Assembly: GCA_049591635.1 (NCBI GenBank)
Contig: JBAWFF010000408.1
Coordinates: forward strand, 1-51,386
Origin: Acetobacteraceae bacterium
GTDB lineage: Bacteria; Pseudomonadota; Alphaproteobacteria; Acetobacterales; Acetobacteraceae
Direction of reading: 5' to 3'
DNA length: 51,386 nt
This document shows positions 1 through 51,386 of this stretch, in pieces. Position numbers and translations under genes: made by a program. The notes beneath the pieces were generated by a model that worked only from the letters and a program-made list of their open reading frames with translations, was not told where the DNA came from and ran no database searches. Positions within the stretch are counted from its first letter, which is position 1; each line of letters begins with the position of its first letter.

Positions 1-2
1 CC

Positions 3-209
3 CTCGGCCACTCCCTGGAGCCGGCCTTCCCCGCCGCCCTCGCGCTCGCCGCGCTCGCGGTCAGCCGGGGTGCGCTGTTCCCGCCGCTGGAACCCGCCGA
101 GATGGCGATGCAGGCGCCGTTGCGTCAGGTGCTGGTGACCGGGTGGGGGCACTGGCGGGGCGAGGCGATGGCGCTCGTCACGGCTGCGGACGCCGGCGGC
201 GGCGGATGA
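3..209 (+). CDS. 3' end of a ketosynthase-like protein (FabF2XL-type partner of the lipid A VLCFA cluster), truncated by the window edge
   Basis: An open frame enters from the 5' edge and stops at TGA 207-209. The tail (LGHSLEPAF...PP...VLVTGWGHWRGEAMALV) parallels the GH...PP...NSFGFGG C-terminus of KAS enzymes in degenerate form. It lies upstream of a real KAS, a Zn-ADH and an LpxL-like gene. Confidence 0.55.
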   Translation, partial: LGHSLEPAFPAALALAALAVSRGALFPPLEPAEMAMQAPLRQVLVTGWGHWRGEAMALVTAADAGGGG

Positions 210-243
210 TGATGTCGTGAAGTATCGGGACCATACCCCTCCG

Positions 244-518
244 CCGTCATGCCCGACCCCTCCACCGTCATGCCCGCGAATGCGGGTATCCACGTCTTGC
301 TGGGCGGCCAAGGAAGACGTGGATACCCGCATTCGGATTGCCCTGCGAAACTCTGATTCCGGCCGCCCTCTTCTCTTCATTCCCGCGCAAGCGGGAATCC
401 AGGCGGGCCGCAAGGTGCTGGAAAGCCTGGATTCCCGCTTTCGCGGGAATGACGAGTTTGGGCCAAGGGAGTTCCTTAACGCGACTTTCGCAGCGCCATC
501 CATTCGCGGGCATGACGG
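244..518. repeat. Composite REP/MITE-like palindromic element with perfect 18-bp terminal inverted repeats
   Basis: CCGTCATGCCCGCGAATG (265-282) is the exact reverse complement of CATTCGCGGGCATGACGG (501-518). A partial direct copy, CCGTCATGCCCG, sits at 244-255. Internal hairpins include ATCCACGTCTT...AAGACGTGGAT (287-324), ATTCCCGCGCAAGCGGGAAT, CCAGGCGGG...GCCTGG and ATTCCCGCTTTCGCGGGAAT. Its translations give the classic spurious peptides (FIPAQAGIQ, PAFAGMT, SFPRKRES). Confidence 0.8.
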
Positions 519-571
519 TGTTTTTGATCATGTGCGATCGCCCCTGCCACAGAGAGAAGGGGGACTCTAAC

Positions 572-1840
572 GTGGACATCGACAGGCTCGGCCGGCCGGT
601 GGTGGTGGTCACCGGGATCGGCGTACTGACCTCCCTCGGCGAAGGCGTCGAGGACAACTGGACGCGGCTGACCGCCGGACAGTCAGGCATCACCCGCATC
701 AGCCGTTTCCCGCTCGACGGGCTTCGCACCACGATCGCGGGCACCGTCGATTTCGTCTCTCGCCCCGATCCCTCCTCGGCCGCCCTCGCTGAAGAGATGG
801 CCCGCCGCGCGGCGGCCGAGGCCATTGCCGGCGCCGGGATCGGCCGGAGCGGCGATTTCCCCGGCCCGCTCTTCCTCGCCCTCGCCCCGGTCGAGATCGA
901 GTGGAGCAACCGACGCGCCTTGGCCAAGGCGGCGCCCGACGCCACCGGCTACGACGCGCTCCTGGCGGCGGCGGCACGGCCGGGCTTCGCGCCGTGGCAC
1001 CAACGTTTCCTGTTTGGTTCCGTCGCTGAGGCGCTGGCCGACGAGTTCGGCACCAAGGGCTCGCCGATCGCCACCTCGACCGCTTGCGCGTCCGGCGCGA
1101 CGGCGATCCAGCTAGGCGTGGAGGCGATCCGCCGCGGCGAGGCGGAGGCCGCGCTCTGCGTCGGCACCGACGCCTCGGTGAACCAGGAGACGCTGATCCG
1201 CTTCTCGCTGCTCTCGGCGCTATCGACCCGCAACGACGACCCGCCAGGTGCGGCGCGCCCGTTCAGCAAGGGCCGCGACGGCTTCGTAATGGCGGAAGGC
1301 GCCGGCGCGCTGGTGTTGGAGAGCCTGGCCCATGCACGGGCGCGCGGCGCGCGCATCCTGGGCGTGATCGAGGGCTGCGGGGAGATGGCGGACAGCTTCC
1401 ACCGCACGCGTTCCTCGCCCGACGGCAAGCCGATCATCGGCTGCCTGCGCAACGCCCTCGCCGATGCCGGCCTGTCGCCGGACGACATCGGTTACATCAA
1501 CGCGCACGGCACCTCCACGCCGGAGAATGACAAGATGGAATGGCTGGGCGTGTCCACCGTCTTCGGCGAACGGGCCGGCGCGCTTCCGATCTCGTCGAAC
1601 AAGTCGATGATCGGCCACACGCTGAGCGCCGCCGGAGCGATCGAGGCGGTGTTCACGATCCTGGCCCTGCGGCGTGGCCGGCTGCCGCCGACAATCAACT
1701 ACGACGCGCCCGACCCGGCGCTTCCCGTTGACTGCGTGCCGAATGTCGCGCGCGACGCCAGCGTGGCGCACGCCATGTCCAACTCCTTTGGCTTCGGCGG
1801 CCAAAACGTCGCCCTGGTGATCGGCGCGGCGCCTGAATGA
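572..1840 (+). CDS. fabF: Beta-ketoacyl-ACP synthase II (FabF1XL-type, lipid A very-long-chain fatty acid synthesis)
   Basis: GTG at 572 is preceded by GAGAAGGGGGA. The N-terminus VVVTGIGVLTSLG is typical of KAS enzymes. Other KAS signatures are the active-site ATSTACASG, HGTSTP, GHTLSAAG and the C-terminal NSFGFGGQN. The ORF-track start at 338 reads through the repeat element and is rejected. Confidence 0.9.
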   Translation: MDIDRLGRPVVVVTGIGVLTSLGEGVEDNWTRLTAGQSGITRISRFPLDGLRTTIAGTVDFVSRPDPSSAALAEEMARRAAAEAIAGAGIGRSGDFPGPLFLALAPVEIEWSNRRALAKAAPDATGYDALLAAAARPGFAPWHQRFLFGSVAEALADEFGTKGSPIATSTACASGATAIQLGVEAIRRGEAEAALCVGTDASVNQETLIRFSLLSALSTRNDDPPGAARPFSKGRDGFVMAEGAGALVLESLAHARARGARILGVIEGCGEMADSFHRTRSSPDGKPIIGCLRNALADAGLSPDDIGYINAHGTSTPENDKMEWLGVSTVFGERAGALPISSNKSMIGHTLSAAGAIEAVFTILALRRGRLPPTINYDAPDPALPVDCVPNVARDASVAHAMSNSFGFGGQNVALVIGAAPE

Positions 1841-2865
1841 GCATTCGCGCGCTGCAACTGCTGGCCGAGCGTGAAATCGCCCTGCGGGTGATCGAAGCTC
1901 CGGTCGCTCCTGGTCCTGGCGAGCTGCTGCTGCGCGTGCGCTATGTCGCGCTCAACCACATCGACCTGTGGGGCCTGCGCGGCATGGCCTTCGCCAAGCG
2001 CCATTTTCCGCTGACCGTGGCGGCCGAGTCCGCGTGCGAGGTCATCGCGGTGGCCGAGGGCGTCGACGGCTTCGCGCCGGGCGATCATGTCGTGCCCTAC
2101 GCGGCGATCACTTGCGGGGAATGCCGGTTTTGCCGCCAGGGCATCGAGAATCTGTGCCAGAATCCAAGCGGTGTGCGCGGCTTCCATCTCGACGGGTTCG
2201 CGCAGGAGATCACGACCCACCCCGCGCGCCTGACGCTTCCGATCCCGATCGGCGTCGACCCGCGCGACGCCGCCTGCGTCCCGGTCGCCTACTCGACGGT
2301 CGAGCACATGCTGTTCGACAACGCCGGTCTAGAACCCGGCGAGTGGATCCTGATCCACGCCGGCGGCTCCGGCATCGGCAGCATCGCCATACGAATCGCC
2401 AAGTCGATCGGCTGCACCGTCATCACGACCGTCGGCAGCGGCGCGAAAGCGGAGAAGGCACGTGCGCTGGGGGCCGATCACGTCATCAACTATCGCGAGG
2501 ACCGGTTCGAGGGCGTGGTGCGAAAGATCACCGCCAAGCGCGGGGTGGACGTCGTGTTCGAACACACCGGAGCCGAGACGTGGAGCGGTTCGCTGCTGTC
2601 GCTGCGACGCGGCGGACGCCTCGTGACGTGCGGCGCCACCTCCGGGCCGAGCGGCAACCTCAACCTGATGCAGCTGTTTCAGCAGCAGTACCGGATCATC
2701 GGCTCGTTCGGCGCGCCGCTCGCGGCGCTGTCGCGCGGGCTGGGGCGGATCGGCGCAGGCGTCCGGCCGGTGATCGATTCCGAATACAAGCTGGACGATC
2801 TGCGGGTCGGCCTGGAACGTCTCGAGGCGCGCGACGTATTCGGCAAGATCGTGGTCGCGCTCTGA
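1837..2865 (+). CDS. Zinc-binding alcohol dehydrogenase / MDR-family oxidoreductase (AdhA2XL-type)
   Basis: ATGA start/stop overlap with the KAS gene. MDR features are the CGECRFCRQGIENLC zinc-cysteine cluster and the GGSGIGS nucleotide-binding glycine motif. The gene sits between KAS and LpxXL, as in the acpXL-lpxXL cluster. Confidence 0.85.
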   Translation: MSIRALQLLAEREIALRVIEAPVAPGPGELLLRVRYVALNHIDLWGLRGMAFAKRHFPLTVAAESACEVIAVAEGVDGFAPGDHVVPYAAITCGECRFCRQGIENLCQNPSGVRGFHLDGFAQEITTHPARLTLPIPIGVDPRDAACVPVAYSTVEHMLFDNAGLEPGEWILIHAGGSGIGSIAIRIAKSIGCTVITTVGSGAKAEKARALGADHVINYREDRFEGVVRKITAKRGVDVVFEHTGAETWSGSLLSLRRGGRLVTCGATSGPSGNLNLMQLFQQQYRIIGSFGAPLAALSRGLGRIGAGVRPVIDSEYKLDDLRVGLERLEARDVFGKIVVAL

Positions 2866-2869
2866 TCGT

Positions 2870-3760
2870 GTGACGTCGCCGCTTCCTCTTGTCGAACGCC
2901 TGCTCGGCGGCCTGGCCGTCGGATTGCTGCGCACGCTCGCCCGCACCGATCCTAACCGCGCCTCGGCGCTGTGCGGGGCGGCGGCGCGACGGCTGGGGCC
3001 GTTCACTCCGGCGCACCGCATCGGCCAGGCGAACCTGCGCGCTGCCTTTCCTGAGCGGAACAGCGCCTGGATCGAGGCAACCCTGCGCGGTGCGTGGGAG
3101 AATCTGGGCCGCGTCGTCGGCGAATACGTCCATCTCGGCCGGCTCTGGGATTTCGATCCCGAGCACCCCGGCGTCGGCCGGATCGAGACCGATTCCGCGC
3201 AATTATTCTACGAACTCCTGAACGACGGTCTCCCGGCGCTCTGCTTTGCCGCCCATCTCGGCAATTGGGAGCTGCCGGCGGTCGCGGCCGCGGCACACGG
3301 GCTGCCTTCGGCCGTGATCTACCGGATGCCCAACAACCGTGTCGTCGCCGCCGAGATCGCCCGCATCCGGGCGCCCCTCATGGGCCGGCTGATCCGTACC
3401 CGGATGGAAGCGCCGCTCGAAATGGCGGGGGCGCTGCGTCGGGGCGAGCATCTGGGGATGCTGGTCGATCAGCATTTCTCGCGCGGCGTCGACGTGACGT
3501 TCTTCGGGCGGACGTGCAAGGCCAATCCTTCGCTTGCGCGTCTGGCTCGGCGGTTCGACTGCCCCGTGGTCGGCGTGCGCGTCATCCGTCTGCCCGGCGC
3601 TCGCTTCCGTGTGGACGCGGTGGGGCCGCTCGACCTGCCGCGCGAACTTGATGGGTCCGTCGACGTGTCCGCGACCATGCAGATGGTGACTTGCATCATC
3701 GAGGGATGGGTCCGCGAGCACCCCGACCAGTGGCTATGGTTTCATCGCCGCTGGCGCTGA
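2870..3760 (+). CDS. lpxXL: Lipid A biosynthesis lauroyl/VLCFA acyltransferase (LpxL/HtrB family, LpxXL-type)
   Basis: GTG start lies 4 nt after the ADH stop. It has the AAHLGNWE motif (the HX4D/E acyltransferase motif of the LpxL family) and the typical C-terminal PDQWLWFHRRW. Confidence 0.85.
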   Translation: MTSPLPLVERLLGGLAVGLLRTLARTDPNRASALCGAAARRLGPFTPAHRIGQANLRAAFPERNSAWIEATLRGAWENLGRVVGEYVHLGRLWDFDPEHPGVGRIETDSAQLFYELLNDGLPALCFAAHLGNWELPAVAAAAHGLPSAVIYRMPNNRVVAAEIARIRAPLMGRLIRTRMEAPLEMAGALRRGEHLGMLVDQHFSRGVDVTFFGRTCKANPSLARLARRFDCPVVGVRVIRLPGARFRVDAVGPLDLPRELDGSVDVSATMQMVTCIIEGWVREHPDQWLWFHRRWR

Positions 3761-3856
3761 GCGGCGCGCGGTAACCTGCGGTTAAGACGGATATGCGCGT
3801 TCTGGATCCCTTGACGCGCGGGCACTGATCACCCCCGCGATAGTGAGGAGGGTCCG

Positions 3857-4243
3857 GTGGCACCCACACGCGATGGGCCCGGCGTCGGCTGGCGACTGAC
3901 AGGCACCATTACCGCGGCGGCTCTTGTGCTGGCGGCAGCGGGCCTGGCGCTTATCGCGTCGGCGCCGTCCTCGGCGCCGGAGCATCCCGTGTTGCGCATT
4001 TCGCAGCGTAATGAGCAGTTCCACCCCGGCGTCCTCGTCATTCGTCGCGGCGACACGGTGCGCGTCATCAATGACGACGGCGAGGTTCGCCACCACGCGT
4101 ATGTCGACACGCCGGAGTTCAAGTTCGATTCCGGTGACCAGGAACCCGGGCGTCATTCCGACATCCGCTTCACCATCGCGGGGCACTTCGTCGTACTCTG
4201 CGCTATCCATCCCCGGATGCGTCTCGACGTGGACGTGCGCTAG
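3857..4243 (+). CDS. Membrane-anchored or exported cupredoxin (type-1 copper protein, MauL/amicyanin-like)
   Basis: GAGGAGG lies 5 nt upstream of the GTG start. There is an N-terminal hydrophobic segment (ITAAALVLAAAGLALIASAPSSA). The C-terminal ligand loop CAIHPRM (Cys-x2-His-x2-Met, the amicyanin spacing) is paired with an upstream His pair (VRHHAY). Confidence 0.8.
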   Translation: MAPTRDGPGVGWRLTGTITAAALVLAAAGLALIASAPSSAPEHPVLRISQRNEQFHPGVLVIRRGDTVRVINDDGEVRHHAYVDTPEFKFDSGDQEPGRHSDIRFTIAGHFVVLCAIHPRMRLDVDVR

Positions 4244-4267
4244 CCGCCTCGGCACTCCATCGCGACG

Positions 4268-5269
4268 TCAGGCCGGCGTCGCGGCGGCGCCGAACAGTAG
4301 GACATGCAGCCCGTAATAGCAGGCGACGGTGCTCGCCAGCGCCAGGCAGTACACCACCGGCGCGAGCGCCACGGGCTTGCGCGCCTCGCGCGGCCGCTGG
4401 TCCACCGCGACGGCGAGCAACACCACGATGATGGGCGCGTGACCGATCGCGTCGATCTTGCCGAACGGTCCGATCGCGCCAATGAACATCGCAAGCAGGA
4501 TCACGGCGGCGGAGCGCCGCACCAGCGGCGTCCACAGCATCGCGAACGCCAGGCTGAACTCCGCGAACCCGGCGGCGCACATATAGAACCGGCGGCTCAA
4601 GCCCATCGCCATGTCGGGATGGATAACGAACAGCGGGTAGGTCCATTGCGGATAGGCCCATTTCTCCACCGAGGCCCACATCAGCGTTATGGCGGCGCCC
4701 CAACGGAGCACGTCCAGCGGACGCAGGTCGAACCAGGTTCGTCCCGACCCAACCATCGCCAGGTAGGCGGCCGAGGTGAGGAAGATCGGATAGTCGAGCA
4801 TGTGGTACAGGCCATAGTCGCGTATTCCCAGCGCGTACAGAATGGCGATGCCGCCGGCCGACCACACCATCGTCGGCCGCCACAGCATTCCGATCGCGAT
4901 CGAGAGTTGCAGCCAAGGGATGAAGGCGACGTGGGTCTTCAGTTCGGGCGTCAGGATGATGTCGCCGAGCGTCCACAGGCACATGAAGAACGCGCCGTAG
5001 GACGCGCGCATCAGGGTCTCGATCTGCCCCTCGATCAGCGTCGAAAACTCGTTGATGCCGTCGAGCAGGAGTTCGCCGATCTTCAGCCCCTCGATGATGC
5101 ACGCCACCAGCAGGACGCCGACGCCCAGCAGCAGGACGTCACGGAAGTTGCTGGTCCAGACCAGGTTCAGCGCGCGCGGGCGGGTAAAGACGTTGTATGC
5201 GCAGAACCATTTGACGTGGGCGCTCGCGGCGTTGCTCCAGAGCACGCTCGCCATCGCGGCGAGCCACAT
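4268..5269 (-). CDS. Polytopic inner-membrane protein, function unknown
   Basis: From ATG 5269, MWLAAMASVLWSNAASA-HVKWF resembles a signal or first-TM segment and is followed by about 8 hydrophobic helices. G+C-rich codon usage begins only here. The ORF-track extension to 5659 crosses an AT-rich non-coding stretch. Confidence 0.65.
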   Translation of the reverse strand: MWLAAMASVLWSNAASAHVKWFCAYNVFTRPRALNLVWTSNFRDVLLLGVGVLLVACIIEGLKIGELLLDGINEFSTLIEGQIETLMRASYGAFFMCLWTLGDIILTPELKTHVAFIPWLQLSIAIGMLWRPTMVWSAGGIAILYALGIRDYGLYHMLDYPIFLTSAAYLAMVGSGRTWFDLRPLDVLRWGAAITLMWASVEKWAYPQWTYPLFVIHPDMAMGLSRRFYMCAAGFAEFSLAFAMLWTPLVRRSAAVILLAMFIGAIGPFGKIDAIGHAPIIVVLLAVAVDQRPREARKPVALAPVVYCLALASTVACYYGLHVLLFGAAATPA

Positions 5270-5618
5270 GAGGTGATGAAGGCGAGGGAACCGGCACGCG
5301 AGCCGACGTCGGATCGCCAAAAAAGGAGCGAGTCCCGTCACATGAGTTATTTGTAGGCCGGGCCATAAACCTATTGTTAACCTCTTTGACGAAAAATGCG
5401 ACGGCGTTGATGCAACAAGAAAGGGTTTTGTCATGCTGCTCGCCACTGGATTGGAGGTTATCGGGCATTGTCCCGCGGCGGTCGCGGTGCCGAGGGGAGC
5501 GGCGAGCCAGCGTCTGCTGCGCCGTCTGGTGGGGGCGGCTTTCATCACCGCGTTGCTCGGCATCGGCTTGGCGTTTCCGATTGTGTAGGCCGAGGAGTTT
5601 GCCGTCTCGTATGGGCCA

Positions 5619-6665
5619 TCACCGTTCCGCCCGCGGCAACGGTGACGGCCGGTCGGCATTCAATGTCTCCAGGAACGCCACGAGGTCGGCCTCGTCCGAG
5701 GCGGTCAGGCCCAATTCGCCGATCGCCTCGGCCCGGCTTGGCCGGGCGATCCCACCGCGATTGTAGAGAGCGATCACCGCGTCGAGGGTGGGTATCGACC
5801 CGTCGTGCATGTACGGCGCGCGCCGGGCTACGTCGCGCAGCGACGGCGTCTTGAAAGCGTAACGCAGCTTCACCGAGGTCGGGAACAGCAGGCCGCGTCC
5901 GATATCGGTCCCGGTCGCGGAGCCGACGTCATGGAACGACCCGTCGGTGAACGCCCAGCCGGAATGGCAGGAAGCGCAACGCGCGCGGCCATTGAACAGA
6001 TCGAAACCACGCTTCGCCGCCGTGCTGATCGCGCTTGCGTCACCGCCAATCCAGCGGTCGAACGGCGCCTCGCCCGCCACGATCGTACGCTCAAACGTCG
6101 CCAGCGCCTGCTCGACGTGTCTCCGCGAGATCGCCCCATCCGGGAAGGCGCGGGCGAAAGCAGCGCGATATTCGGCCGAGGCCGACAATCTGCGTACCAG
6201 TTCGGCCTCGGTGAGATTCATGTTATCCGCTGCGGTAATCGGCGCGAAGGCGACGCTTTCCAGATTCCGGAACTTGCCGTCCCAGCCGAGCACCGGCACC
6301 CAGGCGACGTCGATCAGCGTCGGCGTGCGCAGGGCCAAGGTCGCACCGCTATCGCCGATGGCACGCGCCCGCCCGTCGGACCAGCCCAACGACGGCTCAT
6401 GGCACCCGGCACAGGCGAGCGTGCCGGAATTGGACAGCGCCGGGTCGAAGAACAGGCGACGGCCGAGCGCGGCTTCGGTTGGGGTGTAGGGATTGCCACG
6501 CGGGAAGGGGATGGCACCGGGGCGTGCATACAGCGTCTTCCAGTACGGTCTGTGCCATGCGGGTGATGAGGTCATGTGCACCGCGGCGAAGGTGCCGCCC
6601 GCCACGATCAGCAGGGCCGCCGCGGCGACCGGCACAATGATGCGGATCCTCCATTGCGGCCTCAC
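5619..6665 (-). CDS. Di-haem cytochrome c peroxidase / MauG family protein
   Basis: Two CxxCH haem motifs (CAGCHE and CASCHS). It has the family signature FKTPSLRDVARRAPYMHDGS and an N-terminal signal anchor. Confidence 0.9.
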   Translation of the reverse strand: MRPQWRIRIIVPVAAAALLIVAGGTFAAVHMTSSPAWHRPYWKTLYARPGAIPFPRGNPYTPTEAALGRRLFFDPALSNSGTLACAGCHEPSLGWSDGRARAIGDSGATLALRTPTLIDVAWVPVLGWDGKFRNLESVAFAPITAADNMNLTEAELVRRLSASAEYRAAFARAFPDGAISRRHVEQALATFERTIVAGEAPFDRWIGGDASAISTAAKRGFDLFNGRARCASCHSGWAFTDGSFHDVGSATGTDIGRGLLFPTSVKLRYAFKTPSLRDVARRAPYMHDGSIPTLDAVIALYNRGGIARPSRAEAIGELGLTASDEADLVAFLETLNADRPSPLPRAER

Positions 6666-6759
6666 GATCGTCCCACTCTCGCCGATGCGGACTCGATGTC
6701 CCGGCCCGGTTATGCCCCGGACCCGTTAACGAGAGCTTAACGAGAGCGCCGTGAGCCGG

Positions 6760-7929
6760 TCAGACGATGTTGCGCTCGAACAGCGGACGACTTTCCAGGA
6801 TGCGCTCGATCGACAATGGCCGCAGATCGAGCGAGCGGTACTCGCCGAAGGCGATCAGCTCGCTGATGCCGCGCCCGACCGCAGGGGATTGCTGCAGGCC
6901 GTGGCCGCTGAAGCCGGTGGCGAAAACCAGGTTCGGCACGTCCGGCGACGCGCCAAGGATGCCGTTGTGGTCGAAGACGTTATATTCGTAATGGCCGGCC
7001 CAAGACCCCACGACCTTCAATGCCTCGAAAGCGGGGACGCGCCCGGCGAGAATCGGCCAGAGGTCGTCCGGAAAAATGTCGTGTTCGACCTCCAGCCCGA
7101 AATCCTCGGCATCGCATTCCTCCTGCGGCGACACGCCGCAAATGAAGTGGCCGCCCTCCGGTCGGAACCAGACCCCGCTGGTGTCGATCACCAGCGGGCA
7201 GGACGGGATCGGTGTCTTGCAGTCGACGACGAATACGCAGCGCTTGCGGGCCTCCACCGGCAGCGTGAGCCCGGCCATCTCCGCGACGGCGCGCGACCGC
7301 GGACCGGCGGCGTTCACGACGATGCCACAGGAGAGCCGCTCTCCGCTCGCCAGCCTCACGTCGGACACGCGCTCGCCCGTCCGCCGCAGTCCCACCACCT
7401 CGTCGTGGAGGTAGACGGCACCCAGAGAGCGGGCCTTGCGCCGGAAGGCTTGCAGCAGGCTATAGGGATCGACCCAGCCCTCATCGCGCCCGATCGACCC
7501 CGCCGCGAGCCCCGTCCCGCTCAGCCACGGGAAGCGGCCAAGCAGGGCCCCGACCGGCAGCAGTTCCACGGCGACGCCGAGGCCGCGTTGTAGCGCGTGG
7601 TTGGCCTGCAAATCCGCGAGTCCGTCGGGGCTCGCAAGGAACAGGTAGCCCTGCTCGCGCAAACTGATCGCGGGCGCCTCATCGTCGACCATCAGCGTAG
7701 TCGGGACGTCGCGCATGAAGCCGATGCCGAATTGCCCGATCCGAACGTTGACCTCGGTTGAGTATTGCTGGCGGACGCCACCGGCGGACAGCGTCGTGGA
7801 TGCCGTACGATAGGTCGGATCCCTTTCCACCACGGCAACCGATCCGGCGAACCCCGGCTCCCGCATCAGGAAATACGCGATGGCGCTGCCGATCGCGCCG
7901 CCGCCGACGATCACCACGTCGTACGTCAT
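6760..7929 (-). CDS. FAD-dependent oxidoreductase (DAO / sarcosine-oxidase-beta-like family)
   Basis: The start MTYDVVIVGGGAIGSAIAYFL is a Rossmann GxGxxG motif. ATGA overlap with the upstream racemase-family gene. The ORF-track N-terminal extension (Arg/Gly-rich) is rejected. Confidence 0.85.
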   Translation of the reverse strand: MTYDVVIVGGGAIGSAIAYFLMREPGFAGSVAVVERDPTYRTASTTLSAGGVRQQYSTEVNVRIGQFGIGFMRDVPTTLMVDDEAPAISLREQGYLFLASPDGLADLQANHALQRGLGVAVELLPVGALLGRFPWLSGTGLAAGSIGRDEGWVDPYSLLQAFRRKARSLGAVYLHDEVVGLRRTGERVSDVRLASGERLSCGIVVNAAGPRSRAVAEMAGLTLPVEARKRCVFVVDCKTPIPSCPLVIDTSGVWFRPEGGHFICGVSPQEECDAEDFGLEVEHDIFPDDLWPILAGRVPAFEALKVVGSWAGHYEYNVFDHNGILGASPDVPNLVFATGFSGHGLQQSPAVGRGISELIAFGEYRSLDLRPLSIERILESRPLFERNIV

Positions 7930-8681
7930 AGGCGGAACAACCGACCGGCGCCGGCGATCGGTTCCGTGATCCCGGCGAGGCGCAGGCAATGCCATGCGAG
8001 CGCATGATCGCTCGACGTCACGGGAATGCCCGCCTCCCCCTCGATCTCCTCGACCGATTCGGCGAGGCGCAGGCTGGTGCACGCGACGAACACCGCATCG
8101 AGTGTCGTGCTGCGCGCCAGCGCCCGGACGCCGCGGGCGATCGAGGCCACGTCGATGCGCGCCGCCTCGCGATCGTCCGGTTTGTCGAACGTGGCGAACG
8201 CCGCCACGTCGATGTCGCGAGCAGCGATGTAGGCGGAGACCTTGGCGTTCACCGCCGGCGAATAGGGTGTCAGGACGCCGATGCGTCGTGCCCGAAGCGC
8301 GCGGAAAGCGGCGAACGCGGCGGTAATCGGGGTCGTCGTGGCGATGCCGGGTCGGCTCTTGTGGATTTCGGCGAACACCGTTTCCTCCCCTAGCACCATG
8401 CTCGCCGAGGTGCAGCCGAAGGCGATCACGTCGAGCGGCAGTCCTGGCAGGATCAGCGCGGTGGCCGGCGCGATCAGCGGGCGCATCGCGGCCAGCGTAT
8501 TGGGCGTGACATCGGCGTCGTTGTAGAGCCGCGCATGATACGTCGCGACGCCGTCCAATCGCACAAGCCGCCGGAACTCGTGCTCCATCGTCTGGTCGGT
8601 CGCCAGCACCAACAGCCCGATCGCGGCGCGCCGGGCGATGCCCGCGTCGAGTGCGCAGTCGAGTGTTCCGAGGTCGAGCAT
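7926..8681 (-). CDS. Asp/Glu/hydantoin racemase-family protein (maleate isomerase / arylmalonate decarboxylase / EutA-like)
   Basis: About 250 aa with two Cys-containing motifs, AFGCTSASMV and VFVACTSLRL, placed as the catalytic Cys pair of two-thiol racemases and isomerases. Confidence 0.75.
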   Translation of the reverse strand: MLDLGTLDCALDAGIARRAAIGLLVLATDQTMEHEFRRLVRLDGVATYHARLYNDADVTPNTLAAMRPLIAPATALILPGLPLDVIAFGCTSASMVLGEETVFAEIHKSRPGIATTTPITAAFAAFRALRARRIGVLTPYSPAVNAKVSAYIAARDIDVAAFATFDKPDDREAARIDVASIARGVRALARSTTLDAVFVACTSLRLAESVEEIEGEAGIPVTSSDHALAWHCLRLAGITEPIAGAGRLFRL

Positions 8682-8697
8682 CGCTAGTCTCCTGGTG

Positions 8698-9939
8698 TCA
8701 GACCGCGAGGCCGGTCGCCGGCAGCGCCGGCTCTCGCCCGGCGATCAGGTCGGTGGTGATCCGCGCGGTGCCGTGCGACATGGTCCAGCCGATATGGCCG
8801 TGGCCGGTGTTGAACCAGAGGTTCCGGTATCGGCCGCGCCCTAGCGCCGGCAGGTTCGTCGGCGTCATCGGCCGCAGCCCGGCCCACATTTCCGCGCGGT
8901 CGTAATCGGCGCCATCCGGATAAAGCTCGCGCGCCACGTTGCCCATGAAGGCGAAATCGGCGGGCTTGTGGCGCGTGTCGTAGCCGGCGAACTCCGCCGT
9001 CGCGGTTACCCGCATCCGGTCGCCGAAGCTGGTGATGGCAACCAGATTGTCCTCGTCGATCGCGCCGATCGTCGGCGCGGCGCGATGGTTACCGATCGGG
9101 ATGGTCAGCGAGTAGCCCTTGATCGGGTAGACCGGCAGATCGACGCCGATCCTTCGCGCGAGAATCGGGCTCTGGTTGCCGAGCGCCACCACGTAGGCAT
9201 CGGCGACGATGCGCTCGGCGCCGCAGCGTACGCCGGTGACGGCATCGCCTTCCACCTCGAGCGCATCGACCGCCGTGCCGGTGCGGAACTCCGCCCCGCG
9301 TGCCGCGCAGATGGCGGCGAGCGCGCGGGCAAATCGGTTGCAGTCTCCGGTCTCATCAGTGGGGCAGTAGATGGCACCGGCGATCTTTTCGCGCGCCGGG
9401 CCGAGGGAAGGTTCCAGCGCGACGACTTGATCACGGTCCAACACCTGGATTTCCTGGCCATCGTCAGCGAGAATCCGCATATGCGCGACTCCGGCCTCGA
9501 ACGACGCCGCGCTGCGATAGAAGTACAGGATGCCGCGATCGTTGCGGCTGTATTCGATCGCCTCATCGGCAACCGTCTCGCGCAGGATTCGCTGCGAATA
9601 GGTGGCGATGTGGTGCTTGCGAAGCGTGTTGGCGGTCGCGCGGGCTTGCGTGCACTGCGCCAGGAACCGCGCCGACCAGACCCACAGACGCGGATCGGCC
9701 GAGGGGCGGAAGCGCAGCGCCTGATCGGCCCGCACCAGCGACTTGAGCAGGATCATCGGCGCCTTGGGCGAGGACCAGACGAAGGAATGTCCCGGGGCGA
9801 TCATGCCTGCGTTGCCCCAGCTGGTCTCGGCCGCGACCTCGGGATTGCGCTCGATCAGCACGACGTCACGGCCGTCGCGTTGCAGCTGATAGGCGGTGGT
9901 GACGCCGACCACGCCGCCGCCCATGACGAGAACACGCAT
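8698..9939 (-). CDS. dadA: D-amino acid dehydrogenase-like FAD oxidoreductase
   Basis: The N-terminus MRVLVMGGGVVGVTTAYQLQRDGRDVVLIER...ETSWGNAGMI is typical of DadA. Length is 413 aa. Confidence 0.8.
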   Translation of the reverse strand: MRVLVMGGGVVGVTTAYQLQRDGRDVVLIERNPEVAAETSWGNAGMIAPGHSFVWSSPKAPMILLKSLVRADQALRFRPSADPRLWVWSARFLAQCTQARATANTLRKHHIATYSQRILRETVADEAIEYSRNDRGILYFYRSAASFEAGVAHMRILADDGQEIQVLDRDQVVALEPSLGPAREKIAGAIYCPTDETGDCNRFARALAAICAARGAEFRTGTAVDALEVEGDAVTGVRCGAERIVADAYVVALGNQSPILARRIGVDLPVYPIKGYSLTIPIGNHRAAPTIGAIDEDNLVAITSFGDRMRVTATAEFAGYDTRHKPADFAFMGNVARELYPDGADYDRAEMWAGLRPMTPTNLPALGRGRYRNLWFNTGHGHIGWTMSHGTARITTDLIAGREPALPATGLAV

Positions 9940-9956
9940 CCGGGACTCCCGTTCAC

Positions 9957-10664
9957 CTAGCCAAGATACGCGGTCCGCACGCGTTCGTCATGCAGCAGGT
10001 CGGCCGCAGGGCCGCTCAGCATCACCCGGCCGCTCTCCAGCACGTAGCCAGTGTCGGCGATCGACAGTGCCATCAGCGCGTTCTGCTCGACCAGCAGCAC
10101 CGTCACGCCTTGCGCGTTGATCGTGCGGATCGTCTCGAACACCTGTTCGACCACCATCGGCGCCAAGCCCATGCTCGGCTCGTCCATCAGCAGCACGCGG
10201 GGCCGGGCCATCAGCGCGCGCGCCATCGCCACCATCTGCTGCTCGCCGCCCGACAACGTCCCGGCCACTTGGCGCAGCCGTTCGCGCAGGCGGGGAAACA
10301 GCGTCATCAGCCGCTCCCGGTCGGCCGCCACGCCGGCGCGATCGCGGCGGGGAAACGCGCCCATCGCGAGGTTCTCCTCGACCGTCAGCCGACCGAAGAT
10401 GCGCCGTCCTTCCGGCACCTGCACCAGCCCCATCGCGGCGATCACGTGCGCGCCGAGGCCGGCAAGCGGTTTGCCTTCGTAGCGGATCTCCCCCATGCGC
10501 GGATGCAGCAACCCACTGACCGCGCGCAGCGTCGTCGATTTTCCCGCTCCGTTGCCGCCGATCAGGGTGACGATCCGGCCCTCCTCGACCACCACGGAGA
10601 CGCCCTTCAGCGCCTCGATCCGGTCGTAGAAGACGTGGATCGCCTCTATCTCCAGTAGCGCCAT
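9957..10664 (-). CDS. livF: Branched-chain amino acid ABC transporter ATP-binding protein (LivF type)
   Basis: Walker A GGNGAGKST, signature LSGGEQQM and Walker B LLMDEPS. Confidence 0.9.
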   Translation of the reverse strand: MALLEIEAIHVFYDRIEALKGVSVVVEEGRIVTLIGGNGAGKSTTLRAVSGLLHPRMGEIRYEGKPLAGLGAHVIAAMGLVQVPEGRRIFGRLTVEENLAMGAFPRRDRAGVAADRERLMTLFPRLRERLRQVAGTLSGGEQQMVAMARALMARPRVLLMDEPSMGLAPMVVEQVFETIRTINAQGVTVLLVEQNALMALSIADTGYVLESGRVMLSGPAADLLHDERVRTAYLG

Positions 10665-11434
10665 CAGGCGGACGCCCGCACGCCGAGATAGGCCTCGATC
10701 ACCGCCGGATCGTGCTGCACCGCGGCGGGGGGGCCTTCGGCGATCTTGGCGCCGTGGTCGAGCACCGTCACCCGGTCGGACATCGCCATGACGACGCGCA
10801 TCTGATGCTCAATCAGCAGGATGGTGATCGCGAAGCGCGTCCGCACCTCCTCGATGAAGCGCATCATCTCGGTCGTCTCGTGCGGATTCATACCGGCGGT
10901 CGGCTCATCGAGCAGCAGCAGCTTCGGCTGCGTCGCCAACGCGCGCCCGATTTCCAGCCTGCGTTGCAGGCCGTAGGGAAGGTTGCGTGCCAACACGTCG
11001 CCCCGGCCACGCAGCCCGACGAAGCCGAGCAGGCGCATGGCTTCGGCGTGCGCCCGCGCCTCGTCGGCGCGGGTCGCCGGCGTGTTCAGCACCGCGCCCC
11101 ACCAACTCGAGCGCAGATGCAGGTGCATCCCGACCAGCAGGTTCTCGATCGCGCTGATGTTCCGAAACAGCCTGATGTTCTGGTAGGTGCGGCTGATCCC
11201 CGCCTCGGCGACCCGGTCGGGTGTCAATCCGTCGATGCGCCGCGCACCGAACCACACCTCGCCGGCGGTCGGACGAATGTTCTGGGTGATGCAGTTGAAC
11301 ACGGTCGTCTTGCCGGCGCCGTTCGGACCGATGATGCTGTGGATGGAGCCGTCCGCCACCGCCAGATCGAGCGCGGATATCGCGGTCAGTCCGCCGAAGC
11401 GCATCGTCATGGCGCGACATGCAAGGATCGTCAT
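10664..11434 (-). CDS. livG: Branched-chain amino acid ABC transporter ATP-binding protein (LivG type)
   Basis: The ATG at 11434 overlaps (ATGA) the permease stop. The protein MTILACRAMTMRFGGLTAIS has Walker A GPNGAGKTT and Walker B LLLDEPTAG. The Arg-rich ORF-track extension is rejected. Confidence 0.9.
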   Translation of the reverse strand: MTILACRAMTMRFGGLTAISALDLAVADGSIHSIIGPNGAGKTTVFNCITQNIRPTAGEVWFGARRIDGLTPDRVAEAGISRTYQNIRLFRNISAIENLLVGMHLHLRSSWWGAVLNTPATRADEARAHAEAMRLLGFVGLRGRGDVLARNLPYGLQRRLEIGRALATQPKLLLLDEPTAGMNPHETTEMMRFIEEVRTRFAITILLIEHQMRVVMAMSDRVTVLDHGAKIAEGPPAAVQHDPAVIEAYLGVRASA

Positions 11435-13098
11435 CGCAGCCGTGCCGGCAGCAGGTCGGCGCCCTCGTCCACCAAGGCGGCCTCGTCGGCGTCGTGCAGT
11501 TCCCGACGGCGCACCTCGGACGGCCACAGCCCTTCCGGGCGCCAGCGCATCATCACGATCAGCGCCGCGCCGTAGAACAGATAGCGATATTCACCGAATT
11601 CCCGCAGCAGTTCCGGCAGCCCGATCAGCGCCACCGAGCCGAGCACCACGCCCGGCAAGCTGCCCATGCCGCCGACGATGATCAGCGCCAGCACGTTGAT
11701 CGACACCAGGAGCTGGAAGCTGGACGGATAGACCGAGCTGAGCATGACCGCGAAGATCGCGCCGGCCAGCCCGGCGAACGCGGCGCCGAGCCCGTAGGCC
11801 GTCAGCTTGGAACGGACCAGGTTGATCCCCAACGCTTGCGCCACGTCCTCGTCGTCGCGCAGCGCCGTCCAGGCGCGCCCGATCCGCGAACTCTCCAGCC
11901 GCCAGGCGACGAAACCGGCGACGGCGGATGCGATCAGCGTAAGATAGAAGAGCTGCACGGGGTTGCCGAGGGTCACGCCGGCCAGCCGCGGCTTGGGGAT
12001 TTGCAAGATGCCCTGCGCGCCGCCGAGCAACGGGGCGGCGAAGTCCGACAGCACGAGCACGCGGACGATCTCGCCCAGTCCCAGGGTGGCGACCGCGAGG
12101 TAGTCGCCCCGCACGCCCAACACCGGCAGGCCGAACACCACGCCGACCGCGACCGAGAGCAGCACTGAAATCGGCAACGCCGCCCAGAACGACAGATGCA
12201 GCAGCGCGTGCGGGCTGTCGGCGGTGAGCAGCGCCATGCTGTAGGCGCCCACCGCGAAGAACGCCACGAAGCCGAGATCGAGAAGGCCGGCCAGCCCGAC
12301 CTCCAGGTTGAGGCCCATCCCCATCAGGATGTAGAGGCCGACGAGCATCAGCACCTGGCCGATATAGGCGCCGGCAAGGGCCGGCATGATCGCGAGCACG
12401 AGCAGCGCCACGCCGGCGCGAACCATCCGCTGGCGCTGCCGCCCTCGATCGTCGAGCGGGGCTTGGCGTCGCCCCATGGTGCGCGACCAGACAAGCTGGA
12501 CCAGCACGGCACCCGCGAAGACCGTGACCGCGCCTTTCGGCGTGAGTCCTTCCCAGGTGTAGAGGAAATCGCGGATCGCGCCGATGGTGCCCTCGTATTG
12601 CAGCATCAGCTGGATCAATTCCTGAAACACGCCGGCGATCACAACCGCTCCCACCCCGGCGATCAGTGCACGGCGGAGGGCAATTGGACTGATCCGCAGA
12701 GCCGCCCCCAAGACTCCAAGGATCAGTCCCGCGCCGAGCAACAGCGCGACGCCGTTCCGCAAACGCAGCCCGACGGTCAACATGGCCAGAAGATCCGGCG
12801 ACAGCGCGATGAAGATCGAGCGGAGCGGCACCAGCGCGATCAGCGCGGTGAGCGCCGCGACGAGCGCGCCGGTGATCAGCCCCGCGACAGCTCCGCCGGC
12901 GAGGCGCTCGCCGATCGCGCCGCGCGGTACCGCGGTGATGCCGGCGCCGATCCCCAGGAGCACCAGAGTGGCCTGCCCCAGGCTCAACGTGCCGATCACG
13001 ATCCAGCGGTTGTGCAGCATCAGCAGCACGCCGACCGCGGCGAGGTAGACGCCAATCACCCCGAACAGCAGCCCTCGCGAGGAGGCCGTGCGCAACAT
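11431..13098 (-). CDS. livM: Branched-chain amino acid ABC transporter permease (LivM type) with a long N-terminal membrane extension
   Basis: The C-terminal two-thirds has the LivM-type permease pattern (GQVLMLVGLYILMGMGLNLEVGLAGLLDLGFVAFFAVGAY). About 200 extra N-terminal residues form additional hydrophobic helices. Confidence 0.85.
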   Translation of the reverse strand: MLRTASSRGLLFGVIGVYLAAVGVLLMLHNRWIVIGTLSLGQATLVLLGIGAGITAVPRGAIGERLAGGAVAGLITGALVAALTALIALVPLRSIFIALSPDLLAMLTVGLRLRNGVALLLGAGLILGVLGAALRISPIALRRALIAGVGAVVIAGVFQELIQLMLQYEGTIGAIRDFLYTWEGLTPKGAVTVFAGAVLVQLVWSRTMGRRQAPLDDRGRQRQRMVRAGVALLVLAIMPALAGAYIGQVLMLVGLYILMGMGLNLEVGLAGLLDLGFVAFFAVGAYSMALLTADSPHALLHLSFWAALPISVLLSVAVGVVFGLPVLGVRGDYLAVATLGLGEIVRVLVLSDFAAPLLGGAQGILQIPKPRLAGVTLGNPVQLFYLTLIASAVAGFVAWRLESSRIGRAWTALRDDEDVAQALGINLVRSKLTAYGLGAAFAGLAGAIFAVMLSSVYPSSFQLLVSINVLALIIVGGMGSLPGVVLGSVALIGLPELLREFGEYRYLFYGAALIVMMRWRPEGLWPSEVRRRELHDADEAALVDEGADLLPARLR

Positions 13099-13102
13099 CC
13101 GC

Positions 13103-14191
13103 TCAGGCCCGCTTCTTCGCCATCCGCTCGCCGAGCAGGCCCTGCGGGCGGAAGATCAGCACCATGATCAGCAAGGTAAAGGCGATCAGATCGCGCAACT
13201 GATAAGGGGCGGGAATGCCGAGTCCGTCGAGGAACAGCGCCGGCCCGACCGATTCGACGAGGCCAAGGAAGAAGCCGCCGAGCATGGCGCCCGGAATGCT
13301 GCCGATGCCGCCCAGCACCGCCGCACCGAACGCCTTGATGCCGGGCGTGAACCCCATGAAGAAGAACACTTGTTTGTAGAGGAACGCATAGAACACACCG
13401 GCGATCCCCGCCATCGCGCCGCCGAGGATGAAGGTGAACACCACTACTTTGTCCACGTCGATCCCCATCAGCGCTGCGGCCTCCGGGTCCTCCGAGACCG
13501 CGCGCATCGCGGTGCCCATCCGGGTGCGCTGGACGATCCCGTAGAGGATCGCCATGAACACCAGCGCTAGCCCGATCACCAGCACGTCGATGCGCGGCAG
13601 CGTCAGGCCGGCGAAATGGTAGGCGTCGGCCTGCCAGCGCGGGCTTGGATACGCTTTCACCGCCGAGCCGAAGAGGCCGCGGAAGGTCTGTTCCAGGAAA
13701 AACGACACACCGATCGCGCAGATCAGCGGCGCCAGCCCCTGCACGCGACGGAACGGGCGGTAGGCGAGCCGTTCGGTCAGCAGCGAGATCCCGGTGGAGA
13801 CCGCTATCGCCACCGCGAGGATCGCCGCCATGCCAAGCACCGCGTGGCTGTCAAGGAAGCCGGAGTTGGAGAGCGGGCGAGCGACGAAGAATCCGGCGAA
13901 CGCGCCGCACATCATGATGTCGCCGTGGGCGAAGTTGATCAGTCGCAGCACGCCGTAGACCATCGTGTAGCCAAGGGCGATCTGCGCGTAGATGCTCCCG
14001 ATCGTCAGCCCGAACACGACGAAGTCGAACCACTGCGCGAAGGTGTAGCGGTCCTTGATCAGGGAGCCGATGGTGCCGCCCACCACCACGGCGAGCACGC
14101 CGATCCGCAGCGCCCAGAGAACGAGATCGACGGCGTTGAGGCGAGCCAGGGCGGCAAGCCAAGGCTCGCGGGCGGTAACCGAAAGCGCCAC
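13103..14191 (-). CDS. livH: Branched-chain amino acid ABC transporter permease (LivH type)
   Basis: Core GLTIGSIYAQIALGYTMVYGVLRLINFAHGD is the LivH hallmark. GTG start at 14191. An N-terminal extension of about 50 aa adds one extra helix. Confidence 0.85.
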   Translation of the reverse strand: MALSVTAREPWLAALARLNAVDLVLWALRIGVLAVVVGGTIGSLIKDRYTFAQWFDFVVFGLTIGSIYAQIALGYTMVYGVLRLINFAHGDIMMCGAFAGFFVARPLSNSGFLDSHAVLGMAAILAVAIAVSTGISLLTERLAYRPFRRVQGLAPLICAIGVSFFLEQTFRGLFGSAVKAYPSPRWQADAYHFAGLTLPRIDVLVIGLALVFMAILYGIVQRTRMGTAMRAVSEDPEAAALMGIDVDKVVVFTFILGGAMAGIAGVFYAFLYKQVFFFMGFTPGIKAFGAAVLGGIGSIPGAMLGGFFLGLVESVGPALFLDGLGIPAPYQLRDLIAFTLLIMVLIFRPQGLLGERMAKKRA

Positions 14192-14197
14192 GCGCTA

Positions 14198-14225
14198 CAC
14201 CTCTCCCGCGCTAGCGGGAGAGGTG
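14198..14225 (-). promoter_or_regulatory. Perfect 12-bp stem / 4-nt loop hairpin between the binding-protein gene and livH (REP-like intercistronic element)
   Basis: CACCTCTCCCGC-GCTA-GCGGGAGAGGTG. On the minus-strand mRNA the 3' arm GCGGGAGAGGTG contains the only Shine-Dalgarno-like sequence. It ends 6 nt before the livH GTG. Confidence 0.6.
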
Positions 14226-14262
14226 TGGATCGGAGCCGGCATCGCCGAGCAAGGAAATCCGC

Positions 14263-15510
14263 CTACGGCCAGATCTTCTTCGGATTCGTGCCGAGCTTGA
14301 AGGTCTTCGGATCGGCGGAGGTGAACTCCAGCACGGACGGCTTGAACTGCGAGCACTCACCGTACTGGTCGCACGCGATCGGGCCGCTGATGCCGTCGAA
14401 CTTGGTGGCGAACACCGCGTCGCGCAGCGCCTTCTTGCCTATATAGAGGTTGCCAGCCGCGTCGGTCTTGGCGACCGCCTGGATCGCCTTGAACGCCAGC
14501 ATGGCGGCGTCATAGGCATTGGCATGGAAGCCCGAGATCGGCGCCTCGCCATACGCCTTGGTGTACTCGGCGACGAAGTTCGGGTATCCCTTGCCCATCG
14601 ACTCCGGAGAAATGTCCGGATAGCCGATACGAAAGCCGACGACCGCGGGGCCGGCGGCCTCGATGAAGTCCGGCGACAGCAGCGAAGCGCCGCCCATGAG
14701 CGTTGTATGCTCGAGGCCCGGCACCTCCTTCGACTGGCGAAGGACCTGCGCGGCGGCGGCGGTGAAGATCGGCATATAGATCGCGTCCGGCTTCTCGCTG
14801 GCGATGCGCGTCAGCACCGGGTGCATATCGACGTCGGTGGGCGCGACCGCCTCGCGGGACAGCACCTTGCCGCCCATCTGCTCGAAATTGTTCGCCATCA
14901 CGGTGACGAGCTGCTGGGCGTACGGACTGCCATCGTGGAGCGTCACGACGGTCTTCACGCCCGCCACCTTGAATAGGTAAGTGGCGTCCGCCTTGCCCTG
15001 CTCGCTGTCGCTGAAGACGGTGCGGGCGAAGCCGTCATACTCCGGTTTGCGGTCCGATGCGGTCAGCGCCGGCGCCGTGCAGGCGGTGCAGATATCGACG
15101 ATGCCCGCCTGCCAGAGGATCGGCGCCCCGGGCGTGGCGGCCGAGGAGCACGCGGGGCCAAGCACGATCGCCATATTCGGCGTGGCGGCGAGCTTGGTGG
15201 CGGCGGTCTGGCCGCCCTCCGCGCTGCATGTGTCGTCTTCGGCATCGAGCTTGATCGGATGACCGAGCAACGAATCGCCCACGTCCTTGATCGCGATCTC
15301 GACGCCGCGCTTCTCATCGAGACCGAGGGCGGTGTCGGCGCCCGACAGGACCCAATAGCCGCCGATCACGATGGGCGCTCCCTTGGCCACTCGGATCACG
15401 CCGATCGGATCGGTCACCGGCCCGACCGTCGCGGCCTCCGCGCTAATGATGCCGAGAAGCAACGCGCCGGCCGCGAGCAAGCCGCGCCCCATGCTGAGCC
15501 TTGTCCCCAC
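14263..15510 (-). CDS. ABC transporter periplasmic substrate-binding protein (Leu/Ile/Val-binding, LivK/type-1 PBP family)
   Basis: Signal peptide GRGLLAAGALLLGIISAEA followed by a type-1 periplasmic binding-protein body. The start is uncertain: GTG 15510 (AAGGAG 6 nt upstream), ATG 15492 or GTG 15531. Confidence 0.85.
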   Translation of the reverse strand: MGTRLSMGRGLLAAGALLLGIISAEAATVGPVTDPIGVIRVAKGAPIVIGGYWVLSGADTALGLDEKRGVEIAIKDVGDSLLGHPIKLDAEDDTCSAEGGQTAATKLAATPNMAIVLGPACSSAATPGAPILWQAGIVDICTACTAPALTASDRKPEYDGFARTVFSDSEQGKADATYLFKVAGVKTVVTLHDGSPYAQQLVTVMANNFEQMGGKVLSREAVAPTDVDMHPVLTRIASEKPDAIYMPIFTAAAAQVLRQSKEVPGLEHTTLMGGASLLSPDFIEAAGPAVVGFRIGYPDISPESMGKGYPNFVAEYTKAYGEAPISGFHANAYDAAMLAFKAIQAVAKTDAAGNLYIGKKALRDAVFATKFDGISGPIACDQYGECSQFKPSVLEFTSADPKTFKLGTNPKKIWP

Positions 15511-15587
15511 GTCCCTCTCCTTTGCTTTCACGCCGCCAACGTATGCGCGTTGATCGGCTCAAGTATGAGGTGGCCGCATTCGTCAAG

Positions 15588-16337
15588 TCAAACCGGTAAT
15601 ACCCGCTCTCGATGCACCGCGCGGCAATCCATCTCGAACTCCAGCCCGAGCACCGGGGGACGGCAGAAGTGCCAGGCCACTCCATCCGGCGCCGCTCCGC
15701 GGGCGACGATGTCGGCGCCCATCACGGCATGGAAGTCATGCACGGTGTAAACTTGGGTCGCGGTGGTCGCGCTCCAGCCGACGTCCATCGCCGCCATCCG
15801 GCGTTCCATCTGTCCCACCACGAAGCGGGCCTTCTCGACGATGGCGCCAGGGCTCGTCTCGCCGTAGCGGATCGTTTTCTCGCGGTATGTCCCCGCCCCC
15901 TCCCGTGCCTCGCCGCTGCCGGCCACGACGAAGGAACGCGCGGCATCGACCGCGGGCCGCGCATAACAGAACGCATGGAAGCTGGGCGTCGGGGGCGGCG
16001 CGATCTCGGGGCAGACATTGCTGCGTGCCACCGGGTTCACGTCGCCGGCGACAATCCCCCAGCGCTCCAGCGTGCCGACGTAGTCGCGGTTGAACGCGAT
16101 GAACCCCGCGTCGGTGAATGGCGCCGGCGATCTCAGCTCACACGCGCAGAAAGCCGCGAGCGGCTGAAGTTCCGCCTTCAGGAAGGCTTCTATCCGCGCG
16201 AAGCCGTCCGCGAGCGGCACCGGCTGGGCAAATCGCACCCGTTCGACTGCAAATCCAGGTCGCGCCGCGACGCCGGCGGAATACTGGAAGGGCCCGGGAA
16301 TAAAGCCGTAACCGGCGCGCTCGACCATTCCATTCAT
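15588..16337 (-). CDS. Conserved hypothetical protein, first gene of or just upstream of the transporter operon
   Basis: ATG 16337 has GAGGAGG 6 nt upstream. Codon usage is G+C-rich with no hydrophobic segments. I could not assign a family by eye. Confidence 0.6.
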   Translation of the reverse strand: MNGMVERAGYGFIPGPFQYSAGVAARPGFAVERVRFAQPVPLADGFARIEAFLKAELQPLAAFCACELRSPAPFTDAGFIAFNRDYVGTLERWGIVAGDVNPVARSNVCPEIAPPPTPSFHAFCYARPAVDAARSFVVAGSGEAREGAGTYREKTIRYGETSPGAIVEKARFVVGQMERRMAAMDVGWSATTATQVYTVHDFHAVMGADIVARGAAPDGVAWHFCRPPVLGLEFEMDCRAVHRERVLPV

Positions 16338-16361
16338 CCGCGATCCTCCTCGCAAGCCATG

Positions 16362-16811
16362 CTACCGTGGCCAATCCAGCCTCGGCTCGGTCCGCCCGTC
16401 ACGGGGCGGGCGCGCCGGTCCAGGGCGAAGCGGGCGCCCGGCACCCTGCGGCGGGCTCGGGGCGGTCAGGGGATGGTCGGGATCATCCAGTTGGTGAGCC
16501 GCCGGAGGGATTGGCGGTCGGGAGAATGGCGGCGGCCGACGGGACGGCGCCGGCGCAGGCTCCGCGGGCGGAGCGGCGTACAGATCGTCGAACTCGATCG
16601 CGTGTCCCGCGTCGGGGAGGCGTAGCGCGAGGGTGCGGATCTCCGCCTGGATATCGTCCAGCCGCGCCTCCAGCCCGTCCAGCCGCGACTTCACCCCGAT
16701 CACACTGAACGGCACGAGCAGGAAGGCGAGCAGCCATAGCAGCACCAGTACGAGCACGATGGTCGGCGCCCACCAGGGCATCCAGTCGGGGAGGGCGAAG
16801 GGGAGGTTCAT
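16362..16811 (-). CDS. Hypothetical single-pass membrane protein with a coiled-coil segment and proline-rich tail
   Basis: An N-terminal Trp-rich TM helix (WMPWWAPTIVLVLVLLWLLAFLLVPF) is followed by LDGLEARLDDIQAEIRTLALRL and then a Pro-rich tail. No clear RBS. Confidence 0.5.
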   Translation of the reverse strand: MNLPFALPDWMPWWAPTIVLVLVLLWLLAFLLVPFSVIGVKSRLDGLEARLDDIQAEIRTLALRLPDAGHAIEFDDLYAAPPAEPAPAPSRRPPPFSRPPIPPAAHQLDDPDHPLTAPSPPQGAGRPLRPGPARPPRDGRTEPRLDWPR

Positions 16812-16920
16812 GGCGCGCTATCCTAGGTCGGCGCCTATTATGCTCCAACCGTGCTTCCGCGCGGGTGGATTTAGCGGATGCGGCGTGGCAAAGCCTGCCG
16901 GCTCGCAGGAAGGATTCGTC

Positions 16921-18030
16921 ATGCTGTTGCTGATCCCCGGCCCGGTCGCCACGCGGCCGGAGGTGCGCGAGGCCATGAACGTGGACCTCGCGCCGTGGGA
17001 CAACTCGTTCCGGGAGTTCTACGCGCGGCTTCGCCGGCGGGTGCTGGCCCTGGCGGGCGGGCGAGAGGACGAGCACGCGGCCTTGCCGCTTCCAGGGTGC
17101 GGGCATTTCGTCACCGAGGCGGCGATCCGCACCTTCCTGCCCCAAGGAGCCAAGCTGCTGGTCCCGATGAGCGGCGCCTACGCCGAGCGCATGGTGCGGC
17201 TGGCCCGCGACGCGGGGCGGCAAGTCGTGGAGCTGCCCGTCGTGCCCGATAGGCAGGTCGATCCGGCCGCCGTCGGCGCCGCGCTTTCCGCCGACCACGC
17301 GATCGGCCATGTCGGCGCCGTCTACAGCGAAACCGGCACCGGCGTCTGCCACGACATCTCCGCCATCGGCGCGGTGGTGCGCGGGCTGGGGCGGCGCATG
17401 ATCGTGGACGCCGTCTCGGCGTTCGGCGCCCTGCCGTTCGACATCTCGACGCAACCCGAGGTGGACGCGGTCGTGTTCACCGCCAACAAGTGCCTCGAAA
17501 GCGTGCCCGGCATCAGCTTCGCGGTCGCGCGCGCCGATCGGCTCGCGGCATCGGCCGGCAACGCCGGGAGCTGGTCGCTCGACCTCGCCGACCTCTACGC
17601 CCAAGGCGTGCGGAGCCCCGGCTCCGCGCGCTTCACGCCGCCGGCGCAGGTGATGGCGGCGCTCGATCGGGCGATTGATTTCCTAGAAGCGGAGGGGCAG
17701 CCGGCGCGGCTCGCCCGCTACACCGCGAACATGCGGACCTTGTACGACGGGGTGCGCCGGCTGGGGCTGGCGCCGTGCCTCGCGCCGGACGCGCAGGGCC
17801 CGATCATCGTCAACGTCCACGCGCCCGCCGATCCCGCCTGGGACCTTCAGGCGTTCGTGGACGCGCTGAAGCGGCGCGGGTTTCTTATCAGCAATTTCTA
17901 CAACACGCCCGAACCGAGTTTCCGGGTCGGCTGCATCGGCGCGGTGACGCCGGCCGACATGGCGGGCGCGGTCGCCGCCATGGGAGAAGCGCTCAACGAG
18001 CTGCGCATAAGCCGGCGCGAGGCGGCCTGA
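16921..18030 (+). CDS. phnW: Class V aminotransferase, 2-aminoethylphosphonate:pyruvate aminotransferase (PhnW)-like
   Basis: ATG 16921 has AGGAAGGA upstream. The protein is collinear with PhnW signatures: [40 protein letters not shown], the PLP-lysine motif [16 protein letters not shown] and FRVGCIGAV. Confidence 0.75.
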
Positions 18031-18031
18031 G

Positions 18032-19702
18032 ATGCCGGGCGATCTGGAGATCGCGCGCGCCGCCCGGCTGCACCCGATCGCGGAGATCGCCGAGAAGCTC
18101 GGCGTTCCGGCCGATGCGATCGAGCCCTACGGGCGGTACAAGGCGAAGATCGGCTTCGACTTCATCCGTAGTGTCGAGGAGCGGCCCGAGGGCGCGCTGA
18201 TCCTCGTCACGGGGATCAGCCCAACCCCGGCCGGCGAAGGCAAGACGACCACGACGGTGGGCCTCGGCGATGCGCTGAACCGGCTGGGCAAGCGTGCGGC
18301 GATCTGCCTGCGCGAGCCGAGCGTGGGGCCGAGCTTCGGGCAGAAGGGCGGCGCCGCCGGCGGCGGGCACGCGCAGGTGGTGCCGATGGAGGAGATCAAC
18401 CTCCATTTCACCGGCGACTTCCACGCCATCACGGCGGCCAACAACCTGCTCGCCGCGATGGTCGACAACCACGTCTACTGGGGCAACCCGCTCGGCATCG
18501 ACGTGCGTCGGATCAGCGCGCGCCGAGCGCTCGACATCAACGACCGGGCGCTGCGCGCGATCGTCAATGGGCTGGGTGGCGTGGCGAACGGGGCGCCGCG
18601 CGAGGACGGGTTCGATATCACCGTCGCCTCCGAGGTGATGGCGGTGTTCTGCCTGTCGCGCGACCTCGCCGACCTCCAGGAGCGGCTGGGGCGCATCATC
18701 GTCGCCGAGACGCGCGAGCGGCGGCCGATCACCGCAAGCGACCTGAAGGCGGACGGCGCGATGGCGGTGCTGCTGCGCGACGCGCTGCAACCGAACCTCG
18801 TGCAGACGCTGGAGGGATCACCGGCGCTGGTGCATGGCGGCCCGTTCGCCAACATCGCGCATGGCTGCAACTCGGTCATGGCGACGCGGCTCGCGCTGCG
18901 CCTCGCCGACGTGGTGGTGACGGAGGCGGGGTTCGGCGCCGATCTGGGAGCCGAGAAATTCCTCGACATCAAGTGCCGCCTGGCGGGGCTGCGACCGGCC
19001 GGCAGCGTCGTCGTCGCCACCATCCGCGCGCTGAAGATGCAGGGCGGGGTGGCGCGTGCCGATCTCGGCCGCCCGGATCCGACGGCGGTCGCGCGTGGCG
19101 TGGCGAACCTCGCGCGGCACGTCGAGAACATGGGAAAGTTCGGCCTGCCGGTCGTGATCGCGATCAACCGCTTCACCGCCGATACCGACGACGAGTTGGA
19201 CGTGGTGCGCGACGCGATGGCGGCGCTGGGCGTGGAGGTCGCTTCCTGCACACACTGGGCGGACGGCGCCGCCGGGGCCGAGGGCCTGGCGCGCGCCGTG
19301 CTGGCGATGATCGACGCCGGGCAGGCGCGCTACGCGCCGCTTTATCCCGACACCATGGGCCTCGCCGACAAGCTGCGAACGATCGCACGCGCGATCTACC
19401 GCGCCGCCGACATCGCGCTGCCGGCCCACGTGGTGCGCGCGCTGGAGCGGTTCGAGGCGGCGGGGTTCGGAGGCGTGCCGGTATGCATCGCCAAGACCCA
19501 GTACAGCTTCAGCGCCGATCCGACCGTGCTTGGCGCGCCCACGGGTCACATCCTGCCGGTCCGCGACGTGCGCCTGTCGGCCGGCGCCGGCTTCGTGGTG
19601 GCGATCTGCGGCGACCTCTCGACGATGCCGGGATTGCCCCGAGTGCCGGCGGCCGAGTCGATACGGCTGGACGGGCAGGGGCGGATCGAGGGGTTGTCTT
19701 AA
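18032..19702 (+). CDS. fhs: Formate-tetrahydrofolate ligase
   Basis: Begins 1 nt after the phnW-like stop. It has the P-loop-like [15 protein letters not shown] plus the family signatures [18 protein letters not shown] and [13 protein letters not shown]. Length is 556 aa. Confidence 0.95.
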
Positions 19703-19713
19703 GGGCCGCCATC

Positions 19714-20265
19714 ATGCCGTTGGCACCTGAGTACACGGCGATCCTTGAGGTGCTCGCTGAAGCATGTAGCCTTTACAGGCAGAAGACGGGCCACGACGCT
19801 GTTCTCGTGGGCGGCGCGGCCACCGCGATTTATACGGATGGGGCGTTCCCGTCCGGCGATTTTGACTTCGTAACAGCCGACGATGCCGCGTTCCGCAAGG
19901 CCCTGCGGGAGACCGGGTTTCGCCCCGAGCGCCGCGCCGGCCATCTGCTGATCGGCTTTTACCATCCCAATCATCCCCAATTTGGGGTGCAGCAGGTATC
20001 GGGAAGCCTGTTTGAGGGGCGTACCGATAAACATCGGATGGTGCACGTCGTCATCCGATCGCCTGACGCCGGTCTTACCCTCCCGCCCATCGAGGACTTG
20101 ATTGCTGACCGGCTTGCTCAGCATGCGGTGGCATCGCCCAGCGACACGTCTCGACTGCTCCAGGCACAGGCTTTGTTTCGTCTCGCACATCGCCTGGACA
20201 AAGACTATCTTCAGCGTCGGGTGCACGAGGAGGGAGGCGATTTGAGTCTCCTCATGCCGCCGTAA
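19714..20265 (+). CDS. Hypothetical protein with a minimal nucleotidyltransferase-fold signature (AbiEii/MenT/DUF1814-like motif), carried on a small insertion
   Basis: ATG 19714 lies 9 nt after the fhs stop. LVGGAATAIYTDGAFPSGDFDFV resembles the GG-x(n)-S-x-D-x-D motif of Pol-beta-superfamily NTases. Local G+C is visibly lower than the flanks. Only the last 183 codons of ORF-track entry 18973..20265 are considered real. Confidence 0.55.
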   Translation: MPLAPEYTAILEVLAEACSLYRQKTGHDAVLVGGAATAIYTDGAFPSGDFDFVTADDAAFRKALRETGFRPERRAGHLLIGFYHPNHPQFGVQQVSGSLFEGRTDKHRMVHVVIRSPDAGLTLPPIEDLIADRLAQHAVASPSDTSRLLQAQALFRLAHRLDKDYLQRRVHEEGGDLSLLMPP

Positions 20266-20276
20266 GACCGAGGTTC

Positions 20277-20483
20277 ATGCAGATGAAGAAAATCACCCTT
20301 AGAGGATTGCAGGCGCGAGTCCGGACGCGAAAGACACGCCTTGGCATTTCCGAGGACACGGCGGCGGTCGACGCTATGCGAAACAAGGGTGGCGCCCGTA
20401 CAGACGCAAAGCGCGAGCTGCTTCATCGGGCCGGCGAGCGGGCGCGAGTGGCCGGCAGGGTGCCTACGAAGTCCTATTACTGA
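20277..20483 (+). CDS. Small, very basic hypothetical protein (68 aa), possible partner of the NTase-fold ORF
   Basis: GAGG lies just upstream of tandem ATGs, and the gene starts 11 nt after the preceding stop. It is Lys/Arg-rich (KKITLRGLQARVRTRKTRLG...). No family was recognised. Confidence 0.35.
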   Translation: MQMKKITLRGLQARVRTRKTRLGISEDTAAVDAMRNKGGARTDAKRELLHRAGERARVAGRVPTKSYY

Positions 20484-20514
20484 ACAACTGGCTGAACTCC
20501 GCTCGGAACCGGCC

Positions 20515-20679
20515 TCTCCAGCGCCGATCCACCGTACTCGGCGTCCCCGCCGGGCACATCCCGTCCATCCGTGATGTCCGATCTGCGGCGACCTCTCGAC
20601 AATGCCGGGATTGCCCCGCGTTCGGGCGGCCGAGTCGATGCGGCTGGATGTGCAGGGGCGGATCGAGGGGTTGTCGTAG
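20515..20679 (+). pseudogene. fhs: Decayed duplicate of the fhs 3' end (remnant of the pre-insertion terminus)
   Basis: 20579-20679 aligns base for base with 19602-19702, with 9 mismatches in 101 nt by eye, and ends in TAG where fhs ends in TAA. 20520-20578 aligns more loosely with 19511-19570. A stretch of about 31 nt (fhs 19571-19601) is missing, which breaks the frame. Confidence 0.85.
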
Positions 20680-20700
20680 GGCGGCCCCGCGCGGCTGAGG

Positions 20701-21327
20701 TCAACGCGGCGGCTTGGCGGCATAGTTCGACAGAAACATCGCCACGGTGGCATCGACCACGCGCTCGATCTCGCCAGGGGTCGGCGTCGCCAGCAGCCCT
20801 AGTTTCTGACGCAGCACCAATCGCGTCTGACAGAGGGCGAAGAATTGTTCGGCGGCGAATTCCGGGTCGGGCACGCGCAGCTCCCCACGCCGGGTCCGTT
20901 CGGCCAGCCACTCGGCCAGGCTGTCGATCGCCCGCGCCGGCCCGGCATCGAAGAAGGCTCGGGCCAATTCGGGGAACTTGGCCGCCTCGGAGATCACCAC
21001 CCGATAGATCGTCTGTCCGGCCGGAGAGATCATGATCTCCAACATCCGCTGTCCGACGCTGTGGAGTACCGCCTCCGCCGGCGCCGCGTCCTGGTGGGCC
21101 AGGTCGAAGACGTGGACCAGCTTGCGGCGGCACTCCTCGCCCACATAGGCCGCGAACAGCGCCGCCTTGCTGGGGAAGTAATTGTACAGCGTGCCCTTGG
21201 AGACACCGGCGCGGGCCGCGATGCTCGCCATGCTGGCGCCCTCATACCCGTCGGCGGCAAACACCGCCCCAGCGCCAGCCATGATCCGCGCTCGCTTTTC
21301 CTCGGACAGCGCCTCCGCTTGCGACAT
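20701..21327 (-). CDS. TetR/AcrR family transcriptional regulator
   Basis: N-terminal HTH region RARIMAGAGAVFAADGYEGASMASIAARAGVSKGTLYNYFPSKAALF. It is divergent from the efflux genes. Confidence 0.9.
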   Translation of the reverse strand: MSQAEALSEEKRARIMAGAGAVFAADGYEGASMASIAARAGVSKGTLYNYFPSKAALFAAYVGEECRRKLVHVFDLAHQDAAPAEAVLHSVGQRMLEIMISPAGQTIYRVVISEAAKFPELARAFFDAGPARAIDSLAEWLAERTRRGELRVPDPEFAAEQFFALCQTRLVLRQKLGLLATPTPGEIERVVDATVAMFLSNYAAKPPR

Positions 21328-21393
21328 CGTGATCGGGCCCCTTTTGTCCCGGCCGGGTTGACACTGGGGCGCGGCGGCTTAGTTGCCAAGGGA

Positions 21394-21414
21394 TTGACTG
21401 AACGGTTCGGTCAA
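21394..21414. promoter_or_regulatory. Candidate TetR operator (21-bp near-perfect palindrome) in the tetR-emrA divergent region
   Basis: TTGACTGAAC-G-GTTCGGTCAA has 10-bp arms with one mismatch and lies 9 nt upstream of the emrA ATG. A TTGACA hexamer sits at 21358-21363 upstream. Confidence 0.55.
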
Positions 21415-21422
21415 ATTTTCGA

Positions 21423-22544
21423 ATGGATCACGCCGTGGACATGGACGTGCGGACCCAGCCGGATCAGGCGGAATTTGAGGATATCGGGACACTGGACAGC
21501 CCAGCCAGGCTGTCGAAGGAGAGGTGGTATCGTCGCCATCCGTGGCTCGCCGGCTTCGGTGTGCTCGTGGCGCTCGTCATCGTGGCGGGCGCCGTGCTCT
21601 GGTGGCTGAACGCACGCAACTACGTCAGCACCACCGACGCGCAAATCGCCGGCTACGTAACCCAGATGTCGCCGCAAGTTCCCGGTCGCGTCACCGCCCT
21701 GCTGTTCACCGACAACGAGCACGTCGCCGCCGGCCAGAAGCTGTTGGAGATCGATCCTCGCGATTACCAGGCGAAGCTCGATCTGGCGCTCGCCCAGCAG
21801 GCCGGCGCGGAGGCGCAAGTGACGCAGACGCGGGCACAGCTTCTGGTGCGCCAGGCCGACCTCGACCAGGCCAGGGCCGCGGTGACGGTGGCGCAGTCCG
21901 ACCTTACCCAAGCGAGTAATGACCATGCGCGCTTCGAGCATATCAACCCACGGGCGGTGACGCAGCAGCAGCGCGACCAGATCGACGCGGCGTTCCGCTC
22001 CGCCACCGCGAAGCTCACGTCGGCGAAGCAGGGGGTCGAAGGCGCCGGGGCGCAGATCGAGGTGGCGAAGGCACAAGCGGTATCCGCCGAGGCTGGGCTG
22101 AAGCAGGCCGCGGCGACGGTCGAAACCGCCCGATTGCAGCTGTCCTATACCACCATCACCGCCCCGGTTGCCGGGCGGGTGACGCATCGCACGGTCAATG
22201 TGGGCGACGTCGTCCAGGCGGGACAACCGCTGTTCGCGCTGGTGCGCGACGAATTGTGGGTCGACGCGGCCTTCAAGGAGACGGAATTGGCGGGGATGCG
22301 CCCGGGCCAGCCGGTAACGATCACGGTGGACGCGGTTCCCGGCGTGACGTTCCACGGCAAGGTGGACAGTTTCCAGTCCGGCACCGGGTCGCAGTTCAGC
22401 GCCTTGCCGGCGGAGAACGCGACCGGCAACTGGGTGAAGGTGGTGCAGCGCGTGCCGGTCAAAATCGTGTTCGGCGGCACCGAGTATCGGAAGCATTTCC
22501 TGGCGCCGGGCATGTCGGCTGAACCGAGCGTGAAGCTGCGCTGA
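21423..22544 (+). CDS. emrA: HlyD-family efflux periplasmic adaptor (EmrA type)
   Basis: Single N-terminal TM helix (WLAGFGVLVALVIVAGAVLWW). Other features are the lipoyl-like motif VSTTDAQIAGYVTQMSPQVPGRV...V..GQ.L..ID, long coiled-coil repeats (QAKLDLALAQQAGAEAQV...) and the C-terminal GNWVKVVQRVPV. Confidence 0.9.
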   Translation: MDHAVDMDVRTQPDQAEFEDIGTLDSPARLSKERWYRRHPWLAGFGVLVALVIVAGAVLWWLNARNYVSTTDAQIAGYVTQMSPQVPGRVTALLFTDNEHVAAGQKLLEIDPRDYQAKLDLALAQQAGAEAQVTQTRAQLLVRQADLDQARAAVTVAQSDLTQASNDHARFEHINPRAVTQQQRDQIDAAFRSATAKLTSAKQGVEGAGAQIEVAKAQAVSAEAGLKQAAATVETARLQLSYTTITAPVAGRVTHRTVNVGDVVQAGQPLFALVRDELWVDAAFKETELAGMRPGQPVTITVDAVPGVTFHGKVDSFQSGTGSQFSALPAENATGNWVKVVQRVPVKIVFGGTEYRKHFLAPGMSAEPSVKLR

Positions 22545-24073
22545 TGGCGCGGGAGTTCCTGCCCCGCTCCGCCGCCGGAGACCGCAATCCGTGGCTGGTC
22601 GGGGTCGTCATCTCGATCGCCACCTTCATGCAGGTGCTGGATACCACCATCGTCAACGTGGCGCTCCGCGACGTCACCGGATCGCTGGCGGTGAGCTACG
22701 ACGAGAGCACCTGGATCCTGACCAGCTATCTGATCGCCAACGCGATCGTCCTGCCGATCAGCGGGTGGCTGGCGACGGTGATCGGGCGCAAGCGCTTCTA
22801 CATGGGTTGCGTCGCGGTGTTCACCGCCGCGTCGGTGGCGTGCGCGCTATCCACCTCGCTGACCTCGATGGTGATCGCGCGCATGGTGCAGGGCGCCGGC
22901 GGCGGCGGGATGGGGCCGACGGAGCAGGCGATGTTCGCCGACACCTTCCCGGTTCGGCAGCGGGCGCAAGCATTCGCGCTGTATGGTCTGACGGTGATCT
23001 CCGCGCCGGCGATCGGGCCGGTATTGGGCGGCTGGATCACCGACAATCTATCCTGGCACTGGGTGTTCCTGATCAACCTTCCGATCGGGCTGATGTCGTT
23101 GCTGCTGGTAAATACCTTCGTCGTGGAACCGAAGGCGCTACAGGAAGATCGCCGCAAGCTCCTGCACGGGGGCCTGCGCATCGACTATGTCGGGTTCGCG
23201 TTGGTCGTGCTGGGCTTCGGCACGCTGCAAGTCGCGCTCGACCGGTTCGACGTCGACGATGGGTTCGGCTCGACGTTCATCCTCGGGCTGAGCGTCGTCG
23301 CCGGGATCGCGCTGGTCACGCTGGTGGCGTGGGAACTGATCGTCGCCCGGCCGCTCATCAATCTGCGGCTGTTCGCGCAGTCGCGAGCGTTTGCGATCTC
23401 GTGCGCGCTGATGTTCCTGGTCGGATTGCTGCTTATCAGCACGACGCAGCTGCTGCCGCAGCTGACGCAGGTGCTGATGGGCTACAGCGCCTATCAGGCC
23501 GGACTGACGCTCGGCATCGGCGCGATCGCCACGATCATCATGATGCCGCTCGCCGGCATCGTCACCGGGCGGCTGATCCAGCCGAAATGGCTGATCGCCG
23601 CGGCGCTGATCGGCAGCGGCTGGGGCATATGGCGAAGCTCGGGGCTGGATCTCGACGTCGCGCTGTGGAACGTCTCTGAGGCGCGCATGTTGCAGGTTCT
23701 GTGGCTACCGTTCCTGTTCATTCCGATCACCGCAGTCTCCTATTTCGGCGTACCGGCGGATCAGAACAACCAGGCCTCGGCGCTGATCAACCTGACACGC
23801 AACCTCGGGGGCAGCTTCGGCATCTCTGGCGTGCAGACGCTGCTGTCGTGGCGAACTCAGTTTCATCACGCGCGGCTGGCCGAGTCGGTGACGCCGTACA
23901 ACGGCTATGGCTTCGGCCATTCGCTGACGGCGATCGCGCACGCGGTGCAGACCCAGGCGCAGGTCATGAGCTACCTCGACATATTCTGGCTGCTCGGCCT
24001 CGTTGCCCTGTGCATCTGGCCGTTGGCGCTGTTCCTGCCGCGAATACCGAAGGGCGCTCCGGCCGGCCACTGA
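22544..24073 (+). CDS. emrB: DHA2-family MFS multidrug efflux permease (EmrB/QacA type, 14 TM)
   Basis: TGATG overlap with emrA. N-terminal LDTTIVNVAL, motif A-like GWLATVIGRKR, and 509 aa of hydrophobic repeats. Confidence 0.9.
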   Translation: MAREFLPRSAAGDRNPWLVGVVISIATFMQVLDTTIVNVALRDVTGSLAVSYDESTWILTSYLIANAIVLPISGWLATVIGRKRFYMGCVAVFTAASVACALSTSLTSMVIARMVQGAGGGGMGPTEQAMFADTFPVRQRAQAFALYGLTVISAPAIGPVLGGWITDNLSWHWVFLINLPIGLMSLLLVNTFVVEPKALQEDRRKLLHGGLRIDYVGFALVVLGFGTLQVALDRFDVDDGFGSTFILGLSVVAGIALVTLVAWELIVARPLINLRLFAQSRAFAISCALMFLVGLLLISTTQLLPQLTQVLMGYSAYQAGLTLGIGAIATIIMMPLAGIVTGRLIQPKWLIAAALIGSGWGIWRSSGLDLDVALWNVSEARMLQVLWLPFLFIPITAVSYFGVPADQNNQASALINLTRNLGGSFGISGVQTLLSWRTQFHHARLAESVTPYNGYGFGHSLTAIAHAVQTQAQVMSYLDIFWLLGLVALCIWPLALFLPRIPKGAPAGH

Positions 24074-24076
24074 GCC

Positions 24077-24856
24077 CTACTGCATGAACCAGCCGTGGCT
24101 GACGACGAGGGACTGGCCGGTCATCGCATTGGTCTTCGCGGCGGCGAAGAACAGCGCGGCGGCGGCGACGTCCTCGACAGTGGTGAATTCCCCATCCACC
24201 GTCTCCTTCAGCATGGAGGCAACCACCTGCGCCTCGGTCAGGCCGAGGGCCGCCATTTGCTCGGGGATCTGCTTCTCGGCGAGCGGCGTGCGCACGAAGC
24301 CCGGGCAGATGACGTTGGCGCGCACGCCATGCGCGGAACCCTCCTTGGCCACCACCTTGCAGAGCCCGATCAGGCCATGCTTGGCGGTCACGTACGGCGC
24401 CTTCAGGGGCGACGCCAGTTTGGAGTGGACCGAGCCCATGTAGATGACGCAGCCGCTGCCGCGCGCGTACATGTGCTTGAGGCACGCCTTGGTGGTCAGG
24501 AAGGCGCCATCGAGATGGATCGCGAGCACCTTCTTCCATTCGGCGAAGGGAAATTCCTCGATCGGATGGACGATCTGGATGCCGGCATTGCTGACGAGAA
24601 TGTCGATCCGGCCGAACCCGCGGGCGACGCCATCGACGCCGGCTTGCACCGCCGCTTCATCGGTCACGTCCATCGCCACGCCGATCGCGGTGAGGCCGGC
24701 GGCGGCGAACTCGGCGGCGGTTGCTTGCGCGGCGTCCGCGTTCAGGTCGGCGATGACGACCCGCGCGCCTTCCTCGGCGAAGCGGCGCGCGATCGCGCGC
24801 CCGATCCCGCTCGCCGCGCCGGTGACGATCGCGACCTGATCCTGAAGCTGACCCAA
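24077..24856 (-). CDS. bdhA: 3-hydroxybutyrate dehydrogenase (classical SDR)
   Basis: TTG start at 24856 with AAAGGA 7 nt upstream gives (M)[22 protein letters not shown]. It has the catalytic YVTAKHG, plus NAGIQ and HGWFMQ. The ORF-track ATG at 24937 would overlap lysR by 65 nt. Confidence 0.8.
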
Positions 24857-24872
24857 TCCCGAATCCTTTCTG

Positions 24873-25790
24873 CTAGGCGGCCCGGCCAAGTCTTGCGTCG
24901 AGGCTCGCGCTGTCCTCGATATGCTTGGCGAGCGCATCCGTCACCGGCTGGCGCGCATGCCGGCCGGTCACCATGACGATCCCATAGTCGGGCAGATTCG
25001 GCAGGCCCTCGTCCGGACGCACCGCGCGGAGCCCGTCCGGCAGCCAAGCCTGCGCCGACACGGTAACCGCGAGCCCCGCCATCACCGGCGCCTGCGTGCC
25101 GACCTGAGAGCTGGAGGTGTAGGCGAGCCGATAGCGGCGGCCAGCCTTATCGAGCGCCCGCACCGCCTCCGCGCTCCAGCAGCAGCCGCTCTCGCTCTCG
25201 TCGGGGGTGGCCAGCGCCAGCGGCAGCGGGTCGAGGCGATGCGGCGCATAGCGGGTCGATGTGACCCACACCAAGGAGCCGCGCCACAGCGGCACCGCTT
25301 TCAGGCGGCGCATCCCGTGCCCCTCCGAGACCAGCGCTATGTCGAGCTCGCCCCGGTGCAGTCGTTCGGTCAACGTCTCTGATGGTTCGCACAGCACCTC
25401 CACCTGCACGGCCGGATGGGTCTCGGCGAAGCGCTTGAGCACCGGAGGCAGGTAGCCGAACGCGTAGTCGTCGGGCGAGCCGAGCCGGACCGTGCCGGCG
25501 ATCTGTGGCGTGCGGAAGGTCGCCATCACCTCGTCGTTCAGTGCCAGGATCGCCCGCGCGCGGCCGAGCAGGAACTGGCCGTGCGGCGTCAGCACCACCC
25601 CGCCGCCCTTGCCCCGGCTGAGCACCGACTGGCCCAGCGCCTCCTCCAGCCGCTTCATCTGCATCGACACCGCCGCCTGCGTGCGTCCGACCATCGCGGC
25701 GGCATGGGTGAAGCTATGCCCTTCGGCGATCAGCACAAAGGCGCGGAGCAGGTCGGGATCGAGGCCGGCGGGGAGGCTCATGGGCATCAA
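24873..25790 (-). CDS. LysR family transcriptional regulator
   Basis: N-terminal w[43 protein letters not shown], followed by a LysR substrate-binding body. Confidence 0.9.
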
Positions 25791-25805
25791 TATAGGTAAT
25801 GGGGA

Positions 25806-25833
25806 CCATCAGCACAATTCGTTTTACTGATGG
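25806..25833. promoter_or_regulatory. Inverted repeat in the lysR / DUF1127 divergent region (candidate LysR-type binding site)
   Basis: CCATCAG-N14-CTGATGG, with an AT-rich spacer (CACAATTCGTTTTA), lies 16 nt upstream of the lysR start. Confidence 0.35.
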
Positions 25834-25882
25834 GCGTTGGAACACCAATTCACGGCCATCGGATCATTCGCAGGAGGTCCCG

Positions 25883-26140
25883 ATGTCCGGATCGTCTCTG
25901 ACCCACAATTTCGTGATCGCGTCACCCGCTCGGCCCGTCAGCCAGACGGCGGCCGTCCCGCAACGCCGGGGTCCGTCACGGCGCAAGACCGGGTCGGTCT
26001 GGGCGCGCGTCGGCATCTTCTGGCGCCGCTACCGCTCCCGTGTGGCGTTGGCAAATCTCGACGGTCATCTGCTTCGCGATATCGGCGTGACGTATGCCGA
26101 GGCGGAGCACGAGGCGAACAAGCCATTCTGGCGGGGCTAG
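25883..26140 (+). CDS. DUF1127 domain-containing small protein
   Basis: CAGGAGG lies 5 nt upstream of ATG 25883. The C-terminal RSRVALANLDGHLLRDIGVTYAEAEHEANKPFWRG matches the DUF1127 pattern (L..L.D..L.DIG....). It is divergent from a LysR gene, a common arrangement. Confidence 0.75.
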   Translation: MSGSSLTHNFVIASPARPVSQTAAVPQRRGPSRRKTGSVWARVGIFWRRYRSRVALANLDGHLLRDIGVTYAEAEHEANKPFWRG

Positions 26141-26820
26141 CGTCGCCGCTCGAAGATCGTCGTGCAGAAATAATGCGCGCTGATCACATAGCCTTGTTCC
26201 TTCAGGAACCGGACGCAGGAATTGGCGAGCGGGTCCTGAAGGTCGAGGCCGTGCAGTTCGACGCTGATGACGGTGGGGCGGTGGCGCATCCAGTCGTTTG
26301 ACCGCACGACCTCCTCGTCGAGCCATTCGCAATCGACGTTCATGTAGTCGATGGATGTTTGGGGCGGCAAGAACCGATCCAGCAACTCGGCGAGCGGGGC
26401 CACCTCGATCTCGGACTCCGTCGCCTTCCCGAAATGCTGTTCCGCCCGCGCCGCGATGCCCGGGTCGAATGTGTTCACGGCCCCATCATCGAACAGCGCC
26501 AGAGTGCGCCGTCCGGACGCCGCCGCGACGCCCATGTGTACGTTGATGTCACGCGGTCGGGCGATCTTGAATCGGTCGATGGCACGGGAATCGGCGTCGA
26601 TGTTGATGCCGCGCCATCGGCGGAACTTGTGAAGCAGGCAGGTGTTCGAGTAGCGGAACGGGTCGTGGGCTCCAACATCGACATAGAACCCGTCCCACTT
26701 CTCGTGGAAATAGTGCCAGATCAGGCAGTCCTCGCCGAACTGCGAAAAGTGCAAGCGTGCCTCCGGCATCTGGACCGCGTCCAGATAGTCGCGCGCTGGC
26801 TGGTTCCTATCGAGCCACAT
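26137..26820 (-). CDS. FkbM-family SAM-dependent methyltransferase
   Basis: FSQFGEDCLIWHYF...GFYVDVGAHDPFRYSNTCLL...WRGINIDADSRAI is the FkbM-type pattern. The start overlaps (TGATG) the stop of the upstream MaoC gene. Confidence 0.75.
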   Translation of the reverse strand: MWLDRNQPARDYLDAVQMPEARLHFSQFGEDCLIWHYFHEKWDGFYVDVGAHDPFRYSNTCLLHKFRRWRGINIDADSRAIDRFKIARPRDINVHMGVAAASGRRTLALFDDGAVNTFDPGIAARAEQHFGKATESEIEVAPLAELLDRFLPPQTSIDYMNVDCEWLDEEVVRSNDWMRHRPTVISVELHGLDLQDPLANSCVRFLKEQGYVISAHYFCTTIFERRR

Positions 26821-27242
26821 CAGGGGTCGATGCGCGCCTCGGCGTAACCGCGCACCACCTCCTTGCCGTCCTGGTTGACGGTCGCGACGTCCAGTTCGAT
26901 CAGCTTCTGGCCGTTCTCCTCCTTCACCCCAGTCACCGTCGCCGTCGCCTCGAGCGTGTCGCCCGGCCAGACCTGGTTGGTGAAGCGCACGCCGAACTTC
27001 GTCAGCCGGCCATCGCCGACATAGTTGGTGAGCATCTTGCCGGTCAGCCCCATTGTCAGCATCCCGTGCGCGAACACGCTGGGATAGCCGGCGATCTGGG
27101 TGGAGTAGGGTTCATCGGAATGCAGCGGGTTGTAGTCGCCCGAGGCGCCCGCGTACATCACCAGTTGAGTACGCGAGAGGTTCTCCGCTACCCGTTCCTT
27201 GTGGGTGTCGCCGACCTTGATCTGGCTTGCCTTGAGGGTCAT
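26820..27242 (-). CDS. MaoC-family (R)-specific enoyl-CoA hydratase/dehydratase, catalytic hot-dog subunit
   Basis: Hydratase motif YAGASGDYNPLHSD. Length is 140 aa. Confidence 0.85.
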   Translation of the reverse strand: MTLKASQIKVGDTHKERVAENLSRTQLVMYAGASGDYNPLHSDEPYSTQIAGYPSVFAHGMLTMGLTGKMLTNYVGDGRLTKFGVRFTNQVWPGDTLEATATVTGVKEENGQKLIELDVATVNQDGKEVVRGYAEARIDP

Positions 27243-27252
27243 CGCCGCCTCC

Positions 27253-27714
27253 TCAACCCTGGTCCACGGGACGCTCGGTGGTCACGCCCACGCTGCGGGC
27301 GATCGCGACCAGCTCGCCTTTCTGATCGCGGTACTCGGCGATCTTCTCGCGGAAGGTCAGCTTGCCGGCGCGCTTGCTTTCCTTCTCCCAGGTCTTGCCG
27401 TCCTTGTATTCGACCGTCAGCACGTCGCCGGCCCGCAGCGGACGGCGGTACTCGAAATGCTGCTCGGCGTGCAGGCCGCCGAGCGACTTCGGTTTGCCCT
27501 CGACGCCCGAGGCCGTCTTGGCGGAGCCGAACCATTTCTCGCTGGGCCTCGGGCGAAGATGGTACTCCGGGTCGAATTGCGCCACCGCTTGCGGGAACGT
27601 CGGCGGGGCGATCGCGCCCTCGCTCCGCTGATACACGGGATTGGGATCGCCGACGGCACGGGCGAACATCATGATGTGGGACGCTTCGACCGGAAAGCGG
27701 ATCGTCTTGGCCAT
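27253..27714 (-). CDS. MaoC N-terminal-like / FAS1-type dehydratase hot-dog protein (non-catalytic partner subunit)
   Basis: ATG 27714 has GGAGGAG upstream. The protein begins MAKTIRFPVEASHIMMFARAVGDPNPVY and is 153 aa, 10 nt upstream of the MaoC gene. The arrangement resembles HadAB-type two-subunit dehydratases. Confidence 0.75.
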   Translation of the reverse strand: MAKTIRFPVEASHIMMFARAVGDPNPVYQRSEGAIAPPTFPQAVAQFDPEYHLRPRPSEKWFGSAKTASGVEGKPKSLGGLHAEQHFEYRRPLRAGDVLTVEYKDGKTWEKESKRAGKLTFREKIAEYRDQKGELVAIARSVGVTTERPVDQG

Positions 27715-27881
27715 CGGTCTCCTCCGTTGCGGGTTGCTGATGGGCGACCATAGCCGCATAGTCCCGAGGTGTCGCGCAAGGCCCCCGCGTGAGGCGCCGC
27801 AGCCCGCGGGCGCTGCGCGCCACGCTCGATGCCGCTTCCATCCCGACATGGACCCGCCGCCCGCTCGCGGGCGACAGCACC

Positions 27882-28556
27882 ATGCTCGCTTTCGCGCAGG
27901 CGCCGGGTTGGCTCGCGCCGGGCCGGCGCGTCTACGCGGTGGGCGACGTGCGTGGCGATCTTGCCGCGCTGCAAGCGATGCACACGGCCATCCGCGGCGA
28001 TCTCGCCGCCCGACCGAGCCCACAGGCCGTGCTGATCCATCTGGGTGACGTGATCGGCGCCGATACGCGGAGTGTCGGGGTTCTCGCGTTACTCGCCGCG
28101 CCGGCGCCGGGTCCGCGGATCATTACCCTGCGCGGGGATCACGAGCAGATGTTGCTCGGCGCGCTCGACGGCGGCGCCGCGGAGGCCACCGACTGGTGGC
28201 ACGAAACCGGCGTCCCCGTCCCCCGGGATCTGCCCGCGCCCCATATCGCGTTCCTGCGTGGGCTGCCCAACTTCCACCGCGAGGGGGGCTATTTCTTCGC
28301 CCATGCCGGCATCCGTCCGGGCACGCCGCTGTCGCGTCAATCGGCGGTGGATTTGCGCGGCATCCGCCAGGTGTTCCTATCCTCGGAGCAGTCCTTCGGC
28401 GCCGTCATCGTGCATGGCCACAGCGTCGTGCCGAGCCCCGTCGTGCTGCCCAACCGCATCGCGATCGATACCGGCTCGGGGCTGGGCGGGCGCTTGACGT
28501 GTGCGGTGCTGGAAGAGGATCGGATCGCCTTTCTCTCGCCCGGATTTGCGCCGTGA
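27882..28556 (+). CDS. Metallophosphoesterase (PrpA/lambda-phosphatase/ApaH-like Ser/Thr phosphatase family) with atypical motifs
   Basis: Ordered motifs are VYAVGDVRGD, HLGDVIGAD, LRGDHEQ, FFAHAGI and VIVHGHS. The start is taken as ATG 27882; the upstream in-frame GTG at 27789 is less likely. Confidence 0.75.
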   Translation: MLAFAQAPGWLAPGRRVYAVGDVRGDLAALQAMHTAIRGDLAARPSPQAVLIHLGDVIGADTRSVGVLALLAAPAPGPRIITLRGDHEQMLLGALDGGAAEATDWWHETGVPVPRDLPAPHIAFLRGLPNFHREGGYFFAHAGIRPGTPLSRQSAVDLRGIRQVFLSSEQSFGAVIVHGHSVVPSPVVLPNRIAIDTGSGLGGRLTCAVLEEDRIAFLSPGFAP

Positions 28557-28564
28557 GCGGCGGC

Positions 28565-28999
28565 TCAACTACCGGCGTGGGCGGCGCGAAGCCGCTCACG
28601 CACCGCCTGGGCGATGTAACCCGATCGCGAGGTGCCCTCGGCCGCCGCCGCCGCATCCAATCGGGAAAGCAGCCCCTCATCGAGCGTGATGTTGGCGCGA
28701 ATCGCACGCCCGGGCATCTCGACCGGCACCAGCACGCGCGCCACGATCGCGCCGGGCACATCGGCGAGCCACTCGGGCAGGCGCCCGTCGGGCGAACCGG
28801 TGGGCGGGATGGGCAACCCATCCTCGACCATGCCCTCGATGTGCAGCGACAGGGCTTCGGCCGCGTTCGTCGCGGCAAGCCGTACGCTGTCGCCGCCGCT
28901 GACGCAGCCGGGCATGTCGGGAAAGACCACGCCGTAGCCGTCGCTCGGGCCATCGCCCTCCGCCTGTTCGATCAGGGCTGGGTAGAACTGCAATGGCAT
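28565..28999 (-). CDS. hicB: HicB-family type II antitoxin with C-terminal ribbon-helix-helix domain
   Basis: N-terminal YPALIEQAEGDGPSDGYGVVFPDMPGCVSGGDSVRLAATNAAEALSLHIE is the HicB RNase-H-like fold pattern. The C-terminal ANITLDEGLLSRLDAAA...SRSGYIAQAVRERL is an RHH. It starts 4 nt after the hicA stop. Confidence 0.85.
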   Translation of the reverse strand: MPLQFYPALIEQAEGDGPSDGYGVVFPDMPGCVSGGDSVRLAATNAAEALSLHIEGMVEDGLPIPPTGSPDGRLPEWLADVPGAIVARVLVPVEMPGRAIRANITLDEGLLSRLDAAAAAEGTSRSGYIAQAVRERLRAAHAGS

Positions 29000-29002
29000 C
29001 GC

Positions 29003-29200
29003 TTAGTCCTTTCGCAGCTTGAGCGACGCCTGCCGCTCGATCGAGGCTATGTCTCGCGGAGTCAGATCGCGCCCGCCATGCACCGCAACGGTGACAAGCC
29101 CGGGCTTGACCGGATGGCGGAACTACCGATGCGAGCCTTTCGATCGCGCCTGCACCCATCCGTCAGCTTCGAGAGTCCTGATCACCTCACGGGCGTTCAT
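29003..29200 (-). pseudogene. hicA: hicA mRNA-interferase toxin gene interrupted by an in-frame TAG
   Basis: The minus-strand translation is MNAREVIRTLEADGWVQARSKGSHR*FRHPVKPGLVTVAVHGGRDLTPRDIASIERQASLKLRKD. The TAG at 29125-29123 replaces the residue after GSH(R) where HicA proteins normally continue with Q/K-F-xHP. An alternative ATG lies at 29206. Confidence 0.8.
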
Positions 29201-29298
29201 GCGCATAGGATGGGCACGAACCCTCGGGCCATCAAGCGTACAGTTGATTCCGGATACGCCTTAGCCGTTCCATCGTTCAGCATGAAGGAAGCGCCCGC

Positions 29299-30474
29299 AT
29301 GAGCACGCATTCCCTCCCGATCGCGCGGCCCGAGGAGGCCGGGTTGTCCCTCGACGGCCTCGCGCGGCTCCGCGCGGCGCTGAACAGCCGCATCGAAAAG
29401 GGCCACATCCCTGGCGCCGTCGCGGCGATCGCGCGGAACGGGCGGCTGGTCTTCCACGAGGCGTTCGGCGCCCGTGATCCAGTGGCCCGCGATCCGATGC
29501 CCCGGGACGCGATCTTTCGCATCTACTCGATGACCAAGGCGATCGTCTCGGTCGCGGCGATGATGCTGTGGGAGGAGGGCCGCTTCCTGCTGAGCGACCC
29601 GATCTCGCGCTTCATCCCCGCGTTCGCCGCCTCGAAGGTGCTGACCGGCACCGACCGCGTGGCGGCGGAGCGGGAAATCACGATCCAGGACCTGCTGCGC
29701 CATACGTCCGGCCTCACCTACGAGTTCCGTGGCAGCAGCCCGGTGCATCGCGCGTACATGGACGCGAAGATCTATCGACGAAGCCAAACCAACGAGGATC
29801 AGGCGGCGATGCTTGCCTCGCTACCGCTGATCGACCATCCGGGCGCGCGCTGGGAATACAGCCGCTCGACCGACGTGCTGGGACGGCTGGTGGAAGTCGT
29901 CTCGGGCGAAAGCCTGGGCGCGGTGCTGAAGACCCGCATTCTCGATCCGCTCGGCATGGAGGACAGTGGGTTCTTCGTCCCCGAAGCCGATCACGCGCGT
30001 CTGGCGGGTGGCTTTGCCAAGGACCCGGAGAGCGGGGCGGACGTGCCACTGCTGGAGGTGCGCGAGAAACCGCAATTCGAGTCTGGCGGCGGCGGCATGG
30101 TCGCCACCGCGCTCGACTATGTGCGCTTCACCCAGATGCTTCTCGACAACGGCGAAGCCGGTCGCGCACGTCTCCTCGGGCGCAAGACGGTTGAGCTGAT
30201 GGCGTCGGACCACTTGGGCGCGATCAAGGGCAACCCCGACCTGTTGCCGCCGGGGCATGGCTTCGGGCTCGGCTTCGCCGTGCGCCTCGCACCCGGCATG
30301 GCGCCGTTCCCCGGCTCGGTGGGTTCTTACTTCTGGGGTGGAGCGGCGGGAACGACGTTCTGGATCGACCCGAAGGAGCGTCTGACCGCGGTGCTGATGA
30401 TCCAGGCCCCCGGCCAGAGGGAGCACTATCGGGTGCTGTTTCGCGACATGGTGTACGCCGCGATCGCGGATTAA
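29299..30474 (+). CDS. Serine hydrolase, beta-lactamase/esterase (class C / EstB-like) family
   Basis: SxxK nucleophile motif in FRIYSMTKAIVSVAAMML. It also has a YSRS (YxN-like) region and the typical C-terminal WGGAAGTTFWIDP. Confidence 0.85.
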   Translation: MSTHSLPIARPEEAGLSLDGLARLRAALNSRIEKGHIPGAVAAIARNGRLVFHEAFGARDPVARDPMPRDAIFRIYSMTKAIVSVAAMMLWEEGRFLLSDPISRFIPAFAASKVLTGTDRVAAEREITIQDLLRHTSGLTYEFRGSSPVHRAYMDAKIYRRSQTNEDQAAMLASLPLIDHPGARWEYSRSTDVLGRLVEVVSGESLGAVLKTRILDPLGMEDSGFFVPEADHARLAGGFAKDPESGADVPLLEVREKPQFESGGGGMVATALDYVRFTQMLLDNGEAGRARLLGRKTVELMASDHLGAIKGNPDLLPPGHGFGLGFAVRLAPGMAPFPGSVGSYFWGGAAGTTFWIDPKERLTAVLMIQAPGQREHYRVLFRDMVYAAIAD

Positions 30475-30782
30475 AGCGCGCCGAGCACCGCTGCCCGCAC
30501 CTCGGGCGGCTGACCCTCCAGCGCGCCGGCGATCCGGCGCAGCGCACCGCGCAAGTCATAGACCTGGTCGAGCAGCGACAGCACCACGGGCATCGCGTCC
30601 TCGCTGAGCGCCATGTCGTGACGCAACTCGCGGATCAGGCGCACCCGGGCGACGTCGATCTCGCGAAATTCCCACAGCGTACCGTCCGCATCGGGCTGCA
30701 CCCAACCGCGTTCCACCCAGCTGATCAGCTCCGTTGGCTGAAGATCGCCAAGGAGCGCGATGACTGCTTCCGTCCGCATCAC
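30471..30782 (-). CDS. cbpM: Chaperone modulatory protein CbpM (MerR-like fold)
   Basis: 103 aa. The start (GTG 30782 or ATG 30779) overlaps the cbpA stop. The pattern LISWVERGWVQP...EFREIDVARVRLIRELRHDMALSEDAMPVVLSLLDQV matches CbpM architecture. Confidence 0.75.
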   Translation of the reverse strand: MMRTEAVIALLGDLQPTELISWVERGWVQPDADGTLWEFREIDVARVRLIRELRHDMALSEDAMPVVLSLLDQVYDLRGALRRIAGALEGQPPEVRAAVLGAL

Positions 30783-31681
30783 TCCACCTCCAGCTCCGCC
30801 CGCGGATCGACCGCATGGCGGGGTTCCCAGGTCTTCATGAACGCCGCCAGTTCGGGCTCCTCGCCCGGCGGCAGCACGACCCGCAGGACCACGTATTGAT
30901 GGCCGCCGTTCACGCCGCGCCCGCGTAGCCGGAGCCGCGTGCCGGTGCCGGAGCCGGGGGGAATGGTCAAGCGGACCTTGCCCTTGATCGTCGGCACCTC
31001 CAATGCGGCGCCTAACACCGCCTCGCGCACTGTGATCGGCAGGTCTAGCACGACGTCGTTGCTGTCGCGGCGGAAGAACGGGTGCGGTACGACCGTCACT
31101 TCAACCAGTGCATCCCCCGCGGGCGCGTCGCCCTGTCCCGGATAGCCCTGGCCCTTCAGGCGCAGGATGTGGCCGTCATGCACGCCAGGCGGGATGTGCA
31201 CATCAAGGGTCCGTCCGTCCGGCGGGGTCACGCGCCGGGTGGTGCCGTTGGTGGCATCAAGGAAGCCGATGGTCAGCGTGTATTGCGCGTCGGCGCCGCG
31301 CATGGCGAACCCCCGGCCACGCGCGCCGCCGCGCGCGAACGCCGCGCCCAGGATATCCTCCAGGTCAGCCGGATCGAATTCCTGGCCGGAGGCGCGGTAT
31401 TTCTGCCTTCCCGGTGCGTCCGCGTAGTCGCGCCAACTCGGCTGGCGTGGCGTCTCGTTGCCCTGCGCGTCGATCTCGCCGCGGTCGAAGCGGGCGCGCT
31501 TGTCGCTATCCGATAGGATGTCGTTGGCGGCGTTGATCTGCTTGAATCGCTCGGCGGCCTCAGGCTTGCCGGGATTGAGGTCCGGATGGAACCGCTTGGC
31601 GAGCTTGCGGTAGGCAGCCCGGATCGCGGTCTCGTCGGCGTCGCGCTTGACGCCGAGTGTCTCGTAGGGGTCGGTCGCCAT
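30779..31681 (-). CDS. cbpA: Curved-DNA-binding DnaJ-like co-chaperone CbpA
   Basis: J-domain DPYETLGVKRDADETAIRAAYRKLAKRFHPDLNPG with the HPD motif. There is no zinc-finger region, the C-terminal substrate-binding domains are DnaJ-like, and cbpM lies downstream. Confidence 0.9.
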   Translation of the reverse strand: MATDPYETLGVKRDADETAIRAAYRKLAKRFHPDLNPGKPEAAERFKQINAANDILSDSDKRARFDRGEIDAQGNETPRQPSWRDYADAPGRQKYRASGQEFDPADLEDILGAAFARGGARGRGFAMRGADAQYTLTIGFLDATNGTTRRVTPPDGRTLDVHIPPGVHDGHILRLKGQGYPGQGDAPAGDALVEVTVVPHPFFRRDSNDVVLDLPITVREAVLGAALEVPTIKGKVRLTIPPGSGTGTRLRLRGRGVNGGHQYVVLRVVLPPGEEPELAAFMKTWEPRHAVDPRAELEVE

Positions 31682-31684
31682 GCG

Positions 31685-32479
31685 TCAGGTGCCGGTCCAG
31701 ACCGGTTGGCGCTTATTCAGGAAGGCGTCGATCCCCTCGGCGGCGTCGGCGGCCAGCATGTTGCGAACCATCACCTCCGAGGTATGTCGGTAGGCGTCGG
31801 CGAGACCCATATCCGCCTGGGCATAGAACGCCTCCTTGCCGATGGCGAGCGTGAGGGGGCTCTTCGCGGCGATCCCCTCGGCCAGTTCCCCCGTGGCTTC
31901 GTCCAACCCGGCCAGCGGTACGACCCGGTTCACCAGCCCGATCTCGCGCGCGCGCGGCGCGTCGATCAGCGCGCCCGTCAGCAGCATCTCCATTGCCATC
32001 TTGCGACCGACGGCGCGGGTCAGCGCGACCATCGGCGTGGAGCAAAAGAGGCCGATGTTGACCCCCGGTGTCGCGAAGCGCGCGTCATCGGCGGCGACGG
32101 CGAGATCGCAGGTCGCGACCAGCTGGCAGCCGGCGGCGGTGGCGATGCCGTGGACGCGGGCGATGACCGGCTTGGGCAAGCGCACGATCGAGAGCATCAG
32201 GCGCGAGCAGGCGGCGAACGTAGCCTCATACGCGGCGCGCCCGGGCTGCGCGCGCATCTCCCTCAAATCGTGTCCTGAGCAGAACGCCGGCCCGGCGCCC
32301 CCGATCACCACCACCTTCACCGTCGGTTCCGTGGCGATTCGGGCCAGCTCCGCGTGCAGCGCGTCCATCAGCCCCATCGACAGCGCGTTGCGCGCTTGCG
32401 GGCGATTGAGGGTGAGCCACGCGACCCCGTTCCGATCGGCGCGGAGCAGGACAGCGTCGGTGGCGGATTGCGCGGTCAT
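31685..32479 (-). CDS. Enoyl-CoA hydratase/isomerase (crotonase) family protein
   Basis: LNRPQARNALS and the oxyanion motif GAGPAFCSGHDL. GGAGG RBS upstream. Confidence 0.9.
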   Translation of the reverse strand: MTAQSATDAVLLRADRNGVAWLTLNRPQARNALSMGLMDALHAELARIATEPTVKVVVIGGAGPAFCSGHDLREMRAQPGRAAYEATFAACSRLMLSIVRLPKPVIARVHGIATAAGCQLVATCDLAVAADDARFATPGVNIGLFCSTPMVALTRAVGRKMAMEMLLTGALIDAPRAREIGLVNRVVPLAGLDEATGELAEGIAAKSPLTLAIGKEAFYAQADMGLADAYRHTSEVMVRNMLAADAAEGIDAFLNKRQPVWTGT

Positions 32480-32672
32480 ACGGGATGCCTCCAGATGCAG
32501 GTCCCAATCTAGGGGCGTTCGGGCGTGCTCGGAAGGACGGCCAGGATCGCGCCGGCCGCCGGTGCCGGTTTTCAGACCAGGAATCGAAGCCGCCTGCTAA
32601 AGTTCAATGGCCGATGCCGCAGCGGTCGAATGGTCCTGGCCTGTCGCCGGCATCACCCTGAAATCCGAAAGC

Positions 32673-32712
32673 GCCGACGGGTTGCAGCCTGCCGCCGTCG
32701 GCATATCTTTTT
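32673..32712 (+). terminator. Rho-independent terminator with no upstream plus-strand CDS (possible 3' end of an sRNA)
   Basis: An 8-bp G+C stem, GCCGACGG (32673-80) paired with CCGTCGGC (32695-702), is followed by ATATCTTTTT. The U-tract exists only in the plus orientation. The nearest upstream gene is on the minus strand. Confidence 0.5.
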
Positions 32713-32842
32713 CCCGCGGTGACGAAAAAGACACGCTGGCCGGCGACCAGTGTCCGGGGCGGCCGCTCCGGGGGAACCGTTTCGGCCGCCCCATCGTTTC
32801 AATGTTTCGGTTGACCGGTGCCACCCCGTCAGGAGAGCCAGC

Positions 32843-33727
32843 TTGTCCACTAATGTCGAACGTTACGCGGACCCGCGCCTCGCGAGGAACCGCACCCACC
32901 GCCGGGTCTCCTGGCCGGCCCTCTTCGCTGGGGTGTTCCTGGTGCTCGCCATCGAAATCCTGCTCGATACTCTGGGGCTCGGGGTCGGACTGGGCCTCAT
33001 CACGCGCAATGAGAGTGCCGCGAGCGGGGTCGGCAACTACGGCATGGGGGCGGGTATCTGGTGGCTGGTCAGCGCCCTGATCGCCCTGTTCATCGGGGGC
33101 TATGCCGCCGCCCGGCTCGCCGGCGTGGAGCGGCGCTACGACGGAATGCTGCATGGCCTCGTGGTCTGGGCGATCACCGCGCTGGTGACGATCTGGCTGC
33201 TCGGTACCGCCGTCGGCGGCTTGATCGGGGGCGCCTTCTCGGTCGTCGGGCATACGATTTCCACGGCCGCCTCCGGGATCACCGCGGAAGCGCCGAAGAT
33301 CGCGCAGGCCGCCGGCGTAAGCCCGTCGGATTTCCAGGATCAGGCGAAGGCCTACCTCCAGCCGGCCAACCCCGATCTCTCCACCATGAGCCCGCAGGAC
33401 GCGCAGAAGGAGATTGCCCGCTCCGTCGCGACCTATGTCGGCGGCGGTAAGGACGCCCCCGCCGCCCGCCAACGGATCATCGCGATCATGGCCGCCCAGA
33501 TGAAGCTCACGCCGGAGGAGGCGACGAAGCGGTTCGATGACACCGAGGCTAAGCTCAAGCAAACCCGGGATGAGGCCGTGCAGACCGCCAAGCGGGCGGC
33601 CGACGCGAGTGCCCGGGCCGCATCCGATGGAGCTTACATGGCGTTCGCGGTGCTTCTGCTCGGCGCGATCTGTGCCGGTCTCGGCGGCGCGATCGCCCGG
33701 CCGAACTGGATCGCGACGACGCTGTGA
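32843..33727 (+). CDS. Hypothetical multi-pass membrane protein
   Basis: TTG 32843 has AGGAGA 6 nt upstream. Gly-rich TM helices (GAGIWWLVSALIALFIGGYAAARL, VVWAITALVTIWLLGTAVGGLIGGAF) are followed by a soluble charged helical region and a C-terminal TM helix. The start could also be GTG 32750. Confidence 0.6.
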   Translation: MSTNVERYADPRLARNRTHRRVSWPALFAGVFLVLAIEILLDTLGLGVGLGLITRNESAASGVGNYGMGAGIWWLVSALIALFIGGYAAARLAGVERRYDGMLHGLVVWAITALVTIWLLGTAVGGLIGGAFSVVGHTISTAASGITAEAPKIAQAAGVSPSDFQDQAKAYLQPANPDLSTMSPQDAQKEIARSVATYVGGGKDAPAARQRIIAIMAAQMKLTPEEATKRFDDTEAKLKQTRDEAVQTAKRAADASARAASDGAYMAFAVLLLGAICAGLGGAIARPNWIATTL

Positions 33728-33772
33728 CGACGGCGGTTGGCGACTCGTGGACGCCCTTGGTAGCGTCCGCGT

Positions 33773-34396
33773 GTGCCGACCTTCAGATTGGAACGACAGG
33801 CGGGCGGCCTCGTAGCCGGGGTTGATGAGGTCGGGCGCGGCCCGCTTGCCGGCCCGGTGCTGGCAGCCGCCGTCATCTTCCCGGCGGGTGTTCCGCGACG
33901 CCTCGCCCTGCTGATCGACGACTCCAAACGCCTTACTCCCGAGCAGCGGTTGGTCGCCTTCGCCGCCATCCGCGCCTCGGGCCGGGCCGAGATCGGTGTC
34001 GGCGCCGCATCGGTGGCGGAGATCGAGCGGCTGAATATCCTCCATGCCGCGCTGCTGGCGATGTGTCGGGCGGTGGCGCGGCTGCCGCGCCACCCCGACC
34101 TCGCGCTCGTGGACGGCAACCAGCCGCCGGGCCTGCCCTGCGCGGTGCGCTGCGTGGTCGGCGGCGACGGGCTCTCGCTATCGATCGCCGCGGCCTCGAT
34201 CGTCGCCAAGGTGCTGCGCGACCGCGCGATGACCCGGCTCTCGGTCCGGTTCCCGGGCTACGGCTGGGCGGAGAATGCGGGATACGGCACGCCGGAACAC
34301 CGGGCCGCGCTGCGTCGGCTTGGCCCCACCGCCCACCACCGTCCGGCCTTCGGCGAGGTGCGGCGGATGGCGCTCGATCTCGCAACCGCCGATTGA
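33773..34396 (+). CDS. rnhB: Ribonuclease HII
   Basis: [15 protein letters not shown] (catalytic DE), [11 protein letters not shown] and [14 protein letters not shown]. Confidence 0.95.
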
Positions 34397-34450
34397 CGCG
34401 GCGCCGACGGCCGGCTCACGATAGCGCTATGCCGAGACCACCGGAGAGAC

Positions 34451-35536
34451 GTGGAAATCGTCCGTGAACTGCCGCTCGACCAGGTGCTGCTCGGCGATTG
34501 CATTACGCACCTGCGGATGCTGCCGTCGGCCTCGGTTCATTGCGTCTTCGCCGATCCGCCATATAACCTCCAGCTTCGCGGGGAACTGCGCCGGCCCGAC
34601 GACAGTCTCGTCGACGGGGTCGATGAGGATTGGGACCGGTTCATCGACTTCCCCGCCTATGATGCGTTCACCCGCGAATGGTTGAGCGAATGCCGGCGTG
34701 TCCTGCGCAAGGACGGTACGCTGTGGGTGATCGGCGCGTATCACAACATCTTCCGCATCGGCGCGGCGTTGCAGGACCTCGGCTTCTGGCTGCTGAACGA
34801 TGTCGTGTGGCGCAAGGCGAACCCGATGCCGAACTTTCGCGGTCGGCGCTTCACCAACGCCCATGAGACGCTGATCTGGGCGGCAAGGCAGCGCGATTCG
34901 CGGCACCGTTTCAACTACCAGGCGATGAAGGCGCTGAACGACGACCAGCAGATGCGCAGCGACTGGTTCTTGCCGCTCTGCACCGGCCCGGAGCGGCTGC
35001 GCAACCAGCACGGCCTGAAGTTGCATCCGACGCAGAAACCCGAGGCGCTGCTGCATCGCGTGCTGCTGGCATCGACGTCGCCGGGCGACATCGTGCTCGA
35101 CCCGTTCCTCGGCACCGGCACGACGGCGGCGGTCGCCAAGCGCCTGCATCGCCACTTCATCGGCATCGAGCGTCATCCGGCCTATGTGGAAGCGGCGCTC
35201 GGACGCATACGGCGCACCCGCGCCGCCCCGGACGATGGGGTGACGACCGCGCCGACCAAGCGGGAGGCACCGCGCATTCCGTTCGGCAGCCTGGTCGAAC
35301 GCGGGATCGTCACGCCCGGCACCCGCCTGACCGATCGGCAGAAGAAAGTGAGCGCGACGGTCGCCCCGGATGGCTCGGTGGTCGCCGCGGGCGTGCGCGG
35401 GTCCATCCATCAGGTGGGAGCGGCGGTGCAGAACGCGCCCTCATGCAATGGCTGGACGTTCTGGCACATCGAACGCAACGGCGCGCTGCTACCGATCGAC
35501 CGGTTGAGGGCGGAGCTTGCGGCGGCGCCGCCGTAG
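34451..35536 (+). CDS. ccrM: Site-specific DNA adenine methyltransferase, CcrM type (beta-class N6-MTase, GANTC specificity expected)
   Basis: FADPPYNL (motif IV) precedes VLDPFLGTGTTAAVA (motif I), which is the beta-class order. The C-terminal extension of about 90 aa is typical of CcrM. The gene follows rnhB. Confidence 0.9.
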   Translation: MEIVRELPLDQVLLGDCITHLRMLPSASVHCVFADPPYNLQLRGELRRPDDSLVDGVDEDWDRFIDFPAYDAFTREWLSECRRVLRKDGTLWVIGAYHNIFRIGAALQDLGFWLLNDVVWRKANPMPNFRGRRFTNAHETLIWAARQRDSRHRFNYQAMKALNDDQQMRSDWFLPLCTGPERLRNQHGLKLHPTQKPEALLHRVLLASTSPGDIVLDPFLGTGTTAAVAKRLHRHFIGIERHPAYVEAALGRIRRTRAAPDDGVTTAPTKREAPRIPFGSLVERGIVTPGTRLTDRQKKVSATVAPDGSVVAAGVRGSIHQVGAAVQNAPSCNGWTFWHIERNGALLPIDRLRAELAAAPP

Positions 35537-35556
35537 AGCGCCGCCGCCGCCCGGTG

Positions 35557-35886
35557 TCATTTCACCGAGGAGAACGACGTCGGCTGCAACATCTCATTGC
35601 TGACGCGCGCGACAATGGCGCCGTTCGCCTCGGTCTTCGCGCGCGCCGATAGCCAGTCTGGATCGGCGCCGAAGGCGTTCCACTTCTTCTCGCGATCGGC
35701 GAGGGAATCCCATTGCAGGAGGTAGTACAGCCGCTGGTTGTTCTTGCCGATCAGCGTGGTCCAGAAGCCGGCCTGCTTGATGCCGTGCTTCTCCCACAGC
35801 TTGAGCGTGATGGTGTCGAACCGCTTGAGCAGATCCGGCAGCCGGCCCGGCACGCAGTCGTAGATGCGCAGTTCATGGATCATCAC
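35557..35886 (-). CDS. NIPSNAP family protein
   Basis: MIHELRIYDCVPGRLPDLLKRF....LWEKHGIKQAGFW........YYLLQWDSLADREKKWNAF is the NIPSNAP dimeric alpha-beta-barrel pattern. Confidence 0.8.
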   Translation of the reverse strand: MMIHELRIYDCVPGRLPDLLKRFDTITLKLWEKHGIKQAGFWTTLIGKNNQRLYYLLQWDSLADREKKWNAFGADPDWLSARAKTEANGAIVARVSNEMLQPTSFSSVK

Positions 35887-35911
35887 GGTTCCTCTCGTTG
35901 AACGACGAAGG

Positions 35912-36604
35912 CTAGAACCGTTCCACCCAGGGCCGCAACTCGACCTCCGACGTCCACGCGCTACGGGGCTGGTTCATCACCTGCCAATAGGTCTCGGCGA
36001 TGGCGTCGGGATCGAGCATGGAATCCGGCGCGTCCGCCGGCTCGGTACGCCCCGGATTACGAATCCCGCCGTCGATGACGAAGTGCGCGATGTGGACGCC
36101 CTTCGGCTGCAACTCGCGCGCCATGCTCTGGGCGAGGCCGCGTAGCGCGAACTTGCCCATCGCGAACGGCGCCGAGAGCGGATAGCCCTTCACCGAGGCC
36201 GAGGCGCCGGTGAAAAGGATCGTGCCCCGCCCGGCCGGCACCATCAGTCTCGCCGCCTGCTGGCCAACCAGGAAACCGCCGAACGCCGACACCGCGATGG
36301 CGCGCGCCACCTCCTCTGGAATGAGATCGACCAATGGACCGCGAGCGCGAGCGCTCGCGTTGTAGATCACCACGTCCGGTTCGCCGAGCGAGGCGACGAC
36401 GGCGTCGAATAGCCCGGCGACCTCCTCCGGCTCCGTGGCCTCGCAGGCGAACGAGGCGGCGCCGGTCTCGGCACACAACGCGGCGAGCCTGTCGGGATTG
36501 CGGGCGGCCAGTGCCACCTGGAGGTTGTTGCGCGACAGCAACCGCGCGAGCGAGGCCGACAGCCCGCTGCCGGCGCCGACGATGAGGGCGAGACGATAGT
36601 CCAT
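35912..36604 (-). CDS. SDR family NAD(P)-dependent oxidoreductase
   Basis: LALIVGAGSGLSASLARLL (glycine-rich motif), NASA, and a catalytic S...GKFALRGL region. Confidence 0.8.
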   Translation of the reverse strand: MDYRLALIVGAGSGLSASLARLLSRNNLQVALAARNPDRLAALCAETGAASFACEATEPEEVAGLFDAVVASLGEPDVVIYNASARARGPLVDLIPEEVARAIAVSAFGGFLVGQQAARLMVPAGRGTILFTGASASVKGYPLSAPFAMGKFALRGLAQSMARELQPKGVHIAHFVIDGGIRNPGRTEPADAPDSMLDPDAIAETYWQVMNQPRSAWTSEVELRPWVERF

Positions 36605-36699
36605 GACGGCGCGCTCCCTGCTATAGGGCGATCAAAGCACGCCTGAACGCCCGCCAGAAGTGACCGGACAGTGCGCGCCCAACACGGAGGTTCGTTCCC

Positions 36700-38349
<1,650 letters not shown>

Positions 38350-38354
38350 CTAGA

Positions 38355-38380
38355 CGCGGGATACCCGCGCATTCATTTTC
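38355..38380 (+). terminator. Weak candidate intrinsic terminator after the acyl-CoA ligase gene
   Basis: CGCGGG-ATA-CCCGCG stem-loop followed by CATTCATTTTCC. Confidence 0.35.
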
Positions 38381-38428
38381 CTGAAAGCTGTTGCGTGCGA
38401 GGATGGGCCGGGTCGACGGCGGAAATGG

Positions 38429-39286
38429 ATGCGGAAGAATAATATAGGCTCGTTGGCCCGGTTCTCGGAGGAGCTTGCGGCAATCGTCAGGGACGCCGCC
38501 CCCGTCATGGGCGCGGTCCGCCTCGGCTCCGGCCACGGCCACGTCAGCGGATTCATCTGGAAACCGGGGCTTCTCGTGACCTCGGGGCGGGCGACCGGTA
38601 AGCATGGCGTCGTGCTGGCCGATGGTCTGTCGGTCCGTGCCCAGCCCGTCGACGGGTCCGAGGATGGCCGCGTCACCGCGTTCCGGGTGCCCATGCCGAG
38701 CTCTGAACCCACGCCCCTTCGCCAGGGCGAAAATCCGATCCGTACCGGGGCGCTCGTGGTGGCCCTCGGCGCCGCTTCGGATGCCAGCCCCACGGCGCGG
38801 CTGATGATGGTGTGTCGGGCAGGAACGGATGGCGTGCGGCTGGACGGTCCGCTCGACATGGCGGCGGAGGGTGGTCCCGTGCTCGATGCGGAGGGCCGGC
38901 TGCTGGGCATGGCCGCCGCCGCCGACGGCGGCTGTGCGTTGCTGGAGGTCGCCGCGATCGAGCGCGCGCTCGCGATCCCGCGTCCGGGTTGGATCGGCGT
39001 CGCGTTCCAGCCGACTCTCGTTCCGCTGGAGCTGCGAGAGGAGGCGGGGCAGGATTCCGCCCGGCTTGTCGTGCGCGTGGCCCGTGGCGGCCCAGCCGAT
39101 GGCGCCGGGCTTGCCGTGGGCGATATCGTGCTGACACTCGATGGGGTCGGCATGACCGGAACGGGCACGCTGCGGGGCTTCCTCGCCAGGGCACGGCCAG
39201 GACGAGAGGTCACGGCGCGCCTGGTGCGTGGCGGGCGCATCGAGACGACGAGATTGATCGTGCGGGCCGATCCCAATCCGCCCTGA
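38429..39286 (+). CDS. Trypsin-like (S1C/HtrA-type) domain plus PDZ domain protein, catalytic triad apparently degenerate
   Basis: The HtrA-like order is kept (VSGFIW...LLVTSGRA ... VTAFRV ... AAEGGPVLDAEGRLLGM, then the PDZ GLAVGDIVLTLDGVGM). However, the GNSGGP serine box reads AAEGGP and the TNxHV histidine box reads TSGRA. Confidence 0.7.
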   Translation: MRKNNIGSLARFSEELAAIVRDAAPVMGAVRLGSGHGHVSGFIWKPGLLVTSGRATGKHGVVLADGLSVRAQPVDGSEDGRVTAFRVPMPSSEPTPLRQGENPIRTGALVVALGAASDASPTARLMMVCRAGTDGVRLDGPLDMAAEGGPVLDAEGRLLGMAAAADGGCALLEVAAIERALAIPRPGWIGVAFQPTLVPLELREEAGQDSARLVVRVARGGPADGAGLAVGDIVLTLDGVGMTGTGTLRGFLARARPGREVTARLVRGGRIETTRLIVRADPNPP

Positions 39287-39355
39287 CGGCAGGCGGTCTG
39301 GCGCGGGAAGGCGTGCGAGGCCTATATCGGTCGCCACATCGAAGCCGAGGCTCCC

Positions 39356-41011
39356 ATGCCGCCGATCGACGTGAGGACTGAGCCGGGCCGCTATCGTCAC
39401 TGGCGTCTGGCGTTTGATGGGGCGCTGGCGACCCTCACGATGGACGTCGATCCGGTCGGCGGTCTGTTCGAGGGGACCGAACTGAAGCTCAACTCCTACG
39501 ACCTCGGCGTCGATATCGAGCTGGCCGACGCCGTCCAACGGCTGCGCTTCGAGCATCCGGAAGTGCGGTGCGTCGTGCTCACCTCGGGCAAGGACAACGT
39601 GTTCTGCGCCGGCGCCAACATAAGGATGCTCGGGAAAGCGTCGCACGCGCACAAGGTCAATTTCTGCAAGTTCACCAACGAGACGCGCCTCGCGATGGAG
39701 GATGCTTCGGCGTGTTCCGGCCAGCGCTATCTCGCCGCGCTTGGCGGCGCGGCGGCGGGCGGCGGGTACGAACTCGCGGAAGCGTGCGACTGGATCATGC
39801 TGATCGACGACCGCCGCTCGGCGGTGTCGCTGCCCGAAGTCGCGCTGCTCGGTGTGCTGCCCGGCACCGGCGGGCTGACCCGGCTGACCGACAAGCGACG
39901 CGTGCGTCGGGACCGTGCCGACGTGTTCTGCTCGACCGAGGAAGGCATCCGGGGCGGCCGGGCCGTTGAATGGCGCCTGGTCGATGAGGTGGTGCCACCC
40001 ACCGCGTGGCGAACGCGCGTGCGGACCCGTGCACTCGCGCTAGCGGAGGGGTCCGACCGCCCGGATGCGGGGCACGGCATCGCGCTCACGCCGCTCTCGC
40101 GCACCGTGACGGCGGATGCGATCTCCTATCCCTTGGTGCGGGTGGCGCTGGATCATGCCCGCCGACGCGCGACGATCACGCTGCTCGGCCCGGACGGAAT
40201 GCCGTCCACCGATATCGGTGCCATCCACGCGACGGGCGCCGAGTTCTATCCACTCGCGCTGTCGCGCCAGCTCGACGATGCGATCCTGCACCTGCGGTTG
40301 AACGAGCCGGCGCTCGGCCTGCTGATCCTGCGCTCCGAGGGCGATCCCGCGATGGTGCTGGCATTCGATGCGCTGCTGTCGGCGTACGCCGACGACTGGC
40401 TGGTGCGCGAAATCCGGCTGCTGTGGAAGCGCGTTCTCAAGCGGGTGGACATGACCGCGCGCAGCATGGTCGCGCTGATCGAGCCGGGATCATGCTTCGC
40501 CGGCACGCTGGCGGAACTGGTGTTCGCCGCCGATCGGTCCCTCATGCTGGCGGGGACGCGCGAGGCCGACAATCGCGGTCCGGCGACGCTAGGGCTCTCG
40601 ACGCTCAATTTCGGTGCCTATCCGATGGGCAACGGCCTCACCCGGTTGGAGACGCGGTTCCTCGGCGAGCCCGACAGCGAGGAGCGGGCACGCGAGCACA
40701 TCGGCGAGGCGCTGGACGCGACGAACGCCGAGGCGCTCGGGCTGGTCACGGCCATACCCGACGAGGTGGATTGGGACGACGAGGTGCGGTTCCTGCTCGA
40801 CGAGCGCGCCTCGTTCTCGCCCGACGCGCTTACCGGGCTCGAGGCGAATTTGCGTTTCGCCGGGCCGGAGACGATGGAGACGCGGATTTTCGGCCGGCTC
40901 AGCGCCTGGCAGAACTGGATATTCCAGCGTCCGAACGCCGCGAGCGAAGCGGGCGCGCTGAAGCGGTACGGAAGCGGCGTCCGCCCGGAATTCGATCCAG
41001 AGCGGACGTGA
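39356..41011 (+). CDS. boxC: 2,3-epoxybenzoyl-CoA dihydrolase (benzoyl-CoA-dihydrodiol lyase) BoxC
   Basis: Collinear with BoxC: YRHWRLAFDG, LKLNSYDLGVDIELADAVQRLRFEHPEVR, HAHKVNFCKFTNETR, VSLPEVALLGVLPGTGGLTRLTDKRRVRRDRAD. It is about 550 aa and sits next to boxB. Confidence 0.85.
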   Translation: MPPIDVRTEPGRYRHWRLAFDGALATLTMDVDPVGGLFEGTELKLNSYDLGVDIELADAVQRLRFEHPEVRCVVLTSGKDNVFCAGANIRMLGKASHAHKVNFCKFTNETRLAMEDASACSGQRYLAALGGAAAGGGYELAEACDWIMLIDDRRSAVSLPEVALLGVLPGTGGLTRLTDKRRVRRDRADVFCSTEEGIRGGRAVEWRLVDEVVPPTAWRTRVRTRALALAEGSDRPDAGHGIALTPLSRTVTADAISYPLVRVALDHARRRATITLLGPDGMPSTDIGAIHATGAEFYPLALSRQLDDAILHLRLNEPALGLLILRSEGDPAMVLAFDALLSAYADDWLVREIRLLWKRVLKRVDMTARSMVALIEPGSCFAGTLAELVFAADRSLMLAGTREADNRGPATLGLSTLNFGAYPMGNGLTRLETRFLGEPDSEERAREHIGEALDATNAEALGLVTAIPDEVDWDDEVRFLLDERASFSPDALTGLEANLRFAGPETMETRIFGRLSAWQNWIFQRPNAASEAGALKRYGSGVRPEFDPERT

Positions 41012-41027
41012 CCCAAGGAGGCTTGCG

Positions 41028-42479
41028 ATGCCTGACGGCATGACGGTCGACTACAGTGGGCTGATCCCGAACAACATCGACCTCAACGGTGATGCGCGCG
41101 TGCGCAAGGCGCTGGAGACCTGGCATCCCGGCTACATCGATTGGTGGAAGGCGATGGGGCCGGAGGGGTTCCAATCCAACCTCGTCTATCTGCGCACGGC
41201 CGTAGGCGTCGATCCGGCCGGCTGGGCGAAGTTCGGCTTCGTGAAGATGCCCGACTACAAATGGGGAATCCTGCTGGCGCCTGCCGTCGAGGGCCGCGCC
41301 ATTCCGTTCGGCGCGCACAAGGGCGAGCCTGCCTGGCGGGAGGTGCCGGGCGAATACCGCGCCATGCTGCGCCGGCTGCTGGTAATCCAGGGCGACACCG
41401 AGCCCGCCTCGGTGGAGCAACAGCGCCATCTCGGCGCCACCGCGCCCTCGCTCTACGACATGCGGAACCTGTTCCAGGTGAACGTAGAGGAGGGCCGCCA
41501 TCTCTGGGCGATGGTCTATCTGCTCCAGAAGTATTTCGGCCGTGACGGGCGCGAGGAGGCAGAGGAACTGCTGCGCCGCCGCTCCGGCGATGCCGACAGT
41601 CCGCGGATGCTCGGCGCCTTCAACGAGGTGACGCCGGATTGGCTGAGCTTCTTCATGTTCACCACCTTCACCGATCGCGACGGCAAGATGCAGCTGGCGG
41701 CGCTCGCGCAGTCAGGTTTCGACCCGCTCAGTCGTACATGCCGCTTCATGCTCACCGAGGAAGCCCATCACATGTTCGTGGGTGAAACCGGGGTCGGGCG
41801 GATCATCGAGCGTACCTGCCAGGCGATGCGCGAAGCCGGCATCGAGGATCCGCACGACGTGGAGGCGGTACGCGGACTGGGGGTGATCGACCTCCCGATG
41901 ATCCAGCGCAAGATCAACCTGCACGCCTCGCTGACGCTGGACCTGTTCGGCAACGAGATCAGCACCAACGCCGCGAACGCCTTCAATTCCGGACTGAAGG
42001 GACGCTACCGCGAGGACAAGCTGACCGACGATCACTTGCTGGCCGGCGACACCTATCCGGTGCTGCGCCCGCGCGGCGGCGTGATCGTGAGCGAGGACGT
42101 CGCGGCGCTGTCGTCGCTGAACATGCGCCTGCGCGACGACTTCGTCGCCGATGCCAGCGGCGGCGTCGGGCGGTGGAACCGCATCATCGAGAAGGCCGGC
42201 ATCGCATTCCGGCTGCGCTTGCCGCACGTCGCCTTCAACCGCCGGATCGGGGAGTTCGCCTCGATCCACGCCGATCCCGAGGGAACCGTGCTCGACGCAG
42301 CCGCGTGGGAGCATCGGCGCGCGGAATTTCTGCCCTCCGCCGAGGACGGCGCATTCATCCAGCGCCTGATGCGGCCGGTCCACGAGACCGGTGGCTTCGC
42401 GTCATGGATCGCGCCGCCGAAGGCGGGGATCGACGGCAAGCCGGGTGATTTCGAGTACGTGCGCCTCCACGATTCCTGA
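41028..42479 (+). CDS. boxB: Benzoyl-CoA 2,3-epoxidase (oxygenase component) BoxB, di-iron enzyme
   Basis: AAGGAGG RBS. The N-terminus IPNNIDLNGDARVRKALETWHPGYIDWWKAMGPEGF is BoxB-like. The di-iron ExxH motifs are NVEEGRHLWAM and LTEEAHHMFVG. Confidence 0.85.
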   Translation: MPDGMTVDYSGLIPNNIDLNGDARVRKALETWHPGYIDWWKAMGPEGFQSNLVYLRTAVGVDPAGWAKFGFVKMPDYKWGILLAPAVEGRAIPFGAHKGEPAWREVPGEYRAMLRRLLVIQGDTEPASVEQQRHLGATAPSLYDMRNLFQVNVEEGRHLWAMVYLLQKYFGRDGREEAEELLRRRSGDADSPRMLGAFNEVTPDWLSFFMFTTFTDRDGKMQLAALAQSGFDPLSRTCRFMLTEEAHHMFVGETGVGRIIERTCQAMREAGIEDPHDVEAVRGLGVIDLPMIQRKINLHASLTLDLFGNEISTNAANAFNSGLKGRYREDKLTDDHLLAGDTYPVLRPRGGVIVSEDVAALSSLNMRLRDDFVADASGGVGRWNRIIEKAGIAFRLRLPHVAFNRRIGEFASIHADPEGTVLDAAAWEHRRAEFLPSAEDGAFIQRLMRPVHETGGFASWIAPPKAGIDGKPGDFEYVRLHDS

Positions 42480-42485
42480 GCCGCG

Positions 42486-43616
42486 TCAGGCCCCGAACTC
42501 TTCCCTGATCGCCGCCGACTGCTCGCCGATAGCGGGAACCGGCCCCAGTGCCCGCGTGCCGTCGGAGGCTTGCACGGGTGGTGCCGCGATCGAGACGGGG
42601 CCGTTCGGCGTCGCGACGATGGCCCGGCGCAGCGACGGATGATGGGAGAAGGCGGCGACGTCGTTGACGAACCCGAAGGCGGTGTTGGCGGCGCGCAGGC
42701 GGGCGGCCGCCACGTCACGGGTCAGGGTGGCGAACACCGAGGCGATGTGGCCGTCCACCATCGCGCGGTTGGCCACGCGGGTCACGTTGGTCTCGAATCC
42801 TGGCCGCTTCGGCAGGTCGGGTTCGCCCAGGAAACCGGCGCAGAAACTCGCCCACTCGCGTTCGTTCTGGATCGCGATCAGCACCAGCGCGCCGTCGGCG
42901 AGCGGGAATGCCCCGTAGGGGCAGATCGAGGGATGCGCGAGGCCCATGCGCGCCGGTGCCTTGCCGGTGCCTTCGTAGAACAGCAGGGGTACGTTCATCC
43001 AGTCGGCCATGCCGTCGAACAGGCTGACCGCGAGGCCCTTGCCGCGCCCGGTGATGCCGCGCTCGATCAGCGCCTCCAGGATGCCGGCATGGGCCGCCAT
43101 GCCGCAGGCGATGTCGCAGGCCGAGACGCCCACGCGGCCCGGACCGGCGGGGTCGCCGGTGACCATCGCCAGGCCCGATTCGGCTTGCACGAGCAGGTCG
43201 TACGCCTTCATCGTGGCGTACGGGCCGCTCTCGCCGTAGCCGGAGATGTCGACGGTGATGAGGCGCGGATGGCGCGCGCGCAGTTCCTCCGAGCCGAAAC
43301 CCGAGCGCGCGGCGGCACCGGGCGCGAGGTTCTGAATGAACACGTCGGCCCGTTGCAAAATGCGATGCAGCAGCGCCGCGTCGGCCGCGTCCTTGATATC
43401 GGAGACCAAGCTTTGCTTGCCCCGATTGAGCCAGACGAAATAGCTCGATTGCCCGCGCGCGGCGGCGTCGTAACCGCGCGCGAAATCGCCATCCGCGCGC
43501 TCCACCTTGATGACCCGCGCGCCGGCATCGGCGAGCCGCGAGCTGGCGTACGGCGCGGCGACCGCCTGTTCGAGCGACAGGACGAGCAGGCCGTCGAGCG
43601 GTTTCGAGGCGGGCAT
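42486..43616 (-). CDS. Family III CoA-transferase (CaiB/BaiF family)
   Basis: ATG 43616 has AAGGAG upstream. PLDGLLVLSLEQAVAAPYASSRLADAGARVIKVE is the typical family-III N-terminus. Confidence 0.85.
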   Translation of the reverse strand: MPASKPLDGLLVLSLEQAVAAPYASSRLADAGARVIKVERADGDFARGYDAAARGQSSYFVWLNRGKQSLVSDIKDAADAALLHRILQRADVFIQNLAPGAAARSGFGSEELRARHPRLITVDISGYGESGPYATMKAYDLLVQAESGLAMVTGDPAGPGRVGVSACDIACGMAAHAGILEALIERGITGRGKGLAVSLFDGMADWMNVPLLFYEGTGKAPARMGLAHPSICPYGAFPLADGALVLIAIQNEREWASFCAGFLGEPDLPKRPGFETNVTRVANRAMVDGHIASVFATLTRDVAAARLRAANTAFGFVNDVAAFSHHPSLRRAIVATPNGPVSIAAPPVQASDGTRALGPVPAIGEQSAAIREEFGA

Positions 43617-43778
43617 GACAGGGCTCCTTGCGACAAGGCAGATTGCCCGAGGCATTGGAGCCACGGAAGCATGAGCGGCCGCCACATCAAACAGCAATTC
43701 ATTACGCCATCCGGGTGATGTGGGCCCTGAGACGAAATATCCCTTTGTAAGGAAGAGTTACACGCTGCCGCAGCGGAG

Positions 43779-45131
43779 TTGTTCCGGCCACGAAGATGCG
43801 TTTACCATGACCTCAAATCGAGGCTGTATCGCGTGCGATTCTTGCGTTCGGCGTGCAAAGAGATTTGCTTACTGCGCCATATCCTTTTTGACCTCCGATC
43901 GTATGTCCTGGCGAAGCTCGCCTTGGTCGTGGGTTTCAGTTACCTTTTTGTCCCCCTCGACATCATTCCGGATCGGATTCCATACTTCGGCCACGTCGAC
44001 GAAGCGACATCCATTATTTCCGGCTTCCTGATCGCCCGACTCCTCGCCCAGCCCCCCGATCACGACCATGACCTGGACGAGGTGCTGGCGCCGTCGGTCG
44101 CTCGCCACTCGGCGCCCGTCGGCGGCCGCAGTCGGACGCCGCGCCTGTTCCTCCTGTTGGGCTATCGGGGCTGGTGGATCATCAATGCGCCCCTCGCGCG
44201 ACGGCGATCGACCCTGCGTGGGTTGGTTGTGATGGGCGGCGCGGCCCGGAGCGGGACGACGTTGTTGCGCGGCACCATGGGACGCCATCCGCTGATCGCC
44301 AGCCTGCCGGAGACGACGGTCTTCCTCCATCGGATCACCTCCGCCCGCCACCTTGGCCAACGCCTGGGCTGGAATCCCATTCTGATCGAGCAATGGCAGG
44401 CGCGGGGCCGCTCGCAGGTGGAATTCATCGAGCGGTTCCATCGCGCGGTCCTCGCGGAGTTCGGCCGGCCGATCTGGCTTGAGAAGACGCCGGCGAACGT
44501 GTTGCGGTTCGGCTTCGTGCGGCGGAGCTTTCCACAAGCGAAGCTCGTTCACATCATCCGTGATGGACGAGACGTCGTCTCCTCGCTCCGATGGAAGCCC
44601 TGGGCGAAGATTCCCAGGGATATTCCGCGCGCATCGCCGGAGGCAGCGCGGCGCTGCGGTGTGCTGTGGGCGAGGTCGGTGCGGGCCGGCTTGGCGCACC
44701 GATCCGACAAAGCGTATTTTGAACTGAAGTACGAGGATTTGGTGGCCGACCCCGAGGCGGTTCTGCGGCGTCTGCTCGACTTCCTCGATATCCCGTGGAG
44801 CGGCCGGCTGCTGGCGACAGCCGCTGCCCCGTATGGATTTTCTCAGCGCCTGCACGCCGCCTCGGATGACTGGCCGGATGATGTCAGGGAATCCTTCCAC
44901 CAGGACGAGATCGCCGCTGACGGCGAGGTGTTTCGGGATTCGGTCGGGCGCTGGCGCGATGACCTGTCGCGCGCCGATGCCGTGGCCTTGCAACCAGTGA
45001 TCGGCGATCTGCTTATCGAACTGGGCTACGAGAGCGATCGCTCCTGGGCGAGCGTCCATCGGGCGCAACCCCTCAAGCGAGGGACCCGAGCCGCACTTGA
45101 GAAGCCTATGACATTAAGCCCCCGTCAGTAG
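43779..45131 (+). CDS. DUF1232 (YkvA-like membrane domain) fused to a sulfotransferase domain
   Basis: The N-terminal LALVVGFSYLFVPLDIIPDRIPYFGHVDE matches the DUF1232 motif. The sulfotransferase 5'-PSB motif is GGAARSGTTLL and the 3'-PB-like motif is IIRDGRDVVSSL. The start is uncertain (TTG 43779 or GTG 43833; no in-frame ATG). The 5' part has visibly low G+C. Confidence 0.65.
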   Translation: MFRPRRCVYHDLKSRLYRVRFLRSACKEICLLRHILFDLRSYVLAKLALVVGFSYLFVPLDIIPDRIPYFGHVDEATSIISGFLIARLLAQPPDHDHDLDEVLAPSVARHSAPVGGRSRTPRLFLLLGYRGWWIINAPLARRRSTLRGLVVMGGAARSGTTLLRGTMGRHPLIASLPETTVFLHRITSARHLGQRLGWNPILIEQWQARGRSQVEFIERFHRAVLAEFGRPIWLEKTPANVLRFGFVRRSFPQAKLVHIIRDGRDVVSSLRWKPWAKIPRDIPRASPEAARRCGVLWARSVRAGLAHRSDKAYFELKYEDLVADPEAVLRRLLDFLDIPWSGRLLATAAAPYGFSQRLHAASDDWPDDVRESFHQDEIAADGEVFRDSVGRWRDDLSRADAVALQPVIGDLLIELGYESDRSWASVHRAQPLKRGTRAALEKPMTLSPRQ

Positions 45132-46291
45132 CTCCGTGGCAAGCCGAGGACGTGTTCGGCGACATAGGACAGGATCAGGTTGGTGCTGATGGGAGCCACC
45201 TGATAGAGCCGGGTCTCGCGGAATTTGCGCTCGACGTCGTACTCCTCGGCGAAGCCGAAGCCGCCATGCGTCTGGATGCAGGCCTCCCCGGCCTCCCAGG
45301 ATGCCTCGGCGGCGAGCATCTTGGCCATGTTCGCCTCCTCACCGCACGGCAGGCCGGCGGCGAACTTGCGGCACCCCTCGTGGACCAGCAGTTCAGCGGC
45401 GCGCATCTGGGCGTAGGCCCGCGCGATCGGGAACTGCACGCCCTGGTTCTGCCCGATCGGGCGGTTGAACACCCGCCGGTCGCGCGCATAGGCCACCGAG
45501 CGCTGGGTGAACCATTTGGCGTCGCCGATGCACTCGGCCGCGATCAGCAGCCGTTCGGCGTTCATGCCGTCGAGGATGTAGCGGAACCCCTTGCCCTCCT
45601 CGCCGACGAGGTTTTCCGCCGGGACCACCACATCCTCGAAGAATATCTCCGTGGAATTGTGGTTCATCATGGTGCGGATCGGGCGGATGGTCATGCCGTG
45701 GCCGACCGCCTCGCGCATGTCGACGATGAAGGTCGACAGGCCCTGCGTGCGCGACTTCGCCTGCTCGCGCGGGGTGGTGCGCGCCAGCAGCAGCATGAGG
45801 TCGGAGTGTTCGGCGCGGCTGGTCCACACCTTCTGTCCGTTAACGATATAGTGATCGCCCTCGCGGCGGGCGAACGTCCGCAAACTGGTGGTGTCGGTGC
45901 CGCTGGTCGGCTCGGTCACGCCGAACGCCTGCAAGCGCAGGGTACCGGTGGCGATCTTCGGCAGGTAGGCTTGTTTCTGTTGCTCTGTTCCATGCCGCAG
46001 AATGGTGCCCATGATGTACATCTGCGCATGGCAGGCCGCGCCATTGCAGCCCTGCGCCTGGATCGTTTCGAGGATCGCCGCGGCACCGGACAACGGCAGG
46101 CCAGCGCCGCCGTACTCCTCGGGGATGAGCGCGGCGAGGTATCCACCCTCGGTCAAGGCGGCGACGAAGGCGCTCGGGTAGGCGCGCTCGCGGTCGAGGT
46201 CGCGCCAGTATTCGCCCGGGAAGCGGGCGCACAGCTTGGCGACCTCGGCCCGGATTTCGGCATGCTCGGAATCCGCGGCATCTTGGTCCAT
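45125..46291 (-). CDS. Acyl-CoA dehydrogenase
   Basis: ACAD pattern throughout (GAGL..., TEPTSGTDT, QFPIA..., catalytic region HGGFGFAEEYDVERKFRE). Confidence 0.9.
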   Translation of the reverse strand: MDQDAADSEHAEIRAEVAKLCARFPGEYWRDLDRERAYPSAFVAALTEGGYLAALIPEEYGGAGLPLSGAAAILETIQAQGCNGAACHAQMYIMGTILRHGTEQQKQAYLPKIATGTLRLQAFGVTEPTSGTDTTSLRTFARREGDHYIVNGQKVWTSRAEHSDLMLLLARTTPREQAKSRTQGLSTFIVDMREAVGHGMTIRPIRTMMNHNSTEIFFEDVVVPAENLVGEEGKGFRYILDGMNAERLLIAAECIGDAKWFTQRSVAYARDRRVFNRPIGQNQGVQFPIARAYAQMRAAELLVHEGCRKFAAGLPCGEEANMAKMLAAEASWEAGEACIQTHGGFGFAEEYDVERKFRETRLYQVAPISTNLILSYVAEHVLGLPRSY

Positions 46292-46425
46292 AATGGGCTC
46301 CTTCGGCGTCGGGATAGGCCGGGCGTGGTGGGAAGGCTAGATGGCTCACACGTCCGCATGAGCATGAACCTAGAGGACCTCGCCCGGCGTTAGGAGGGAA
46401 CCTGCATCGTGGACAGGAGCCAAAC

Positions 46426-46908
46426 ATGCCGTTCGATGGAAGGGAGTTCACCGGCGCCACTATCCTCGCACCACCGCCGGAAGTTCCGCAGTCGCCCACG
46501 CTCTGGGAGCGAGTGCGGGTCGCCACCCAGTCGTTTTTGCCTCGGCTACGGACGCTGCCGACCCTGCGGTCGTTCTCGCCTGACCCGGGGCTGCCCAACG
46601 AGGTGGCGACGGTCCAGTTGCTGACGATCGCGCGCGCGCTGATCGCCGATGAGGAGAACTGGGTCCAGGGCCGCTACGAGACGATCGACGGAAGGCGTTG
46701 CGCGGTCGGCGCCTTGCGTGTCGCCTCACGACTGATGGGAGTCCGGACGCCGCCGCGCGACGCGACCGGGATGTTGCTGACCGTGGCGAACGGCCGCGGG
46801 TTCAACGACATCGAGAAGATGAACGACCGTTCGACGCACGCACAGGTGCTGAGTGCCTTCGACGAGGCGATCACCCGCGCGCAGGTACGTCAGACGACGT
46901 TGGGCTGA
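46426..46908 (+). CDS. Hypothetical protein
   Basis: CAGGAG RBS lies 6 nt upstream of the ATG. Codon usage is G+C-rich. The central ENWVQGRYETIDGRRCAVGAL motif could not be assigned to a family with confidence. Confidence 0.5.
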   Translation: MPFDGREFTGATILAPPPEVPQSPTLWERVRVATQSFLPRLRTLPTLRSFSPDPGLPNEVATVQLLTIARALIADEENWVQGRYETIDGRRCAVGALRVASRLMGVRTPPRDATGMLLTVANGRGFNDIEKMNDRSTHAQVLSAFDEAITRAQVRQTTLG

Positions 46909-47017
46909 GACACGCCGCGCCGGTGGCCCGCCCCCAAGGACGAGGCCCGCCCGGCGCGGATGACGTGACCGCCGCGCTTCGCTAAGCCTGCCGGGCCTTA
47001 CGGCGGGACGGACGAAC

Positions 47018-47911
47018 ATGGCGCGACACACGACGGTCAGGCGCGGGCGGGTGATGGAAGTGAACGTCGGCGCCTTCGAGGTGCGTCGACGTGGCATCGC
47101 CCGATTTGATTGGCGGGATCCCTATCACGGCGCGCTTACGGTGCGTTGGGCGCTGTTCCTGACCGGCCTCTTCTGCCTTTACCTAGCGATAAACCTCGTT
47201 TTCGCCGCCTTGTACTTGGTGCGGCCAGGAAGCATCGCGAACGCGGCGGCTGGCAGCTATGCCGATGCATTCTTCTTCAGCATCGAGACTCTGGCGACCG
47301 TGGGCTATGGCGCGATGTCGCCCGCCACGCTCTATGGCCACGTCATTTCGACCATCGAGATATTCTCCGGCTTGGCGTTCACCGCGCTGGCGACGGGCAT
47401 GACGTTCGTGCGTTTTTCCCGGCCGCGAGGGAGATTCTTGTTCGCCGACAACGCCGTGATCGGCCCGATGAACGGACGTCCGACGTTGATGATACGCGTC
47501 GCCCAAGGCCGGAAGGAGCCGCTTGCCGACGCACGGGCGACGTTGAGCGCGCTCATCGCCGAGCAAACGCAAGAAGGGGTGTCCTTCCGGCGAAACTACG
47601 ATCTCCGGCTGGTGCGCGCGCACTTTCCACTGTTTGTCCTCACCTGGACGGTGATGCACGAGCTCGACGAGAGCAGTCCGCTCTACGGAATGGACGCGCG
47701 CGCCCTCGCGGCGCAAGACGTCCGGCTGTTGCTCAGTGTGTCGGCCCGCGATCCCGCGCTGGCCACGGACGTCCACGCCTATCAGGACTACCCGGCGGAG
47801 AAGCTTCAGTTCGGTATGCGATATGTCGACGCGATGGTCGCGGATGAGCGGGGCCGGACCTTGATGGACCTCACGCTGCTCAGCGAGATAGAGGCCGTCC
47901 CCGAGGTCTGA
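47018..47911 (+). CDS. Prokaryotic inward-rectifier potassium channel (KirBac family)
   Basis: Slide helix and M1, pore helix plus the selectivity filter FFFSIETLATVGYG, M2, then a Kir-type cytoplasmic beta-rich C-terminal domain. About 297 aa. Confidence 0.85.
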   Translation: MARHTTVRRGRVMEVNVGAFEVRRRGIARFDWRDPYHGALTVRWALFLTGLFCLYLAINLVFAALYLVRPGSIANAAAGSYADAFFFSIETLATVGYGAMSPATLYGHVISTIEIFSGLAFTALATGMTFVRFSRPRGRFLFADNAVIGPMNGRPTLMIRVAQGRKEPLADARATLSALIAEQTQEGVSFRRNYDLRLVRAHFPLFVLTWTVMHELDESSPLYGMDARALAAQDVRLLLSVSARDPALATDVHAYQDYPAEKLQFGMRYVDAMVADERGRTLMDLTLLSEIEAVPEV

Positions 47912-49363
47912 TCACCCGAGGCGACGGCGCAGCGTCTCGTTCACCAGCGCCGGGTTGCCCCTGCCCGCCATCGCCTTCATCACCTGCCCGACAAAGAAGC
48001 CGAACAGCTTGTCCTTGCCCGCCTTGTACTCCGCGAGCTTGTCGGCGTTGGCGACGAGCACGGCCTCGACGGCCGCGTCGATCGCGCCGATGTCAGTGAC
48101 CTGGCGCAGACCCTGCTCGGCGACGATGGCGCCGGCGTCCTTGCCGGTGTCGACCATCGCCTCGAACACGTCCTTGGCGATGCGCCCGTTGATGGTCCGG
48201 TCGGCCATCAGGTCGAGCAGCGCACCGAGACCGGCGGCGCTCACCGGGCTATCGGCGATGTTCCGCCCGGTGCGGTTGAGGGCGGCGAACAAATCCCCGA
48301 TGACCCAGTTGGCGGCCAGCTTGGCGTCGCGACCGTTCGCCACCGTCTCGTAGAAATCCGCGGCCGCCTGTTCCGCCACCAGCACCCCGGCGTCGTAGTG
48401 CGGCAGCCCGTACTGGGCCACGAACCGGCGGCGCTTGGCGTCGGGCAGCTCTGGCAAATCCGCCTTCAAGGCGGCGACCCAAGCCTCTTCGAGCACCAGC
48501 GGCAGCAGGTCGGGGTCGGGGAAGTAGCGGTAGTCGTGCGCGTCCTCCTTGCTCCGCATGGAGCGGGTCTCGCCGCGTGCGGGATCGAACAGGCGGGTCT
48601 CCTGATCGACCGTGCCGCCGGATTCCCAGACCTCCACTTGGCGTGCCGCCTCGGCCTCGATCGCGTGCATCACGAAGCGGATGGAGTTGACGTTCTTCAC
48701 CTCGCAGCGGGTGCGGAACGCCTCGCCGTGCTTGCGGACCGATACGTTCACGTCGGCGCGCATCGAGCCTTCGTCCATGTTGCCGTCGCAGGTGCCAAGG
48801 TAGCGCAGGATGGTGCGCAGCTTGCGCAGGTAGGCACCGGCCTCCTCGGGCGCGCGCAGGTCGGGCTCGCTCACGATCTCCATCAGCGCGACGCCGGAGC
48901 GGTTGAGGTCGATCAAGGATTTCGTCGGATGCTGGTCGTGCAGCGACTTGCCGGCGTCCTGCTCCAGGTGCAGGCGCGTGATGCCGATGTCGCGCGTGGA
49001 GCCGTCCGCCAGCTCGATCTCGATGCGTCCCTCGCCGACGATCGGATGCTGGTACTGGCTGATCTGATAGCCGGCGGGGAGGTCGGCGTAGAAGTAGTTC
49101 TTGCGATCGAACCGGCTGACCAGATTGATGCGCGCGTCGAGCCCGAGCCCGGTGCGGACGGCCTGCGCCACGCACTCGCGGTTGATGACCGGCAGCATCC
49201 CGGGAAAGCCGGCATCGACGAAGCTCACCTGGCTGTTCGGCGCGGCGCCGAACTCGGTCGCGGCACCGGAGAATAGCTTGGACTGGCTGATGACCTGGGC
49301 GTGGACCTCAAGGCCGATGACGAGTTCCCAAGGGCCGGTGGCGCCGTCGATCGTGTAAGTCAT
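47912..49363 (-). CDS. gatB: Asp-tRNA(Asn)/Glu-tRNA(Gln) amidotransferase subunit B
   Basis: [28 protein letters not shown] and the C-terminal YqeY-like tail GFFVGQVMK. Confidence 0.95.
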
Positions 49364-49396
49364 GGGTTTGTTGCTTTCGCTACGGCGTCGCCCACA

Positions 49397-49484
49397 CCGT
49401 CATGGCCGGACTTGTTCCGGCCATCCACGTCTTCCTGGCCGCACGTAAAGGCGTGGATGCCCGGGCCAAGCCCGGGCATGGCGG
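49397..49484. repeat. REP/MITE-like palindromic element in the gatA-gatB spacer, same family as 244-518
   Basis: Three hairpins: ATGGCCGGA-CTTGT-TCCGGCCAT, ATCCACGTCTT...GGCGTGGAT and ATGCCCGGG-CCAA-GCCCGGGCAT. The ends are imperfectly inverted (CCGTCATGGCCGG / CCCGGGCATGGCGG). The core ATCCACGTCTT..CTGG.CG......AAG.CGTGGAT is shared with 287-324. Confidence 0.75.
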
Positions 49485-49522
49485 CGAGGGAGGAGGGAGC
49501 GGGAGCACTCATAGTCATCCGC

Positions 49523-51007
49523 TCACCCTTCCGCCCGCAGCGTGGGGAGCGCATCGAATCCCGCCGCGCGCTCCAGCGTGGCGGCGGCGGCGAACACCGT
49601 CTCCTCGTCGAACGGCCGCCCGATGACCTGCAACCCCAGCGGCAGCCCATTCGCATCCAGGCCGACTGGCACCGAAATCGCCGGTACCCCGGCGAGATCG
49701 GCGGGGACGGTGAACAGGTCGTTCAGATACATTGTCACCGGGTCGTCGGTCTTCTCGCTGTGCGCGAACGCGGCGGAGGGCGTGGTGGGGGTCAGCAGGA
49801 CGTCGACCTTGGCGAACGCCTCAGTGAAGTCGCGCAGGATCAGCGCCCGCACCTTCTGCGCGCGCAGATAATAGGCGTCGTAATAGCCGGCGGAGAGCAC
49901 GTAGGTGCCGATCAGGATGCGCCGTCGCACCTCGGCGCCGAACCCCTCGGCGCGGGTGCGCTCGTACAGGTCGCGCAGATCCTCGCCTTGCTCCGCGCGA
50001 AGTCCGAAGCGCACGCCGTCGTAGCGGGCGAGGTTCGACGACGCCTCGGCAGGGGCGACGATGTAGTAGGTCGGCAGGCCGTATTTCGTGTGCGGCAGCG
50101 ACACGTCGACGACCTCCGCCCCGGCTTCGCGCAGCCAGTCCGCGCCCTGGCGCCACAGCGCCTCGATCTCCTCGGGCATCCCCTCGGCGCGGTATTCGCG
50201 CGGGATGCCGACCCGCAGGCCGCGCACGCCGCGCACGCAGGCGGCGGCGAAATCGGGCACCGGCAGGTCGGCGCTGGTACTGTCCTTGGGGTCGTGCCCG
50301 GCCATCGAGCCGAGCAGGATCGCGCAATCCTCGACCGTGCGCGCGAACGGCCCGGGATGGTCGAGCGAGGAGGCGAACGCGACCACGCCCCAGCGCGAGC
50401 ACCGCCCATAGGTGGGTTTCAATCCGACGATTCCGCAGAACGAAGCCGGCTGGCGGATCGATCCGCCGGTGTCGGTTCCGGTGGCACCGAGCGCGAGACG
50501 AGCCGACACCGCCGCCGCCGAGCCACCCGACGAGCCACCCGGCACCAAAACCGCCGCGTGATCCTGGCGCCGCTTCCAGGGGTTCTCCACCGGGCCGAAC
50601 GCCGAGGACAGGTTCGATGAGCCCATCGCGAACTCGTCCATGTTCGTCTTGCCGAGGAAGATCGCGCCGTCGCGCAGCAGGTTGGCGGTAACGGTGCTCT
50701 CGTACGGCGGCACGAACGAGCCTAGGATTCGGCTCGCCGCCGTCGTCCGCACGCCCTCGGTGCAGAACAGGTCCTTGATCGCGAGCGGGATGCCGGTGAG
50801 CGGGCGGACGTCCTTGCGCGCGATCGCCGCGTCCGCCGCGTCGGCCCGTGTCAGCGCGCGCTCGGCGGTGACGGTGAGAAAGGCATTCAGACGCGGGTTG
50901 AGCGCCTCGATTGCCTTCAGATGCTCCTCGGTCAGGGCGCGCGCCGTGAAATCGCCGCGGTCGAGGCCGGCGCGAGCACCCGCGATGGTGAGATCGGTCA
51001 GCATCAC
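49523..51007 (-). CDS. gatA: Asp-tRNA(Asn)/Glu-tRNA(Gln) amidotransferase subunit A
   Basis: Amidase signature [11 protein letters not shown] and [11 protein letters not shown]. Length is 494 aa. The stop overlaps the gatC region. Confidence 0.95.
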
Positions 51008-51291
51008 TCGACTACCTTCGGCACGGCGAAGTAGTCGTCGATCCGCTCGGGCGCGTTAGCCAGCACGCGCTCGACGTAACCGCCGTCGGTCACGGTGTCC
51101 TCGCGCATTTTCAGCGCCATGTGGGCGGCCCCGGTGATCGGCGCGACACCTTCCACCTCGACCTCGTTCAATTGCTCGATCCAGCCGAGAATGCCGTTCA
51201 GCTCGGCTTGCAACGGCGCGACCTCGGCATCCTCCAGACGGATGCGGGCGAGCAGCGCGATGCGGCGGACGGTCGCGGGATCGAGCGACAT
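51004..51291 (-). CDS. gatC: Asp-tRNA(Asn)/Glu-tRNA(Gln) amidotransferase subunit C
   Basis: ATG 51291 gives a 95-aa protein, [24 protein letters not shown]..., which is the typical GatC size and start. It overlaps gatA by 4 nt. Confidence 0.9.
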
Positions 51292-51386
51292 GGCGGGACT
51301 AGGCTCCGGGAAAGGGCGGGGTATAACGGCGCGGATGGCGCTGTTCAACATGGCGGAGTTGCGCTCGCGCCTGCGGCCGGGCCAGC

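Follow-up and report, generated by a model that had tools for sequence, protein, structure and literature searches.

Recombination that combines one-sided homology with an illegitimate join, leaving displaced ('orphan') 3' ends, is described for Rhs, CDI and T6SS effector loci in two earlier reports (PMC3240628; PMC5361080). The locus analyzed here is similar: the homology anchor lies in a conserved upstream gene, where a new 3' end and cargo would have been installed, the old 3' end appears to persist as a displaced fragment farther downstream, and there is no dedicated recombinase. It differs in that the anchor is a housekeeping enzyme gene and not a polymorphic toxin, and in that the two termini are allelic versions of one sequence and not different toxin domains. 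Recipient sequence is duplicated here and not deleted; a circular intermediate accounts for this better than the linear route of the classic case, and the process is read from the sequence, not observed.

The locus is the junction between fhs (formate-tetrahydrofolate ligase) and a convergent tetR gene in a 51,386-nt stretch of Acetobacteraceae DNA, the whole of which is termed the window. It also resembles islands and prophages that target gene 3' ends, in that direct repeats of a gene 3' end flank foreign DNA of lower G+C content, the target gene is intact and a relative has an empty site. Unlike such islands it has no integrase and an insert of only 0.8 kb, its repeats are long, diverged and homologous on both sides of a near-identical stretch, and in two further lineages this cargo occupies the site without a second repeat.

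The cargo, a gene pair termed ORF1 and ORF2, can be compared to the wider MenT/AbiEii (DUF1814) nucleotidyltransferase toxin-antitoxin systems and in particular to MenAT1 (Rv0078A/Rv0078B), where MenA1 is a helical protein of 68 aa and menA1 is located upstream of menT1 (PMC10435456). At 183 aa, ORF1 is of the size of MenT1 and shares its fold (Foldseek E 9e-5, TM 0.56); it also has a conserved N-terminal GG...S-x-D-x-D motif, and its partner ORF2, at ~66-68 aa, is as small as MenA1. The comparison of ORF2 with MenA1 is one of size and of predicted helices. ORF1 differs from MenT1 and DUF1814 in being 15-18% identical to the former and having no sequence-level match to the latter, and the gene order is reversed, with the small gene downstream of the nucleotidyltransferase gene.

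The repeated fhs terminus and the segment between the copies

The fhs gene is full length, since the Pfam match spans 556 of 556 positions (Table 1). The tetR gene is divergent from a HlyD-type efflux gene (21423-22544). The G+C content of fhs is 0.70-0.74 in 200-nt windows and that of the whole window 0.678; GC3 is 0.92 in fhs and 0.81-0.92 in the neighbouring genes.

Table 1. Features of the fhs-tetR region (positions in the window).
Feature	Position	Strand	Remarks
fhs (formate-tetrahydrofolate ligase), intact, 556 aa	18032..19702	+	Pfam FTHFS E 4.9e-254, NCBIfam PRK13505
Proximal repeat copy, functional fhs terminus	19507..19704	+	
Zones of the proximal copy	A 19507-19567; B 19602-19641; C 19642-19702	+	19568-19601 absent from distal copy
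fhs terminal 61 nt, similarity to L190 collapses	19642..19702	+	Candidate recombination breakpoint ~19642
ORF1, 183 aa, MenT/AbiEii-like nucleotidyltransferase-fold protein, putative toxin	19714..20265	+	AF2/Foldseek
ORF2, 68 aa, small basic helical partner protein, putative antitoxin	20277..20483	+	
Right junction segment, uncertain origin	20484..20515	+	First ~10 nt homologous to L001, L086
Distal repeat copy, displaced, decaying fhs 3' fragment (pseudogene piece)	20516..20681	+	
fhs/tetR intergenic spacer, ancestral, 21 nt	20680..20700	.	Aligns with L190 2039-2063
TetR/AefR-like regulator	20701..21327	-	Pfam TetR_N + TetR_C_7

The last ~195 nt of fhs were found again downstream of the gene. 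The copies align without gaps over 103 nt (19602-19704 vs. 20579-20681) with nine mismatches (91% identity, blastn E 1.6e-37), and over the upstream part (19507-19566 vs. 20516-20574) with 77% identity and a 1-nt deletion (E 1.4e-6). This highly significant similarity bears out the preliminary description, which by eye had given nine mismatches in the distal ~101 nt and a more diverged, out-of-frame proximal part lacking ~31 nt. The distal copy has a 1-nt deletion after 20530 and a net deletion of ~31 nt at 20575-20579, and it is out of frame because just 3 nt stand in place of ~34 nt of fhs (19568-19601). Its TAG stop codon (20677-20679) is 21 nt from the tetR stop (20701-20703), in agreement with the ~20 bp estimated before.

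Differences between the copies amount to 14 of 60 sites in zone A, 1 of 40 in zone B and 8 of 61 in zone C (A vs. B, p 0.004). The longest identical runs, 22 and 17 nt, both fall inside zone B, and homology extends ~95 nt upstream of this near-identical stretch, into zone A. Synonymous changes account for 10 of the 19 codons that differ, compared to 30% expected (p 0.036). This excess suggests that part of the divergence dates from a time when each copy was the end of a working fhs gene in a different lineage.

A chimeric contig joining two strain variants of the fhs end could be suspected, since the window, judged by its nearly all metagenome-assembled relatives, appears to come from a metagenome. 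However, the structure was reproduced in Logan assemblies of two other runs (L198 and L199), which span both copies and match the window at 100% identity along 3296 and 2219 bp. Indels and 23 substitutions also set the distal copy apart, and both L190 and L001 have flanks collinear with those of the window. We gave an assembly artefact practically no probability, and it was rejected on the strength of the two spanning assemblies.

The segment between the copies comprises 813 bp (19703-20515) with a G+C content of 0.617, close to the ~810 bp of lower-G+C DNA with two small ORFs first described. GC3 is 0.68 for ORF1 and 0.70 for ORF2 compared to 0.92 for fhs. No recombinase or remnant of one was found between the copies in the ORF list, Pfam, NCBIfam or PADLOC; ORF1 and ORF2 are the only genes there and neither matches a recombinase family, so that the earlier statement that integrase and transposase are absent holds. 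Nor was a recombinase or promoter-like site found in 19400-20800, where a promoter/terminator scan gave nothing useful. Beyond its first ~10 nt, the right junction segment weakly resembles the 3' end of an enolase-family gene that follows ORF2 in L086 (20493-20515, shuffle p ~0.04; against fhs, 0.48). Microhomology is present at the join, CTCCA (20516-20520) facing CTTCA in fhs and CTCCA beyond ORF2 in L086 and L001.

The ORF1-ORF2 gene pair

ORF1 starts 11 nt past the fhs stop. Its sequence gave no Pfam match at E ≤ 1 besides noise and none in NCBIfam, PADLOC or the PDB; the DUF1814/AbiEii profile was not matched, and for 30 family members only weak matches to DUF7092 and DUF6036 were obtained. 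The AF2 model of ORF1 (pLDDT 91.3, pTM 0.87) was matched by Foldseek to 5uvd (E 9e-6), to MenT1 (8an4 and 8an5, E 9e-5 to 7e-4, TM 0.52-0.56, the best values being those of 8an4), to TglT/MenT3 (E 3e-4) and to ANT(2'')-Ia. The predicted fold is that of a Pol-beta-type nucleotidyltransferase, closest to MenT1/AbiEii-type toxins. Residues G33, G34, D49 and D51 of the N-terminal catalytic motif are invariant among 30 homologues, and S47, two residues before the first Asp, is at least 90% conserved. By its pattern rather than by superposition, the motif would be equivalent to T39/D41 of MenT1; no counterparts of the C-terminal motifs III and IV were recognized in ORF1. The ORF1 family has more than 200 homologues in public data and was previously unannotated.

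ORF2 probably starts at the ATG at 20283 and is then 66 aa long. It was located downstream of ORF1 in all seven loci examined, with 45-88% identity. Its AF2 model consists of two helices at low confidence (pLDDT 66), and a homologue search returned two matches only, while a profile search of the PDB returned none. The inserted module is a conserved gene pair under purifying selection, with dN/dS of 0.09-0.19 for ORF1 and 0.13-0.26 for ORF2; ORF1 is a putative toxin and ORF2 a putative antitoxin. In other genomes the module has recombinase or phage genes nearby: in L195 it adjoins a tyrosine integrase at one end of a prophage, in L197 it adjoins a large serine recombinase, and in L081 it lies within prophage-like DNA that also encodes KilA-N and a phage lysozyme.

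Empty and occupied junctions in relatives

The closest relative, L190 (93% DNA identity), has an fhs that is 96.6% identical to that of the window at the amino acid level and is followed by a convergent tetR without ORF1-ORF2. Its site is thus empty, which answers the proposal that relatives might go directly from fhs to tetR. The 64 C-terminal TetR residues present before the L190 contig end are 89% identical to those of the window. The L190 spacer contains an unrelated palindromic element of 127-131 nt flanked by GGCG, no copy of which was found in the window. The sequence after the stop of the distal copy was found to be homologous to, and collinear with, the tetR-proximal intergenic sequence of L190. 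Because L190 has an empty site and the distal flank matches the ancestral fhs/tetR junction, the 813-bp segment of lower G+C content is an insertion at that junction. The module was also absent from L189, L191, L192, L193 and L194, and in L192-L194 fhs has other neighbours.

In two more distant relatives, L001 and L086, the fhs stop is followed after 8-11 nt by ORF1 and then ORF2, with junctions homologous to those of the window and an enolase-family gene downstream. The module of these relatives is 12-16% divergent from that of the window at the nucleotide level, and no donor with a near-identical module was found. L001 retains the flanking synteny, aminotransferase-fhs ... tetR-hlyD, and its TetR is 71% identical to that of the window over the whole protein. 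A recombinase-length ORF was not found between fhs and tetR in L001, where the flanks are covered. Neither L001 nor L086 has a second fhs segment, and none of the other module loci inspected (L081, L084, L001 and L086) has flanking repeats. Among these loci, only the window has a duplicated terminus. The possibility raised at the outset, that relatives all carry the ORFs and both fhs segments, fails on both counts, the closest relatives being without the ORFs and L001 and L086 without the second segment.

The distribution of the module is patchy on the fhs phylogeny. A scan of a genome collection with TetR gave 80 loci; fhs was located beside tetR in L001 alone, and the enolase-family gene was not a general neighbour of tetR. 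One metagenome scan with an invariant 18-mer of the fhs end gave 102 loci, eight of them with fhs, all at most 77% identical at the amino acid level and none with the module or from a close relative.

The gene trees are in conflict, in comparisons of 68-188 codons. For fhs, dS is 0.41 between L001 and L086 compared to 0.56-0.61 to the window, so that L001 groups with L086. For the module the window groups with L086 instead, with dS of 0.36 (window-L086) vs. 0.77 (L001-L086) for ORF1 and 0.24 vs. 0.32 for ORF2. Between the window and L190, mismatches rise from 69 of 1460 (18182-19641) to 12 of 61 in zone C (Fisher p 5e-5); in zones A and B of the proximal copy they number 1 of 61 and 0 of 40. 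L190 and L192 also differ unusually often in this tail (13/61 vs. ~10% in the gene body), and the break near 19642 could instead stem from an event in the lineage of L190. No sampled lineage was clearly closest downstream of ~19642.

Both copies were compared per site with seven relatives. The distal copy has bases specific to the clade of the window and L190 (19512 G, 19519 T and all of zone B), and 19645 T was found in the distal copy and L190 only. By contrast, 19654 C is present in both window copies and in no relative, and 19698 C in both copies and otherwise only in L192. A firm base-by-base assignment to native or donor sequence was rejected, as the signals are mixed (19645 T vs. 19654 C).

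Origin of the arrangement

We find it somewhat probable that an 'fhs tail-ORF1-ORF2' piece from a donor of the L001/L086 type entered by recombination anchored in fhs homology, and that this duplicated the tail. In the ancestor shared with the closest relatives, fhs and tetR would have been convergent with stops ~21-25 nt apart. The window lineage would then have gained ~1 kb from a related Acetobacteraceae genome with the module 8-11 nt after its fhs stop, namely ORF1 and ORF2 with ~195 nt of fhs terminus before them and a few tens of nucleotides after them. Entry may have been through the host recombination system with fhs homology as the anchor, either as a circular fragment by a single (Campbell-type) crossover, or by homologous pairing at one end and an illegitimate join at the CTCCA/CTTCA microhomology at the other. 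Either route would duplicate the fhs tail, one copy keeping fhs intact and placing the module where co-transcription with fhs is possible, the other staying with the old fhs/tetR junction and decaying. Zone B would represent the crossover or a gene-conversion tract. Because a linear double crossover alone cannot duplicate recipient sequence, this reading has to invoke a circular intermediate or an event between sister chromosomes. The data show the repeated fhs end, an empty site with the ancestral junction, the module at this junction in two further lineages, purifying selection on both ORFs and the fold of ORF1; we infer the direction of transfer, the recombination route, any assignment of single bases to the donor, and the toxin and antitoxin roles.

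Donor recombination agrees with the repeat itself, the empty site in L190, the arrangement in L001 and L086, the patchy distribution, the tree conflict, the break near 19642, the uneven divergence of the copies, the synonymous excess, the low GC3 of the module and the absence of a recombinase from 19400-20800. Against the proposed route, L001 and L086 are too divergent to count as near-identical donors, the break near 19642 may belong to the L190 lineage, and the dS values rest on 68-188 codons. In addition, zone C of the distal copy should be native and L190-like, yet differs from L190 at 11 of 61 sites, and since both copies share 19654 C and 19698 C, gene conversion or an in-situ duplication is needed as well. 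It also counts against this route that 20493-20515 resembles the downstream gene of a donor only weakly. The same weak resemblance would be expected if fhs-ORF1-ORF2-(enolase-family gene)-tetR were the ancestral order of the whole clade, vertically inherited and lost in L190, L192 and others, and if a local duplication/deletion or template switch had swapped the enolase-family gene for the window's own fhs tail. The synteny retained in L001, the similarity of module divergence to fhs divergence in the same genomes, and a distal copy that combines bases of the window/L190 clade with two derived bases of the attached copy point the same way. Vertical inheritance would, however, require that the module and the enolase-family gene were cleanly lost from the lineage of L190, L189 and L191, leaving the very spacer that the window has behind its distal copy, and that further losses occurred in L192-L194, and it leaves the synonymous excess, the tree conflict and the unameliorated GC3 unexplained; we regard it as quite improbable.

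Slightly better placed, although still unlikely, is an integrase-mediated island or prophage whose attP mimicked the fhs 3' end, with zone B as the core, and which was later stripped of its integrase and the bulk of its cargo, so that ORF1-ORF2 alone remained between attL and attR. The topology fits Campbell integration, the longest near-identical stretch could serve as a core, the module adjoins recombinases or prophage-like DNA in L195, L197 and L081, and a site-specific enzyme would account for L001 and L086 having this left junction too. Set against this are the 813 bp between the copies, free of recombinase remnants, the lack of an attR-like second copy in L001 and L086 and of a recombinase-length ORF in L001, and the zone A homology, which an attP restoring the 3' end does not need; none of the loci retrieved showed an element with such an attachment site. 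An integrase-driven, later shrunken island is less likely than homology-anchored recombination. Of the preliminary reading, the insertion stands, at the fhs/tetR junction and with fhs left at full length, given the empty site in L190, whereas the supply of a 'replacement' terminus is a suggestion drawn from the ~19642 breakpoint. The choice it offered between a heavily reduced island and an unknown mechanism was not supported: a recombinase is absent and would not fit into the segment, an att-like remnant is lacking in L001 and L086, and because relatives already carry fhs-ORF1-ORF2 the footprint can be explained by known machinery.

It is very doubtful that a two-gene nucleotidyltransferase module propagates itself without a recombinase by landing repeatedly at the fhs 3' end, with a mimic of the target terminus serving as 'homology arm' and addiction keeping it in place. 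If true, this would be a minimal mobile unit that spreads among related genomes using only host homologous recombination and the promoter of a housekeeping operon. Most likely, homology-anchored entry from a donor makes the locus an example of a known process and not a new kind of mobile element.

The movement of small toxin-antitoxin or defence-like modules between chromosomes without a recombinase is only partly understood. At this locus the occupied site and the displaced gene end can be read alongside a near-empty site in a relative of 93% identity and the donor-type arrangement of two other lineages. The finding is ordinary in kind and leaves current concepts unchanged on the two points it bears on: the locus is a readable natural case in which homology to a conserved housekeeping gene lets cargo hitch-hike, and an unannotated family of MenT1-like nucleotidyltransferases with a ~66-aa partner is flagged as a testable toxin-antitoxin candidate.

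The fhs/tetR junction and its counterparts in relatives

The 3' end of fhs, the formate-tetrahydrofolate ligase gene, recurs ahead of the convergent tetR gene. Positions 19602-19704 and 20579-20681 are 91% identical in an ungapped alignment (9 mismatches in 103 nt; blastn E 1.6e-37), and 19507-19566 matches 20516-20574 with 77% identity and a 1-nt deletion (E 1.4e-6). Only 3 nt of the distal copy correspond to fhs positions 19568-19601 (~34 nt), which puts this copy out of frame; its stop codon lies 21 nt from that of tetR. Between the copies lie 813 bp with a G+C of 0.617, compared to 0.70-0.74 across fhs in 200-nt windows, and a third-position G+C of 0.68-0.70, compared to 0.92 for fhs. These values bear out the preliminary description of a duplicated fhs terminus with an out-of-frame proximal part, enclosing two small ORFs of lower G+C and stopping about 20 bp from tetR. 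As it also stated, neither integrase nor transposase lies between the copies; no recombinase is present. Two further sequencing runs, in Logan assemblies (contigs L198 and L199), match the window with 100% identity along 3296 and 2219 bp, respectively, and each match includes both copies. The structure is therefore no assembly artefact, a possibility to which we assign next to no weight.

Features of the fhs/tetR region
Feature	Position	Strand	Remark
fhs, formate-tetrahydrofolate ligase	18032-19702	+	Full-length; Pfam FTHFS 556/556 positions, E 4.9e-254
ORF1, 183 aa	19714-20265	+	Start 11 nt past fhs stop
ORF2, probably 66 aa from ATG at 20283	20277-20483	+	Directly after ORF1
TetR/AefR-type regulator	20701-21327	-	Convergent with fhs; followed by divergent HlyD-type gene

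Only 1 nt separates the end of a class-V aminotransferase gene (16633-18030) from the fhs start codon, and this pair was kept in every relative whose fetched contig reaches upstream of fhs (all but L086). ORF1-ORF2 is therefore appended to a conserved two-gene operon.

Relatives were ranked by fhs and their contigs fetched. The amino acid identity to the window was 96.6% for L190 and L189 (93% at the DNA level), 95.5% for L191, 90.6% for L192, 88% for L001, 87% for L193, 86% for L194, and 87% for L086 over the C-terminal 188 aa. The C-terminus and stop codon of fhs (window 19697-19702) vary among close relatives: EGLS-TAA in the window, EGLF-TAG in L190, L001, and L086, and EGLS-TAG in the displaced copy, with S also in L192.

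In L190, the closest relative, the fhs stop is followed by a palindromic repeat element of 127-131 nt and then by a match (89%) to window 20679-20895, comprising spacer and tetR. With this GGCG-flanked element removed, L190 reads TAG-GGCGACCGTCGCGCGACAGGAG-TCA, which aligns with TAG-GGCGGCCCCGCGCGGCTGAGG-TCA behind the distal copy in the window. The distal copy and its flank therefore represent the junction that fhs and tetR had ancestrally, with respect to which ORF1-ORF2 is inserted. The insertion proposed earlier is thus real, and the expected empty site exists in L190, where the palindromic element, and not ORF1-ORF2, lies between fhs and tetR. The element (L190:1908-2038, L189:2484-2600, and L191:2158-2275; arms TCATCGCGAGCCGAAGGCGAAGCGATCCAGG / CCTGGATCGCGTCGCTACGCTCGCGATGA) has no copy anywhere in the 51-kb window. 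Its second arm is split in L191 (2275-2931) and L189 (2600-2662) by an insertion with an IS110-family (DEDD) transposase gene (Pfam E 8e-15), so that three different insertions are found in the same ~25-nt spacer of close relatives. Other genes follow fhs in L192, L193, and L194. The site downstream of fhs is a hot spot for change.

The more distant L001 and L086 carry ORF1-ORF2 (86-88% amino acid identity) straight after fhs, with a stop-to-start junction homologous to that of the window. A convergent enolase-superfamily gene (mandelate racemase / muconate lactonizing enzyme) follows ORF2 (L001:6635-7720, L086:1368-2135), and tetR-hlyD comes next in L001. Neither the window nor any of the 79 other tetR loci examined has this gene. 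Neither L001 nor L086 has a second fhs segment or a flanking repeat of any kind. As to whether the segment recurs elsewhere with the same flanks, ORF1-ORF2 lies after fhs in these two loci, without the second fhs segment; elsewhere the contexts differ.

Origin of the insertion

The gene pair is patchy on the fhs tree, occurring in the window, L001, and L086 but in none of the four closest relatives. For fhs, L001 and L086 group together (dS 0.41, compared to 0.56-0.61 to the window), whereas the window groups with L086 for both ORF1 (dS 0.36, compared to 0.77 for L001-L086) and ORF2 (0.24 compared to 0.32). The trees conflict, on dS estimates from few codons. As three lineages share an identical left junction without a site-specific enzyme, the pair would have travelled with at least the fhs end.

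Up to 19641, the window fhs differs from L190 at 69 of 1460 nt, with 6 of these differences in the last 242; in the terminal 61 nt, there are 12 (p 5e-5 versus the 1460 nt). The attached and distal copies differ at 14/60 sites in 19507-19567, 1/40 in 19602-19641 (p 0.004 between these two), and 8/61 in 19642-19702. Since synonymous changes account for 10 of the 19 codons that differ, compared to 30% expected from random changes (p 0.036), the comparison suggests that some of the divergence dates from a time when both copies sat in working genes of different lineages. The 23 nt preceding the distal copy do not resemble fhs (p 0.48); their weak resemblance to the 3' end of the L086 enolase-family gene (p ~0.04) would agree with an L001/L086-type donor.

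For the mechanism, previously called unknown, the simplest account, which we favor by a modest degree, is ordinary homology-anchored recombination involving DNA of a relative. The observed pattern is as expected if a circular fragment (fhs tail-ORF1-ORF2) had integrated into the chromosome by a single crossover, which would leave an attached copy that is native in 19507-19567, a crossover or conversion tract in 19602-19641, and donor-derived in 19642-19702; the distal copy would run from donor through the middle tract to native. Alternatively, homology at one side and an illegitimate join at CTCCA/CTTCA microhomology would give the same map with a wholly native distal copy. Both displaced 3' ends and events with homology at one side have been described before (PMC3240628; PMC5361080). 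The locus exemplifies, in well-preserved form, a known kind of event.

Some sites do not fit. The final 61 nt of the distal copy, expected to be L190-like, differ from L190 at 11 positions. Because the L190 tail, unlike the attached tail of the window (6/61), lies far from L192 (13/61, where the gene body differs by ~10%), the 19642 breakpoint may instead be an event in the L190 lineage. The T at 19645 is common to the distal copy and L190 alone, while the C at 19654 occurs in both window copies and in no relative compared. Gene conversion between the repeats could be the source of this mosaic. As the per-site signals are mixed, our preference for homology-anchored recombination was kept modest and bases were left without donor or recipient labels.

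An integrase-driven island that later shrunk, the reduced island suggested previously, would have the same topology, and homologues of the pair do adjoin a tyrosine integrase at a prophage end in Acetobacter aceti (L195, 6001-7988) and directly follow a large serine recombinase in Novosphingobium flavum (L197, 4172-6772). We nevertheless find it unlikely, since the locus has no recombinase and no room left for one, L001 and L086 lack an attR-like copy, and homology between the copies continues ~95 nt further upstream than the putative core. Still more doubtful is a vertically inherited pair that was cleanly lost several times, with a local duplication in addition; this is less parsimonious and leaves both the tree conflict and the surplus of synonymous differences unexplained.

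The inserted gene pair

No Pfam, NCBIfam, or PADLOC model matched ORF1 or ORF2, and in PHROGs the matches were all weak and to families of unknown function. At least 209 homologues of ORF1 are known, chiefly in Acetobacteraceae and some in sphingomonads, which some sources label "nucleotidyltransferase family" or "AbiEii". Its AlphaFold model, built with 30 homologues as input, was confident (pLDDT 91.3, pTM 0.87), and the best PDB matches were nucleotidyltransferase-fold proteins, namely 5uvd (E 9e-6), the Mycobacterium tuberculosis toxin MenT1 (8an4/8an5; E 9e-5 to 7e-4, TM 0.52-0.56), MenT3/TglT, and ANT(2'')-Ia. G33, G34, D49, and D51 are invariant in 30 homologues and S47 nearly so, giving the G-G...S-x-D-x-D pattern expected for this fold. 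An ORF2 homologue (64-68 aa, 45-88% identity) followed that of ORF1 in 7/7 loci examined. The dN/dS among the window, L001, and L086 was 0.09-0.19 for ORF1 and 0.13-0.26 for ORF2; both are therefore real genes under selection. Besides adjoining integrase and recombinase genes in L195 and L197, the pair occurs in a prophage-like region of Gluconacetobacter (L081, 2915-6823), with KilA-N, phage lysozyme, and BrnT/BrnA (BrnTA) nearby, and is flanked by RNase PH and polysaccharide epimerase genes in Falsiroseomonas (L084). Given these varied contexts, it is mobile cargo.

From the predicted fold and the gene pairing, ORF1-ORF2 is probably a toxin-antitoxin-like pair. It resembles MenAT1, whose antitoxin MenA1 is a small helical protein of 68 aa (PMC10435456), but the gene order is reversed, sequence-level membership in DUF1814 is lacking, and the ORF2 model is poor and unreliable (pLDDT 66). 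The inserted pair represents an unannotated MenT1-like gene pair.
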